Below the pieces are notes generated by a model. The model was not told where the DNA came from. It worked only from the letters and a program-made list of their open reading frames with translations, and ran no database searches. Shown one piece after another: positions 1 to 64,000 of a stretch of DNA of 64,000 nt. Numbering within the stretch: the first letter of the stretch is position 1; each line of letters starts with the position of its first letter. The stretch is taken from NCBI GenBank assembly GCA_000146045.2, contig BK006941.2, positions 576,001 to 640,000 on the forward strand, read 5' to 3'. The position numbers were made by a program, and so were the translations under genes. The stretch is from TPA_inf: Saccharomyces. Lineage: Eukaryota.

Positions 1-504
1 GAGTACACAACTGCGATGGATATATGGTCATGCGGATGCATTTTGGCTGAAATGGTCTCCGGGAAGCCTTTGTTCCCAGGCAGAGACTATCATCATCAAT
101 TATGGCTAATTCTAGAAGTCTTGGGAACTCCATCTTTCGAAGACTTTAATCAGATCAAATCCAAGAGGGCTAAAGAGTATATAGCAAACTTACCTATGAG
201 GCCACCCTTGCCATGGGAGACCGTCTGGTCAAAGACCGATCTGAATCCAGATATGATAGATTTACTAGACAAAATGCTTCAATTCAATCCTGACAAAAGA
301 ATAAGCGCAGCAGAAGCTTTAAGACACCCTTACCTGGCAATGTACCATGACCCAAGTGATGAGCCGGAATATCCTCCACTTAATTTGGATGATGAATTTT
401 GGAAACTGGATAACAAGATAATGCGTCCGGAAGAGGAGGAAGAAGTGCCCATAGAAATGCTCAAAGACATGCTTTACGATGAACTAATGAAGACCATGGA
501 ATAG
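1..504 (+). CDS. KSS1: MAP kinase Kss1, C-terminal 167 codons (5' end lies outside the window)
   Basis: Frame 1 is open from base 1 and reads ...EYTTAMDIWSCGCILAEM..., a protein kinase subdomain IX-XI. Synteny with BUD9, MTE1 and NQM1 distinguishes it from FUS3. Confidence 0.9.
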   Translation, partial: EYTTAMDIWSCGCILAEMVSGKPLFPGRDYHHQLWLILEVLGTPSFEDFNQIKSKRAKEYIANLPMRPPLPWETVWSKTDLNPDMIDLLDKMLQFNPDKRISAAEALRHPYLAMYHDPSDEPEYPPLNLDDEFWKLDNKIMRPEEEEEVPIEMLKDMLYDELMKTME

Positions 505-1486
505 TATTCACAAGAACATTTCTGCCATACTTCTAAAATTTCCCTATATTCAGCTTAGCAGTGACACGTTGTGGTCTGTAGGTCAATATGTAAGTAAGAA
601 ACTTCAACTCACATATGCACGATGCATGCCAATGGAAAAATGCAAGGAACGAAATGGCGCCACGGCAACAAGTTTTTTTTTTTCGCCAGCAGAAGTACAC
701 GAAATGCGGCTTCATGAGCCTCTTCACTGCTTTGCCTAAACGGGAAATGCAGAGAAAAACCAGCCATCGCGTGTGCTTGGAGAGCTGACGCGACTGTAAT
801 CAAAGAGGCGATATCAACACCTTTTATCCAGCACTATTCAACAGTGAATGGGCTCCCAAGTAAGTCTTGGCATTGTGCTTTCTATTCTTAAGTATTAAGT
901 AGAAGTTTTGTTTACTGGGTTTGTTTATTCCTGGCTAGATGTTCGCATTCGTTTTCTAGTTGACCATATTTACCAAATATTCACAACTAATACCCAGCCA
1001 AGGTAGTCTAAAAGCTAATTTCTCTAAAAGGGAGAAAGTTGGTGATTTTTTATCTCGCATTATTATATATGCAAGAATAGTTAAGGTATAGTTATAAAGT
1101 TTTATCTTAATTGCCACATACGTACATTGACACGTAGAAGGACTCCATTATTTTTTTCATTCTAGCATACTATTATTCCTTGTAACGTCCCAGAGTATTC
1201 CATTTAATTGTCCTCCATTTCTTAACGGTGACGAAGGATCACCATACAACAACTACTAAAGATTATAGTACACTCTCACCTTGCAACTATTTATCTGACA
1301 TTTGCCTTACTTTTATCTCCAGCTTCCCCTCGATTTTATTTTTCAATTTGATTTCTAAAGCTTTTTGCTTAGGCATACCAAACCATCCACTCATTTAACA
1401 CCTTATTTTTTTTTTCGAAGACAGCATCCAACTTTATACGTTCACTACCTTTTTTTTTACAACAATTTCATTCTTCATCCTATGAA

Positions 1487-3130
1487 ATGACGAAAATAAC
1501 CAGAGATGTTTCGATAACGACAGAAAATTCAAAATCCACATCTGGATCGGCAACGGCTTCATCCGCATCTTTACCTGAGAACGACCACCCAATATTCCAT
1601 CAACCGCGAGCAAGAATAAGATCTGGTTCGCTGTTCATCGAAGGATCTGATTCATTTCCATCATCAGAAGTGAAGTCATACAATGTTTATATTGATGATA
1701 GCAAGTATAGTGAAATCCTCAAAGGAGATACAAATTCAAGTAGTACTGATGGTAAACAAGTCTTTGAAGATGCTAGAGATGACAATTTCCATCAGGAATC
1801 ACATAGAGATCTAGAGGATTCAATTTTAGATTTAGTACGACGAGATCCAGAAGTAGCAGCATTCCCTTTACCTCCGCCAAATTCAAATGAGAGGAACAGA
1901 AATTCCTCAAACGGGTCTTCCGCTGAAACTAACCTAAATGGACACAGCAGCAGCGGTACCATCTCTACTTCGGTGCTGTTGAATATGGGTTCGGCAGAAA
2001 AGCACGCTGGGACGACCAGAGGAGATCATATGGAATCATCTTCAATGAAATCCTTCGAGAAACTGGGAACCAGACCTTCTTCTTTATTCTATCCACCACC
2101 CGAAGGAACTGCGCCGTACCAGGGACCAAGGGCTACCGTCTCCGGAAATAAGTCTACAAGGCAAACACAAGGTACATACTCATTTCCTTCTATGCGGTAT
2201 GGTGTAGATCTTGTTTCTCCTGTGGAAGGGGCTGTTGATGTAGCAAAAAGCAGAGTTCCTAACAGCACGCTAAATGGTACTTTTCCCGATAAAGCGTTTA
2301 TCCCACATGAATTTCAAATTCCTAAAAAGGCCTGGAACAGAATACCAGCGAATAAGTCCACTAGCCTCAAAACCCCAAGAAACCATTCCCTATTAATTGA
2401 CATATTAAAGCCTTTTGAAGCAGCTGACCTTGCTAATGACCAGCGAAGTTCTTCCGCTGTTTTAAAAAATACAGTGCATTCTAATGGGCAGTATAATCCA
2501 ACTAATGAAACCTCTGGAACTCGAATGCAAGATCAAAGGCAGAAGAATACCAACGAAATTGATTTAGAGAAAATTCCTAATCCTCAAGTCCCTCTTGGTA
2601 TCGCAATGGACACCATGCGTAGTCCAAACCAACTACACGAAAAGGAATACGAAAGTAATATAGAAGCTGGTTTAGCTTCTGGGGTCGGAAAAGGTGACAA
2701 TAGTATTAAGCAACATCAATATAAAAAAATTCCTCAAGAAATTGATCGAGATCAGCAATTAAGTTTTCAAATGGAAACAATGCCCATTCAAAGAATAGAT
2801 TCCTCCTCCATACGTTCATTTGATTCCCGAATATATGGCTTCTCCGAGATTTATAGTATTCCAAGGGTTATAACTACACTGTGCATCTGCCTTTTTGTTC
2901 CGCCCTTATTCTTTTTCTTTTCAATCAATGGAAATAATGGCGTTTCAAATTATAGATTAATGAGAATGATAATGAATTATGAACATAGAATCGGCCTCCT
3001 CAAAGGGTTTGAATGGGACATTGACGTACAATGGTTCAGGACATTGTGCTTTGTATTAGGATGTATAGAGATGTTAGCTATCTTTGCTAGCATAGGAATA
3101 GGATTTGGTGTGGGAATAATAAGAGAGTAA
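1487..3130 (+). CDS. BUD9: Bud9, bipolar bud-site selection protein (547 aa, Ser-rich with C-terminal TM segments)
   Basis: 547-aa ORF with a Ser/Asn-rich extracellular-type region and hydrophobic C-terminus. Position after KSS1 matches YGR041W. Confidence 0.85.
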
Positions 3131-3475
3131 CTCCATGCTGGACTTACTCGTCGAAGATTTCCTGCTACTCTCTATATAATTAGACACCCATGTTATAGAT
3201 TTCAGAAAACAATGTAATAATATATGGTAGCCTCCTGAAACTACCAAGGGAAAAATCTCAACACCAAGAGCTCATATTCGTTGGAATAGCGATAATATCT
3301 CTTTACCTCAATCTTATATGCATGTTATTTGCTCTTATAATTGGTCTCTATTTAGGGAAAAAAGTCGGTTTGAGAGCTTCTCGCGATGTGAAATCTCAAT
3401 TTGAACTGCACGCCAAAGCTAGCCCATTTCACGAACACCAGAAAGAAGAAATCCCCAAGGATCGCATGACAGAGT

Positions 3476-4291
3476 ATGCTCTCTCATATCGTTGAGTATG
3501 AATGCCAATACACTGATCAGCTTTACAAGAAACGTAAAATCTGGCACGATGGTAGACTGAAATACTTTCAGTTAAACAACAGATTCATGCTTTATACGGA
3601 AAAGGATAACGTTTTGTTAGCTAGTGAATTTAAAATAAATTCAAAAGAGCTGAAAGCAATTCTAAATCCAGAAGGTTTTGATATTGAAGAACATAGGATT
3701 TTTAGTCAGTTTTTGGTGATTATTTCAAATATTATTGAGGAGTACGATAGAGATATTCAAGTGGCAGCAACGCATGTTAGGGCATATCCTTCAAATTTGT
3801 CGGTGCAAAAACAACGCCCTCTTATCTCAGACAATGCACCAAGTTTGAATCATATCTCAACTGCGAGAGAAGTTCATTCGAACATAAAAGTCACAACTCC
3901 CAATCGCAAGCAGACAGAGGACAATGCCACCAAGGGAGGATTCAACATCAGCAAACTTACTCTGAAGGTCAATAAGCCTTTCAAGAAGCCCAAGAGGATA
4001 TTAAGTACTAATGTGGTAAATGAATCAAATAGACCGAGCATAAGGAGCCAAAAGATTCAGGAAGTGACACCACAACTACACGAAACAAACACAAGCACTA
4101 AAGTGCAGACAGCCGGAAAAGTTGCGTTGAATAATGATAATATTGCGCAAGGTAATTACGCCACGATTACCGAAGAAGCTAAAGTCAGAGACGGTTCCGA
4201 CAGAAAGAAAGATATGGCGAACCTATCCAAAAGTGGTAAAAGGAGAGTGGGCGGGATACGAAGAATTGTTCACGAACCCCTCGGAATTTGA
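3476..4291 (+). CDS. MTE1: Mph1-associated telomere maintenance protein (271 aa)
   Basis: 271-aa ORF at the YGR042W position, with length and strand matching. Confidence 0.75.
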   Translation: MLSHIVEYECQYTDQLYKKRKIWHDGRLKYFQLNNRFMLYTEKDNVLLASEFKINSKELKAILNPEGFDIEEHRIFSQFLVIISNIIEEYDRDIQVAATHVRAYPSNLSVQKQRPLISDNAPSLNHISTAREVHSNIKVTTPNRKQTEDNATKGGFNISKLTLKVNKPFKKPKRILSTNVVNESNRPSIRSQKIQEVTPQLHETNTSTKVQTAGKVALNNDNIAQGNYATITEEAKVRDGSDRKKDMANLSKSGKRRVGGIRRIVHEPLGI

Positions 4292-4434
4292 TTATACGTC
4301 AGAATTTTAATGAATATATAAGTCTGTACACTATGCTATGCACATATACTCAAACAAATTCAATACTAAGTACCGAAAAGGAAAGTGGTATATATATATT
4401 TATATATATAAGTAGGTACCTCTACTCTTAATGA

Positions 4435-5436
4435 TCACATTTTTTCTTCAACCAGTTTGTACAGTGCTTCAATGTCTGCGGAGAATTTTCTGATACCATC
4501 TGATAGTTTTTCTGTAGCCATTTGATCTTCGTTTAAAACATATCTGAAATGAGGCTCGTCGTTGATAAAAGAGACTTTTTCGACGCCTTCTTCCTTAGCA
4601 CTCTCAGAATTCAATTTGTTTTCAATAGGATCTGTTGATTCATATAACTGTTCTAGAAGGTTCAGTGGGAGAGTCATATTATCAATACCGGCTAACGCCT
4701 TCAATTCATCTAAATTCCTGAAAGAAGCCGCCATTACCTCAGTTGCATAACCATGCCTCTTATAGTAACTGTATATCTTCTTAACAGAAAGAACACCGGG
4801 ATCAGTTTCTGCAGTATAGTCTTTGCCTGAAAGGGCCTTGTAAAAGTCCATAATCCTTCCAACAAATGGGGAGATCAATGTGACATTTGCCTCCGCACAG
4901 GCTACTGCTTGCGTAAAGGAAAACAGTAATGTCATATTACAATGAATACCATGCTTTACTTCCAATTCTCTAGCAGCTTGGATACCCTCCCACGTAGAAG
5001 CTATCTTGATCAAGACTCTTTCTTTAGGTACTCCCGCATCTTTATATAGTTTGATGATGTGGAGAGCCTTCTTCACCGTCGCCTTCTTATCAAAAGATAA
5101 CCTTGCGTCTACTTCAGTGGAAACCCTTCCTGGGACTACCTTCAAAATCTGGGTGCCGAATTCCACCAAAATCTTATCCATGGCGTTCTCGATTTTCTCA
5201 TGATCAGTTTTGCCATGCTTTCTACCATATTCAACGGCAGCGTCGATAAACCTCGCATATTTCTCCAACTTTGAAGCAGCCAATATCAGAGAAGGGTTAG
5301 TTGTTGAATCCTGTGGTTCATACTTCGAAATAGCCTCAAAATCACCCGAATCAGCAACCACATGGGTCCCGGCCTTTTTTAATTGTTCTAAAGATGAGGT
5401 AGCAACTTTTTGTTTTTTCTCTGAAGGTTCTGACAT
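4435..5436 (-). CDS. NQM1: Transaldolase paralog Nqm1 (333 aa)
   Basis: Transaldolase fold signature (…TTNPSLILAA…, active-site Lys region). Lies between MTE1 and RME1, so it is the YGR043C paralog rather than TAL1. Confidence 0.9.
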   Translation of the reverse strand: MSEPSEKKQKVATSSLEQLKKAGTHVVADSGDFEAISKYEPQDSTTNPSLILAASKLEKYARFIDAAVEYGRKHGKTDHEKIENAMDKILVEFGTQILKVVPGRVSTEVDARLSFDKKATVKKALHIIKLYKDAGVPKERVLIKIASTWEGIQAARELEVKHGIHCNMTLLFSFTQAVACAEANVTLISPFVGRIMDFYKALSGKDYTAETDPGVLSVKKIYSYYKRHGYATEVMAASFRNLDELKALAGIDNMTLPLNLLEQLYESTDPIENKLNSESAKEEGVEKVSFINDEPHFRYVLNEDQMATEKLSDGIRKFSADIEALYKLVEEKM

Positions 5437-5596
5437 ATTTAATTTCTTGTATATATGTGATTATTTCCTATTTTTTATGACTTACGCTAGCAAGAAATAA
5501 TGATATACTTAGCATAAATATGACTGCGCTGCAAGATTGCTCTTCTTTTATATGTTGTCCACCCCATTCTAGATGGTTAGAAGGATCCACTATGCT

Positions 5597-5612
5597 CCCC
5601 TCATTCGCCCCT
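5597..5612. promoter_or_regulatory. Two STRE cores (CCCCT at 5597-5601 and 5608-5612) 160-175 bp upstream of NQM1
   Basis: Read as AGGGG on the NQM1 strand. NQM1 is induced at the diauxic shift and in stationary phase. Confidence 0.4.
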
Positions 5613-5692
5613 ACTATGGAAGAAGAAGAGAAGGACAAAAGACGTATTTCGTTACAAGTCAAGAAGTCCGAGGAGTACAAGAGCCAAAATCA

Positions 5693-5713
5693 GAGCCAGA
5701 GCCAGAGCCAGAT
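5693..5713. repeat. (CAGAGC)3.5 hexanucleotide microsatellite in the NQM1 upstream region
   Basis: cagagccagagccagagccag. Confidence 0.85.
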
Positions 5714-6989
5714 CAAGGAAAGTAACCTATAATTCCCCGCGTTAACAGTCCAGTCCCTCTTATTGAAAGCTTCGTCATCCTGAAAATCCTTCAACCCAGA
5801 CCGACTGTTGAAAAGCCCTTTTGTGTCACAAATCCGTAACCATATTACCCTACTAACATCCGGAAATAATTGCCGCTCACTTTAGGGAAGGTCTCTAAAG
5901 GGTAATAATCGAGTTGATGAAAAAGCCGCTACCCCTATTTGAAAAATAATGAATAATGGCTTTCTGGCATGAATAGATTTAATACAATGCTGACCTTGAA
6001 AATGTGAAAAAAGAAAAAAATTAATATAAAAAAGAAAAAAAGTAGAAAAAGAAAGCTATCTTTTTTGGTCTATTCAACCAGATAGTGTGCATTTATTATA
6101 TTGTCCCCCCATATTATTCATCAAGAAAATTACAAAAGAGTAATGCCATTTTTCTTCTTTTTTTTCTTCTTCTTGGCTGTACAGATCTTTTTCCATAAAA
6201 TGATTGATCTAGCGATTATTGTTTCTTAATATTTTTCCTGTCCTGCAATTGTTCTCGAGGATTGCTATATTTCTCAAAGATATTTTCAGGAAATGTGCGT
6301 GCGATGTGAGTTTTTCATTGAGGGTATTTAGAAAAATAACCGCCAACGGTGAGAACATAAAAATCTTAGCTGGAAAAGAACTGCCAAAGATACTATTACC
6401 TAGAGGGTTCGTAAATACGGTTTGTGGAACCAGGGCGATGCAACTAAAAAACATATAAATTGGAAATTACGAGACTTTCGGCACAAGAAGCGCTAATATC
6501 CTACTTAAGTGGTTGAATTCTTGTATGATTAAAAAAAAAAAAAAAAACACCTGTCTTATTTTCAATTTTATGGTACTGACTTTGAGGGTACGTGAATCAT
6601 CGAAGGAAACATAATTGCACTGATATGTAAACTTCCTAGTTTCAAATGTTTTCTCGGAATACCAAATAACCTCTAGCCATAAGTTTATTTTCAAACTTTT
6701 TCCTCTTAGGTGATAAGGGAGATTAGAAAAAAAGAAATATTTATTATTGAAATAACTGTCCAAAGAAGCAAAGTGAATATAGAAGAAAAAATGCGAGTAC
6801 TTACGATTTTTTATTTAGCTAAGTAACCAACGTGGTGCCATATTCACGACATAGCAAGTGTCCATAGTTGCATGCGTTTTCTTTAATATCATTGTGTTTT
6901 ATTTTTATTACTTTAAGAAAAAATACAGTAGCTTTCATGCCTGCACAAATTTAACAAGAGTTTCATGGGGTACATTTTTAATGCCTCAA

Positions 6990-7892
6990 CTATTTGGTAT
7001 TGTTCAAAATTTTCTTCAAACGCTTGTTAAATCTTGAATCAGCGTTGTTATGCACCATGGCCACATGTCTCTTATAGGCGTCTTTGCGCCTAAACGTTTT
7101 CTGACAGATAGGAAATGGGCAATTCAGTCCTGGATATTTTTCTACTTTTAGATTTAATGATTTCTCCATCTCTATATCAAGCTCTCCTATATGTTGGGAA
7201 GCACAATGTCTTCTCAGACCAGTTGCTTGTTGGAAACCCAATATTTTCCAGGGACATTGCTCTATGGGACACTTACACGGTCTTTCAAGGTTGAATTCGT
7301 CTAAGTGCGCGGCAAACTCAACTAACGTTGCGAACTTTTCAGAACAATGAGAACAGTGGTAACTTCCTCTTTTTGTTTGCCCTTCGGAAATTGTGCTGAG
7401 TACTTTGGGGTCGTGATATAGCTGTGCCACGTGCGATTTTTGGGGATAGCCTAGAATACACTGTGAATGGGATTGTTCTGTTGTATTGCTCTCAATAAAT
7501 ACAGGATTTGCTCCTTTTTGACGTCCATAATTAATAAGATCTCTGAACTCCGGATCAACTAATGACGTGATACAGTGTGTACTGTCCGCTATTTCATCCG
7601 GCCGTAATTGAGGTGCTGTACCTTCCTCAGTAGACGACGTAGAGTCATAAGCCTGTCTCTGATTTCCGGCTATAACTGTGATTGTGTTTTCTAATGATAG
7701 TAGTAAACAGTCCTCAGTGCTGGAAGGCAGGCTGGAAGGCAGGCTGGAATCCCCCTCTAAGGGTGATGCCGAATATTCTTTCATGTTTTGCCCGAAATCG
7801 TGCCAATGATAAATCGGTTGCACCTCTTGTAAAACCTCTCTGTTCCAAGACCCCTTGGCGATGGCACTGTTTTGTCCATAACACGGTGACAT
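6990..7892 (-). CDS. RME1: Rme1, C2H2 zinc-finger regulator of meiosis (300 aa from second ATG; ORF track extends 6 codons further to 7910)
   Basis: Three C-terminal C2H2 fingers (CSHCSEKF..H, CKCPIEQC..H, CPFPICQKTF..H). Position matches YGR044C. Confidence 0.85.
   Translation of the reverse strand: MSPCYGQNSAIAKGSWNREVLQEVQPIYHWHDFGQNMKEYSASPLEGDSSLPSSLPSSTEDCLLLSLENTITVIAGNQRQAYDSTSSTEEGTAPQLRPDEIADSTHCITSLVDPEFRDLINYGRQKGANPVFIESNTTEQSHSQCILGYPQKSHVAQLYHDPKVLSTISEGQTKRGSYHCSHCSEKFATLVEFAAHLDEFNLERPCKCPIEQCPWKILGFQQATGLRRHCASQHIGELDIEMEKSLNLKVEKYPGLNCPFPICQKTFRRKDAYKRHVAMVHNNADSRFNKRLKKILNNTK
7719..7749 (-). repeat. In-frame 12-bp tandem repeat (ctggaaggcagg x2.5) inside RME1, encoding SSLP-SSLP-SS
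   Basis: Two exact 12-nt units plus a partial third. Read on the minus strand it gives the …SSLPSSLPSS… segment of Rme1. Confidence 0.85.
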
Positions 7893-7933
7893 AAGTGCTG
7901 AAAATCCCAACTTCTAGTAAAGAATTAACAAAT

Positions 7934-8296
7934 TCAACTGTATGACTTATAGGATAAGAACAATGTCAGTTCCAATGCGTTGACACAGTAGAAAATATAT
8001 TTACTAAGAAGCAGCTTCGTCGTTGGTATAGTTTCGGTTGATCTAGATATAAATATAACTACAAATAAATGGCAGGAAAAATTGAAGCAAATGACACAGG
8101 ACATATCTATCACATTGCTCCCTTTAATTTCCTCGAAGGCACTCTGGCCTTTGTTCTCTGCATAAGAAAAAGCCAGCAGAAAATACGGTGATATATTTAA
8201 TACATGCCCGGCCACTTTTCTGCTGGTAAAGCCCACCGGAAAAGTTCGGATTTTCTTATCCAGTATACGCCGACCTTTTGATGTAATCTGTGACAT
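7934..8296 (-). CDS. YGR045C: Dubious 120-aa ORF (YGR045C position), probably non-coding
   Basis: Low-complexity hydrophobic ORF in the RME1 upstream region with no domain features. Confidence 0.3.
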   Translation of the reverse strand: MSQITSKGRRILDKKIRTFPVGFTSRKVAGHVLNISPYFLLAFSYAENKGQSAFEEIKGSNVIDMSCVICFNFSCHLFVVIFISRSTETIPTTKLLLSKYIFYCVNALELTLFLSYKSYS

Positions 8297-8894
8297 CTCA
8301 CTCCGGCGGCCATTTTACGTGACGAAGCATCCCTTACAACAGAAAGAAGAAAAAAGATATGCCGCTTTGCGGTTTCTTTCTGGCAATGTATGCACTCATA
8401 ATGCTACTCGTTTACCCACTATCCCTGTCCAAACTAAAGAGGGAGGAAAGCACTTTTTGCATTTACACATCGTAGATTATAAAATGATCGTTAACAGGCG
8501 CTTGTGATTTTGAATTTAAGAAATGTGGACTAGAGAAGTCTTAAATCGCCAATGCTGTACCAGACTCTCTATAGCATCTAAACACGAAATTCAACTGTTA
8601 TCTTAGTTTTTCACTTACCAGTAGCGCGCTTGTTATTCCCACGTTATTATTTGCCCCCACATCATAGGTCAAGTGACCTTCTCTTACCCGACATGAATAA
8701 AGAAAAGAAAAGAAATCATACCCTTCAGCCTGTTTAGCCATAAATAGTAAAGAGTAGATGTTTCGACGGACTAAATAATGTGAAAAAGGTTCTAAAACCT
8801 TCAAAACAATTAAACTTGAGAAACGTTGCTATAGGATTGAGCTAATAATTTGAATTAATAGGAGCTGCTTTTTACTTTGATATATCCTGAAGTT

Positions 8895-10052
8895 ATGTTA
8901 CGAGTTTCTGAAAATGGTCTACGGTTTCTGCTGAAATGCCATTCAACGAACGTAAGCATGTTTAATAGGCTTCTGAGTACTCAAATAAAGGAGGGGAGAA
9001 GTTCCATAGATGATGCTGGCATTATCCCCGATGGAACTATTAACGAAAGGCCGAATCACTACATCGAGGGAATTACTAAAGGCAGTGATCTGGACCTCTT
9101 GGAAAAAGGTATAAGAAAAACTGACGAAATGACTTCCAATTTTACAAATTATATGTACAAGTTTCACAGATTGCCCCCCAACTATGGAAGTAACCAGCTC
9201 ATTACTATCGATAAGGAACTTCAAAAGGAACTGGATGGGGTAATGTCATCCTTCAAAGCTCCGTGCCGGTTTGTATTTGGTTACGGCTCAGGAGTTTTCG
9301 AACAAGCGGGATATTCCAAAAGTCATAGCAAACCTCAAATCGATATAATCTTGGGCGTCACATATCCATCACATTTTCACTCTATTAATATGAGGCAGAA
9401 TCCGCAACATTATTCAAGTTTGAAATACTTCGGTTCCGAGTTCGTGTCTAAATTTCAACAGATCGGCGCAGGCGTATATTTTAATCCATTTGCAAATATA
9501 AATGGACACGACGTAAAATATGGGGTGGTTTCTATGGAAACACTTTTAAAGGACATAGCTACTTGGAATACATTCTATTTAGCAGGACGACTACAAAAGC
9601 CTGTAAAAATATTGAAGAATGATTTGAGAGTGCAATATTGGAACCAATTAAACTTAAAAGCTGCAGCTACTTTGGCCAAACATTACACCTTAGAGAAAAA
9701 TAACAATAAGTTTGACGAATTCCAATTTTACAAGGAGATCACTGCCTTAAGTTATGCAGGTGATATTAGATACAAACTGGGTGGAGAAAATCCCGACAAA
9801 GTTAACAACATTGTTACCAAAAACTTTGAAAGATTTCAAGAGTATTACAAGCCGATTTACAAAGAAGTGGTCCTAAATGATTCATTTTATCTTCCAAAAG
9901 GGTTCACATTAAAGAATACTCAGAGACTTTTGCTCAGCCGTATTAGTAAATCAAGTGCATTACAAACTATTAAAGGTGTTTTCACAGCTGGAATCACAAA
10001 GTCAATTAAGTATGCTTGGGCCAAAAAACTAAAATCGATGAGGAGAAGCTAG
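8895..10052 (+). CDS. TAM41: Tam41, mitochondrial CDP-diacylglycerol synthase (385 aa from MLRVSENG; ORF track starts 6 codons earlier)
   Basis: 385-aa ORF with an N-terminal mitochondrial presequence-like segment. Position matches YGR046W. Confidence 0.85.
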   Translation: MLRVSENGLRFLLKCHSTNVSMFNRLLSTQIKEGRSSIDDAGIIPDGTINERPNHYIEGITKGSDLDLLEKGIRKTDEMTSNFTNYMYKFHRLPPNYGSNQLITIDKELQKELDGVMSSFKAPCRFVFGYGSGVFEQAGYSKSHSKPQIDIILGVTYPSHFHSINMRQNPQHYSSLKYFGSEFVSKFQQIGAGVYFNPFANINGHDVKYGVVSMETLLKDIATWNTFYLAGRLQKPVKILKNDLRVQYWNQLNLKAAATLAKHYTLEKNNNKFDEFQFYKEITALSYAGDIRYKLGGENPDKVNNIVTKNFERFQEYYKPIYKEVVLNDSFYLPKGFTLKNTQRLLLSRISKSSALQTIKGVFTAGITKSIKYAWAKKLKSMRRS

Positions 10053-10391
10053 TGTATCCAATGTTATCTACACATTATCTTTTATCAAAAATGTTTTATC
10101 GTCCTTTCATCTCTTTCGAAGAATCGCTCTATTCACATTCCAAATCTCTGGCGTCGGTCAATATTTATTCATCTTTATTTTTACCTTCTTCTAGATAATA
10201 TACATTATCCCATATTGGCATTCAAACTGACTTACTTGCATTATGGAAGGGGGATCATACGTTCCAGTATATGCAATGGATGTCGTACTTACGAACACAT
10301 TGTAGCATTTGAAGGGGTATTTCTATATATTTCTATTATTAAGGGTTATATTACAATTATACTTTATAGTTTAAAATATTTAAACAAGTTC

Positions 10392-13300
10392 TCAAATACT
10401 TAAATACTTCTCCATGAGGTGGTCGGCCAACTCAACATTTCCGCTTTGCTGATATATTATAATACTGTTATAGGCAGCATGTTTTTTCAACTTTCCATCA
10501 TCGTAGTTTTCTAGAACTCTATTATAGTACTCAATTGCAATCGATACCAGACCGATTAAATGGAAAGCACGCCCTAAGTTGTAGTCTGCCTCTTGCTTTT
10601 CCAAATCCGTATATAGGCTTTTCCTTATTTTATGATAACGATATAGATAACGTAATCCATGAAAAATTTGAAAATGCCTTTGTGCTGTTAGTCTCTGCAT
10701 AGCACGATGAATATGTGACAGACCCATTAAAAGATTGACCATCGGGTCATCTGGGATATCCTCTTCCAACCTAGTTAAATACTGTAGGGCTGAAAGAAAG
10801 CCCCTACTGGAATAGAGAAGAACAGCATAGATATAGTACAAATATGGCGACGACTTTTTATTAGGGTTGTACACCTCTTTGTTCGTAATTGAAGCTTGCC
10901 CATTTACCTCGGTATTATATCTACAACTGTCAAAAGCTTTCAGTTGTCTTAAGAAAAATTTTTGTTGAATGGTAGAGCTCAAAATATTCAGAGAAGAGGG
11001 TCCTCGACATAGGGAATACATAAATACCTGCAAAACTTTTCTATTAAATTGAAATTGATTTAGTAAACCTCTTAAATTTTCGGCCAATTCCTCTTCATCA
11101 TCCATTTGAAGAACAATAGCTAGTTTCACAAATTTCATCATCTTAACCCTCTCTGGATCCTGGAAGAACACGTTTACTTCCTGGGCTGTTTCCACAACAC
11201 TCAGGCCGTCTTCAACACTTTGATATTTTGCGATTACTAAAGAAAGTTCCATAAATAACTCAAACCACTGCTCATACGACAATCCTCTCAATTCTGTGGC
11301 AGAAGTTAAGGTTACTCTTTCCTCCATTAGCGGCCCTTCAAACACACTATCTCCTTCAGCTAACTTAGATAACCTTTCAATTTGGAAATCAAGCTCGGTG
11401 TTAAACTTTTTAGTTCTCCTTAGTATTCCAACGAATTTCCTGGATCGACTTTTCATAAAAAAGTTCTTAACGCTCGAAAATATATCAACTAATTCAGAAA
11501 CTGTATTGATCCATATAGATGCCTGTTTGGCTTCATTGAGACCTGAATTTAGTTCAAATTTTTTCATCTTTTCGTATTTATCAACGACTTTTGCCGTTAT
11601 TCTTCTTTCCCTTTCTATTCTCTCTCTTTCTGCATCATAAGGTGTACGTTTCTTTTTCCTGAAAGTTCTAAATTTACTATCCTCCAGCAGCGGTTTACTA
11701 GAAATATCCGAAGTATCGTTAGAACTTTTCTCGTTAGAAATCCTGTGCAGTGTTTCATCAACCTGGTGTTTCCTCATTTCTACAACGTCAACTAACATAT
11801 GTTTAAAAGTCTCTGGATCATTTAAGCGATAGTAAACTTCTGCCAAAGATACACGAATATCTAAATCATCTGGTTCAGATTTTATAGCTAGTTCATAAAA
11901 CTCTTTAGCCGTTTCATAACTTTCGATTTCCTTGTAGCATCTTGCTAGTGGTTTGAAGACGTCAGTGGTACGCCATTCCTCAAGGGATAACAACGGCGTA
12001 AAGAAATCGATAGCCTCTTTATACTTTTCAGCCCTTGTTAAAGCAGTTGCAGCCTCAAAATATAAATCCGCAACGTCACTGAAAGTCTCATCATACAGGC
12101 ATTGAAAATGATTCAGAGCTTCAACAAGGTTATCTGTGTTCAATCTTAACAATCCCAATCTAACTCTAATATCGATTGGAATGTTATACGATTTTTCCTT
12201 TTCTGCGGCAAGTAGTGAATCAAAGGTACTGTTTTTAAACCTTCTATTGTCAAATTCTGAATCATCTGGAACATGATCCCAAAATGTCTGGCTTTCGCGG
12301 CGTTGAATCCACCGTGCACATTTTTTAATTGTCTTTATACCATCGACCTCACTAACTGCGAGTTTTAAGAAAAGTTCCGCGAGAATGTTCAAAGAAGACC
12401 AGTCAAATGGTATGCATTTATATTTTGCATCAATTTTTTTCCAGTTGATGTCAGGAAACATCTGCCTATCTTCATCTTGTTCAAGGGGTTCCTTTTCGTC
12501 TGCATCCTCCCCTTCTGCGGCGCTTTCTTCGTCTGAAGAATCTAAGGCATTTTCTAAAGCAGCTAATATCGCTTCCCTTCTCTCAACATTAGCATTAAAC
12601 ACTTTCATATAGAGCTCAATTGAATCTTCAATCCGATCATAATCAACATAAAGAATGGCCAACTCCCTCAATATGTTTGCATCATAAGGATTGTACATGT
12701 AAAGCCTTTGAAATCCATCTAAAGCTCTTGCTAACTGTCCTGTCTTCTTGTACAACATAGACCGGCGATAAATTGATTCCCATTCCATAGGATTCAAACT
12801 TATTACCCTGGAAAAGCAGTAGATGGCCTGCCTAACATGATCTAAATCGGCGGACAGTATAGCGACTATCTTCCAGAATTCCCAATCGGAAGCATTTAGG
12901 TGAGCTGCCAGGAACCAAGAGTTACAACAATCATTAAGCCTTCCTTGCAATTGATATATATCTCCTAGGGTCTCGTAAGCAGCAAAATTACGTGCATCTT
13001 TTTTAATTACCTCATTAAATAATCTTTCGGCCACTTGTAAATCATTCCTGACAAAAGCTTCATTGGCTTGAGAAAGTAATTGCGCTACCTCTGGATCAAG
13101 CACTCTTTCTTTTCTTTGGCGGCCGTAAGATTTACCTTTGTCATTTTTCTTCTTCTTTTTTACCTTAAAGTTACTTGCTTCCCTAATCGCGTTCATGAAA
13201 TCTTCCTCATCGTCTTCAGATATTTCACCGTAGTCCGAGAATTCTGCCAACAAAGAACTGTCTCGTTCGGAATTATATTCATCTTCGCTTAATTGTAGAT

Positions 13301-13469
13301 CATGAGGTACATCCTCGTCATCATATTCCTCATCTTGAATCAAATGCTTATAGTCATCAATATTTCCGTATAGATGCTCTTCATCCTCATCGTTAACTTT
13401 ACCCGTATCAGCGCTTTCTCGTTCAGCTGATTGATTTTGCTGTTCCTTTTTCAATTTTCCTGCTGCCAT
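10392..13469 (-). CDS. TFC4: Tfc4 (tau131), TPR-repeat subunit of RNA polymerase III factor TFIIIC (1025 aa)
   Basis: 1025/1026-aa ORF with an acidic N-terminus and multiple TPR-like repeats. Position matches YGR047C. Confidence 0.9.
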   Translation of the reverse strand: MAAGKLKKEQQNQSAERESADTGKVNDEDEEHLYGNIDDYKHLIQDEEYDDEDVPHDLQLSEDEYNSERDSSLLAEFSDYGEISEDDEEDFMNAIREASNFKVKKKKKNDKGKSYGRQRKERVLDPEVAQLLSQANEAFVRNDLQVAERLFNEVIKKDARNFAAYETLGDIYQLQGRLNDCCNSWFLAAHLNASDWEFWKIVAILSADLDHVRQAIYCFSRVISLNPMEWESIYRRSMLYKKTGQLARALDGFQRLYMYNPYDANILRELAILYVDYDRIEDSIELYMKVFNANVERREAILAALENALDSSDEESAAEGEDADEKEPLEQDEDRQMFPDINWKKIDAKYKCIPFDWSSLNILAELFLKLAVSEVDGIKTIKKCARWIQRRESQTFWDHVPDDSEFDNRRFKNSTFDSLLAAEKEKSYNIPIDIRVRLGLLRLNTDNLVEALNHFQCLYDETFSDVADLYFEAATALTRAEKYKEAIDFFTPLLSLEEWRTTDVFKPLARCYKEIESYETAKEFYELAIKSEPDDLDIRVSLAEVYYRLNDPETFKHMLVDVVEMRKHQVDETLHRISNEKSSNDTSDISSKPLLEDSKFRTFRKKKRTPYDAERERIERERRITAKVVDKYEKMKKFELNSGLNEAKQASIWINTVSELVDIFSSVKNFFMKSRSRKFVGILRRTKKFNTELDFQIERLSKLAEGDSVFEGPLMEERVTLTSATELRGLSYEQWFELFMELSLVIAKYQSVEDGLSVVETAQEVNVFFQDPERVKMMKFVKLAIVLQMDDEEELAENLRGLLNQFQFNRKVLQVFMYSLCRGPSSLNILSSTIQQKFFLRQLKAFDSCRYNTEVNGQASITNKEVYNPNKKSSPYLYYIYAVLLYSSRGFLSALQYLTRLEEDIPDDPMVNLLMGLSHIHRAMQRLTAQRHFQIFHGLRYLYRYHKIRKSLYTDLEKQEADYNLGRAFHLIGLVSIAIEYYNRVLENYDDGKLKKHAAYNSIIIYQQSGNVELADHLMEKYLSI

Positions 13470-13677
13470 CACAGATACACTTGAGGGTTTCTTTCTCTAG
13501 CTTCAGATTCATTGTTGACTGGTGTTATTATACACAGTGCGCTGCCATTATTATCGTTCTTCTATTTCTAGCCGAAGCGCCTTAAAAAAAAAAAGTGTCC
13601 ACTTTGGGAAACTCGCCTTTACGACGAAAAAGTCAAACTTGCGTTCTACGAAAGAGAAGAATTCCTTTTTTGGGTTA

Positions 13678-13687
13678 GGTGGCGAAA
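13678..13687 (+). promoter_or_regulatory. PACE-like Rpn4 site GGTGGCGAAA in the TFC4-UFD1 divergent promoter, about 140 bp upstream of UFD1
   Basis: One mismatch to the GGTGGCAAA consensus. UFD1 belongs to the ubiquitin-proteasome regulon. Confidence 0.4.
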
Positions 13688-13825
13688 AATAAAGGTAGTT
13701 AAAAGTAATCCTGGCTGGTCTATGTGAATAGGGAAGAGATAATGATGTAGTTTTCAATAGATAGTAACACATACCATAGCAAGGGAGGAAAAAATATCAA
13801 AGTGATACTGTAAAATATAATAAAA

Positions 13826-14911
13826 ATGTTTTCTGGCTTTAGTTCTTTTGGCGGCGGAAATGGTTTTGTAAATATGCCTCAAACGTTTGAGGAGTTCTTT
13901 AGATGCTACCCTATAGCTATGATGAATGATAGAATACGGAAGGATGACGCAAACTTCGGCGGGAAAATATTCCTGCCACCAAGTGCTCTAAGCAAACTAT
14001 CCATGTTGAACATAAGATACCCCATGCTTTTTAAACTAACTGCCAATGAAACTGGACGTGTGACACATGGAGGTGTTTTAGAATTTATTGCTGAAGAGGG
14101 CAGAGTTTACTTACCACAATGGATGATGGAAACTTTGGGTATACAGCCAGGATCTCTACTGCAAATTTCATCTACTGATGTACCTCTGGGCCAGTTTGTG
14201 AAGTTAGAACCTCAGTCTGTAGATTTCTTGGATATTTCCGACCCCAAAGCAGTTTTGGAAAACGTACTGAGGAATTTCTCGACTTTGACCGTGGACGATG
14301 TTATTGAGATTAGTTACAATGGTAAAACTTTCAAAATTAAGATCTTAGAAGTCAAACCAGAATCATCATCGAAGAGTATATGTGTCATTGAAACAGATTT
14401 AGTAACAGATTTTGCTCCACCTGTAGGATATGTGGAACCGGATTACAAAGCGCTGAAAGCTCAGCAAGATAAAGAAAAAAAGAATTCTTTTGGTAAGGGC
14501 CAAGTTTTGGATCCCTCGGTGCTTGGCCAGGGATCGATGTCCACAAGAATCGACTATGCGGGTATCGCTAACAGTAGCAGAAACAAACTATCTAAATTTG
14601 TAGGTCAGGGACAAAACATATCTGGTAAAGCTCCGAAAGCGGAGCCCAAGCAAGATATAAAAGATATGAAGATAACGTTTGATGGCGAGCCCGCCAAGCT
14701 AGATCTGCCTGAAGGCCAATTATTCTTTGGTTTCCCAATGGTCCTACCGAAAGAAGACGAAGAAAGTGCCGCTGGTAGCAAATCCAGTGAACAAAATTTC
14801 CAAGGCCAAGGGATCTCACTAAGGAAGAGCAATAAGAGAAAAACGAAAAGTGACCATGATTCGTCCAAGTCCAAGGCTCCCAAAAGCCCGGAAGTAATCG
14901 AAATTGACTAA
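13826..14911 (+). CDS. UFD1: Ufd1, Cdc48 cofactor in ubiquitin fusion degradation (361 aa)
   Basis: 361-aa ORF with the conserved UFD1 N-domain (…RCYPIAMMNDRIRKDDANFGGKIFLPPSAL…). Confidence 0.92.
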   Translation: MFSGFSSFGGGNGFVNMPQTFEEFFRCYPIAMMNDRIRKDDANFGGKIFLPPSALSKLSMLNIRYPMLFKLTANETGRVTHGGVLEFIAEEGRVYLPQWMMETLGIQPGSLLQISSTDVPLGQFVKLEPQSVDFLDISDPKAVLENVLRNFSTLTVDDVIEISYNGKTFKIKILEVKPESSSKSICVIETDLVTDFAPPVGYVEPDYKALKAQQDKEKKNSFGKGQVLDPSVLGQGSMSTRIDYAGIANSSRNKLSKFVGQGQNISGKAPKAEPKQDIKDMKITFDGEPAKLDLPEGQLFFGFPMVLPKEDEESAAGSKSSEQNFQGQGISLRKSNKRKTKSDHDSSKSKAPKSPEVIEID

Positions 14912-15313
14912 AAGATATATACTAGTATACAACAATATAGTGTCTTTGACAGATATATAGAGCATTTTCAAGTTAACAGATCTTAGAATCCAAGTATCTT
15001 ATGCATCGCATTAGCTCTGCTGCATTTGCTGTTCGTTTAGTAAAAATAATTACGTGCGCGGTTGCGCGATATTTCCCTTGCTTAATGCCGAAGTAATTCT
15101 CTTCGTTTACCCATACTCGAATCTATTGTGTTGTTGAAAAATAAAAAAAAAAAGAACCAGGTTATATAATTGTGAGTTGATCAGTATATAAATGAGAGAA
15201 AAGAAGTTTCTATTGTTCCAAATTATATCCAAGCTGATTTTTTAACCCTTACCTCACGAAAAGCAAGTTTAAGACAAACACTCATAAGAATCCTTACATA
15301 TACTAAAAAACAA

Positions 15314-15877
15314 ATGCAAGTCTCCCCAGCTATTGTAAAAGGTATCGCAGTCTCATCATTAGGTTTATACGCCGGTATTTTAACTTCATCTACCGTGATT
15401 TCTATTACCACCCCAATAAATGTTCTAACTCAACATTTGAAGAATGTTTTGTGCACATTAGGATGCTGGAGCACCGTTTTAGGTGGTTTAGCTACTGGTG
15501 CCTTTGGACTCAGCTACTATCTAGCTGCACCAGGAGAAAGACCAAACTACCTTTTGTGCGGACTTGGTGTCGCCCCATTATCTGCAGCCTACCTATACTT
15601 AGTATCACTGTTCAATCACAAGCTAGCCCCAAAATGCACACGTGACCAAAATGATTTAGAAAAGCAAAAGGATGAAAAATTACCCCAACATCACCCGGAA
15701 GTCAAAGATGGGGAAGCTGCATGCCCATTCTCAAAGATGAACAACGCCAAAACATTAAAACCTGAATCCGAAAGAAGCGTAAAATGTCACTCATACATGT
15801 CATTGCACATGAGCATTGTAACCGGTATAACAATTTTTACCTTTGGTAAGTGTATCCTAGATGGATTCAAAGCATGA
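15314..15877 (+). CDS. SCM4: Scm4, mitochondrial outer-membrane protein (187 aa)
   Basis: 187-aa ORF with predicted TM segments. Position matches YGR049W. Confidence 0.8.
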   Translation: MQVSPAIVKGIAVSSLGLYAGILTSSTVISITTPINVLTQHLKNVLCTLGCWSTVLGGLATGAFGLSYYLAAPGERPNYLLCGLGVAPLSAAYLYLVSLFNHKLAPKCTRDQNDLEKQKDEKLPQHHPEVKDGEAACPFSKMNNAKTLKPESERSVKCHSYMSLHMSIVTGITIFTFGKCILDGFKA

Positions 15878-16085
15878 ACGACGAAGCACGTGACACGTTC
15901 CCTTCAAACATCACAATTATTTAAGCGAGACTAATATATATGTTTAGCGAAAAAAAAGGCCAAAAAAACTAGTAAATATACAAAGCAGAGTATTTTTGGC
16001 TCTTGTCCACATTGGATAAGAGAATATTTATTTTTCACACAGAAAAAAAAGTTATATACGTATCTCTAAGAAAGTCAAAGACAAA

Positions 16086-16442
16086 TTACGTAGAATGTGA
16101 TTCATTCCCATTTCGCCCGTACACTCTCTGTCTCTGTCTCTGTCCCAAACTTCCCTTCCTATACGTATTCATAATCTGCTTAAACGTCAACAGTAGTTTC
16201 GGAACATCTTCATACGTAGGGAATACGACTTTTTTCTTTTCACCTGCAGCTTGAGCCAAACTAAAACTGGGATCCGGATAAACTATTAATAAAGGATCGC
16301 AAAGTCCATACGCCAGTTTAATGGGAATGAAATGATATTGCGAAGTGACGTCAAGAATCGACTTTAAGCTATATCCGAAGTCAAGAAAGCCGAACCTTAC
16401 ATGCGGTCGGAAAGCAAACGAGGAGATTAGATTGGTTTTCAT
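16086..16442 (-). CDS. YGR050C: Dubious 118-aa ORF, probably non-coding
   Basis: Length and strand match the dubious ORF annotated between SCM4 and FMP48. No coding features. Confidence 0.3.
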
Positions 16443-16591
16443 ATCCGCTAAATTTTCTTTTGATTTTACTTTGGCTTAATCTAATGCATGTATATCGGAA
16501 GAAGCAACCGATCTGGCCCAGTTGAGTCGTGCTACCTTAGTCATGCCCAGGAAAACCGGATTCCTTCTTTTCATTATGACATCCGTTTAGG

Positions 16592-16912
16592 TCAATAGGC
16601 TTTTTTTTCTCTCGCCCGTGCCTCTCCGTGTTCGATGAATGTGCAGCTTGCCTCCGAGCGGGCGAGCCACCTCGAGCGGGTGACGAAATAGTGGAAAAGA
16701 AACGGGGAAGCAAAACTGTGCTGTTCTGGCCCGCAGCGGACGAACGTCATTAAAGGCGCTCCATTTCTGTCGTGAGGGTCTTTCGGTGCGGTGGTGAGGC
16801 TGCGTAAACAAGCTTGCTCTTCATACCCCTCCCGTGGAGCTAGTTCGGAAGGACTATTGGCGCATCTTCTGTTGAGAGGTTCCGTAATTCTCCGTAACGT
16901 CCCGTTCACCAC
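16592..16912 (-). CDS. YGR051C: Dubious ~106-aa ORF lying inside a GC-rich island, probably non-coding
   Basis: Arg/Pro-rich translation typical of a GC-rich non-coding frame. Overlapped by several other short ORFs on both strands. Confidence 0.25.
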   Translation of the reverse strand: MVNGTLRRITEPLNRRCANSPSELAPREGYEEQACLRSLTTAPKDPHDRNGAPLMTFVRCGPEQHSFASPFLFHYFVTRSRWLARSEASCTFIEHGEARAREKKAY

Positions 16913-17362
16913 TTTGCATGTGCTCTCACGTACGGCCGTCTCTTTTCGGCCTTCGGCCCGTTCCGATTTTTGTACCCCTTACGTGCTTTGAATTCTAGAA
17001 GGCATCTCCTCTCCGATGGCTTGGTACAGGGAGCACTAGGGAAATTGCACATGGAAGTATCTGGAATACAAAGTTTTTGAAAAGAAAAGCCGAGCGTAAT
17101 ATTGGGACAATACCCAGTTCTCAGCCTTTTCAGCGCGGGTATGAGACAGCTTGCAACAGGTAAAAGGAAGTTAGAAGGGTTAGGTGAAGGGAACGATGAT
17201 GCTGCCTGAGAACAAAAATGCAGCTTCATGTTACATACAATAAAGGAAGGATAATTAAGGGGACCATGCAATAAGGGACAACTTAATTTTGGAAAAATCG
17301 GAGCTTAGTTGCATCTACCTACTAATACTTTCCCCAAAGAATAATAATACGAGTACAATACA

Positions 17363-17380
17363 TATATATATATATATATA
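17363..17380. repeat. (TA)9 dinucleotide microsatellite upstream of FMP48
   Basis: catatatatatatatatata. Confidence 0.9.
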
Positions 17381-17595
17381 ATATACACATGTAAGTGATG
17401 ACTATTCTTAATACAAAAAAATTTCCCTTTTATAATAACTATTCTTAGCATTAAATAACCCGTTACTGACAAAAAGCATATAACATAGGACTCAAGATCG
17501 ACTCTCATACCCTCCGAATCAAATTCTCACTCGTATACGCAATCATTTAAATAAGCACATCATTATCAGCATATACCGAATAATAAAAAGCAAAA

Positions 17596-18705
17596 ATGTA
17601 TACAAAACTAAGATCTATACAATCAGGAACATTTAGCACAGTTTATAAAGCATGGAGTACTACACATAACCGCTACGTCGCTTTAAAGATTACTCCTAAA
17701 TACAAAACTTCAGAAGCCAACATGAAGAACGAGTATGATGTAATGAAGATTTTGAGTTCTTGTAATCCTCACCCCAACATCTGTTCGATGCTCGACTTTT
17801 ACACGGATGACTCGTACTACATCATGGTGCTAGAATACTGCGAATGTGGTGATCTTTATGACTTTCTAGATATTGCTAAGAGTCAAGGTAGCCCGTCGTC
17901 TCCATCTTTGATTCAAATTGATATGCAAAAGATAATCAAACAACTGTGCTCAGCAATCAGCTTTGCTCACAGCTTGGGTATTGCTCATCGTGATATCAAA
18001 CCAGAAAATATTTTGCTAACGATAAATGGTGACATCAAGTTGGCAGACTGGGGTCACGCTATCCAATCCCCTAAATCTAACGACTTCCAGATTGGTACCG
18101 ATAATTACAGGGCGCCAGAAACTTTCTCTGGCCGCGTTAGTAACTCTTGTTTTAAGAAGAATTTCGATCGGTCATCGGCTCCATTGTATAACACATACCA
18201 AGCTGACTATTGGTCATTGGGTGCCACCATATTTTATCTGATGTTCGGCGATTGCCTTTTTAGAGTCTCCAAATCAAAGAAGGTTCAGCATCTAAAAAAT
18301 TTCGATGAGTTTGAAAAAGATCCATTTGCATTCATTTACAGGAAATACGTAGTACCAAGGCTCTCCTGTGGTTACAATGATGAAGAAGACCTACACGTTA
18401 GCCTGCAGCATACGAGGCAGTACATATGGCAAGATCTACCCGACATTTATGATGTCTTCCATTTGTGCAAGATTATGGTTGATACCTTATTAAAGGTATC
18501 GAACGCTAAAGAGAGGTCGATGGAGAATTTCATCAATGAAGTTGATTCTGCATGGAACAAAGATAGCTCGATGGACAGCTGCTTCTCGTACCAAAATAAG
18601 ATTGATCTGTTTTGGGAACAGTGGTCTGTGAACACGGAAACAGTACCAGCAAAGTTCCAATTGAAAAATTTTGAGAAACCTTGCCTAATTCAAGATGGAA
18701 AATAA
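17596..18705 (+). CDS. FMP48: Fmp48, putative Ser/Thr protein kinase (369 aa)
   Basis: Kinase motifs seen: glycine-loop region, VALK, HRDIKPENIL, DWG and APE. Position matches YGR052W. Confidence 0.88.
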   Translation: MYTKLRSIQSGTFSTVYKAWSTTHNRYVALKITPKYKTSEANMKNEYDVMKILSSCNPHPNICSMLDFYTDDSYYIMVLEYCECGDLYDFLDIAKSQGSPSSPSLIQIDMQKIIKQLCSAISFAHSLGIAHRDIKPENILLTINGDIKLADWGHAIQSPKSNDFQIGTDNYRAPETFSGRVSNSCFKKNFDRSSAPLYNTYQADYWSLGATIFYLMFGDCLFRVSKSKKVQHLKNFDEFEKDPFAFIYRKYVVPRLSCGYNDEEDLHVSLQHTRQYIWQDLPDIYDVFHLCKIMVDTLLKVSNAKERSMENFINEVDSAWNKDSSMDSCFSYQNKIDLFWEQWSVNTETVPAKFQLKNFEKPCLIQDGK

Positions 18706-18985
18706 GAAGTAAAAAAGACCTTTTGAAAGTTTCGCCTCATTTTCCTTGATCTGACTTTTTATCCCCTGCTTATCCAATTTTAGTTAGGAACTTTGGCATA
18801 ATTTCAGTATTACATACTACCTAATCGACATAAAATAATATTACATATTCATTTTTTTAAAAAATAATCATAATCAATTTATCCTTTTTATTCCTTTTTT
18901 CTCCTGTGCAAGGTTGATGGTGATGTTTATGATGGTGTGTTTATTATTTACAAATAAAGATGCTATCTAATTCTTGTATATCGTA

Positions 18986-19837
18986 TTAACATGCAAATGC
19001 ACCGCGAGTGGCAATTTTCTTCTCGTAATGGATCAGTTCAACATCTTCAATGGTATGAACCAGAATTTTCGAATTTTCTTCGTTAAATTCGAATATGAAT
19101 GTTCCCTTAATCAGCCGGGATAATCTCTTTTTTTTACTTCTTTTACCGTCGCCATCATTTTTCTTCTTCTCATCTTCTTTGGAATTTTGAGTTTCGTTGA
19201 CCTTATTTTCCATTGACCTTTCAGCTGCATTTTCAAGGTACTCAGAGATAACACTTTGGTTCAAATTATTGGCTGTAGGATGTAAAATGTAGTCTATGAC
19301 TGGTACCGACCTCATTGAAAATGAACCGCCTGCACCATTGCCTCGTTTCTCCTCTTTCAATCTGTCATTAATTTCTAATTTGGTAATCTTGCAATGGTCT
19401 TCCGGTATGCAGCTTTGCCATTTGATCACCAATTTGTCATTACATGTTATGGTATTATAACTCTGAAGAGCAGATTTAACTTCTTCATCATGCGATGTCG
19501 ATGTTAGAGTCTTTACTGAACTTATATGCAAGCGACATTCATCGCCCAAGATAAACTTTCGTACTATCATTCGCATTGCATTCAAAGAAGCCATGTATTT
19601 TGATTTTCCATGTAACACTGGAATATATGGATGCGATGTTGGAAATAGTCTAAAAACAACGTTATCCGCCAACACTGACTCCTTGAACATTTTTTGTAAC
19701 AAATTGGGAACACCTTTAACCACTAAATAATCTGTTATTTGCCCCAAATTGGCCACTTTTTGAGAATTGGAGTACCATCGAGGAAAGATTCCTTTGATAG
19801 ATATTATGCCGGCTCTGCAAACACACTTTAGTAACAT
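18986..19837 (-). CDS. YGR053C: Uncharacterized protein (283 aa)
   Basis: 283-aa ORF at the YGR053C position. Confidence 0.7.
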   Translation of the reverse strand: MLLKCVCRAGIISIKGIFPRWYSNSQKVANLGQITDYLVVKGVPNLLQKMFKESVLADNVVFRLFPTSHPYIPVLHGKSKYMASLNAMRMIVRKFILGDECRLHISSVKTLTSTSHDEEVKSALQSYNTITCNDKLVIKWQSCIPEDHCKITKLEINDRLKEEKRGNGAGGSFSMRSVPVIDYILHPTANNLNQSVISEYLENAAERSMENKVNETQNSKEDEKKKNDGDGKRSKKKRLSRLIKGTFIFEFNEENSKILVHTIEDVELIHYEKKIATRGAFAC

Positions 19838-20692
19838 AAGTCTTTCCCCCTATTATCTATGAATATAAACTGTCTATCTTTCCTTGGTTGTGATGTATCG
19901 TTTTCCGTAGAGGCTTGCAGCTTTATGGCTCATACCTGTCATCCCTCTTTATGGGCCTTTTAAGGGCGCTCTCTACATTGTATTCTATTCATTTTTTTCG
20001 TAACCGTAACTACGCGCCTTCTTAACGCAAGGCGCTCGACTCATCATGAGATGCGTATGAATGTCTTTCAGTGTATAGAAATACATCTCACCAAATCTAT
20101 TTATTTAACTAATATTTCTTTTAATATTTTCCTCAAGAAACTCAGGCAGTTAATGTTGTGTCCTATTTTTTTTAGTTCTTTCCCATTTTTATAGCACTCG
20201 TACAAAAGAAATCGAAATATTTCAATATGTTTAGACTCGGTTCTATGTGTTAAAACTGCAAGATGAAAAAGTAACATCTATCTTAGATTAAGGTCCTTTC
20301 TTTATATTCTTTACTTTATTAGTGAGCAGAAATATTATTAAAAATTGCCGCTGTCATACTGTACGATATTATTACCCGACCGCAGAATGTTCCTCAATAC
20401 TTTCTTTTTCTTCCTTTTTTTCACTTCGCTTTCTTCATGTCCATCAATGAAATTTCAGCTTCATAGCGATTTATTTTCAGTGTACGTTATTCAATGAAGA
20501 TTCCTTTTCCTCGATCTATCCAGACGACTAGACATAGCGAGAATTCTTTACGGTAGAAGCAACCTATAGATTACCGAATCATAACTTTCTTTAGTGTTGA
20601 TTGAGACGTGTTGTGTTTAAACTATCCATTGCATCTCGATAAAAAAACATAGTACTACAACAAACAGTCAGGTTCAATAACACCTAAACATT

Positions 20693-22621
20693 ATGTCATC
20701 TCAGTTTTTCCTGAAAACCTCTCAGGATATAGAGCTCTTCCAAAGCTACCCAACTTTTGAGCAATCCAACACAAACTCCAAGGATTTCCCTGTCATTTCC
20801 TCGGTTTTATCGCCATGTGGCAGATTTTTGGCTTTATCTACGAAGGAGAACGTCAAAGTTTTTACAGGTCCATGTTTGGATAACGTTCTATTAACAATGA
20901 AGTTGTCCGACGTCTATGACCTACACTTCTCTCCAGCAGGTAACTACTTAAGCACTTGGGAGAGAGCGTCTATACAAGACCCAAATCACAAGAACGTTAA
21001 AGTTTGGTATTTGAATAAACCATTTAAGAAAGATTGCGTTTCGGAGGATATAGTCCCTGCTTACGAATATCAAGCCAAATCCCAAAGCGGTTGGTTTTTA
21101 CAATTCTCCAAATTAGACAATTATGGGCTAAGACTTTTTAAACACGACTTGAAGATTGTTAAATTAAGCTCCGCTAATGCCGACAATTTCGACTTCCAAT
21201 CTCCGTTTGCTGTCTTGTCTGATGATGAAACGTCCCAACATTTCACCACCTACCTAATCTCTCCAGCTGAACATCCAACAATTTGTACTTTCACACCAGA
21301 AAAGGGTGGTAAACCGGCTCAATTAATCATATGGGCCCTCTCTGAAGGTAAAATCACCAAGAAAATTGCCTCCAAAACTTTCTTTAAAGCTGATTCCTGC
21401 CAATTGAAATGGAATCCATTAGGTAATGCTATTTTATGTTTAGCTATTACTGATTTTGATTCCTCAAACAAATCATATTATGGTGAAAACACACTATACT
21501 TACTGTCTTTCCAAGGTGTCAACGGGACTTTGGGTGGTAACTCTGTACGTGTTTCTTTAACCACTGGACCTGTCCACGATTTCACTTGGTCGCCAACTTC
21601 AAGGCAATTCGGTGTCATCGCTGGTTACATGCCAGCAACCATTTCCTTTTTTGACTTAAGAGGTAATGTTGTCCATTCATTACCTCAACAAGCCAAAAAT
21701 ACCATGCTTTTCTCTCCCTCTGGTCATTACATTCTTATCGCCGGGTTTGGTAATTTACAGGGCTCCGTGGAAATCCTAGATCGTCTCGACAAATTCAAGT
21801 GTGTGAGTAAATTTGACGCTACCAACACTTCTGTCTGCAAATGGTCACCGGGTGGAGAATTTATCATGACAGCTACCACTTCACCAAGATTGAGAGTGGA
21901 TAACGGCGTTAAAATATGGCATGTATCAGGCTCTTTAGTATTTGTTAAAGAGTTCAAGGAGCTTTTGAAGGTAGACTGGAGGTCACCATGTAATTACAAA
22001 ACTTTGGAAAACAAAGACGAAGCATTTTTCGAGAACCATATCATTAATAACTGGGAACCGCTACCTGATTCGACCACATCTTCACTTGATCCTAAAATAT
22101 CCAATAAATCAGAATTGCAAATACATTCTAGCGTTCAAGAGTACATAAGTCAACACCCAAGCAGAGAAGCAAGCTCCAATGGAAACGGATCTAAGGCCAA
22201 AGCTGGAGGCGCTTATAAACCACCTCACGCAAGAAGAACAGGCGGTGGACGTATTGTCCCCGGAGTTCCTCCTGGTGCAGCAAAGAAGACCATCCCAGGG
22301 CTAGTTCCGGGCATGAGTGCCAACAAGGACGCCAACACCAAGAACAGGAGAAGAAGAGCCAATAAAAAGTCAAGTGAAACGTCACCTGATTCTACTCCGG
22401 CCCCATCTGCTCCTGCCTCCACAAATGCCCCCACAAACAATAAAGAAACTTCTCCAGAGGAGAAGAAAATAAGATCTTTACTAAAGAAATTAAGGGCTAT
22501 TGAAACCTTGAAGGAAAGACAGGCCGTCGGTGACAAACTAGAAGATACGCAAGTTCTAAAAATTCAAACTGAAGAAAAAGTGTTGAAAGATTTGGAAAAG
22601 TTGGGTTGGAAGGATGAATAA
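20693..22621 (+). CDS. YGR054W: Eukaryotic translation initiation factor eIF2A (642 aa, WD/beta-propeller plus charged C-terminus)
   Basis: 642-aa ORF with the eIF2A beta-propeller region followed by a basic/Ser-rich tail. Confidence 0.88.
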   Translation: MSSQFFLKTSQDIELFQSYPTFEQSNTNSKDFPVISSVLSPCGRFLALSTKENVKVFTGPCLDNVLLTMKLSDVYDLHFSPAGNYLSTWERASIQDPNHKNVKVWYLNKPFKKDCVSEDIVPAYEYQAKSQSGWFLQFSKLDNYGLRLFKHDLKIVKLSSANADNFDFQSPFAVLSDDETSQHFTTYLISPAEHPTICTFTPEKGGKPAQLIIWALSEGKITKKIASKTFFKADSCQLKWNPLGNAILCLAITDFDSSNKSYYGENTLYLLSFQGVNGTLGGNSVRVSLTTGPVHDFTWSPTSRQFGVIAGYMPATISFFDLRGNVVHSLPQQAKNTMLFSPSGHYILIAGFGNLQGSVEILDRLDKFKCVSKFDATNTSVCKWSPGGEFIMTATTSPRLRVDNGVKIWHVSGSLVFVKEFKELLKVDWRSPCNYKTLENKDEAFFENHIINNWEPLPDSTTSSLDPKISNKSELQIHSSVQEYISQHPSREASSNGNGSKAKAGGAYKPPHARRTGGGRIVPGVPPGAAKKTIPGLVPGMSANKDANTKNRRRRANKKSSETSPDSTPAPSAPASTNAPTNNKETSPEEKKIRSLLKKLRAIETLKERQAVGDKLEDTQVLKIQTEEKVLKDLEKLGWKDE

Positions 22622-22951
22622 ACTAGAAGAAACTGATGTATCCATACAACTGTGTAAATATTAACAACGTCAAATAATACTACTTTGAATTGTTTTTTAC
22701 TGTTTCCCAGGAGAATTACGCCAACCTCCCCCCTTTCTTTTTTTCCCTTGTTTTATTGTACTTTTCCACATATTTTTTTAACATCAAATAGTAATTGATA
22801 CATACATAATTAGTGAGCATTTTCCTTATTTTTACGTCTCTTCTTGGCGGATTGCCACCAGCCGCATCTTACAATGTATGCCACGATACCGCCAGGCAAT
22901 AAATGAATATGGAGTGTCACTTCGGCTCCGTAAGCCGGCGCTGCATCCGCC

Positions 22952-22960
22952 ACCACAGTT
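22952..22960 (-). promoter_or_regulatory. Met31/Met32 site (AAACTGTGG on minus strand), about 460 bp upstream of the MUP1 ATG
   Basis: Exact CCACAGTTT on plus strand, which is AAACTGTGG on the minus strand. MUP1 is a known Met4 regulon member. Confidence 0.55.
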
Positions 22961-23137
22961 TTTTTTAGCGTCGCTGTCGCCGCTTTGCCACAGAAAAAGA
23001 AAAAAAAAAAAGAAACGGCGCCGTGTAGGGTTTTGTATAACAGATCGGCCTAGCAGCCAGGAGATGGCACGGCGCCAACTGAAAAGTTAGACTGTGGAAT
23101 TGCCGTTCACCACACTCGAGTGGCATCTAATAAACTG

Positions 23138-23150
23138 CCACAGTTGACTC
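23138..23150. promoter_or_regulatory. Second Met31/32 core (CCACAGTT) immediately abutting a Gcn4-type TGACTC, about 270 bp upstream of MUP1
   Basis: CCACAGTTGACTC. The CTGTGG core and a TGACTC hexamer overlap by one base. Confidence 0.5.
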
Positions 23151-23416
23151 AAGCGGTGCTACCTTCGCAGTTATTGCACACCATGGTAACACATAACACA
23201 GTCTTGCATTACAAATGTGGTTCCTCCTACTTGGCGGTGAATTTCTTGAGTCAGCCCGTTATTTTCATATGGTGATGTAAGATTACATACAGTATATATA
23301 TATAAGGATGATTCTCACACAAACTTTTCCGCTGTTCATCATATTTTGTTTTTGGATTAGTTTCACATTCTGTAGAAATCTTTAAAGACAAGAGAAGAGA
23401 AAACAAAGGCGGAGCA

Positions 23417-25141
23417 ATGTCGGAAGGAAGAACGTTTCTGTCACAGTTGAATGTCTTCAACAAGGAGAACTATCAATTTTCTTCTTCTACTACAAAAAAG
23501 GAAGTAAGTAACTCGACAGTGGATGCTGACAACGGTGCCTCCGATTTTGAGGCAGGCCAGCAATTTGCTACAGAATTGGACCAAGGTGAAAAGCAGTTAG
23601 GTATTTTGTCGTGTATTGGGCTTATCTGTAATAGAATGCTTGGTACCGGTGTTTTCGCCGTTTCCTCGACCATTTACACACTATGTGGGTCTGTGGGGCT
23701 TGCATTAATTATGTGGGCAGTTGGCGCCATTATTGCCATTTCTGGGTTATATGTATACATGGAATTCGGTACGGCTATACCGAAAAATGGTGGTGAAAAA
23801 AACTACCTGGAGGCTATTTTCAGGAAACCAAAATTCTTCATTACCTGTATGTATGCTGCGTATATTTTCTTCCTAGGTTGGGCTGCTGGTAATTCCATCA
23901 ATACAGCTATTATGTTTTTAACTGCTGCTGATACTGAAGTGACCAAATGGAATCAAAGAGGTATTGGTGTGGCCGTCGTTTTTTTTGCATTCCTAATTAA
24001 TTCTCTGAATGTCAAGATTGGTCTATATTTGCAAAACATTTTAGGTATTTTCAAGATTGGTATTGTCCTCTTCATTTCTATTACCGGTTGGGTTGCCCTT
24101 GGCGGTGGTCTCAAAGATGGTTATCAATCTCACAACTTTCGTAATGCTTTTGAAGGTACTGAAACCGCCACTGCTTATGGTATTGTTAACGCCTTATATA
24201 GTGTTATTTGGTCGTTTGTCGGTTACTCCAATGTTAACTATGCACTTGGTGAAGTTAAGAACCCTGTGAGAACTTTGAAGATTGCTGGTCCTACATCGAT
24301 GGTCTTCTTGGCTATAATCTACATTTTTGTGAACATTGCTTACTTCGCTGTGGTTCCAAAAGATAAGTTAATTTCTTCAAAATTGATTTTAGCTGCTGAC
24401 TTCTTCGATATTGTGTTTGGCGGCCAAGCCAAGAGAGCAGCAGCCGCACTGGTCGGGTTGAGTGCCTTAGGAAATGTTCTTTCTGTCATTTTTTCTCAGG
24501 GTAGAATTATTCAACAACTAGGACGTGAAGGTGTGTTGCCCTTTTCTAATTTCTTTGCCTCTTCTAAGCCATTCAACTCCCCAATGGTTGGTTTGTTTCA
24601 ACATTTTATTGTTTGTACAGTAACCATTTTAGCCCCACCTCCAGGTGATGCATATTTGCTAGTCCAAAATTTAATTTCCTACCCAATGAATATTATTAAT
24701 TTTGCCATTAGCGCGGGTTTGCTTTGGATATACTGGCAACGTAGACAAGGTAAAATTGAATGGAACCCACCAATTAAGGCCGGTGTTTTTGTTACGGGAT
24801 TTTTCACATTATCCAATTTATACCTGATTATTGCTCCTTACGTTCCACCTTCAAATGGCGAGTCGGTGTATTCAAGCATGCCATACTGGATCCACTGTGT
24901 AATTGCTTGGGGTATTTTCTTCTTTGGTGGTGTTTACTACGTTGTTTGGGCCCAATTATTGCCAAGATGGGGCCACTACAAATTGGTTTCCAAGGATGTG
25001 CTTGGTGAAGATGGGTTCTGGAGAGTCAAAATTGCCAAAGTTTATGATGACACTATTGGCGATGTCGATACACAAGAAGACGGCGTTATTGAAACGAATA
25101 TAATCGAACATTACAAAAGTGAACAAGAAAAATCGCTGTAA
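23417..25141 (+). CDS. MUP1: Mup1, high-affinity methionine permease (574 aa, about 12 TM)
   Basis: APC-superfamily permease with many hydrophobic segments, 574 aa. Met31/32 motifs lie upstream. Confidence 0.92.
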   Translation: MSEGRTFLSQLNVFNKENYQFSSSTTKKEVSNSTVDADNGASDFEAGQQFATELDQGEKQLGILSCIGLICNRMLGTGVFAVSSTIYTLCGSVGLALIMWAVGAIIAISGLYVYMEFGTAIPKNGGEKNYLEAIFRKPKFFITCMYAAYIFFLGWAAGNSINTAIMFLTAADTEVTKWNQRGIGVAVVFFAFLINSLNVKIGLYLQNILGIFKIGIVLFISITGWVALGGGLKDGYQSHNFRNAFEGTETATAYGIVNALYSVIWSFVGYSNVNYALGEVKNPVRTLKIAGPTSMVFLAIIYIFVNIAYFAVVPKDKLISSKLILAADFFDIVFGGQAKRAAAALVGLSALGNVLSVIFSQGRIIQQLGREGVLPFSNFFASSKPFNSPMVGLFQHFIVCTVTILAPPPGDAYLLVQNLISYPMNIINFAISAGLLWIYWQRRQGKIEWNPPIKAGVFVTGFFTLSNLYLIIAPYVPPSNGESVYSSMPYWIHCVIAWGIFFFGGVYYVVWAQLLPRWGHYKLVSKDVLGEDGFWRVKIAKVYDDTIGDVDTQEDGVIETNIIEHYKSEQEKSL

Positions 25142-25660
25142 CCAAAAAGGTACTTACCATCTCATCTCGATTCTTATAATCACGTATGAACATTCTTATA
25201 ATTGCATTTTCTTTATACAAAATATATAGGTACCAAACCTCATTATAATTTCTGCCATTTAATAGTTTAAGATGCTATTCCGTTTCGTATTTTTTCAATT
25301 TTTATACCTACTATTGCGCGAAATCAAAATAGCATACTAAGAAAAAGCAATATCATGAATTGCTGATGAGATAGATTCAAATTGGAATTAACTAAATCTA
25401 TCAGCAACGCTATAAACACAGATAAGCGCTCTATAAAATCGTTTGTCTAACGTTTTATATAGTTCTTTATTGCTCCCTTACCCTCTTTCCGTCAATAGTG
25501 ATTGTTGTCTCGGGAAAGCTTTTTTTTTTATTAATCAAAGGCCCAATTGAGTTACAACTGAAATTAAGCTGAGTTGGCGGAACAGTGTGGTATTAGCGAA
25601 GGGAAAATCTGTGAAGTGCCCTAGCTACAAAACAGAGATAAAAAAAATTATATTTCAAGC

Positions 25661-28447
25661 ATGGTGGAGCAAGATAATGGGTTTTTACAGAAGCTACTCA
25701 AAACACAATACGATGCTGTCTTCCATTTAAAGGATGAAAATGGTATAGAAATATATCCAATATTCAATGTACTGCCACCTAAAAAAGAATATCCAGACTA
25801 TTACATTATAATAAGGAATCCGATATCTTTAAACACTTTAAAGAAACGATTGCCCCATTATACATCGCCACAAGATTTTGTTAACGATTTTGCGCAAATT
25901 CCTTGGAATGCAATGACATACAATGCAAAAGATTCAGTAATTTACAAATATGCCATTCTTCTTGAGTCTTTTATTAAAGGAAAGATCGTGCACAATATAA
26001 GAAAACATTATCCCGAGGTGACATATCCATCTCTAGGTCGAATTCCGGAAATATTCGCAGAGAGTATGCAACCCTCCGATTTATCCTCGAACCCCATTAA
26101 TACACAGGAAAATGATGAAAAGGCTGGCTTAAATCCAGAGATGAAAATGGCTTTCGCAAAACTAGATAGTTCGATCACTGAAAGGAAACCAACCAACCAA
26201 GATTACAGGATGCAACAAAAAAACTCACCAGCGTTTCCAACCCATTCTGCTTCTATAACACCGCAGCCGCTGGCTTCACCTACTCCAGTTGTTAACTATG
26301 CAAATATTACCTCGGCGCATCCCAAAACCCATGTTAGACGCGGTAGACCACCAGTAATTGATCTACCCTATGTACTGAGGATTAAGAATATCTTGAAGAT
26401 GATGAGAAGAGAGGTCGACCAAAATAATAAGACGCTTACCCTCTGTTTTGAAAAACTACCAGATAGAAACGAGGAGCCAACCTATTACTCTGTCATAACA
26501 GATCCCATTTGTCTAATGGATATTAGGAAAAAGGTTAAGTCCAGAAAATATAGAAATTTCCATACTTTTGAGGAAGACTTTCAATTAATGCTAACAAATT
26601 TTAAGCTTTATTATTCTCAAGATCAGAGCAATATAATACGAGCTCAACTATTGGAGAAAAACTTCAATAGATTAGTGCGAATTGAATTATCCAAACCTGA
26701 TGAAGACTATTTACCTGAAGGTGAATTAAGATATCCTCTAGATGATGTAGAAATCAATGATGAGAAATACCAGATAGGTGATTGGGTTCTTTTACATAAT
26801 CCAAACGACATCAATAAACCCATTGTTGGCCAGATTTTTAGATTATGGTCTACTACAGATGGAAACAAATGGTTGAATGCTTGCTGGTATTTTAGGCCAG
26901 AACAAACCGTTCATCGGGTGGATAGGTTATTCTACAAGAATGAGGTCATGAAAACTGGTCAATATAGAGATCATCCTATTCAGGATATTAAGGGAAAGTG
27001 CTACGTTATTCATTTTACCAGATTCCAGCGTGGGGATCCTAGCACGAAAGTCAATGGTCCTCAATTTGTTTGCGAATTCCGTTATAATGAAAGTGATAAG
27101 GTTTTCAACAAAATCAGGACTTGGAAAGCTTGCCTGCCGGAAGAACTCCGTGACCAAGATGAGCCTACGATACCTGTTAATGGAAGAAAATTTTTTAAAT
27201 ACCCTTCTCCAATAGCAGATTTGTTACCAGCAAACGCAACTCTAAATGACAAAGTTCCAGAACCCACGGAGGGAGCCCCAACTGCCCCACCTTTGGTAGG
27301 CGCTGTATATTTAGGCCCCAAATTAGAGAGGGATGATCTGGGAGAGTATTCAACTTCTGATGACTGCCCTCGATACATAATCAGACCAAATGATCCACCA
27401 GAAGAAGGTAAAATAGATTACGAAACAGGAACAATAATTACAGATACCTTAACCACAAGCAGTATGCCCAGAGTGAACAGTTCCTCCACAATACGTTTAC
27501 CCACTTTAAAGCAGACTAAATCAATTCCCAGCTCCAATTTCAGGTCCTCATCAAATACTCCACTATTGCATCAGAACTTCAATCAGACTTCCAATTTTTT
27601 GAAATTAGAAAACATGAATAATAGTTCTCATAATTTACTATCACATCCTTCCGTTCCTAAGTTTCAATCGCCCTCTTTATTAGAACAGAGTAGTCGCTCT
27701 AAATACCATAGTGCAAAAAAACAGACACAGCTATCATCAACAGCTCCCAAAAAGCCTGCATCTAAAAGTTTTACATTATCCTCAATGATTAATACCTTAA
27801 CTGCTCATACCTCGAAGTACAACTTCAACCATATTGTTATTGAAGCCCCGGGTGCATTTGTGGTTCCTGTACCAATGGAAAAAAATATAAGAACCATCCA
27901 ATCGACAGAACGTTTCAGTAGATCAAATCTAAAAAACGCTCAAAATCTCGGTAATACTGCTATTAATGACATAAATACTGCAAATGAGCAAATAATATGG
28001 TTCAAAGGGCCCGGTGTAAAAATCACAGAGAGAGTTATTGATTCCGGAAATGATTTAGTACGGGTACCTTTGAATAGATGGTTCTGTAAAAACAAAAGGA
28101 GAAAACTGGATTACGAAGACATTGAAGAAGATGTTATGGAACCACCAAATGACTTCAGCGAAGATATGATTGCTAATATTTTTAATCCTCCGCCGAGCTT
28201 GAATTTAGATATGGATTTAAATCTAAGCCCATCCTCGAATAACTCTTCTAATTTCATGGATTTAAGCACAATTGCAAGCGGTGATAACGATGGGAAAGAA
28301 TGCGATACGGCGGAGGAGAGTGAAGACGAAAACGAAGATACAGAAGACGAGCACGAAATTGAAGATATCCCGACCACGTCTGCTTTTGGCTTAAATTCTT
28401 CCGCTGAATACCTTGCATTCAGATTACGAGAATTTAATAAATTATGA
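25661..28447 (+). CDS. RSC1: Rsc1, RSC chromatin-remodeler subunit with two bromodomains and a BAH domain (928 aa)
   Basis: 928-aa ORF carrying two bromodomain-like segments (…YPDYYIIIRNPISLNTLKKRL…, …YYSVITDPICLMDIRKKV…) and a BAH region. Confidence 0.9.
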   Translation: MVEQDNGFLQKLLKTQYDAVFHLKDENGIEIYPIFNVLPPKKEYPDYYIIIRNPISLNTLKKRLPHYTSPQDFVNDFAQIPWNAMTYNAKDSVIYKYAILLESFIKGKIVHNIRKHYPEVTYPSLGRIPEIFAESMQPSDLSSNPINTQENDEKAGLNPEMKMAFAKLDSSITERKPTNQDYRMQQKNSPAFPTHSASITPQPLASPTPVVNYANITSAHPKTHVRRGRPPVIDLPYVLRIKNILKMMRREVDQNNKTLTLCFEKLPDRNEEPTYYSVITDPICLMDIRKKVKSRKYRNFHTFEEDFQLMLTNFKLYYSQDQSNIIRAQLLEKNFNRLVRIELSKPDEDYLPEGELRYPLDDVEINDEKYQIGDWVLLHNPNDINKPIVGQIFRLWSTTDGNKWLNACWYFRPEQTVHRVDRLFYKNEVMKTGQYRDHPIQDIKGKCYVIHFTRFQRGDPSTKVNGPQFVCEFRYNESDKVFNKIRTWKACLPEELRDQDEPTIPVNGRKFFKYPSPIADLLPANATLNDKVPEPTEGAPTAPPLVGAVYLGPKLERDDLGEYSTSDDCPRYIIRPNDPPEEGKIDYETGTIITDTLTTSSMPRVNSSSTIRLPTLKQTKSIPSSNFRSSSNTPLLHQNFNQTSNFLKLENMNNSSHNLLSHPSVPKFQSPSLLEQSSRSKYHSAKKQTQLSSTAPKKPASKSFTLSSMINTLTAHTSKYNFNHIVIEAPGAFVVPVPMEKNIRTIQSTERFSRSNLKNAQNLGNTAINDINTANEQIIWFKGPGVKITERVIDSGNDLVRVPLNRWFCKNKRRKLDYEDIEEDVMEPPNDFSEDMIANIFNPPPSLNLDMDLNLSPSSNNSSNFMDLSTIASGDNDGKECDTAEESEDENEDTEDEHEIEDIPTTSAFGLNSSAEYLAFRLREFNKL

Positions 28448-28772
28448 CCATGATAAATTCACCACATGTATCTATATATGTTCATGCATATACCATATAT
28501 ATTTTGTTATTCATACGATAGACCTCAATCGTTTTGTTGCCTTTCAAAACGCACAATTGTAAACCTAGCTTACTATTTATCTATCGCGGTCCAGAATGGC
28601 TTTCCTTTTTAAATTCATCCCAGAAGCCACGTCGGAGTAAAGTATTCGGCCTTGATGACTATTTCGAATCGAAATGAAAGAATAAAAGGAACTAGGAGGT
28701 TGTTCCAACAATTTTCCATGCCGTAATTTCATCGGTTATTAGGTTACCAGCATTTATCTCAGTTTATTTGAG

Positions 28773-29501
28773 TCAAGGTAATTTATTTTCATTCATTACT
28801 GTATGGAGTAAAAATGAATTCCATTTATGTATTCGCACGAAGAGAAATTTATCATCCGTCAGAGACACCAAATTACGGCCGAATTTAGATTTGTTTGCAC
28901 GTAAATATGAGCCAATGAAAGCGTTATTATTCAATGTTTCCAAATTGTTTTCCACCGTTTTATTTTTCCCCAAGAATTCGCTTTTATGAATGTTTTTAAT
29001 ATATGCAATCATTTTATCAAATCCACCGATGATAAAGTTCCAGTGTTCACTCAACATTTTCATAGAATCGTCATGGCTTCTGGAATCGACTGTTAAAATA
29101 AAACAATATCTTCTTTCATTGCCTCTAGCATTTTCATCATACAGTTTAAAGCCTATAACTAAGTTCAATCCTCTAAGATCATCAAAAAATATAAAAGGCA
29201 TATTATCATAAATCATTGTTTCTTCAGAAAAGGCTCTTTTAATAATAGAATTTAGCAATTGGTATCTTATAGAAGAATATTGGGTAGTTATAAACGGAAC
29301 ATCTTCGATGAAGCACCGCATCGATCTAGTTGACTCTTCAGGAAACTGTAAAAGACATGATTCGCAATATGATTCAGTTGGATAATCAGGCACTAGTAAT
29401 TCTTCACCTAGCGTTCCCTTTTCTGCGGATTGTGTAACTGATATGATCCTTGGGCCATGCTTGTCGCAGAAATGAGCCAATGAAATCACTGTCGAGGACA
29501 T
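28773..29501 (-). CDS. LST7: Lst7, GAP component for Gtr2 (with Lst4) (242 aa from second ATG; ORF track gives 245)
   Basis: 242/245-aa ORF with folliculin-like longin features. Position matches YGR057C. Confidence 0.8.
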   Translation of the reverse strand: MSSTVISLAHFCDKHGPRIISVTQSAEKGTLGEELLVPDYPTESYCESCLLQFPEESTRSMRCFIEDVPFITTQYSSIRYQLLNSIIKRAFSEETMIYDNMPFIFFDDLRGLNLVIGFKLYDENARGNERRYCFILTVDSRSHDDSMKMLSEHWNFIIGGFDKMIAYIKNIHKSEFLGKNKTVENNLETLNNNAFIGSYLRANKSKFGRNLVSLTDDKFLFVRIHKWNSFLLHTVMNENKLP

Positions 29502-30135
29502 TCTATGCATCTATTTCATCAACCATTTAAACGCTAACTTATTTTATGGAGGTGCTAGTTAGTTGGACTTTATTGCTTCATTTATCGTTTGATGGTCATC
29601 GAATAGAAGATTCCTAAGCCCTTTTCTTTTTACTCAAGATTTTCTTTTTCAAGCGTGTTTTTTCTGGCAAGTACGAAAACGGCATCTTCGAACTTGGCGA
29701 ATGAACAATCGGTTTGGTTCAACATTTCCAAGAACAACTACAACATACTATCAGTGTTACTTTCAAAAGTCTTTTAATACATTTGAAATGATATTCAGTG
29801 GAAGTGGAATGAAATAGGCCACAGTGAATAGGCCACGATACACACAGCATGTGTCATGCTCAATACCTTGCACCTGAATCTATATAATCTTGTAGTTCAC
29901 CATTATATACATAACTCAGAAGAAGAAAACAATACGCATATTGGATAGTGCTCCATCGCTTTTAACAACTGATAATTTCAGTCATCTGGCTCAGGGTCTT
30001 GTCGATTTTTTTTATTTAGAAACTATCCGAATAAAAAAACCGCAGGAATACAAAGCGATGGGAATTGCTATTTCACTGAACATGTATGTATACCGTATAC
30101 CGCATAAAATAACTATAAACCTACACCATTAAACG

Positions 30136-31143
30136 ATGTGTGCAAAGAAGCTCAAATACGCTGCTGGCGATGACTTTGTACGCTATGCTACACCTAAAGA
30201 GGCCATGGAGGAAACTAGACGTGAATTCGAGAAAGAGAAACAACGACAGCAACAAATAAAGGTTACTCAAGCACAAACTCCCAACACTAGAGTCCACTCA
30301 GCTCCAATTCCCTTACAAACTCAATATAACAAAAACAGAGCAGAAAACGGTCACCACTCCTATGGTTCTCCCCAAAGTTATTCTCCAAGACATACGAAAA
30401 CACCTGTGGATCCTAGATATAATGTTATCGCACAGAAACCAGCAGGCAGGCCTATACCTCCAGCGCCAACCCATTATAACAACTTGAACACTTCCGCTCA
30501 ACGGATAGCTTCCTCTCCTCCTCCCCTAATTCACAATCAAGCAGTGCCTGCACAACTCTTGAAGAAAGTTGCACCTGCTTCGTTCGATAGCAGAGAAGAT
30601 GTACGAGACATGCAAGTGGCCACACAGCTATTTCATAACCATGATGTAAAGGGCAAAAACCGACTGACAGCTGAGGAACTACAGAACTTACTACAAAACG
30701 ACGACAACTCCCATTTTTGTATATCATCAGTAGATGCGCTGATAAATTTATTTGGTGCTTCCAGGTTTGGCACTGTCAACCAGGCAGAATTCATCGCCCT
30801 ATACAAAAGAGTGAAAAGTTGGAGAAAAGTTTATGTGGACAATGATATCAACGGATCGCTCACCATTTCTGTAAGCGAATTTCATAACTCACTTCAAGAA
30901 CTAGGATATCTAATACCTTTTGAAGTTAGCGAGAAAACATTTGACCAATATGCTGAGTTTATAAACAGAAATGGAACAGGAAAAGAACTAAAGTTTGATA
31001 AATTCGTTGAGGCGTTAGTTTGGCTAATGAGATTAACAAAATTATTCAGGAAATTCGATACTAATCAAGAAGGCATTGCAACCATACAGTACAAAGATTT
31101 TATCGATGCTACATTATATTTAGGTCGTTTCCTACCTCATTGA
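30136..31143 (+). CDS. PEF1: Pef1, penta-EF-hand calcium-binding protein (335 aa)
   Basis: Pro/Gln-rich N-terminus followed by EF-hand loops (DVKGKNRLTAEEL, DNDINGSLTISVSEF). Confidence 0.88.
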   Translation: MCAKKLKYAAGDDFVRYATPKEAMEETRREFEKEKQRQQQIKVTQAQTPNTRVHSAPIPLQTQYNKNRAENGHHSYGSPQSYSPRHTKTPVDPRYNVIAQKPAGRPIPPAPTHYNNLNTSAQRIASSPPPLIHNQAVPAQLLKKVAPASFDSREDVRDMQVATQLFHNHDVKGKNRLTAEELQNLLQNDDNSHFCISSVDALINLFGASRFGTVNQAEFIALYKRVKSWRKVYVDNDINGSLTISVSEFHNSLQELGYLIPFEVSEKTFDQYAEFINRNGTGKELKFDKFVEALVWLMRLTKLFRKFDTNQEGIATIQYKDFIDATLYLGRFLPH

Positions 31144-31272
31144 TGAAAACCATTCGTTCTTTCTGGTCGTAATACAAATAGAAGAGGTAAACCAATCAAT
31201 GGCCCGTTAGTTTGCCATTTGCTGCATCCTTCCCATGCAAAGTGTCTTCGTATTTAGTGATGTTTTGTTAGC

Positions 31273-31281
31273 GACACAAAA
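31273..31281 (+). promoter_or_regulatory. Middle sporulation element (MSE, GACACAAAA) about 285 bp upstream of SPR3
   Basis: Perfect match to the Ndt80 consensus gNCRCAAAW. SPR3 is a classic middle sporulation gene. Confidence 0.55.
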
Positions 31282-31539
31282 GAGACCTCGATGACAGACA
31301 TTTTTTTTTCTTTACTTAATGTATTATAAGTGTGTCTGACCTCGACTATCATTATAATATTAATTTGAAGTTCTATTTTACATTTATATGAGTTATTCCA
31401 TTACATAATAAGGATATCAAGAGCAGATTAGTGTCTTTTAGATTATACATCTTTTTCCCCCCTTTTTTGTTGTTGGTAGTGGAAAGAAAAGGATCAATTA
31501 ACAGAAATAAATAAATAAATAATAAAAACCTAAAATTCC

Positions 31540-31548
31540 TTTTGCGTC
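31540..31548 (-). promoter_or_regulatory. Second MSE-like element (GACGCAAAA on minus strand) 15 bp upstream of the SPR3 ATG
   Basis: Matches gNCRCAAAW in inverted orientation. Being so close to the ATG, it may lie in the 5' UTR. Confidence 0.35.
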
Positions 31549-31562
31549 ATTGAATTTTTATT

Positions 31563-33101
31563 ATGAAGTCAAAAGGGAGTCGGTTGTCAACAGACTGTCC
31601 TGTCGAATTTCCCAAGATAGTCTCTGGATTCGCTGAGGAAGTGAAAATACGTAGACAAAGTTCCCAAGGACAGTACGCCGTCGATTCACATCCTCCGAAA
31701 AGCCCTGAACTGAAACACAGAAGACAGAGGTCATCCTCTTTTGTTAACGGTAAATGCAGGAACAGGGACCTTCCATTGTTAGATAACAAGAAAGCACAAG
31801 AAATAAACACCAATTCACACGGCCAAGACATCGGTATCAAAAACTTACCACGTCAACGTGAGTTGTTGAATGCCAAAAATGGAATTGATTTTACGCTGAT
31901 GGTGGCGGGTCAAAGTGGATTGGGTAAAACCACGTTTATCAATTCCTTATTTTCTACTTCTTTAATTGATGATGACATCAAAGAAAACAAACCTATTATT
32001 CGTTATAAAAGCATTGTAGAAGGAGATGGAACACACCTTAATTTCAACGTCATCGATACACCTGGTTTTGGTAACAATATGGATAATGCATTTACGTGGA
32101 GGACAATGGTTAACTATATTGATGAAGAAATAAGATCGTACATTTTCCAAGAAGAACAACCTGATAGGACAAAAATGGTTGATAATAGAGTCCATTGTTG
32201 TTTGTACTTTCTGAGACCTTCAAATAAGGGAATTGATACTTTAGACGTCGTAACAATGAAAAAATTAGCGAAGAGAGTGAATTTAATCCCGGTTATTGCT
32301 AAATCAGATTTGCTAACGAAAGAGGAATTGAAAAACTTCAAAACACAAGTTAGAGAAATAATAAGAGTACAAGATATCCCTGTATGTTTCTTTTTCGGCG
32401 ATGAAGTTTTGAATGCAACACAAGATATTTTTCAAAAATATCCATTCAGTATAATTGCATCTAATGAGTACATTTTTAATGAAAAGGGCGAAAAAGTTAA
32501 AGGAAGACAATACAAATGGGGCGCTGTTGACATTGAAAATGAAAAGTACTGTGACTTCAAAATCTTGCAAAAGACGATTTTTGATTGGAATTTAATTGAT
32601 CTTGTAGAAAGTACCGAGGATTATTATGAAAAATGCAGATCTGAAATGCTAAGAACTAGGCTATTAAAGGCCAGAGATTGCTTAACAACGAAAAGTGTTG
32701 ACATAACGGAAGAACAAAGGAAATTTTTGGAGGAAGAAATGAACTTCGATGAAATCGAGGAAAACAAACTCAAAAATTACAAGTGCTATGAAATAATTAA
32801 TAAAACGGTCATGGATAAGGTGGCTACAGAATGGGATCCTGAATTTATAACTAGACAATTAGAAGCTAAGAAAAAATTCAACGAGCTGTCCAACAGAGAA
32901 ATTTCAAAATTTCGAGACTGGAAAAAGAGCCTATTCATGGAACAAGAGAATTTTAACCAAGAGATTGAACAATTGAATCACAAGTTGGAAAACTTACAAC
33001 TGGAATGTCAGGACTTGGAATACAAGCTGTTAATCGGAAAAAGTTCCAACAGCCATTCCACAGATAGTGCTACTTTAGTAAACGTTCACATCAAAAGGTA
33101 G
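31563..33101 (+). CDS. SPR3: Spr3, sporulation-specific septin (512 aa)
   Basis: Septin GTPase motifs (GQSGLGKTTFINSLF P-loop, DTPGFG) with a C-terminal coiled coil. Confidence 0.92.
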   Translation: MKSKGSRLSTDCPVEFPKIVSGFAEEVKIRRQSSQGQYAVDSHPPKSPELKHRRQRSSSFVNGKCRNRDLPLLDNKKAQEINTNSHGQDIGIKNLPRQRELLNAKNGIDFTLMVAGQSGLGKTTFINSLFSTSLIDDDIKENKPIIRYKSIVEGDGTHLNFNVIDTPGFGNNMDNAFTWRTMVNYIDEEIRSYIFQEEQPDRTKMVDNRVHCCLYFLRPSNKGIDTLDVVTMKKLAKRVNLIPVIAKSDLLTKEELKNFKTQVREIIRVQDIPVCFFFGDEVLNATQDIFQKYPFSIIASNEYIFNEKGEKVKGRQYKWGAVDIENEKYCDFKILQKTIFDWNLIDLVESTEDYYEKCRSEMLRTRLLKARDCLTTKSVDITEEQRKFLEEEMNFDEIEENKLKNYKCYEIINKTVMDKVATEWDPEFITRQLEAKKKFNELSNREISKFRDWKKSLFMEQENFNQEIEQLNHKLENLQLECQDLEYKLLIGKSSNSHSTDSATLVNVHIKR

Positions 33102-33575
33102 TATTAATTAAAAAAAAAAAAAAGCCAATAATTTCGCGCAAGCTTTGCTCTACATAATAAAAATACAATTAGGATAGAAATGAATATTTTTTTAGCGGCA
33201 GTTTTACCATAAGTAGCAAAACCCTAACAATACAATGTGAGACTAAAGTAAATCCGGGTAATACAAAATACAATTTTTTTTTATTCTTCACAGCGTTTTT
33301 TCGACGGAGGAGGGAAAAAAAAAAATTGTATTTAAGGCATCAAATGCGCGACATCATATACCTTTGTCCGCTGTTATCATACCTTGAACCTCTACATTTC
33401 AGCCTAGCGCGCGCAAAAAGAAAAAAAAATCATAAGCAAGAGTGGTACGGTAACCACAAGGCAATGCAAAGAAGGGTGCGATATCAAGTGATGTTACCTT
33501 CCTTTACTTTTTGCCTTTTTCTTGAATTGTCAATCCGCCCTTTTTTTCTTTTCAGTTTTTTCTCCTTTCATCCGT

Positions 33576-33688
33576 CTCGTTTATCATAATGATGATTTCA
33601 CTTATACCTATATGTTTTTTCTGGCATCTCTAATGTTAGGATGTGAAGTTTAAGTACTCTCCATTCAATGAATACAATTTTTGACAAT
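33576..33688 (+). ncRNA. SNR48: Box C/D snoRNA SNR48 (about 113 nt; ends approximate, +/-5 nt)
   Basis: C box A-UGAUGA at 33589-33595 and D box CUGA at 33671-33674. Terminal stem atcata (33583-33588) pairs with tatgat (33681-33686). C-to-D spacing is about 80 nt. Location between SPR3 and ERG25 matches the known SNR48 locus. Confidence 0.8.
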
Positions 33689-33907
33689 ATCTGATTTTAC
33701 TATGATTAAACAGACCGAGGGAGAAAAAAAAAAGGAACTAAAAAAGGGCCTACGTAGAAGATGATGTAAAAGTAGATTCGCATCTGAGAATGTTTTCTTC
33801 AAATTTTTCTTTTCGGCCTTGGCGCAGAAGACTTTCTCTTCGTCCGCGTCGTATAGGAAACAAAAAAGTGTAAAAAGTAAAAATCGGTATATTACGCAAT
33901 CCATTCG

Positions 33908-33927
33908 TTACCCGGTGTAGTCACGTG
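33908..33927. promoter_or_regulatory. Reb1-like site TTACCCGG (33908-33915) and Cbf1-type E-box TCACGTG (33921-33927) in the SNR48-ERG25 intergenic region
   Basis: Exact matches to the TTACCCGG and RTCACGTG consensus sequences. Confidence 0.4.
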
Positions 33928-34080
33928 CGGGTGCGGAGGGCAGCCGTTTAAACCCGTTTGGGCCTTGGTCCGATAGAACCATCTCGCAGGAAAGAGCAGA
34001 GCCAGTTATCGGGTGTCGTTTACGCCCAGATGTCGTTTAGCCAGCTCCGCAACGGCCACTGCCACTACCACTGCCTCCCT

Positions 34081-34107
34081 TCGTATACGGGACACAGAGA
34101 TCGTATA
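34081..34107 (+). promoter_or_regulatory. Two direct copies of the sterol regulatory element core TCGTATA (34081-34087 and 34101-34107), about 460-480 bp upstream of ERG25
   Basis: TCGTATACGG is repeated exactly with 20-bp periodicity. TCGTATA is the Upc2/Ecm22-binding SRE core of ERG genes. Confidence 0.55.
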
Positions 34108-34548
34108 CGGTAAACGACTAGCACTAGGACAATAGCAACTAACAATGACCGATAACAGTCAGCAACCTCAAGGCACCTGGCACAAAACCGTCGAGGAAGA
34201 GGCCCTTTGCCACCGTATCGCATCGCTTTCCCACCAATTTTTTTTTTCTTGCTTGCCTCGCCTCTGCTGTGGTCGTATTATTATTATTCATTCTCTGCGC
34301 AGTTTAAACTATATACACACGATTAATCCGTTATGCATGTACATTTTCTTGTATGCGTACGCCTGTGTATGCATACTTCTATATAATATATAATACAGGA
34401 GGATCTATTCTTTTTTTTCTTCTTCTCTTCTTCTCTCCCTTTTTTCTCTCTCTTCGTTTCTTTCCTTCCAGTAAATCTTTATATTAGTTGTAACTTTTTC
34501 TCTTTAGATAGTAGCATAGAGGACTAAGGAAAAGTAGTACAGCCATAA

Positions 34549-35493
<945 letters not shown>

Positions 35494-35745
35494 GAGAAGA
35501 AACATACTTCAAAAAAAAAAAAAAGAAAAACAACAAAAAAACGTATAAAATGAAATAAATTTCGAACCGCTTTTTTTCCTTTTTTTTTTTTTTACTTTGT
35601 TTGACCTCCCCTAACTCTTTCTTTTTACCTTCACAATTGTTTATTTTAATATATGATTTTTAAATTAATTCAGGTTAATTCTAAAAACTATATTGCAATC
35701 TTTTAAATATATGTATACACGTTCATTACCACGTATACATATCCA

Positions 35746-35766
35746 TATATATATATATATATATAC
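35746..35766. repeat. (AT)10 dinucleotide microsatellite between the ERG25 and ADE6 3' ends
   Basis: atatatatatatatatatata. Confidence 0.9.
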
Positions 35767-35888
35767 ATACTATTTATGATAAATTTTTAACAAGCAAACC
35801 CATTATTAAATGCTATAAATAAAAGACAGCTTCTTTCTAATTATTATTCAAACTTAAAAACTACATATACAAAAACTACAAAAATCTT

Positions 35889-38800
35889 TCAACCGACCCA
35901 TCTTCTGGCAGATCTGAATAATCTAATCCATGGACCGTATCCACCCCACTCTTCGTATTTGCCCTCTGGATACCAGGAATTGGCCTCCAATCTGCAAACT
36001 CTTTCAGGATGTGGCATCATGGCAAGCACTCTACCATTTGGTGACTTGATACCGGCAATACCATTGGTCGACCCATTGGGGTTGAAGGGGAACCTTTCGG
36101 TGACGTTACCGTAGTTGTCCACATACCTTATACAACATAAACCATCCTTTTCGAACTTTTCCAGTTGTTCAGCGCTTTTAGAAAATGTTGCTTTACCTTC
36201 ACCATGTGCGACAGCAATTGGCAATTTGGATCCTGCCATGCCATTCAAGAAAACAGATTCCTCGCTAGAATTGTCCTTTTCTTGAGATATTTGCACCATA
36301 CATACACGGGCTTCATATTGTTCACTAACATTTCTTTCGAAACTTGGCCAGTTTTCACACCCGGGTATGATATCTTTTAATCTACTCAAGAATTGACAAC
36401 CATTACAAGCACCAAAAGCAAATGTATCTTGTCTTTCATTGAAGAACTTAGAAAATTGCGAGCGCACACCTTCGTGATACAATACGGATTTAGCCCAACC
36501 CGCACCTGCACCTAAGACATCACCATAAGAGAAACCACCACATGCGGCAAGACCGATGAAGTCATCCAAATGGAACCTACCTTCTAGCAAATCTGTCATA
36601 GTGACATCCACTGAGTTGAATCCAGCTTGTTGGAAGCACCATGCCATTTCCATTTGACCGTTCACACCTTGCTCTCTTAAGATAGCAACCTTTGGCCTTT
36701 GACTGGATAATTCTAATCCGATCTTCATATCATCGGCTGGGTTGTATGTTAGGGCATACTGCAAACCGGGATCTCTATCGTCCGTGATACTGGCAAACTC
36801 TTCTTCGGCTGTTTTTGGATTGTCTCTCAATTTCTGCATTTCGTAAGATGTCTTACTCCAAGTTTGCTCCAATTCAGATCTCGAATTGGCGTAAATTACA
36901 TCATTTGTTGTGGAGTTAATAATCTTGATTTCCTGGCTTTGGAAGGATGGCTTACCAACAATAGAAATATATTCTTTAGCAACTCCGTTCTCGTTCAAGA
37001 TTTTTTCGAACTTGCTCAAGTTCTTAGCAGAAATCTGGAATACTGCACCTAATTCTTCATTGAATAGGTTTGTTAATTGACTTTCTAGGTCTCCACCGTC
37101 AATGTTGATTTCTAAGCCGCATCTGGAAGCAAATGCCATTTCCAGTAAAGTGATTAGTAGACCACCATCAGACCTATCATGGTAGGCAAGCACTATATCC
37201 TCCTTTTGTTGATGCAATTGGATTAAACTTTCCAAGAAACCCTTCAAAATGGCGTTATCATACACAGTAGGCGACTTGTTACCAACTTGGTTGTAAACTT
37301 GCAACAAAGCAGAGGCACCTAGTGACTTAGTCTCTTGTTTAGCTGATAGATCAACCAAGACAAGGACAGAATCATCTGTGTTTCTATTTAGCAATGGAGT
37401 CCACGTTTTACTAGTGTTGAAAACTGGTGCAAATGCTGTGATATTCAATGACAATGGTGCAGTAACTTCCTTATCATCCCATTTCATCTTCATGGACATG
37501 GAATCCTTACCAACAGGGATAGCAACACCTAATGCAGGACATAAATCCAGACCTAATGCTTGAACGGCTTCATATAACTTAGAACCCTCACCTTGATGAG
37601 AGGCTGGAGACATCCAGTTAGCAGATAGCTTGATATGATTTAAAGATTTCACATCAGCAGCGAATATGTTCAATAAAGATTCTGCCACAGATAATTTAGC
37701 GGAAGCAGATGCGGAGATTAGGGCGTTAACTGGTTTTTCACCCATAGCCATGGCTTCACCTGTGGAAATTATTGTCTCACCCAAAGAGGTACCGGTAACA
37801 CCGACATCCGCAACAGGTACTTGCCAAGGACCAACAAATTGATCCCTATCAATTAGACCTGTGACGGATCTGTCACCAATAGTAATCAAAAATGACTTTG
37901 AGCCAACAGATGGTAAGTTTAGAACTCTTTGAATAGCATCTTGTAGGGAAGGAATTTCGCTCAAATTTGCCTCTGGTAGATTTAGTGCTTCAGTTATGGT
38001 TTCTCTTGACATCTTTGGAGGCTTACCAAATAAAATTGGCATTTCTAAATCAATTGGAGTTGTTTTCAAAAGAGGATCTTCTACAATCAATTTTTGTTCA
38101 GCGGTTGCGTGACCGACGACAGCAAATGGTGCTCTTTCTCTCTTACAGATTTCCTCGAAAATGGATAAGTCTTGAGGAGAAACACCAAGAACATAACGTT
38201 CTTGTGATTCATTACACCAAATTTCCATTGGTGACATACCAGGTTCTAAGGAGAGGACCTTTCTAATATCGAATTTAGCACCCAAGTCATTGTCATGAAC
38301 CAATTCTGGCAAAGCGTTGGATAACCCACCAGCACCAACATCGTGAATAGATTGGATAGGATTATTGTTACCTAAGGCAACACAAGCGTCAATCACTTGT
38401 TGGCAACGACGTTCCATTTCGGGGTTCCCTCTTTGTACAGAAGCAAAATCCAAATCGGCGGAACCTTCACCGGAAGCTACAGAAGAAGCAGCACCACCAC
38501 CTAAACCAATCAGCATAGATTGACCACCAAGTACAATTAAACAAGAGCCTGGAGTTATTGGGGTGTTCTTCAAAGCAAATTGAGGTCTAACAGTACCGAA
38601 ACCACCCGCAATCATAATTGGCTTGTGGAACCCTCTGATTTCCTCCTTCCCTTGGTGATTCAAAACCTTTGTAGTTAAAGTTCTGAAGTAACCGTTTATA
38701 CAAGGTCTACCAAACTCATTGTTAAATGCAGCTGAACCCAAAGGAGCCTCAATCATAATATCTAATGCAGATGCAATATGGTAAGGCTTACCAATATTCA

Positions 38801-39965
38801 ACTCCCAAGGTTGTTCATTACCTGGTATCAAAAGGTCGCTGACAGAGAATCCACTCAAACCACACTTAGTCTTGGAACCTCTGCCTGTAGCACCCTCGTC
38901 TCTGATTTCACCACCAGAACCTGTAGCAGCACCTGGGAAAGGAGACACGGCTGTTGGATGGTTGTGAGTTTCGACTTTGATAAGTAATGGAATTCTTTCC
39001 TTTGTAGAGGTCCATTCCTTTGTAGTTGAATTTGGTGCAAAGAAAAAGGCATCATTTTCACTATCCAAAACGGCTGCATTATCAGAATAGGCGCTAATAG
39101 TATATTCTGGGTTTAATTTATGGGTATTTCTAATCATTTGAAACAAGGTGAATTGTTGTTTTATTCCATCAATGGTCCAATCAGCATTGAAGATCTTGTG
39201 ACGACAATGTTCAGAATTAACTTGAGCGAACATAAATAACTCAACATCAGTAGGATCTCTTTTCATAGTTTCGACGAATGCATGAATCAAATATTCCATT
39301 TCTCCACTATCTAGAGCTAAACCCAATTCCGTATTAGCTTTGGATAAAATATCCTTTGGAGACTGTTTAGTGTCCTTAGGAGTTAAAGGAACGTGAACTA
39401 ATGGCTTTGGCTCTTCATGTGTGAAAATACTCATCGTATTTGGTGGTTCGGTCAGATATAATTGTTGTGTCATCCTATCGTAGACACACTTCAATGAAAT
39501 ATCATTTAGATTTTCCAAAAGAGGGAAACCTGGAACAGTCTTTATGAGTAAGGCTAAACCTCTTTCAATACGTTGAACTTTGTCTTGTAGCCCGCATACA
39601 TGAGCAATATTAGTAGCCTTGGAAGACCAAGGAGAGATAGTGCCTGATCTAGGAACAACTCTAATCAAATATGTGTCTTCGCCAAGAGCTGAACTGGGTA
39701 AATTATTAGCGACAGCATCGTTTAATTGTCTTGCTAATGGATCGTTAGCAATATCTAAAGCAGAATCGTAAGTCAACAAAACTTCTAGCAATTTAGTGTC
39801 CTGTTCAGACAAATTTTGAGCGATGCCGTTGACATAGTGAATGTAACACGAACGCAATTCATTGATGACAGAAGTACTGTTTGTATAGGAGTTTATATCT
39901 TTAATTAGATTATCGACTCTGAACTGAGATAAGGCCTTGGGACCCGGCAAAATATAATCAGTCAT
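35889..39965 (-). CDS. ADE6: Ade6, formylglycinamidine-ribonucleotide (FGAM) synthetase (1358 aa)
   Basis: 1358-aa ORF with PurL/AIRS-like domains and a C-terminal glutamine amidotransferase (…GACNGCQF…, HPER). Confidence 0.95.
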   Translation of the reverse strand: MTDYILPGPKALSQFRVDNLIKDINSYTNSTSVINELRSCYIHYVNGIAQNLSEQDTKLLEVLLTYDSALDIANDPLARQLNDAVANNLPSSALGEDTYLIRVVPRSGTISPWSSKATNIAHVCGLQDKVQRIERGLALLIKTVPGFPLLENLNDISLKCVYDRMTQQLYLTEPPNTMSIFTHEEPKPLVHVPLTPKDTKQSPKDILSKANTELGLALDSGEMEYLIHAFVETMKRDPTDVELFMFAQVNSEHCRHKIFNADWTIDGIKQQFTLFQMIRNTHKLNPEYTISAYSDNAAVLDSENDAFFFAPNSTTKEWTSTKERIPLLIKVETHNHPTAVSPFPGAATGSGGEIRDEGATGRGSKTKCGLSGFSVSDLLIPGNEQPWELNIGKPYHIASALDIMIEAPLGSAAFNNEFGRPCINGYFRTLTTKVLNHQGKEEIRGFHKPIMIAGGFGTVRPQFALKNTPITPGSCLIVLGGQSMLIGLGGGAASSVASGEGSADLDFASVQRGNPEMERRCQQVIDACVALGNNNPIQSIHDVGAGGLSNALPELVHDNDLGAKFDIRKVLSLEPGMSPMEIWCNESQERYVLGVSPQDLSIFEEICKRERAPFAVVGHATAEQKLIVEDPLLKTTPIDLEMPILFGKPPKMSRETITEALNLPEANLSEIPSLQDAIQRVLNLPSVGSKSFLITIGDRSVTGLIDRDQFVGPWQVPVADVGVTGTSLGETIISTGEAMAMGEKPVNALISASASAKLSVAESLLNIFAADVKSLNHIKLSANWMSPASHQGEGSKLYEAVQALGLDLCPALGVAIPVGKDSMSMKMKWDDKEVTAPLSLNITAFAPVFNTSKTWTPLLNRNTDDSVLVLVDLSAKQETKSLGASALLQVYNQVGNKSPTVYDNAILKGFLESLIQLHQQKEDIVLAYHDRSDGGLLITLLEMAFASRCGLEINIDGGDLESQLTNLFNEELGAVFQISAKNLSKFEKILNENGVAKEYISIVGKPSFQSQEIKIINSTTNDVIYANSRSELEQTWSKTSYEMQKLRDNPKTAEEEFASITDDRDPGLQYALTYNPADDMKIGLELSSQRPKVAILREQGVNGQMEMAWCFQQAGFNSVDVTMTDLLEGRFHLDDFIGLAACGGFSYGDVLGAGAGWAKSVLYHEGVRSQFSKFFNERQDTFAFGACNGCQFLSRLKDIIPGCENWPSFERNVSEQYEARVCMVQISQEKDNSSEESVFLNGMAGSKLPIAVAHGEGKATFSKSAEQLEKFEKDGLCCIRYVDNYGNVTERFPFNPNGSTNGIAGIKSPNGRVLAMMPHPERVCRLEANSWYPEGKYEEWGGYGPWIRLFRSARRWVG

Positions 39966-40171
39966 TGAACTTGACTTCTTTTGTTATGGACCTGGGAGGA
40001 TTAAACTCTTAGGGATATCGCTAAGATAAAAGTAGAAGAGAAATATACTTCGAGGCAGGGACAGCCAATTATTTAAATACGTATGTCAAGGTTTTCAAAG
40101 AAAGAAAGAGTTAAATAGCAAGATATATTGCATTTATTACGGCATCATCTGTTTAATGAGTCCTCATTCAA

Positions 40172-40189
40172 TTTTTTTTTTTTTTTTTC
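40172..40189. repeat. 18-nt dT tract in the ADE6 promoter / COX18 3' region
   Basis: Uninterrupted T run. Confidence 0.95.
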
Positions 40190-40235
40190 AATTTCAAGTT
40201 CGACGAGAAATTTGGAAAAACGGGTCAGCAGGAAA

Positions 40236-40241
40236 GAGTCA
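40236..40241 (-). promoter_or_regulatory. TGACTC (Gcn4/Bas1-type) hexamer about 270 bp upstream of ADE6
   Basis: GAGTCA on plus strand. ADE genes are Bas1/Pho2 and Gcn4 targets. Confidence 0.35.
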
Positions 40242-40327
40242 GGAACGGTTGAAGGATATTGAAAGTCATTTTTGTTTATTTACAAGCTGATGTAGAATTA
40301 CATATCCTATCTATGCGTCAGCTTCAC

Positions 40328-41278
40328 TCATCGTTGGTAAGGATAAATCCAATTTAATATGATATTTTGCACCAGGGAGAATAGCTGTGATGATATCCAA
40401 TAGAGCGAAAGAAGGAATGGAGCCTGTGAGGACATTGCTAGCATAACGACACAACCGAGTCTCGATACGTTCAGTATACTAGTCATTGCCTCTTGGACTC
40501 TTGTCGAATTCCTTGAAATTGTCTTTATACCTTGCGATGACAAACTTGAGCTAAACATCAGTCGGCCATTGAGTTCCACGTTTAATACCGCCAGAGTCCC
40601 CACCAAAATGGGCGCTAGTAGAGGCATTGCTACTAGCGGTGAGCTTAGATCAAAGGAACTGAAACCCAGTGCGGAAAACCAGGAAGGATAAAAACTTTCT
40701 ATAAGCTGTGTCTCTGTTAGGGTCCTGATGCCCATGGAGACTGTGACCCAAAGAGGAATTTGCACCATTGGCAGTAAGGCATTTTTCCATAGGGGTACAT
40801 TGTACTTCTTGAATAATTTTTTCTGCCTCTTTCTTGTCTCTTTCACTGCCAATAGTGTAATTTGTTCTGGTGTCAAAACGCCAGCATTCTGTAGTTGTAA
40901 CGGCATGAAAGAACCGTTGGAGCTAATTCTGGCGGCATTTCTAGACTTTTTATTAGTAACGGCTGCCAGTCGAAGTTTAATAATGGGCGTTATTGGCTGT
41001 ACTAATTTCCTCAGTTCTTGTTGTTTCAAAATTCTCCTCCGCTGCCATATACTGAATGGCAGCGTCACGAGGGTTCTAAGGGTCATAGTAGTCAAAGGAA
41101 CAAGCACTATCCATGGTATATGTGAGGCTTCATGCACTGTTAAAAACGTGTCCGCTACACTTTGAAAAAGTGAAAAGCTTCTCTTTGTACTTGGATTAGT
41201 CCTACCATATCGCAGACCGACTGAGCTGCACGAGAATGACGCAAAACCATTTTGACGATTGGCTAACCTCTTTAACAT
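40328..41278 (-). CDS. COX18: Cox18, mitochondrial inner-membrane insertase of the Oxa1/YidC family (316 aa)
   Basis: 316-aa multi-TM ORF. Position matches YGR062C. Confidence 0.85.
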   Translation of the reverse strand: MLKRLANRQNGFASFSCSSVGLRYGRTNPSTKRSFSLFQSVADTFLTVHEASHIPWIVLVPLTTMTLRTLVTLPFSIWQRRRILKQQELRKLVQPITPIIKLRLAAVTNKKSRNAARISSNGSFMPLQLQNAGVLTPEQITLLAVKETRKRQKKLFKKYNVPLWKNALLPMVQIPLWVTVSMGIRTLTETQLIESFYPSWFSALGFSSFDLSSPLVAMPLLAPILVGTLAVLNVELNGRLMFSSSLSSQGIKTISRNSTRVQEAMTSILNVSRLGCVVMLAMSSQAPFLLSLYWISSQLFSLVQNIILNWIYPYQR

Positions 41279-41515
41279 AATGCCATACTTTATCTTGAAA
41301 TTTTCCTATCCTTGGACCTTTTTTTTCTAATGAAAGTCTTTTTAGCCTTAGTTGAATTACTGGACGGTAGAAAAATTGGGTTTGCCAGCAAAAACAAAAG
41401 TGCAGAACGTTAAATAAATGAAAGCATAAACTCATATGCTAGAATATTTACTAAAAAAAAAAAAAAGTAAAAAAAATTCATTACTATTATACATGTGATA
41501 TCAGAACGGAAGGTT

Positions 41516-41824
41516 TTACTCAACTTGACTGCCATCCCTCGGTTTGTAGTGAGGCAACAGCTCCACAACCTCAGCTGGTAGTCTACCATCGACCTTGATG
41601 GCGTACATACCAGCTATACTATGATCTACGCTCAGCCACTTTGCTACCCACGACTTAGTAGGCTTACACATTCCTACGAGGCCCTCGAAAGAAGGCGACG
41701 TACATTCCATTGTAGAAACACCTGCCTCTTCAAAAATACCCTGACAGTTGGGACAACCATCTCTATTAAACTCATTTGTGGTCTGCACTATGCCACACAG
41801 CATACAGGCTCTTTCACTAGACAT
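41516..41824 (-). CDS. SPT4: Spt4, transcription elongation factor (DSIF small subunit) with a zinc ribbon (102 aa)
   Basis: 102-aa ORF with a four-Cys zinc ribbon (CMLCG…CPNC). Confidence 0.93.
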
Positions 41825-41989
41825 CTCTTACACTGTACCTCGTTCGCTTTTGCCAAACTGAATGTGGCCAGGTGTAATTATTACACAGTACATCCTTCGA
41901 GCCCTTTCTTAAATTTCACTTTTTCACTCGATTTCACTCATAGAACGTATAAGGTGACCTTTATCAACATCGAGATTAATTATAGATAG
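41621..41989 (+). CDS. YGR064W: Dubious 122-aa ORF antisense to and overlapping SPT4, probably non-coding
   Basis: Overlaps the conserved SPT4 coding sequence on the opposite strand. Confidence 0.2.
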
Positions 41990-42076
41990 AAGATGATTAA
42001 ATTATATACATGAATATATTTATTTGAGGTATGGTGTCTAAAGCGTAATATACCTATCTACTTCACGTAAATTGGA

Positions 42077-43858
42077 CTACGAGGACCGCTTTAAATAGTA
42101 GTAACCATCTCTTTCCTCCATATTTTTCTTTACAAATTCTGGAAGCTCTTCACCCTTATTACTATCATACAAGATGATACCATTACCTAGAGCATGTTTC
42201 TTTTCGTTTCTCTTGTAAAAAAAAAGTACAACAAACGTCCATAAACCGTAAATAGCACCAAAAATTAAGCTCACGGTGTAACCAGTCTTAAAACGTGGTG
42301 ACTCCACGGTAGGCCACGCCAAGGTAGGAATCCAGGCGTAAGTGGATTGAGAGAAGGAATAAATGGCGATCCATGTAATAGCCTTCACCTGAGGATCAAA
42401 CCTTAAGAAGTCATTAATAAACGACCATAGACAAGGCGATGCGGCCACACTGAAATACGTGGTGAAGAAAGCGTACCATTTAGCTTTCGAAGGAATATCC
42501 CACTTGATAAGTAAGGCACAAGAAACGGTATTCATTATAGCAGCAAAAACCATGAATATCCACTTACATCTAAATAAATCGGCACCAAAGGCACAAAAAA
42601 TCACATACGCAAATCCTAAACATGCGGGTATAACACTCAGGTTGTTCACTTGGGCAATGGAGTACTTTGTATTAGACTTTAACCACAAAGTATATGAACC
42701 ACTATACGCAGTCATGTTATTCCACGAACATGTATCAAAAACAACAAGTACCCAGAATGCTGGAGTACAAAATACTTTCTTCCAAAGTTTTCTGCTCCAT
42801 AATGGGGCTAGCTTACTTTTATCAACACCATCTTTGATTTGGTTCCTCTTATTTCTGGCCCTTGCAATTCGTATTTCTTCGTCAGTCAGAAATAAAGAGT
42901 AACACTTAGATGGTACACCGGGAATAACAAAAAAACCAATAATAGCCGTGGGAAGAGAAATTGCAATGGCATCGATCAGAAACATCCATCTCCAGCCTGC
43001 TAGACCATGGACGCCGTTCAAACTTTTGAATATGCGACTTTGCAGAAGTCCTGAAGTCACGGAACCCAATTGTTGCCCACAAAAGAATAAACAGACTCTT
43101 GAATTAATTTCATCTGGGGCATACCAACAACCTAGTATATATTGGGACACTGGGTAGTAAGCAGCGCCAAAGGCACTTAAAATAAATCTGTAAGCCCTTA
43201 GTTCGGCTAGTGAGTTTGCCCTATAACATGCAAATGTGAACCAAGTCCAGCCCAAGTCCATTACAGGCAAAATAATATGAGAGGGAAATCTTGGTAACAA
43301 ATACATAAATGGTAATTGGAAGACAATGGCACCAACATTAGCAATAGTAGAAGTGTAAACGTAATCATTACCTTTCATGTTTAAATCTTCCTTCATATTG
43401 GAAACATATGCGTTAGTGTAGTTATTCAAATCCACTGACTTGGACCAACATAACATAAAAAAGTATAAAGCAATAATAATGTCTAGCTTGTAAAGAAGCC
43501 GTCTTTCAGCCTTGGTTTGAGTAGTATGATTAGGATACAAAAACTCGTACCACTTACGTGATTTCTTGTATTCCTTATTAACACGATACTCGAATTCATC
43601 AAAATATTTCCACCATTTACGCCCAGCTTCATCTCTCACTTCATATGGCAAGTCATGCCTTAAATTGTGAGGATGAGGTTCTACAGCTGTAGTTTCTGCC
43701 GTAACGTCTGTCTTCGAGGACTTATCTACGCTATGATGTAGCTCCTCTTCAGCTATGATACTGGAGTTAGTATCGTCTGAGTATAAGTACTGATCATCTT
43801 CGGGTAGTTTTCTCAAATGTGGGAAGTAGCTCCTCCACGATTTATTCGAAATTGTCAT
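42077..43858 (-). CDS. VHT1: Vht1, plasma-membrane H+/biotin symporter (593 aa, MFS)
   Basis: 593-aa major-facilitator-type permease. A VHRE palindrome lies upstream. Confidence 0.9.
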   Translation of the reverse strand: MTISNKSWRSYFPHLRKLPEDDQYLYSDDTNSSIIAEEELHHSVDKSSKTDVTAETTAVEPHPHNLRHDLPYEVRDEAGRKWWKYFDEFEYRVNKEYKKSRKWYEFLYPNHTTQTKAERRLLYKLDIIIALYFFMLCWSKSVDLNNYTNAYVSNMKEDLNMKGNDYVYTSTIANVGAIVFQLPFMYLLPRFPSHIILPVMDLGWTWFTFACYRANSLAELRAYRFILSAFGAAYYPVSQYILGCWYAPDEINSRVCLFFCGQQLGSVTSGLLQSRIFKSLNGVHGLAGWRWMFLIDAIAISLPTAIIGFFVIPGVPSKCYSLFLTDEEIRIARARNKRNQIKDGVDKSKLAPLWSRKLWKKVFCTPAFWVLVVFDTCSWNNMTAYSGSYTLWLKSNTKYSIAQVNNLSVIPACLGFAYVIFCAFGADLFRCKWIFMVFAAIMNTVSCALLIKWDIPSKAKWYAFFTTYFSVAASPCLWSFINDFLRFDPQVKAITWIAIYSFSQSTYAWIPTLAWPTVESPRFKTGYTVSLIFGAIYGLWTFVVLFFYKRNEKKHALGNGIILYDSNKGEELPEFVKKNMEERDGYYYLKRSS

Positions 43859-44105
43859 TATCTATTGATTTGTGTCGGTCCTTTTTTGAAAATTGAAACA
43901 AATGAAAAGGCGATTGCTCGTGGGTGTAGAGCCTTTATATATAGTTATGTTATAGCCGTAAGAGTCATGCAGATTTTTGGGAATGGCTATCATCAAACTT
44001 AGCCTTGCATCTCATATTTCGACTTTTTTTTTCATTTCACACATTTTTTTTTCCTTTCACAGTTGGGTGAAAGAGTCTCGGAGGCGGTACGGCGCTTTCT
44101 GTGTA

Positions 44106-44123
44106 AATCATCCTAAAGTGATT
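44106..44123. promoter_or_regulatory. Vitamin-H responsive element (VHRE) palindrome AATCA-N8-TGATT, about 250 bp upstream of VHT1
   Basis: AATCAtcctaaagTGATT matches the Vhr1 consensus AATCA-N8-TGAYT exactly. VHT1 is the canonical Vhr1 target. Confidence 0.6.
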
Positions 44124-44920
44124 CATAATCTCAGAGCCATTTCGGGTGAACTAATGATGATTTTCTAGTAGACTACGGCAGTATCTTAGCTGACGCAATT
44201 GTAGCAATGGAGGCAATCATGTTAGTAAAGGACATTTTAGTTGTAGGAGCATAGGATCGACAGGCCATGTGAAAGGCGTACTAGCAAAGATTGAAGTAAT
44301 GAGAATAATTGACGATGATTTTAATTTGAGCTTTTCAATGCAGCCGAATTCAGCAGTAGTTGCAGAACCGGACTAACACTTGAAAAAATCCCACGAGCCA
44401 GCTGCCGTCTAAGGATATTGTAATAAAGTTGGGCTTAAACTAAAGTTTTTATATCTTGGTTGTAAGGTTGTAATCATTCGTCTCAAGAAGAACGTTGAGT
44501 AATCATTAGTCCTCCGCATAAGTAGGTTGCCAATAACTTGTTCAGCAATGATGGTTGCAGCATATCCTCGCTAACGTTTTACTTACCAAATATTTTTTGC
44601 TGGTGATTAAGAAAGCTTCTACCATAAGAACACTATGTCAATTTAAAGCAATAATGTTTTCCTGAGTGTTCTTGAGCCTCTGTAAACGAATCATCAATTC
44701 AAGTATTTTTATTTTATTGCAAGGATATCGCCAACTAATTATTAACCGGCACTAATGATAGAAATGTTTTTATTTCGAACTACAAAAAGGGCATACATGA
44801 CGTGGATATATGTAAAGGGTTACTAGTTTACTTATTGATGTAATATCAAGAACAATGTGCTTTTAAAAGAGACATGGTTGACGAGTAAACAAACATACAT
44901 TGGTAATTCTATAAGGGTCT

Positions 44921-45799
44921 TTAGGCAATTTCAAATCCACTTGAGTAGGTGTTCAATGCGTCGCAGTTGGTTGGAACGAGTTCGAGTTTTTGAAACAATT
45001 CACAAGCGGGATGATAGTAGTAGCCTTCCACTGAACCTGTTAGCTGGTCTAAACACACATAGTAAAATCCCTCAAATGACGCGCCTTCCAGATGATGATT
45101 ATCGTCCAACATCAGATTTTCTTGTTCCTCATCATCAAGTAGGAACCTTTCCTTCCATTTAAGATAAATATATCGTTGATTCATAAATTCTGCACTTTCA
45201 TGATTATACTGACCAAAATTTCTTTCCGTTAACGACCAGTTATCAGAACCAAAATGACCAAACCTCTTCCAATGAGAGCAATCACTTTCTCTCTGAGCCA
45301 TATAAGGGTCGAGCGTCTCCTCAGCGGGCCAATGCAGTGAACATAACGGGAATTGGTTATAATTGATGACATACCCTTCAAAAAGGGTAACAACTTTATC
45401 TAGGACTGGTGTTAAATTTTTAATAGTGAAAGTACCTGTGACATGCGGGTCCAAAGAACGCGAATCCTTGTAAAGTGGCAAGTTTACGGTATCAATCTTC
45501 ACTTCCACCGTATAATACGTGTACTTTGACGATTGCGAACCGCCAAATCTCAATCCTGGCCTCAAAAAATCTAAATGTCTACCAAGGGATCTGTAGGTAT
45601 ATTTAGCATTCTTACCCACTAAATTGGTCCCTTCCTCGTAAACATCACAGTCCTCTTCTTTTGCTTTGAAGTGAGGCAAACGTGTATCAGTTGAGGAGGG
45701 TAGAGAGACATAGGCCGAAGTATATATTTCTTCAATGTTGTCATTTCTTTTGGCCCTTTCTAGAATAAACTTTCTTCCCATGATATTCAGTGATGTCAT
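44921..45799 (-). CDS. YGR066C: Uncharacterized protein (292 aa from MTSLNIMGRK; ORF track extends 13 codons upstream)
   Basis: 292/305-aa ORF at the YGR066C position. Confidence 0.7.
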   Translation of the reverse strand: MTSLNIMGRKFILERAKRNDNIEEIYTSAYVSLPSSTDTRLPHFKAKEEDCDVYEEGTNLVGKNAKYTYRSLGRHLDFLRPGLRFGGSQSSKYTYYTVEVKIDTVNLPLYKDSRSLDPHVTGTFTIKNLTPVLDKVVTLFEGYVINYNQFPLCSLHWPAEETLDPYMAQRESDCSHWKRFGHFGSDNWSLTERNFGQYNHESAEFMNQRYIYLKWKERFLLDDEEQENLMLDDNHHLEGASFEGFYYVCLDQLTGSVEGYYYHPACELFQKLELVPTNCDALNTYSSGFEIA

Positions 45800-46371
45800 A
45801 CCTACAGTATATTTTAAATGAAAAGTCTCATAACACAATACGAAAGGATAAAGATAACTCGTCGATGGCCATCATGATTGCCCTTTTTATATGTTTTTAT
45901 CAAATATTAAACTAAACAACATATACAATTACATCATTTTTCCCTACTTTCTTTTTCTGTAATGGTTCATCGAAGCATTTTTAAGGGTGCCCTGAAGACT
46001 ATTGTTAAAAAAAGGTACCGCATACATTCGAACCATTACCAGAAAAAAGAGGGGTGAAAAGACATTCTAAATTTTGTTATCGAATGTGAACAGAACACTT
46101 AAGAAAACGCCAAGGTTAAGAAGGCCTTGAGAGTATTGATTAAGGCGCATGGAGCACAGGTAAACGCGAAAGACGTTTTGTACTTCCTTTTACTGAGCAC
46201 CTCTTACATGTAGTAGTAACCATCGCAGCGGAATAAGCACACAAAAAATGGTATTTACTTTTAGGCAAACTTGTGGGAAGTATTAAAATTATTATGTAGA
46301 TTTATGTATATCGTTTGTGGTTGTATTAAACTTTAATGTTATTAGTGTTGTTAACAACATTTCTTTGGCCA

Positions 46372-48786
46372 TTATTTTATTTGGCTAAAAATTTCAATGT
46401 TTTTACTTTGTTTATTGTCAGTTGAAGAAGCTGAGAATTCTTGTGATTCCATGTTTACCTGGGGTGGGACCACTATTGTTTGGACTAAATTGATATTGTT
46501 TCCTGTTGCCCTTAACAATGGTTGTTCCTTCTCTTGTTGCTTAGGGGCCGAGTTCACGTAGGTGTAATTACTCGTTGAGATAGGTTCAATGGCTTTTATA
46601 TCTAATGGGGGCAGGAGAATCTTATTACAGTTTGAATCTCTCTTTAGGAAATTAGGAGAGAGTGGCAAACATGATGCTACTGAAAACGATTTCATATCAG
46701 AAGCACCAGATAAAGAACCTCTTGAAGTCTTGCGAAACGGCTGTTGAAGAGCAAAACAAGACCAATTAGAGATATCAGTCAACAATGCTTTCGTCTGGTC
46801 ATTCAGGTGAGGGGAGTAGATTAAGTATGGGTAAAGAATATTATCTCTTAATGAAGATACAATAGCATGCAGTAGTATATGGTAAGCAATGAAGGAATCT
46901 GACCAAAAATCGAACAAAATGGAGTGTAAGTCTGTCACCAAGTTCTTTTGGTGTGTTATAATGTAGTCATTCACAAACACTTCAACCTTCTCAAATTCCT
47001 CTTTCTCTGTTGATGAAAGGTAGCTCTGACGTTGTACATAAATGGTATCGAACCAGAAATATAACATTAGGTGAACATTGGGGTTTACTAGTAATTGAGA
47101 TACTTGTGATGGTGAAACATCCGAGCTTGCAATTAACTCCGATGAAAACAATTTTAGTTGGAAGCTGACAATGTCGGTAATTAACTGAATATTCCTTGGG
47201 TTTAAAGATGCCAGCGTGAAAGACTTCAAATTAAGAAGCATTGATATGATTGATAAGTTCGTGGTGATCAAGGTTTCATCAACAAATGAGGAAGAATGAT
47301 GAAGTAAGCACGAGGTCGATACCTGTGGAAAGTTATCAATGAACCATATGTTCCTTGTGGTCCCATTTCTCAAAGTCAAGTTGTTGATGAATTCGAACCA
47401 AATCGTTTCCCACAATAACCAGTTACTTTTCGATTTGCAGTCCGTAATCCTGGCGTTCATAACGTTCGCAAATAAAGAGGGGTTTGCACTAGTTTCAGGT
47501 TTGATCGGCTGCTGCATTACGAAACATTCATTCAAGTAAACCAGCAAATCATGCACTCTAAAATCAGATGGCAGCTCTTGCGGATAAGTCTTCTTTATTA
47601 TAAAATACACGTACGCGGAATCTGCCAAAATATTGATATGCTTTAAAGTTAAGTCAGTAGTGGACATTGACGGTCCCTTGTATATGAAGTCCTTAAGTGG
47701 ATTAGACGAAATAAACTCTTGATTGACGAACCAACCAAATATTAGTAAAGAATCGTTGTTGAAGTTGTTTGAATCGCGCAAGATATTGACCCATAGATCG
47801 AATATGAACCATGCATTTTCCTTACTATTCAAATAATGGTAACTGGAGGATGCCACGGTGAATGGCTTCAGAATATCTTGAAGCATTGAAAACACATCGA
47901 ACTTTTTAATGGAATTAGAAACAGGAATGTTATTCTCCAACATTACTAGAAGAGAATAAAATAGAATCAAGGCAAAAACATCATGTTGCTCTGTCTGTGA
48001 CAAAATGTCCTCAGTGTCAAAGTCATTGTCATGTTTAGATGAGCTAGCATACAAATTCGTACAACAGATAAACCATAGTTTTTGAGAATCTTGATTTAAC
48101 GAAATGGACATACCCAGACAAGCTATTATGAGACCAAAAGGCTTGTTAATCCAAAAACTTTCCACCAGCTCGTCATTTTGTAGTGATGAGAACAGGTCTG
48201 GAAAGAAATTTTGGAAGATCTTATTTTCTACCAAGTGGCTTACACCCATTCTGAAGAAAGTTAGAATATCTCTTGAGCTAATAAAATCTAATGAATATTC
48301 TTGCAAAATTTTTACACTGATGGAGGACTCCAACCGGCTTTTAACCTGCTTAAAGCGGCTTTTCCCTTTCTTTAAACTAGAGGACTCCTTCCCAATCACA
48401 CAACGTTGCTGCTTATCCATTTTTTCAACATTACTACTATGATAGTGAATATTGATAAGGCCGCTGTTGACCTTAATCATCGAATTAACGAGTGTTTCCA
48501 TTTTGATATCTCTGGGTGAAGTCGAATCAACGTCACCAACGCCAAGTGATACAGGGATATCAGCCTTATCGCCTGTCATTGACGCGTAACTGGATAAGAG
48601 GAAGGTTCTGTGGACAGTCCTGATGTGTCGCTGTAAGAGATCGCGTCTAACAAAAGAGTGTTTACAGACTTGGCACTGGAAAGGCTTCACGCCCGCATGA
48701 GACCTTTCATGCCTTATCTTGTGCTCGGATCTCGAGAAAGGCTTCAAACAAAAGGAACATATATATTTTTTTTGACCCGCAGCCAT
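46372..48786 (-). CDS. YGR067C: Uncharacterized C2H2 zinc-finger protein, Adr1-like finger pair (804 aa from MAAGQKK; ORF track extends 34 codons upstream)
   Basis: Two tandem C2H2 fingers near the N-terminus (YICSFCLKPFSRSEHKIRHERSH, FQCQVCKHSFVRRDLLQRHIRTVH). Confidence 0.8.
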   Translation of the reverse strand: MAAGQKKYICSFCLKPFSRSEHKIRHERSHAGVKPFQCQVCKHSFVRRDLLQRHIRTVHRTFLLSSYASMTGDKADIPVSLGVGDVDSTSPRDIKMETLVNSMIKVNSGLINIHYHSSNVEKMDKQQRCVIGKESSSLKKGKSRFKQVKSRLESSISVKILQEYSLDFISSRDILTFFRMGVSHLVENKIFQNFFPDLFSSLQNDELVESFWINKPFGLIIACLGMSISLNQDSQKLWFICCTNLYASSSKHDNDFDTEDILSQTEQHDVFALILFYSLLVMLENNIPVSNSIKKFDVFSMLQDILKPFTVASSSYHYLNSKENAWFIFDLWVNILRDSNNFNNDSLLIFGWFVNQEFISSNPLKDFIYKGPSMSTTDLTLKHINILADSAYVYFIIKKTYPQELPSDFRVHDLLVYLNECFVMQQPIKPETSANPSLFANVMNARITDCKSKSNWLLWETIWFEFINNLTLRNGTTRNIWFIDNFPQVSTSCLLHHSSSFVDETLITTNLSIISMLLNLKSFTLASLNPRNIQLITDIVSFQLKLFSSELIASSDVSPSQVSQLLVNPNVHLMLYFWFDTIYVQRQSYLSSTEKEEFEKVEVFVNDYIITHQKNLVTDLHSILFDFWSDSFIAYHILLHAIVSSLRDNILYPYLIYSPHLNDQTKALLTDISNWSCFALQQPFRKTSRGSLSGASDMKSFSVASCLPLSPNFLKRDSNCNKILLPPLDIKAIEPISTSNYTYVNSAPKQQEKEQPLLRATGNNINLVQTIVVPPQVNMESQEFSASSTDNKQSKNIEIFSQIK

Positions 48787-49323
48787 AGCAGTGATAATGC
48801 AAATACAATTACTGTATATCAACAATTGTCTTCTCCCGAGAGAAGGTTTTAAATAAAAGCGACAAGTAAAGCTCTTAAGCCATGCCAACTGGCATGAAGA
48901 AGAACCGAAAAAGAAGAAATAGAAAGCAGAAAAATGTAAAACTAAACTTTATAAGTACTTTGAAGATGCGTTCTATATAAATATGTGGGGTTAAGTGAAC
49001 ATGACTCGAAATCTATAATGCAGCGATTACGATAAGTATCCACATTAAACGTCAATTATTTTGCGTTGTAAGCATATGCGCGGGGGAGGGGGCGCACCCT
49101 TGAAGTGCAGTCTGTCTATCATATTACTGAACCATTTCCTTCGCTTGACTTACATCATTGGCAACACATGCCTGGATCGCTTTAGCGGCTACCTTTAGTC
49201 CATATTTTCTTCTATTACCAGATCCCATCATCCCCCTTTGTCCGATTGACGACCATTTTGCCGCGGACGATCGGAGGGGATTGCCAACGCGGGGTAGCCG
49301 ACTCGGGGCGCCGAGAGCGGGGA

Positions 49324-51084
49324 TCAGTCATCGTCGCAGTAAGCGGGTACGGACCCTGTCACGTAAGACGATGCCGATGCCTGCGCCTGCGCCTGCTCGT
49401 ATGACGGCACTGTCAGTACCACCGAATCGGCGCCGAGCGGCTGTAGCGCCGGCATGAGATGATCGTTGGTGCTCTCGTGATAATTCGGTGGCGGTTGTGG
49501 CAGCGCGAGGTGCGCCGTTGTAGTGGAGTTCAGTTCAACGCCTGGAGTCAGACCCTGCGCGGGGTAAGTGGTTAAAAAAAGGGGTACTAATTCGCCAGGG
49601 CGGAAGTGGATCTTGCCATCGTGTTTATCAAACAACACTAGACGGCCTTTCATAGGCAGATGCGGCGAAATAAATAATAACATAGGTAATTGCGCCTTGA
49701 TCTCCAGGTTCTTGTATTCGCCATCCACTTGACGTTGTAAAAGAATACGTACCTGCAATTTGTGCATGACACGGATTAGGTTGTCTTGCAGACAGCAGTC
49801 TTGAGTTATTTGTTTGAGGTTATCTGGAATTGTAAAGGGACAATCGACGTCAAGTTTGTCCGTCAGCGGGCCGAAGTCCGCTAGATGAGTAATTTTCATG
49901 ACGGCTATTTCATCATCATAAATTTGTGCGCTGCTGTCCTTCATTGCGTAATATTGGATTAGCGCCATTTCTATCCTATCCAAACGAATGTTCTTTTCGA
50001 AGGGGAAAATCTTAATCTTCACGGGGGTTGTGCTACCAATAGGAACAGCCCTACTCGGGATGGACGTTTCGTATTGCAACTTGTCACGCCAAGTATTACC
50101 CACGCTAATTTCTTCTTGCATGGCAAGATTGTCCATCGATAATGTACGAAGGATTCTGAGATACTTGAACTTTTTGATGATAATTTTATTCTTCGTTCTC
50201 ATACCATTGCCGCTCGTACTTGTGCTACCGATTGGACCGTGAGGAGAAGTATGAACGCTCAGATCAGTATCCCATAACTGACGTCCATCTATAATGGCTT
50301 CAAAGGAATACAGTATGCTACCACTTTGTAGTCCCTCGATTGTTTCGCACACTTCTGGGGGGAGCATTGTATTGAAGGGTAGTTCGTAGTTGCCTCTTTT
50401 CATTAGGAATAAGTACGAACTTCCAGACCCGTCTCTGTTACTATAACTATGGCTATTGTTATTGAGGGTGTTACTACTACTGCTTCTACTACGGGCGTTT
50501 TCTCTTAAACCCTCGAAAGGGGTTCCTGTAACACCATTTTCTGGTAGCTCTAGTATTTTTCTGTGGGAAGAATGGGTCTTTCTTCGAATTATTTTGTTGA
50601 AAACAGGGCTCGAAAGTGATCTCTTGCTTAGAAATATTGCGTTGCCGCTGGTGTCCATATCTTGGTTGCTTGTACTGCGACCGCTACTACTGTTATGTTG
50701 ATTTTCCGCATTTTCCCCACCGACTAAAACATCCCCTTTTGAAGAAACCAATAAGTTGTCCCAATAGCATTCGAAAATCTTACGCTTTTCCTTAACTAGA
50801 CTTGCCAAACTACTGCTATTCTTCTTATATCGGCCAACTTGCAAAAACTCCAATTTGAATCTTCCTACCAATCTCAGCGAAATTTTCTTCACTACGATCT
50901 CATTTTTCACTGAAATCACTAAGTTTCCTGATAAAGGTATAGACGACAGTTCCAACGGTGACCCTTGGATCAAAATTATGTCCTTGTACGGGGAGTTTAT
51001 TCTAATATCAAAATAACTTATTCTCTCTCTTTCCTTCTGCTCTGAATGCCCACCGCTGCTAGATAGCGAACTAAGTGAAAACAT
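49324..51084 (-). CDS. ART5: Art5, arrestin-related trafficking adaptor (586 aa, PPxY motif)
   Basis: Arrestin-like N/C domains and a PPPNY motif near the C-terminus. 586 aa. Confidence 0.88.
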   Translation of the reverse strand: MFSLSSLSSSGGHSEQKERERISYFDIRINSPYKDIILIQGSPLELSSIPLSGNLVISVKNEIVVKKISLRLVGRFKLEFLQVGRYKKNSSSLASLVKEKRKIFECYWDNLLVSSKGDVLVGGENAENQHNSSSGRSTSNQDMDTSGNAIFLSKRSLSSPVFNKIIRRKTHSSHRKILELPENGVTGTPFEGLRENARSRSSSSNTLNNNSHSYSNRDGSGSSYLFLMKRGNYELPFNTMLPPEVCETIEGLQSGSILYSFEAIIDGRQLWDTDLSVHTSPHGPIGSTSTSGNGMRTKNKIIIKKFKYLRILRTLSMDNLAMQEEISVGNTWRDKLQYETSIPSRAVPIGSTTPVKIKIFPFEKNIRLDRIEMALIQYYAMKDSSAQIYDDEIAVMKITHLADFGPLTDKLDVDCPFTIPDNLKQITQDCCLQDNLIRVMHKLQVRILLQRQVDGEYKNLEIKAQLPMLLFISPHLPMKGRLVLFDKHDGKIHFRPGELVPLFLTTYPAQGLTPGVELNSTTTAHLALPQPPPNYHESTNDHLMPALQPLGADSVVLTVPSYEQAQAQASASSYVTGSVPAYCDDD

Positions 51085-51184
51085 GGTCTTGCTTCACCCT
51101 ATTCTCGCCGAGAGCTGTACAAGATATTTTTTACTTTTGCCATCTTATACTCATCCTAATCATCTGTTTCATTTTCCTTCTATT

Positions 51185-51216
<32 letters not shown>

Positions 51217-51418
51217 CAGTTTTCGAAGAAACTGCCTTTTTAGAATTGTAAAAGACGAAGTGAAGTATTCAGGAGTATATTATTACATACATACAAAGCA
51301 AGACAAAGAAACATTTTTAGATCTAACATTTTACTTCAATTGTTTTTGTATTCCTTATAATAAGAAAGACCTGCTGTTTAATGTGGGAGTAATCCGTCCC
51401 CTACTCGATCTTCAATAA
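51083..51418 (+). CDS. YGR069W: Dubious 111-aa ORF (poly-Phe from the T-tract), probably non-coding
   Basis: The translation contains an FFFFFFFFFFF run produced by the 33-nt T-tract. Its ATG overlaps the ART5 ATG on the opposite strand (shared CATG). Confidence 0.15.
51187..51219. repeat. 33-nt homopolymeric dT tract (poly(dA:dT)) in the ART5 promoter
   Basis: Uninterrupted T run. Confidence 0.95.
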
Positions 51419-51805
51419 ATTGTCATCTTGTATCTAAAGGAGCGCTCCAGTACTCCAATTAAGCACCACCTAGTGCGTCTAGTGTCGATTTTTTTTTCAC
51501 GCATACGTTTGTATGTTTCTTAAATTTCCCATGATTTTTTGTTGCCAATGTCATATCTACAAACTCTATACGAAAGTAAACGCACTTCATCTTTTTTGCC
51601 CTAAAACGGCAATATTTAGACATATCATAAGGGGCCCAAGGGAGAATCGTTAATTTTAAACTTTTCTTTGCTCTTGAATGAAAAAGTAAATAAATAAAAC
51701 TAAATCAAAAAAAAGAACGCCACGTTTGAATTTTAAAGCAAAAATTTTGTTGATTTAGTAATGATATAAATAAAACCAAGTCGTTGGTAAGAATTTGGTT
51801 AGGTT

Positions 51806-54800
51806 ATGAATAGTAATGAACTGGATCTAAGAAATAAATATTTTTATGAGATATTCGGTAAGAAAAGAAAATCAGATACTTCAACCCCTACTCAGTTGTT
51901 CTCCGGCTCCAAAGTTCAGACAAACATCAATGAAATTTCTATCACTAACGATGAGGATGAAGATAGTACTGAAGATGAAAATAAGGCTTCATTGAAGGAT
52001 TATACACTAGGGCACGACACCGGTGCACGGTATAGGATAGCACCGGACTGTTCTTCCCACCAATTAAAGGCATCTCCTGTCCTACATATTTCAACAAACC
52101 TTAATTCAAGTCCACAATCCTTCACAGGCGATCAGATTTCACCTACTAATAAAAAAATTTCAATAAATGATTCGACCAGACAAGATAAAGGTAACAGTTG
52201 CACTACCACTTCATCACCTTCTCAAAAAAGATCGAATGTTTTGCTTCCTCACGTAAGAAAACATTCATCTCCTTCACTATTATCATTTTCCAAAAACAGT
52301 GGCAGTCATATGGGGGATCCAAACCAGCTATCTACGCCTCCAACTCCCAAAAGTGCAGGTCACACGATGGAGTTACACAGTTCATTCAATGGAAAACATA
52401 GTTCTTCTAGCACCTCTTCTTTATTTGCATTAGAGTCACTGAAAACCCAAAATAGACGCTCATCAAACTCTTCCAATCATTCTAGTCAATATCGACGCCA
52501 TACTAATCAACACCAACGTCATCATTCAAGGTCCAAATCAAGTCCTGTCTCTCTGACGGAAATATCCATGATCAAAGGCACGCCTTTGGTTTATCCTGCA
52601 CTTTTATCACTAATAGCAATTAAATTCAAACAGACCATCAAATTGAGCACGCATAAAAAGATGGGGTTACTTTACAGAGATTCCTTTACAGGAAAACAAG
52701 CAATTGATACTTTATGCTTGATCATAGGAAGCTTAGATCGTAATTTGGGCATGTTGATCGGAAAATCGCTGGAAGCTCAAAAATTGTTCCATGACGTACT
52801 TTATGACCATGGCGTAAGAGATTCTGTACTGGAGATTTACGAGTTATCTTCAGAATCAATTTTTATGGCACATCAGTCGCAGAGTTCTACTTCAATTGCC
52901 AACACATTTTCTTCATCATCTTCTTCAGTTAATTCGCTCCGTACTAAAACTGAAATATATGGTGTTTTTGTCCCATTGACACATTGTTATTCCTCTACAT
53001 GCTCTCTGGAAAAACTTTGCTACTCTATTTCTTGCCCCAATCGTTTGCAACAACAGGCTAATTTACATTTAAAATTAGGTGGTGGTCTTAAGAGAAATAT
53101 TTCGTTAGCACTCGATAAGGAGGATGATGAACGAATTTCCTGGACAAATTCTGTACCAAAGAGCGTATGGGAATCATTATCCAAACAACAAATCAAAAGG
53201 CAGGAGGCAATATATGAGTTGTTTACTACAGAAAAGAAGTTTGTAAAATCTTTGGAAATCATCCGAGATACTTTCATGAAGAAATTATTAGAAACGAATA
53301 TTATTCCATCTGATGTAAGGATAAATTTTGTAAAGCACGTTTTCGCACATATCAATGAAATATATTCTGTCAATAGAGAATTTTTGAAGGCTTTAGCACA
53401 AAGGCAATCATTAAGCCCAATTTGTCCTGGAATTGCAGATATATTTTTGCAGTATCTTCCTTTCTTTGATCCTTTTCTGTCATACATAGCATCAAGACCA
53501 TACGCAAAGTATCTAATTGAAACCCAAAGATCAGTTAATCCCAATTTTGCTCGTTTTGACGATGAAGTGTCTAATTCTTCCCTGAGGCATGGGATCGATT
53601 CATTCCTATCTCAGGGTGTTTCAAGACCTGGTAGATATTCACTGTTGGTAAGAGAAATAATACACTTCTCGGACCCAGTAACAGACAAAGATGATCTACA
53701 AATGCTAATGAAAGTCCAAGATCTTTTAAAGGATCTAATGAAAAGGATTGATAGAGCAAGCGGTGCAGCACAAGATCGTTATGACGTTAAAGTGTTAAAG
53801 CAGAAAATTCTATTCAAAAATGAATACGTTAATCTGGGTTTGAATAACGAAAAAAGGAAAATCAAGCATGAAGGTTTACTCTCAAGGAAGGACGTGAACA
53901 AAACAGATGCGTCCTTTTCAGGAGACATTCAATTTTACCTACTCGACAATATGCTATTATTCTTGAAATCAAAAGCTGTAAACAAGTGGCACCAACACAC
54001 TGTATTTCAGAGACCAATTCCACTCCCTTTACTGTTTATTTGTCCGGCTGAGGATATGCCACCCATAAAAAGATATGTGACAGAAAACCCAAATTGCTCA
54101 GCGGGTGTGCTCTTACCCCAATATCAAACGAGCAATCCCAAGAATGCTATTGTATTCGCCTATTACGGTACGAAACAACAATATCAAGTTACTTTGTACG
54201 CGCCGCAGCCGGCCGGATTACAGACATTAATAGAAAAGGTGAAACAAGAGCAAAAAAGGCTCCTTGATGAAACTAAACATATTACTTTTAAGCAAATGGT
54301 AGGTCAATTCTTTCACTCATACATAAATACTAATCGCGTCAACGATGTCCTAATCTGTCATGCTGGTAAAATTTTATTGGTTGCAACAAATATGGGACTC
54401 TTTGTTCTTAATTATGCTACATCGATCAATCAAAAACCAGTGCACCTTCTGCACAAAATATCAATTTCACAGATCTCTGTATTGGAAGAATATAAAGTTA
54501 TGATTCTTCTAATTGACAAAAAACTGTACGGCTGTCCTTTAGACGTAATCGACGATGCAGAAAATGCAGATTTTCTTTTCAGAAAAAATTCTAAAGTGTT
54601 ATTTAAATATGTTGCAATGTTCAAAGACGGTTTCTGTAATGGTAAAAGAATCATTATGATTGCACATCATTTTTTGCACGCCGTACAATTATTGATTGTT
54701 AATCCTTTGATATTTGATTTTAATAGCGGTAATTTTAAAAAAAACCTAAAGGCAGGCTTGGTAGATTTTAGCGTTGATTCTGAACCTCTGTCCTTTTCTT

Positions 54801-55273
54801 TTTTGGAGAATAAGATCTGCATTGGTTGTAAAAAAAATATCAAAATATTAAACGTACCGGAAGTGTGTGATAAAAATGGATTTAAAATGAGGGAGCTTTT
54901 AAATCTACATGATAACAAAGTTTTAGCGAACATGTATAAAGAGACGTTCAAAGTAGTTTCCATGTTTCCGATAAAAAATTCAACTTTTGCATGTTTTCCA
55001 GAACTCTGCTTTTTTCTCAATAAGCAAGGGAAGAGGGAGGAGACAAAGGGATGTTTTCATTGGGAGGGGGAACCAGAACAGTTCGCGTGTTCCTACCCTT
55101 ATATTGTGGCAATTAATAGTAACTTTATTGAAATTAGACATATAGAAAATGGAGAACTTGTCCGCTGTGTACTTGGAAACAAGATACGTATGTTAAAATC
55201 ATATGCCAAGAAGATCTTATATTGTTATGAGGATCCTCAAGGATTTGAAATTATCGAACTGTTAAATTTTTGA
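51806..55273 (+). CDS. ROM1: Rom1, Rho1 guanine-nucleotide exchange factor (DH-PH-CNH) (1155 aa)
   Basis: 1155-aa ORF with a Ser-rich N-terminus, a DEP-like region, then DH/PH and C-terminal citron-homology regions. Confidence 0.9.
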   Translation: MNSNELDLRNKYFYEIFGKKRKSDTSTPTQLFSGSKVQTNINEISITNDEDEDSTEDENKASLKDYTLGHDTGARYRIAPDCSSHQLKASPVLHISTNLNSSPQSFTGDQISPTNKKISINDSTRQDKGNSCTTTSSPSQKRSNVLLPHVRKHSSPSLLSFSKNSGSHMGDPNQLSTPPTPKSAGHTMELHSSFNGKHSSSSTSSLFALESLKTQNRRSSNSSNHSSQYRRHTNQHQRHHSRSKSSPVSLTEISMIKGTPLVYPALLSLIAIKFKQTIKLSTHKKMGLLYRDSFTGKQAIDTLCLIIGSLDRNLGMLIGKSLEAQKLFHDVLYDHGVRDSVLEIYELSSESIFMAHQSQSSTSIANTFSSSSSSVNSLRTKTEIYGVFVPLTHCYSSTCSLEKLCYSISCPNRLQQQANLHLKLGGGLKRNISLALDKEDDERISWTNSVPKSVWESLSKQQIKRQEAIYELFTTEKKFVKSLEIIRDTFMKKLLETNIIPSDVRINFVKHVFAHINEIYSVNREFLKALAQRQSLSPICPGIADIFLQYLPFFDPFLSYIASRPYAKYLIETQRSVNPNFARFDDEVSNSSLRHGIDSFLSQGVSRPGRYSLLVREIIHFSDPVTDKDDLQMLMKVQDLLKDLMKRIDRASGAAQDRYDVKVLKQKILFKNEYVNLGLNNEKRKIKHEGLLSRKDVNKTDASFSGDIQFYLLDNMLLFLKSKAVNKWHQHTVFQRPIPLPLLFICPAEDMPPIKRYVTENPNCSAGVLLPQYQTSNPKNAIVFAYYGTKQQYQVTLYAPQPAGLQTLIEKVKQEQKRLLDETKHITFKQMVGQFFHSYINTNRVNDVLICHAGKILLVATNMGLFVLNYATSINQKPVHLLHKISISQISVLEEYKVMILLIDKKLYGCPLDVIDDAENADFLFRKNSKVLFKYVAMFKDGFCNGKRIIMIAHHFLHAVQLLIVNPLIFDFNSGNFKKNLKAGLVDFSVDSEPLSFSFLENKICIGCKKNIKILNVPEVCDKNGFKMRELLNLHDNKVLANMYKETFKVVSMFPIKNSTFACFPELCFFLNKQGKREETKGCFHWEGEPEQFACSYPYIVAINSNFIEIRHIENGELVRCVLGNKIRMLKSYAKKILYCYEDPQGFEIIELLNF

Positions 55274-55480
55274 GTTGACCGCCCATATTAATACCTTAAA
55301 ACTTATTTCTTGAACCTATACATCTAAATTTAAGTAATATTATTTTATTTGTATAACCATATGTAGTTTACCTGAAATATATGGGTGCCATTAAGAAAAT
55401 ATAATACAATGGACAAGAATTTTGTCCTAGAAAATAAAGTCTTGAAAGTATATTGTCCTTTCCTTTGGAATATTATGTCA

Positions 55481-58063
55481 CTAGCAAGCATCGAAAATTG
55501 ATCCAGAGTGAAAATTAATTTTTTCGAGATTAAACTGTGAATTCAAAAGTTTGATTTTAATTGTTTCCTCACTCAACTTGGTACTGAAGTCTTGATTAGC
55601 TGTTAGAGAAGATAATTCTGACCGTATTGAAGATGTCGAATTTACTGAAAGCAACTGAAGTAAAATATCGATTACTTCAATCTTGTTTTTACTGCTTATG
55701 TAATTATTCCAAATTGAATCCGAGATAGGAATATGAATATCAAATGTCTCTTCCATGGGATTTAGGCACCATTCCCCCGAGTTAGAGTCGTTTTCCTCAG
55801 ATAACTCATGTTTTGTAAAGTGAGATCCATCGAAGCTAATATCATTATCATTTAAGTAGTCATGGTATGCATTAGGCAGCTCATGCGCAATTCTGTTGAC
55901 ATAGCGTAATAGATCATCCCGAATGATTTGGACAAGTAATGAATCTTCTGTTAGTGGTGCGGTTAACTTGGTGTTACATAAAAGCTCTACGTCCCGTGAT
56001 TCTTTCATAAAAATGGCCTCGTAGTCAGAAAGAAGATTATTACCGGAATTCCGACCGCTCTCCCCACCACTATTAGAGGAACGAAAATTAGTTATATTGA
56101 TAAAGTTTTTAAGATACCTTAGAACAATTTTGGTCATGTTATGAACTATTTTATTTACCGATGTTGTGCCAAAGATTTCATTTAGAAGGCTTTTACTTTG
56201 GAAGATTGATGGATACAGGAAAGCACCAATCAAGTTTACATCATCAAGTAAATAAAGGTCTTTAACTTTTAGAAGCCTTGCTAGGATTTTTTCAAAGGGC
56301 TTTTTAGATTTGGTGAATTTGAAGCTTCGTATAATCTCTGTCAAATATAACTCAAACTTAATGATAAAAACCAAGGTATGGGTAAATTTCAATGGAGCGG
56401 AAGAAGCAAAGTACTCAATTGATTGCTCGAAAGTTCTTAACGTCTCTTCTACCGTGTTTATTAGACGAAAATCGGATTCACTAAGTGATTCATTTTCTAA
56501 ATGAGAGTTGATAGACTTGAAGAAAGGAACTAAGTTTGCAAATTTTTCTAAGATACTCTTCAAAGCTGAAAATCTATCGCAGTTACAGGAAAGGATTGAA
56601 GTAAGTTCATTGCAGTTAGGTTGTGTATAATTTTGGCAGTATAATAGGAAATCCGATTTTAGGGAGTCGTTTAAGTTAACTTCTTCTATCAAACAGCATA
56701 TTTTGCCGAGAATAGTAGATGATAAATCAATATGGGAAAAATCTATTAATGAGTCTAACAAAGAGCCTCCTGAATGATTTTCTTTGGCCACAGAAAAGGA
56801 AGACAGCATTGATTCAGTAGGAACATTAAACAACGGCTGTAAAAAACAATGAAGTAATTCAGATACTATGCAAGTATGGTACTTTATCTCCCTCACACTC
56901 CCGCTATGGAAAGTAAAATTATGACTGTTTCTATTCTCTAGTACCATTGTATAATGGCTTTGAGGCAAAGTTATAGAAATCACCGATTTTTGTAAGCCAG
57001 GGTATTTCGAATACAAATTGTTGAGCTGTTCCTGCCAGACACTAATATCTATATCCGTTGTTTTACGTACAAAAATAGATAATGGTAAACCCTTCGAAAC
57101 TTTGTTGGTATTATCGAACAGTTGCAAAGAAAATAATGATCTTTTTCCAGCCAGTTCTGTAAAATTTACAGAAATAAGATGGGATAAGTCCAAGTTAGAC
57201 AATTGTGCCCGAATTTCCCTAGAATATTTCAAGTAAAGAGGTTGATTTGATTCCTTACTATCGGATAAATGGATAGTAAAGGGTAATTGTGTATCATTCC
57301 TTGATATAGACCTTCTGATCAACTCATCAATTGATTTTGACAACCCTATAATTGACTCCTCTATTATATTGGTAGTTAAAGGAGGGATCCTATGAAATTT
57401 TGATAAAAGAGATTTAAAGGACACATTCTCAAAGAAGTTCAGCGGTAAATTTTCTGAGGCTATGACTATGGCTACTAATTGGGAAATAGAAAGGTAATTA
57501 CTGCTCTGTAATTTTCCTATGTCAAAGCATTTGAAACTTTGGTCGGAATTGAAGGTTAACGAATCATAGCCGTGTCTACGTGTAATTTCTGTGCTGGAAG
57601 TATTGTTTTTGAGATTGGAGTCTCCTACTGTGAAATTCATGGAATAGAAGTTTTTATTGGCACTTATATTATGCTTTGTTTTCAAGTGAGATCTAAAGGT
57701 TTTTGTCAAACTTGCATCGCTTCTTGTTAGTATCTCTCCACAATGTTTACATTTAACTTTCGTTAATTTCTTTTCAATTGCTAGAAAATGGGACCAGAAC
57801 TTTGCTATATTCTTCTTGAGCATTTGAACCGGAATCCATATATTTAACCCATCATTTATGATTTCGTCTTCCGGATGAATTCTACTTGATAGGATTTTAT
57901 TGCCGTCTTTTTCTATAAGTTCTATATCCTCAGTATCGTCTTCTTCCTCGTCTTCCTCCTCATGACTAGTAGAGTGAGAAGATGAATGATCAGAATTATT
58001 GATGATTTCGTTATCTTCTAAAGTCACCAAATCCCCATGTAAATCATCCAATGCAGTGTTCAT
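55481..58063 (-). CDS. ENV11: Env11, BED-zinc-finger protein, paralog of Vid22 (860 aa)
   Basis: 860-aa ORF with an acidic N-terminus followed by a BED-type finger (CKHCGEILTRSDASLTKTFRSHLKTKH). Confidence 0.85.
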   Translation of the reverse strand: MNTALDDLHGDLVTLEDNEIINNSDHSSSHSTSHEEEDEEEDDTEDIELIEKDGNKILSSRIHPEDEIINDGLNIWIPVQMLKKNIAKFWSHFLAIEKKLTKVKCKHCGEILTRSDASLTKTFRSHLKTKHNISANKNFYSMNFTVGDSNLKNNTSSTEITRRHGYDSLTFNSDQSFKCFDIGKLQSSNYLSISQLVAIVIASENLPLNFFENVSFKSLLSKFHRIPPLTTNIIEESIIGLSKSIDELIRRSISRNDTQLPFTIHLSDSKESNQPLYLKYSREIRAQLSNLDLSHLISVNFTELAGKRSLFSLQLFDNTNKVSKGLPLSIFVRKTTDIDISVWQEQLNNLYSKYPGLQKSVISITLPQSHYTMVLENRNSHNFTFHSGSVREIKYHTCIVSELLHCFLQPLFNVPTESMLSSFSVAKENHSGGSLLDSLIDFSHIDLSSTILGKICCLIEEVNLNDSLKSDFLLYCQNYTQPNCNELTSILSCNCDRFSALKSILEKFANLVPFFKSINSHLENESLSESDFRLINTVEETLRTFEQSIEYFASSAPLKFTHTLVFIIKFELYLTEIIRSFKFTKSKKPFEKILARLLKVKDLYLLDDVNLIGAFLYPSIFQSKSLLNEIFGTTSVNKIVHNMTKIVLRYLKNFINITNFRSSNSGGESGRNSGNNLLSDYEAIFMKESRDVELLCNTKLTAPLTEDSLLVQIIRDDLLRYVNRIAHELPNAYHDYLNDNDISFDGSHFTKHELSEENDSNSGEWCLNPMEETFDIHIPISDSIWNNYISSKNKIEVIDILLQLLSVNSTSSIRSELSSLTANQDFSTKLSEETIKIKLLNSQFNLEKINFHSGSIFDAC

Positions 58064-58303
58064 ATTAATGATTGAGTAGATTGGTACATATGCTATTTCG
58101 GAAGACTTTTGTTATTCTATGGTTTATCATCCCTTTATTTATTTTGTGTATTGTTTGCTGATCAAAAGTTGAAAATTTTTCGCCTAAAAAGTAAGATACA
58201 AAAGAAAATATTGTCGATGATTATTGCATGAATATATCAGCAAAGAGGAAAGGAAAACCTACTGAGGGACTTACATTTCTGCTGAAATATATAGTAATCT
58301 ATC

Positions 58304-59467
58304 ATGAGCAATGTGGCTGGGGAATTGAAGAATAGTGAGGGGAAAAAGAAAGGCAGGGGAAATAGGTATCATAACAAGAACAGAGGAAAAAGTAAGAATG
58401 AGACGGTAGATCCTAAAAAGAATGAGAATAAGGTTAATAATGCTACTAATGCTACCCACAACAATAGCAAAGGCAGAAGGAATAACAAGAAAAGGAACAG
58501 AGAGTATTATAACTATAAAAGAAAGGCTAGATTGGGTAAATCAACCGAGAATGAAGGATTTAAGCTTGTTATTAGATTGCTACCTCCAAATTTGACTGCA
58601 GATGAATTTTTTGCCATCTTACGAGATAATAATAACGATGATGGTGATAAGCAAGATATCCAGGGTAAACTCAAGTACAGTGACTGGTGTTTTTTTGAAG
58701 GTCATTATTCTAGTAAAGTATTCAAAAACTCGACATATTCTCGGTGCAATTTCTTGTTCGACAACTTATCAGACTTGGAAAAATGCGCAAATTTCATTAA
58801 AACTTGTAAATTCATTGATAATAAGGATAATATTACAATTCCAGATATGAAACTGTCGCCCTACGTAAAGAAATTCACTCAAACATCAAAAAAGGATGCC
58901 GCGCTAGTAGGAACAATTGAAGAAGACGAAATTTTTAAAACATTTATGAATTCAATGAAACAGCTGAATGAAAATGACGAGTACTCATTCCAAGATTTTA
59001 GCGTATTGAAATCTTTAGAAAAAGAATTCTCAAAAAGCATAGAGTTAGAAAATAAAATAGCAGAAAGAACAGAAAGGGTGTTAACAGAGCTGGTTGGAAC
59101 TGGTGATAAGGTCAAGAATAAGAACAAAAAGAAGAAAAATAAAAACGCCAAAAAGAAATTCAAAGAAGAGGAAGCATCCGCTAAGATACCAAAGAAAAAA
59201 CGGAACAGAGGCAAGAAGAAGCGTGAAAATCGTGAAAAAAGCACCATTTCTAAGACCAAGAACAGTAATGTGGTTATTATTGAGGAAGCGGGTAAAGAGG
59301 TTTTGAAACAAAGGAAGAAGAAAATGCTTTTGCAAGAGAAGTTAAAAATATCAAACTCCTCTCAGCCTCAGTCATCATCCGCTCAAACCCAGCCGTCGTT
59401 CCAACCTAAAGAAAACCTTTTCGTACCACGGGTAAAAATTTTGCATCGTGATGATACCAAGAAGTAG
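58304..59467 (+). CDS. UPF3: Upf3, nonsense-mediated mRNA decay factor (387 aa, Lys-rich)
   Basis: 387-aa highly basic ORF with Lys-rich N- and C-terminal regions (NLS-like). Confidence 0.9.
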   Translation: MSNVAGELKNSEGKKKGRGNRYHNKNRGKSKNETVDPKKNENKVNNATNATHNNSKGRRNNKKRNREYYNYKRKARLGKSTENEGFKLVIRLLPPNLTADEFFAILRDNNNDDGDKQDIQGKLKYSDWCFFEGHYSSKVFKNSTYSRCNFLFDNLSDLEKCANFIKTCKFIDNKDNITIPDMKLSPYVKKFTQTSKKDAALVGTIEEDEIFKTFMNSMKQLNENDEYSFQDFSVLKSLEKEFSKSIELENKIAERTERVLTELVGTGDKVKNKNKKKKNKNAKKKFKEEEASAKIPKKKRNRGKKKRENREKSTISKTKNSNVVIIEEAGKEVLKQRKKKMLLQEKLKISNSSQPQSSSAQTQPSFQPKENLFVPRVKILHRDDTKK

Positions 59468-59614
59468 TAAAAGCTCATGGCTTCTTATATATTATATATG
59501 GAATACATTTATAATAAAATAATAAGAATTATATATTTTATGATTATATTATTACATAAAGTATTCCCCATTATAAATTCTGAGTTTCGTATTTAATGAT
59601 TTTTCAATGAATAT

Positions 59615-59986
59615 TTAAAATAATAAAATATATGAAATGTTCATATACAATGAAATTGTCATGAAGAAAGATGACTCCAAGTATCGTTTATAAATCGTCG
59701 AGAAAAAGATTATGAAGTTGGTTAACTTTTTAAAAAAGCTGCGCAATGAGCAGGTTACCATAGAACTAAAAAACGGTACCACCGTTTGGGGTACACTGCA
59801 GTCGGTATCACCACAAATGAATGCTATCTTAACTGACGTGAAGTTGACCCTACCACAACCCCGACTAAATAAATTGAACAGTAATGGTATTGCGATGGCT
59901 AGTCTGTACTTGACTGGAGGACAGCAACCTACTGCAAGTGACAACATAGCAAGTTTGCAATACATAAACATTAGAGGCAATACCAT
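59615..59986 (-). CDS. YGR073C: Dubious 123-aa ORF overlapping SMD1 on the opposite strand
   Basis: Overlaps the conserved Sm-fold coding sequence. Hydrophobic, low-complexity translation. Confidence 0.15.
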   Translation of the reverse strand: MVLPLMFMYCKLAMLSLAVGCCPPVKYRLAIAIPLLFNLFSRGCGRVNFTSVKIAFICGDTDCSVPQTVVPFFSSMVTCSLRSFFKKLTNFIIFFSTIYKRYLESSFFMTISLYMNISYILLF

Positions 59987-60152
59987 AAGACAGATAATCT
60001 TACCTGATTCCTTGAACCTGGATTCACTTTTGGTTGACCAAAAGCAACTTAATTCCCTAAGAAGATCGGGTCAAATTGCAAATGACCCCAGCAAAAAGAG
60101 AAGGCGCGATTTTGGTGCACCAGCGAATAAAAGGCCAAGAAGAGGTCTATGA
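59712..60152 (+). CDS. SMD1: SmD1, core snRNP Sm protein (146 aa)
   Basis: Sm1/Sm2 motifs (MKLVNFLKKL…ELKNGTTVWGTL…, …IRGNTIRQIILPD) with a basic C-terminal tail. Confidence 0.95.
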   Translation: MKLVNFLKKLRNEQVTIELKNGTTVWGTLQSVSPQMNAILTDVKLTLPQPRLNKLNSNGIAMASLYLTGGQQPTASDNIASLQYINIRGNTIRQIILPDSLNLDSLLVDQKQLNSLRRSGQIANDPSKKRRRDFGAPANKRPRRGL

Positions 60153-60875
60153 TTCGCTGCTGGTGTCGTTGTCATCTTCACTGTCACCATTACTTTCGCT
60201 TTCGCTAGAACTACTCTCTTCATCAGAGTTGTATATTTTATTCCATTGACATTTCCCTAATGGAATACCCCAGATATGGTCCTGTGTGGCCAACCAATCG
60301 ACTAATTCATCAATGTGTATTATACAAAGTTCTTCGTTATAGGAGTGAGCAAAGCAGTCTACTTGTAGTGGGAAACTTTTTAGTTTGAAATAATGCTGTG
60401 AATATTTGTATAATTGTACTTTAAATAACTTTATCAAATCATTTTCATCATCATCGTTTTTGTTATTGCCATTCAAATAATAATACTGTAACCGCGCATA
60501 AACCAGAAGCAAAGCAATAATATATTTCGAGTCAAAACCGTTCTCATTTTTTACATTCAATAAGAAGTTCAACTGCTGGAAATTCGGTCTGATTTCGATT
60601 AACTTCATTAAGATGCATTTAAACTCAATGCCACCGAGAACCATCATGTGTAAATGACCATTTTGACCTTTTATGGTACCAAATGCGCCAATCATAACTT
60701 TCAAAAGCTCTACCATTGTATTGCCTCTCAAAGATTCGTTGCTTAGATTTACTTTATAGTACATTGAATTATGAATTTTATCTCTTGTCAACCGAGGAAT
60801 AACAAGTGACACTGACTGGTTATTCAGTTGTTTTGGAGAGATGTTAGACTCCACTTGAAATTCATTGACAGCCAT
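60147..60875 (-). CDS. PRP38: Prp38, tri-snRNP pre-mRNA splicing factor (242 aa, acidic/Ser-rich C-terminus)
   Basis: 242-aa ORF. Position matches YGR075C. Its 3' end overlaps the SMD1 stop by 6 bp. Confidence 0.88.
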   Translation of the reverse strand: MAVNEFQVESNISPKQLNNQSVSLVIPRLTRDKIHNSMYYKVNLSNESLRGNTMVELLKVMIGAFGTIKGQNGHLHMMVLGGIEFKCILMKLIEIRPNFQQLNFLLNVKNENGFDSKYIIALLLVYARLQYYYLNGNNKNDDDENDLIKLFKVQLYKYSQHYFKLKSFPLQVDCFAHSYNEELCIIHIDELVDWLATQDHIWGIPLGKCQWNKIYNSDEESSSSESESNGDSEDDNDTSSES

Positions 60876-61103
60876 TGTAGTCCTTGTTCTTTACCCACGT
60901 TTTGTTTTTGTTCTTGCGTTTTTACTGCCACTGAAAATATAGCGTTGTAATGGCTTTAGATTTTACTTTTTTTTATCATAATTCTTGTTCAGAACGTTCG
61001 TTATTGATATCACAAAATTATTTACATGATTAGACATTAAAAACATAAAACAGTACACATAGGGTTTACTATTCTAAACTATAGTTATCTTCTCTCTTAT
61101 TCT

Positions 61104-61595
<492 letters not shown>

Positions 61596-61743
61596 CTAGT
61601 TGGTTTTCCTATTCTGTATAAATGGTTCACTTTATTTCGTATTTCACTTGCTCTTCCACTTTCACTTGTATCCCAGTCATTTTTTTTTTTTGTTTGAGAA
61701 AAAAGGAATATAAAAAGGCGCTACTATAAAGTACTTAATGATA

Positions 61744-63513
61744 CTATAATTTAGAAGATTGACTTGATAAGACCGTTGTGTACCACCAGTCGATGGCTAG
61801 GGAGGATTCTAGACTCGAAACCATTTCCCACAATTGTTGAAGTAGCTTTTTGTTATGTGTATTGATTAGCTGGAGACAGATGTTCAACCAGCCGATCAAA
61901 TGATGAGGATTGTTGATAAAGGCTATTTGTACAATCAGACATTCAATCAATACATTCTTCTTTTCTGGGTTTTTTACATTAACAATTCTGATATACGTCT
62001 CGTGCAAAGAGTCCCTAAGCAAATGCTTGTTATAATTATGTAGTGAGGGAAGTTGTGTGGATAGATGGCCGAATATAAGTAAAATTTGATTTGCGGACAA
62101 TTTACCTGCAATAAATTGGTCCATCGACATCTTTAAATAGACGAGTATGCGGGATACTTGCCATTGTGCAACCTGTGAGGAATAAGAGGAGTCTATAGAC
62201 AGTACAGTGATTGTCAATGTGTGTATAGATTCTTTGATTTCAATATCCAAGGTATTGCCCGTCTTCCCGCTAAAAAATACATCGAAATGCAGTAAAGGTT
62301 CGATAAACTCAGTAATAAACGGCAAACGAATGCGACACCCATAGTAATTAGTAATTTTGTTTAGAAAATTGATGTAAAACACTAATTTATTTGGATCTTG
62401 TTTGGTGTTGTTTCTTTTCATTAGTTCCAAAACTGTAGTGATTTTAGACAAGTCATCCATGACAATGAAATACGTTACTAAATTATCGTAAACATAATCG
62501 TAACTGGGAAAACCGACTGTCCCGATTTTTTGAGTCAATACGTGGACGTGGAAAAGGCTTAAACAGATCATAGAATAAAAAGTGTCTTTATGGTTAGGCA
62601 GTATTGTCATATTCATGGCGGATAATTCTTTTAACGCGAGGATTATCAGGATAAATACATTTTGGAACTTGAAATCTAGTTGTTGTTCTTTCAACGAAGC
62701 CACAGTATCGGACAAGTATCGACATATCCTTTCTAGTTTGCGTACTGAATTTACCAAAGTTGCCTCATTTGACCTCGTGATTGAACTGGTCAAGCAACTG
62801 GCCAAATGATTCAAGTTGGTTGATAAGACTGAATCAGTCGAAAAAATTTCCATCGGCTGCACAATGCCGTGTACATACTCTTCCAAAAGGTCCAATAGTT
62901 TCTCTGTGACCAAATTCCATGATACGTCAACTCCATGCAAAAGGGCGCTTCGGTTTGACTGATTAAAAAGTAAAGCTAATGCTATCAGAAGGCAATGCTG
63001 AATCGATAAATTAGCCCTGACAATGGCAGTATTCCATAGCTGCGCCCATATTGGTGAAAACAGTTGTAATTTCCAGTTTCTGTAATAAAGCGCAGTTTTG
63101 TTGCTGGATTCATCAATAAAATAGGCGTTGTTCAATTGTTTGAAGCTCGGGTATGTGACTAGTACACCATCCAAAACCATCAACTGTGAAAGGTTCCACG
63201 TGGCTCGGTGAGATTCGAAAACAGCATTCCAAACCAAGTAAAACTTCGAAATTGGGAGCGTGGGCTCAGAAACTTCCAGTTTCCAAAGGAAAACATCTTT
63301 GACGATGTGCAAAAGGCGTAGTGGTGGTAATTGGACAATGAACTGCGATCGGAAAAGTGCTCCGACCAAGCGATACAAAGTGTCGGGGGATTTGACTCTT
63401 GGGACGTAGTATACCACATTGGCCGCGATTTCGTCTAGCAGGCGTTGATCATACTGGATCCTCGTTTCGGAAGAGAGTGCAGTGATCAGATATTCGACGT
63501 CATGATCAAACAT
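61744..63513 (-). CDS. PEX8: Pex8, intraperoxisomal peroxin bridging the docking and RING complexes (589 aa)
   Basis: 589-aa ORF ending in -SKL (PTS1). Position matches YGR077C. Confidence 0.9.
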   Translation of the reverse strand: MFDHDVEYLITALSSETRIQYDQRLLDEIAANVVYYVPRVKSPDTLYRLVGALFRSQFIVQLPPLRLLHIVKDVFLWKLEVSEPTLPISKFYLVWNAVFESHRATWNLSQLMVLDGVLVTYPSFKQLNNAYFIDESSNKTALYYRNWKLQLFSPIWAQLWNTAIVRANLSIQHCLLIALALLFNQSNRSALLHGVDVSWNLVTEKLLDLLEEYVHGIVQPMEIFSTDSVLSTNLNHLASCLTSSITRSNEATLVNSVRKLERICRYLSDTVASLKEQQLDFKFQNVFILIILALKELSAMNMTILPNHKDTFYSMICLSLFHVHVLTQKIGTVGFPSYDYVYDNLVTYFIVMDDLSKITTVLELMKRNNTKQDPNKLVFYINFLNKITNYYGCRIRLPFITEFIEPLLHFDVFFSGKTGNTLDIEIKESIHTLTITVLSIDSSYSSQVAQWQVSRILVYLKMSMDQFIAGKLSANQILLIFGHLSTQLPSLHNYNKHLLRDSLHETYIRIVNVKNPEKKNVLIECLIVQIAFINNPHHLIGWLNICLQLINTHNKKLLQQLWEMVSSLESSLAIDWWYTTVLSSQSSKL

Positions 63514-63672
63514 AATGTCCTAATGCCCTCTGTAAGTGCGGTTTTGCGCGCATACATGCGTATTCATATTTCCCTTTTGCATTTGTCTTCTTCGGTTTTC
63601 CTGGTAGAATTTCCCTTAATGGGAGAGTAGTAACAATGCAAAAAATGAAGAAAATTGAGAAAAAACAAAAAA

Positions 63673-63696
63673 GAAAAAAAAAAAAAAAAAAAAAAA
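63673..63696. repeat. 24-nt dA tract within a longer A-rich block between PEX8 and PAC10
   Basis: Uninterrupted A run flanked by more A-rich sequence. Confidence 0.95.
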
Positions 63697-63771
63697 GAGA
63701 GCTATGTAGGTTGATTGTGTTGTTCTATGTAGTGCCCTTTATTTTTCTTTGGATTTAAATTTACAGACACA

Positions 63772-64000
63772 TTATATCTTGAGGTTTTTAGTCCCTTCTT
63801 GAGCCTGCTTCAAGTCTTGCCTTCTCTGAACGTCCCAGTTATACAATCGCGCGCAATTGACCTCCATTGTCGTGATATTTTCCCTCAAAAACTCTACGTC
63901 CTCGGTGGACACCGTTAAAGACTGTTCGGAATCCGCGAGTTTCTTCTTTAACAACTCTATGGCCTCGTCGATGGGATATTCCAGCATCACGTCTGCGCCA
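63772..64000 (-). CDS. PAC10: Pac10/Gim2 prefoldin subunit, C-terminal part only (gene continues past the window end)
   Basis: The coiled-coil prefoldin-like frame is open to the window edge on the minus strand. Position matches YGR078C. Confidence 0.75.
   Translation of the reverse strand, partial: GADVMLEYPIDEAIELLKKKLADSEQSLTVSTEDVEFLRENITTMEVNCARLYNWDVQRRQDLKQAQEGTKNLKI

Follow-up and report, generated by a model that had tools for sequence, protein, structure and literature searches.

The window analysed here is the whole stretch of 64 kb of yeast DNA. In it SCM4 ends at 15877, and there is no conserved ORF from there to FMP48. The genes, ORFs and compositional features of the interval are given below, with positions counted from the first nucleotide of the window.

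16086 to 16442, minus strand: YGR050C, an ORF of 118 codons, intact only in S. cerevisiae and overlapping invariant footprints
16190 to 17330, unstranded: conserved non-coding block of about 1.1 kb, the proposed FMP48 upstream regulatory region, with the island as its GC-rich middle part
16592 to 16912, minus strand: ORF of 106 codons with a GTG start, overlapping the island, not conserved
16600 to 17060, unstranded: GC-rich island, 53.8% GC, with a T8 tract at its left edge (16601-16608)
16906 to 17271, minus strand: ORF of 121 codons, 107 from the first ATG (16906-17229), not conserved
17362 to 17381, unstranded: (TA)n tract, the likely TATA region for FMP48, in an AT-rich, poorly conserved proximal promoter
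17596 to 18705, plus strand: FMP48 (YGR052W), protein kinase ORF and proposed regulated gene, 99% identical to S. cerevisiae FMP48

Judging by its length, the 107-codon version of the ORF at 16906-17271 is probably the annotated dubious gene YGR051C.

Base composition was measured in 450-bp windows over the 64 kb, giving a mean of 37.8% GC with a standard deviation of 4.3%. At 53.8% the island stands about 4 standard deviations above this mean and ranks second in GC among the 450-bp blocks, the top-ranked block being 49218-49667. An earlier note on this DNA had described a GC-rich island without a credible ORF between SCM4 and FMP48, and this description holds, as the only ORFs are short and overlapping, on both strands. 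Its figure of 55-60% GC is correct for 16590-16960 (55.8%) and for the best 200 bp (58.5%, window from 16614), but slightly generous for the whole 460 bp. The strings that it quoted are all present, namely GTTCGATGA at 16630-16638, AAATAGTGG at 16686-16694 and the G/C-rich strings at 16656-16685, 16948-16965 and 16769-16804. In all seven Saccharomyces genomes compared the island has 53-57% GC, which contradicts a lineage-specific gene conversion, where the high GC would be missing in the relatives. In the alignment of these genomes the invariant columns have 51% GC, the variable columns 54% and the gapped columns 59%. The GC is thus not concentrated in conserved sites, and binding sites alone do not account for the composition.

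Conservation was evaluated on the same seven genomes. Within 16190-17330, 33% of the columns are invariant, and in the proximal segment 17331-17595, which has 28% GC, the fraction is 13%. Column permutation predicts 1.1 invariant stretches of at least 6 bp in the block (maximum 4 in 1000) where 18 are observed, and 0.12 of at least 8 bp where 6 are observed. The spacer DNA between them is variable and rich in indels. The left half of the island (16600-16870) has no stretch of at least 6 bp that is invariant in all seven genomes, partly owing to a 29-bp deletion in S. arboricola. Several of the invariant stretches match CRE, STRE, HSE-like and Hot1-like consensuses; these are motifs of 5-10 bp, and we treat them as candidate sites. 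The candidate sites and footprints are the following.

16345 to 16353, unstranded: GTGACGTCA, perfect ATF/CREB-type CRE palindrome, invariant in 7/7 genomes, inside the non-conserved ORF YGR050C
16537 to 16543, unstranded: TTAGTCA, AP-1-like (Yap/Gcn4-type) candidate site by consensus only, kept in 6/7
16582 to 16597, unstranded: TCCGTTTAGGTCAATA, conserved footprint, TCCGTTT and TCAATA invariant in 7/7
16660 to 16670, plus strand: GGGCGAGCCAC, which reads GGGCGGGCCAC in five of the other genomes
16679 to 16687: GGTGACGAA, second CRE half-site
16725 to 16737, minus strand: TCTGGCCCGCAGC, whose reverse complement contains GCGGGCCAGA, with the Skn7 consensus GGCCAGA
16744 to 16750, unstranded: ACGTCAT, CRE half-site, kept in 6/7 and lost by S. 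arboricola in the 29-bp deletion
16878 to 16899, plus strand: GGTTCCGTAATTCTCCGTAACG, direct repeat of TCCGTAA with a 10-bp period, CGG-type half-sites, GGTTCCGT invariant in 7/7
16952 to 16966, unstranded: TTCGGCCCGTTCCGA, CGG-N6-CCG inverted pair, intact in 5/7
16972 to 16982, unstranded: GTACCCCTTAC, STRE (CCCCT/AGGGG) of Msn2/Msn4 type, the longest invariant block, 11 bp, 7/7
16993 to 17001, unstranded: TTCTAGAAG, two-unit HSE-like palindrome (TTCnnGAA), kept in 6/7; TAGAAG is the invariant part of the HSE-like TTCTAGAA
17104 to 17111, plus strand: GGGACAAT within TGGGACAATA, Hot1-like, invariant in 7/7
17258 to 17263, unstranded: AGGGGA, second invariant STRE core

The CRE palindrome GTGACGTCA is presumably a candidate site of the type used by Sko1, Aca1 and Cst6. 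The CGG-N6-CCG pair, in which one half-site is altered in S. uvarum (TCG) and in S. eubayanus (TGG), we assume to be of the zinc-cluster type with Ppr1-like spacing. The string at 16725-16737 is kept in most of the seven genomes, its G+C core tolerating T/C changes at single positions as well as a short gap in S. uvarum and a deletion in S. arboricola; GGCCAGA is a listed Skn7 consensus (PMC6632127). The Hot1-like TGGGACAATA agrees at 9 of 10 positions with (T/A)GGG(A/G)CAAtG, and the S. kudriavzevii sequence agrees exactly; this pattern is quoted as the preferred Hot1 ChIP motif in a paper that also disputes its status as the functional site (PMC4462951). Counts of STRE, CRE, CGG/CCG and Mig1-type motifs in the island show no significant excess over composition-matched shuffles. 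TTCCG is over-represented in the island in four species, and a plus-strand excess of CCGT is specific to S. cerevisiae and was noticed post hoc.

Coding potential was evaluated on the ORFs and on the alignment, and this bears on one option of the earlier note, a decayed gene relic, taken here as that of a protein-coding gene. In favour of such a relic, the GC content is nearer to coding than to intergenic yeast DNA, and the SCM4-FMP48 spacer is 1.7 kb in Saccharomyces compared with 478 bp in T. globosa and 567 bp in N. castellii. However, all three candidate minus-strand ORFs have stops in the orthologous frame in 6/6 other genomes, many of them with length shifts that are not multiples of 3. 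For the 106-codon ORF such shifts occur in two genomes, and YGR050C has 4-7 stops in the orthologous frame across the other genomes. Substitutions in the Saccharomyces alignment show no 3-periodicity (p 0.22-0.58; variable sites by phase 68/80/71, p 0.22), a length divisible by 3 is seen in just 6 of 68 pairwise gaps, and no Pfam domain was found in the ORFs of any frame at E up to 1. T. globosa, L. meyersii, N. castellii, K. africana, N. dairenensis and K. naganishii all have an SCM4-like gene next to FMP48 and no gene called between the two, and the spacers searched in other genera hold no credible ORF. This adjacency in six other yeasts argues that no gene was lost at the locus, and we regard a relic as very improbable.

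The same note had pointed to many complementary G/C stretches and offered a structured RNA as an explanation. The island is indeed GC-rich, free of ORFs and partly conserved, but the complementarity is no more than the base composition yields: the minimum free energy of 16600-17060 is no lower than in dinucleotide shuffles (z +0.70 on the plus and +0.77 on the minus strand). A search with cmscan against Rfam 15 over 14000-19000 on both strands found no family, the best match in the island having E 0.39 and 20.4 bits where the gathering score is 100. Covariation across the seven Saccharomyces genomes likewise gives no conserved structure. No 120-nt window over 16240-17379, on either strand, has a structure conservation index above 0.42, and the mean z values range from -1.0 to +1.2. 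The RNAalifold consensus energy is -43.9 kcal/mol with a covariation term of just -0.4, and is not better than that of column-shuffled alignments (z -0.88 plus, -0.19 minus). RNAalifold pairs changed on both sides number 10 against 5.7 in within-column shuffles, which is the one count in favour of structure, although that structure was chosen from the same alignment. The strings at 16660-16670 and 16725-16737 form an inverted pair in which compensatory change is absent, and the pair GCGGGCCA / TGGCCCGC varies on one side, uncompensated. RUF-type ncRNAs, which came from screens based on stability or on comparison, share with the island an intergenic, ORF-free position and flagging as possible ncRNA. 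They were picked at a folding z of -3.5 or below and confirmed by RACE or northern blot (PMC2603021), unlike the island with its z of about +0.7 and no conserved structure. Identity with RUF20-23 was rejected, all of these being on chromosome VI. An unannotated structured ncRNA gene has accordingly a very small probability.

Of a Pol III-bound or extra-TFIIIC (ETC) site the island has the intergenic position and the GTTCGA core of a B-box, which is held by GTTCGATGA, together with an A-box-like end in AAATAGTGG. Both strings fall outside the limits used, as the island contains no match to the B-box GGTTCGANTCC within two mismatches or to the A-box TRGCNNAGTGG within one, and they stand in the wrong order. 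Over the whole window there are 24 B-box-like matches, fewer than the 34.6 expected from shuffles. Unlike in ETC sites, the core is not conserved between species: GTTCGA is shared by S. cerevisiae and its closest relative alone, the other five genomes having diverged at this site. ARAGORN found no tRNA-like gene. We therefore regard the Pol III option of the earlier note as extremely improbable.

The most likely reading, which was absent from the options considered earlier, is that the island belongs to the upstream regulatory region of FMP48. We give a probability of roughly 0.58 to the view that it forms the distal, GC-rich portion (about -540 to -1000 from the ATG) of an unusually long multi-input region extending over 16190-17330. 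The block lies upstream of the gene that it would regulate and outside conserved ORFs, and it carries short invariant blocks amid diverging sequence. Directly observed are the composition and its retention between species, the pattern of footprints, their agreement with consensus motifs, and the lack of any RNA, Pol III or coding signature; that factors bind here, that the block belongs to FMP48 and not to a divergent transcript, and that the GC has a nucleosome role are inferred. The island looks largely ordinary as part of such a control region, rather than like an unseen RNA gene, a Pol III site or the remains of a gene.

In the proposed mechanism, sites for stress factors would be scattered over the block: Sko1-type CRE/ATF sites, Msn2/4-type STREs and the HSE-like palindrome, and further the Hot1-like GGGACAAT, the Skn7-like GGCCAGA and several CGG-type zinc-cluster half-sites. 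Through these sites, transcription from the AT-rich, TATA-like proximal promoter (about 17330-17595) would be activated or held back. GC-rich DNA is expected to favour nucleosomes, and the GC-rich background between the sites may therefore favour nucleosome occupancy. Nucleosomes would keep the sites covered until stress signalling, by Hog1 and others, recruits remodellers, as in inducible 'covered' promoters.

Published expression data are consistent with a stress-responsive gene. FMP48 is induced by osmotic stress (PMC3441895), and 4.2-fold by active Hog1 alone, and it was proposed as a Hot1 target (PMC4462951). It has been singled out because its expression, unlike that of most genes, shifts in a typical TF-induction experiment (PMC7076914). 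Furthermore, the ygr051c deletion is listed as beneficial in chemostat evolution/competition work (bioRxiv 10.1101/014068); this fitness effect indicates that the underlying DNA is not inert. We found no reporter, ChIP or chromatin experiment on the FMP48 promoter in the searchable literature.

Two classes of known promoters were used for comparison. Long multi-input Pol II upstream regions, such as that of STL1 with its Hog1-responsive element at -654 to -592, resemble FMP48 in having regulatory sequence far from the ATG (hundreds of bp to over 1 kb), short conserved sites in fast-evolving spacer and a TATA-like proximal promoter at a Hog1/stress-induced gene. HO, FLO11 and IME1 have further regions of this long, multi-input kind. 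FMP48 differs from them by its 460 bp at 54% GC in a 38% GC genome, kept across species. Promoters with an occupied proximal nucleosome (stress, TATA) are likewise inducible, with high expression plasticity and an AT-rich TATA region downstream; at FMP48 the GC block is instead distal, not at the proximal nucleosome. AT-rich sequence is usual in yeast promoters, and it is uncommon for a UAS to lie 600-1000 bp from the ATG; both facts count against the regulatory reading.

Two further explanations have to be weighed against control of FMP48 by bound factors. The conserved block could be transcribed into an unstructured regulatory ncRNA, and FMP48 would then be influenced by the act of transcription and not by any structure of the RNA. 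A CUT/SUT/XUT, a divergent transcript over YGR050C and a 5'-extended FMP48 isoform are candidates. Such transcription is compatible with the promoter reading and draws on the 1.7-kb spacer with its conserved sequence far from the ATG and on the altered fitness of the ygr051c deletion. In addition, YGR050C is a minus-strand ORF found only in S. cerevisiae and lies directly left of the island, a position and strand that make a divergent transcript plausible. Against it, the interval has no entry in the supplements of two papers on ncRNA deletion collections, and the down-regulation of FMP48 in npl3 mutants is reported as not attributable to readthrough or intergenic transcription (PMC4687934). 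The literature searched on YGR050C, YGR051C and FMP48/YGR052W, these supplements included, holds no transcript, ChIP or hotspot record for the interval. We judge such an ncRNA to be rather unlikely. The other explanation, that a long-lived meiotic hotspot in a large promoter has raised the GC through GC-biased gene conversion and that the GC itself is functionless, would agree with a GC richness that is regional and as strong in variable and gapped as in invariant columns, and with a composition that is kept across genera where the sequence is not. The equilibrium GC estimate for the island (0.37-0.49) is also above that of the flanks (0.30-0.42), but it is below the present 0.54-0.58, and GC-to-AT changes equal or outnumber AT-to-GC changes in 4/4 polarised comparisons, a slight excess on small counts. 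The substitutions thus lend no positive support to the gene conversion named in the earlier note. Biased gene conversion is reputedly weak in S. cerevisiae, and most promoters that bear hotspots are AT-rich. This explanation is quite unlikely.

The upstream regions of FMP48 in other genera were inspected for the same composition. The 200-bp window with the highest GC in the locus examined falls upstream of FMP48 in K. africana, K. naganishii and N. castellii alike; these spacers account for 18%, 10% and 3% of their loci, respectively. There is no alignable sequence between the Saccharomyces, Kazachstania and Naumovozyma upstream regions, and the k-mers in common are just low-complexity A/G-rich words. 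Among short strings, K. naganishii and N. castellii also have GCGGGCCA[C/G]A within their GC peaks, and a 10-mer of 16725-16737 recurs in N. castellii. It may be that Saccharomyces, Kazachstania and Naumovozyma have all retained a GC block of a few hundred bp at a comparable distance from the ATG since about the time of the whole-genome duplication. That base composition itself, and not sequence, has been under long-term selection upstream of FMP48 is a tentative idea which we consider possible but doubtful. If true, the region would offer a clear natural case of a nucleosome-encoding 'closed' promoter module, or else of a non-coding transcript that depends on composition, serving as a conserved regulatory device for a signalling-hub kinase.

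The value of the regulatory reading is mostly one of tidying up, in that what looked like a possible hidden RNA gene or a Pol III site makes better sense as part of the FMP48 control region. It has consequences for the two dubious genes: YGR050C and YGR051C overlie conserved regulatory DNA, and a changed regulation of FMP48 is therefore the probable cause of their deletion phenotypes. This kinase gene has been described as a hub-like regulator responsive to most perturbations, and the logic of its promoter is for this reason worth knowing. With high GC kept across AT-rich genera without sequence conservation, the promoter is also a convenient test of selected, GC-encoded nucleosome affinity. 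Selection on composition would fit both the full turnover of sequence between the genera and the observation that variable sites are as GC-rich as conserved ones.

The GC-rich island at positions 16600-17060 is most likely (probability about 0.6) the GC-rich portion of a long regulatory region upstream of FMP48. The ORFs around it are:

13826-14911, plus strand, UFD1-type gene
15314-15877, plus strand, SCM4
16086-16442, minus strand, YGR050C, 118 codons
17596-18705, plus strand, FMP48 (YGR052W), protein kinase gene

The kinase shares 99% identity with FMP48 of S. cerevisiae, therefore the placement between SCM4 and FMP48 in the earlier note is correct. Short overlapping ORFs are listed across the island. 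The GC content is 53.8% over 16600-17060, 55.8% over 16590-16960 and 58.5% in the best 200-bp window. Windows of 450 bp across the whole 64 kb have a mean of 37.8% (sd 4.3%), which places the island about 4 sd higher and second among 450-bp blocks, and CpG observed/expected is 1.08 compared to 0.80 for the whole window. The GC enrichment first read from the sequence is thus borne out, and every string quoted at that time was found where it had been placed.

The top-ranking block is 49218-49700 (59.6% over 450 bp, 67% over 200 bp from 49260). This block takes in the 3' end of a minus-strand ORF of 586 codons (49324-51084) and about 100 bp downstream of that ORF, lies upstream of an 838-codon minus-strand ORF (46372-48888), and carries several Mig1-like SYGGGG strings in its non-coding part (GAGGGG, GCGGGG twice, TCGGGG). 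Ranks three to six are taken by 33815-34265 and 22016-23300, with 51% and 47-48% over 450 bp.

Orthologous loci were fetched using FMP48 and its faster-evolving neighbour YGR053C as handles. SCM4-FMP48 spacers were obtained from S. kudriavzevii (L001), S. arboricola (L007), S. uvarum (L011), S. eubayanus (L012), a close relative of S. cerevisiae (L009, spacer 81% identical) and a member of the uvarum/eubayanus clade (L003, Logan SRR17907836). Identity of the L003 spacer reaches only 86% with S. uvarum and 83% with S. eubayanus, therefore L003 is a third lineage of this clade or a divergent population. Outside the genus, the FMP48 locus was taken from T. globosa, L. meyersii, N. castellii, K. 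africana, N. dairenensis and K. naganishii.

The orthologous position is GC-rich in all seven Saccharomyces genomes (53-57% over the island). The island is real and conserved in composition, not a chance fluctuation. Invariant columns (51% GC) are no richer than variable (54%) or gapped (59%) ones, therefore the GC content is a regional property outlasting sequence turnover. In three other species the top-GC 200-bp window of the fetched locus falls in the spacer upstream of FMP48: K. africana (54.5%, locus mean 36.8%, spacer 18% of the locus), K. naganishii (59.5%, 45.5%, 10%) and N. castellii (61%, 36.9%, 3%). N. dairenensis has a weak rise only, and no GC contrast marks the spacer in T. globosa and L. 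meyersii, which are non-duplicated and richer in GC. Between genera nothing in the upstream regions is alignable beyond A/G-rich words, except for the element GCGGGCCA[C/G]A common to Saccharomyces, K. naganishii and N. castellii.

Island identity to S. cerevisiae ranges from 85% in the closest relative to 64-67% in the uvarum clade, only slightly above the flanks. The island forms just the GC-rich middle of a non-coding block of about 1.1 kb, 16190-17330, in which 33% of the seven-genome columns are invariant and very unevenly spread: 18 invariant blocks of at least 6 bp were found, where column permutation gives 1.1 (at most 4 in 1000 permutations), and 6 of at least 8 bp (0.12 expected). 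Such short invariant blocks amid indel-rich DNA are the classic phylogenetic footprint of putative transcription-factor sites. The best-conserved part is not the island but 17061-17330 (44% invariant, 40% GC); the remaining 265 bp up to the FMP48 ATG are 28% GC and 13% invariant and contain a (TA)n tract. This microsatellite (17362-17381, about 215-235 bp upstream of the ATG) differs in length and sequence in every species compared.

Putative factor sites and repeats among the invariant or nearly invariant blocks, the sites assigned by matches to established consensus sequences
16345, GTGACGTCA, perfect CRE palindrome
16537, TTAGTCA, AP-1-like
16679 and 16744, GGTGACGAA and ACGTCAT, CRE half-sites
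16725, TCTGGCCCGC, complement contains GGCCAGA, putative Skn7
16881-16897, direct repeat TCCGTAA-N3-TCCGTAA
16954-16965, CGG-N6-CCG pair
16972, GTACCCCTTAC, STRE core
16993, TTCTAGAAG, HSE-like
17104, GGGACAAT, Hot1-like
17258, AGGGGA, STRE core

GGCCAGA is given as a Skn7 consensus (PMC6632127), and the string at 17104 matches the preferred Hot1 ChIP motif (T/A)GGG(A/G)CAAtG, quoted, with its function questioned, in PMC4462951. Counts of such motifs inside the island are not above those in composition-matched shuffles. In S. arboricola a 29-bp deletion (about 16732-16760) takes out the conserved CCGCAGCGGA...ACGTCAT...GGCG including the CRE half-site, and in the uvarum clade GGGCGGGCCAC is followed by 7-9 inserted bases, rich in G, and 8 bp are deleted at the PDRE-like string CCCGTGGA.

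A long upstream region with putative CRE, STRE, HSE-like and Hot1-like sites would be expected for a gene regulated as FMP48 is. Constitutively active Hog1 by itself raises FMP48 expression 4.2-fold, and FMP48 belongs to the nine genes that were first put forward as Hot1 targets (PMC4462951). High-glucose osmotic stress induces it as well (PMC3441895). Unlike most genes, it is described as changing its expression in a typical TF-induction experiment, and it acts as a hub-like regulator (PMC7076914). Deletion of YGR051C, counted among beneficial deletions with dominant effect (bioRxiv 10.1101/014068), takes away part of the conserved block; this is consistent, indirectly, with a cis-regulatory role of the block. 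The island can be likened to complex stress-gene promoters, the one mildly unusual feature here being a composition that is conserved without the sequence. Intrinsic nucleosome affinity is dominated by G+C content, and we therefore prefer the explanation that the GC-rich background would help nucleosomes to cover the distal sites in an inducible promoter of the TATA type.

Transcription across this DNA into an unstructured regulatory RNA is a rather unlikely reading and one compatible with the promoter reading. That a recombination hotspot with biased gene conversion drives the GC content is a minor, improbable alternative: polarised substitutions, in small counts, give the island an equilibrium GC (0.37-0.49) above that of the flanks (0.30-0.42) but under the present 0.54-0.58, and GC-to-AT changes slightly exceed AT-to-GC changes, a result that lends biased conversion no positive support. 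Lineage-specific conversion, to be expected if relatives lacked the high GC, does not agree with its retention in all seven. A lost or decayed gene is very improbable. An SCM4-like gene adjoins FMP48 in the non-duplicated T. globosa (478-bp spacer) and L. meyersii (1095 bp) and in the post-duplication N. castellii (567 bp), K. africana (1993 bp), N. dairenensis (3439 bp) and K. naganishii (1159 bp), with no called gene or credible ORF in these six spacers; therefore no ancestral gene was lost here, and this synteny is the decisive evidence against the relic previously suggested. Stop codons interrupt the orthologous frames of the minus-strand ORFs 16592-16912, 16906-17271 and YGR050C in each of the six other Saccharomyces genomes, and many of these frames differ in length by a non-multiple of three. 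A period of three bases is not seen in the substitutions (p 0.22-0.58). Of the 68 pairwise gaps in the island, only 6 have a length divisible by three, and no ORF translation matched Pfam at E up to 1.

The suggestion of a structured ncRNA, made from complementary G/C stretches, did not hold up and is highly doubtful. No Rfam family came near its threshold at the island, and the 461-nt fold is no more stable than dinucleotide shuffles (z +0.70 and +0.77 for the two strands). In 120-nt windows over 16240-17379, both strands, seven genomes, the structure conservation index never exceeded 0.42 and mean z lay between -1.0 and +1.2. RNAalifold on 507 columns gave -43.9 kcal/mol with a covariation term of -0.4, an energy equalled by column-shuffled alignments (z -0.88 plus, -0.19 minus). 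In its favour is a small excess of doubly changed pairs (10 vs 5.7) on a structure chosen on the same alignment; most are single events common to the three uvarum-clade rows. In the inverted pair GCGGGCCA (about 16662) and TGGCCCGC (about 16727) one arm varies with no compensating change. A Pol III or TFIIIC-bound (ETC) site is equally remote: ARAGORN found no tRNA in the 64 kb, the island has no match to the B-box consensus GGTTCGANTCC within 2 mismatches, and the string described as A-box-like differs from TRGCNNAGTGG by more than 1 mismatch. B-box-like matches in the whole window are fewer than in shuffles (24 vs 34.6 expected), and the GTTCGA core is retained only in S. cerevisiae and L009.

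Spacer length varies seven-fold from T. globosa to N. dairenensis and is about 1700 bp in Saccharomyces; no ORF in the N. dairenensis spacer reaches 70 codons. Only S. cerevisiae has an intact YGR050C; the other six genomes carry 4-7 stops in its orthologous frame. The ORF overlaps invariant footprints at 16200 (CGGAACA), 16275 (CGGATAAACT) and 16345 (GTGACGTCA) and gives the impression of being species-specific, on top of conserved regulatory DNA. Two minus-strand ORFs, neither conserved, could be the dubious YGR051C: 16592-16912 (106 codons, GTG start, no ATG start) and 16906-17271 (107 codons from the first ATG, 16906-17229). The latter fits the length of 107 codons that we take YGR051C to have. 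Directly after the SCM4 stop, at 15886-15894, lies CACGTGAC, an E-box of the Cbf1/Pho4 type present in most of the Saccharomyces compared.
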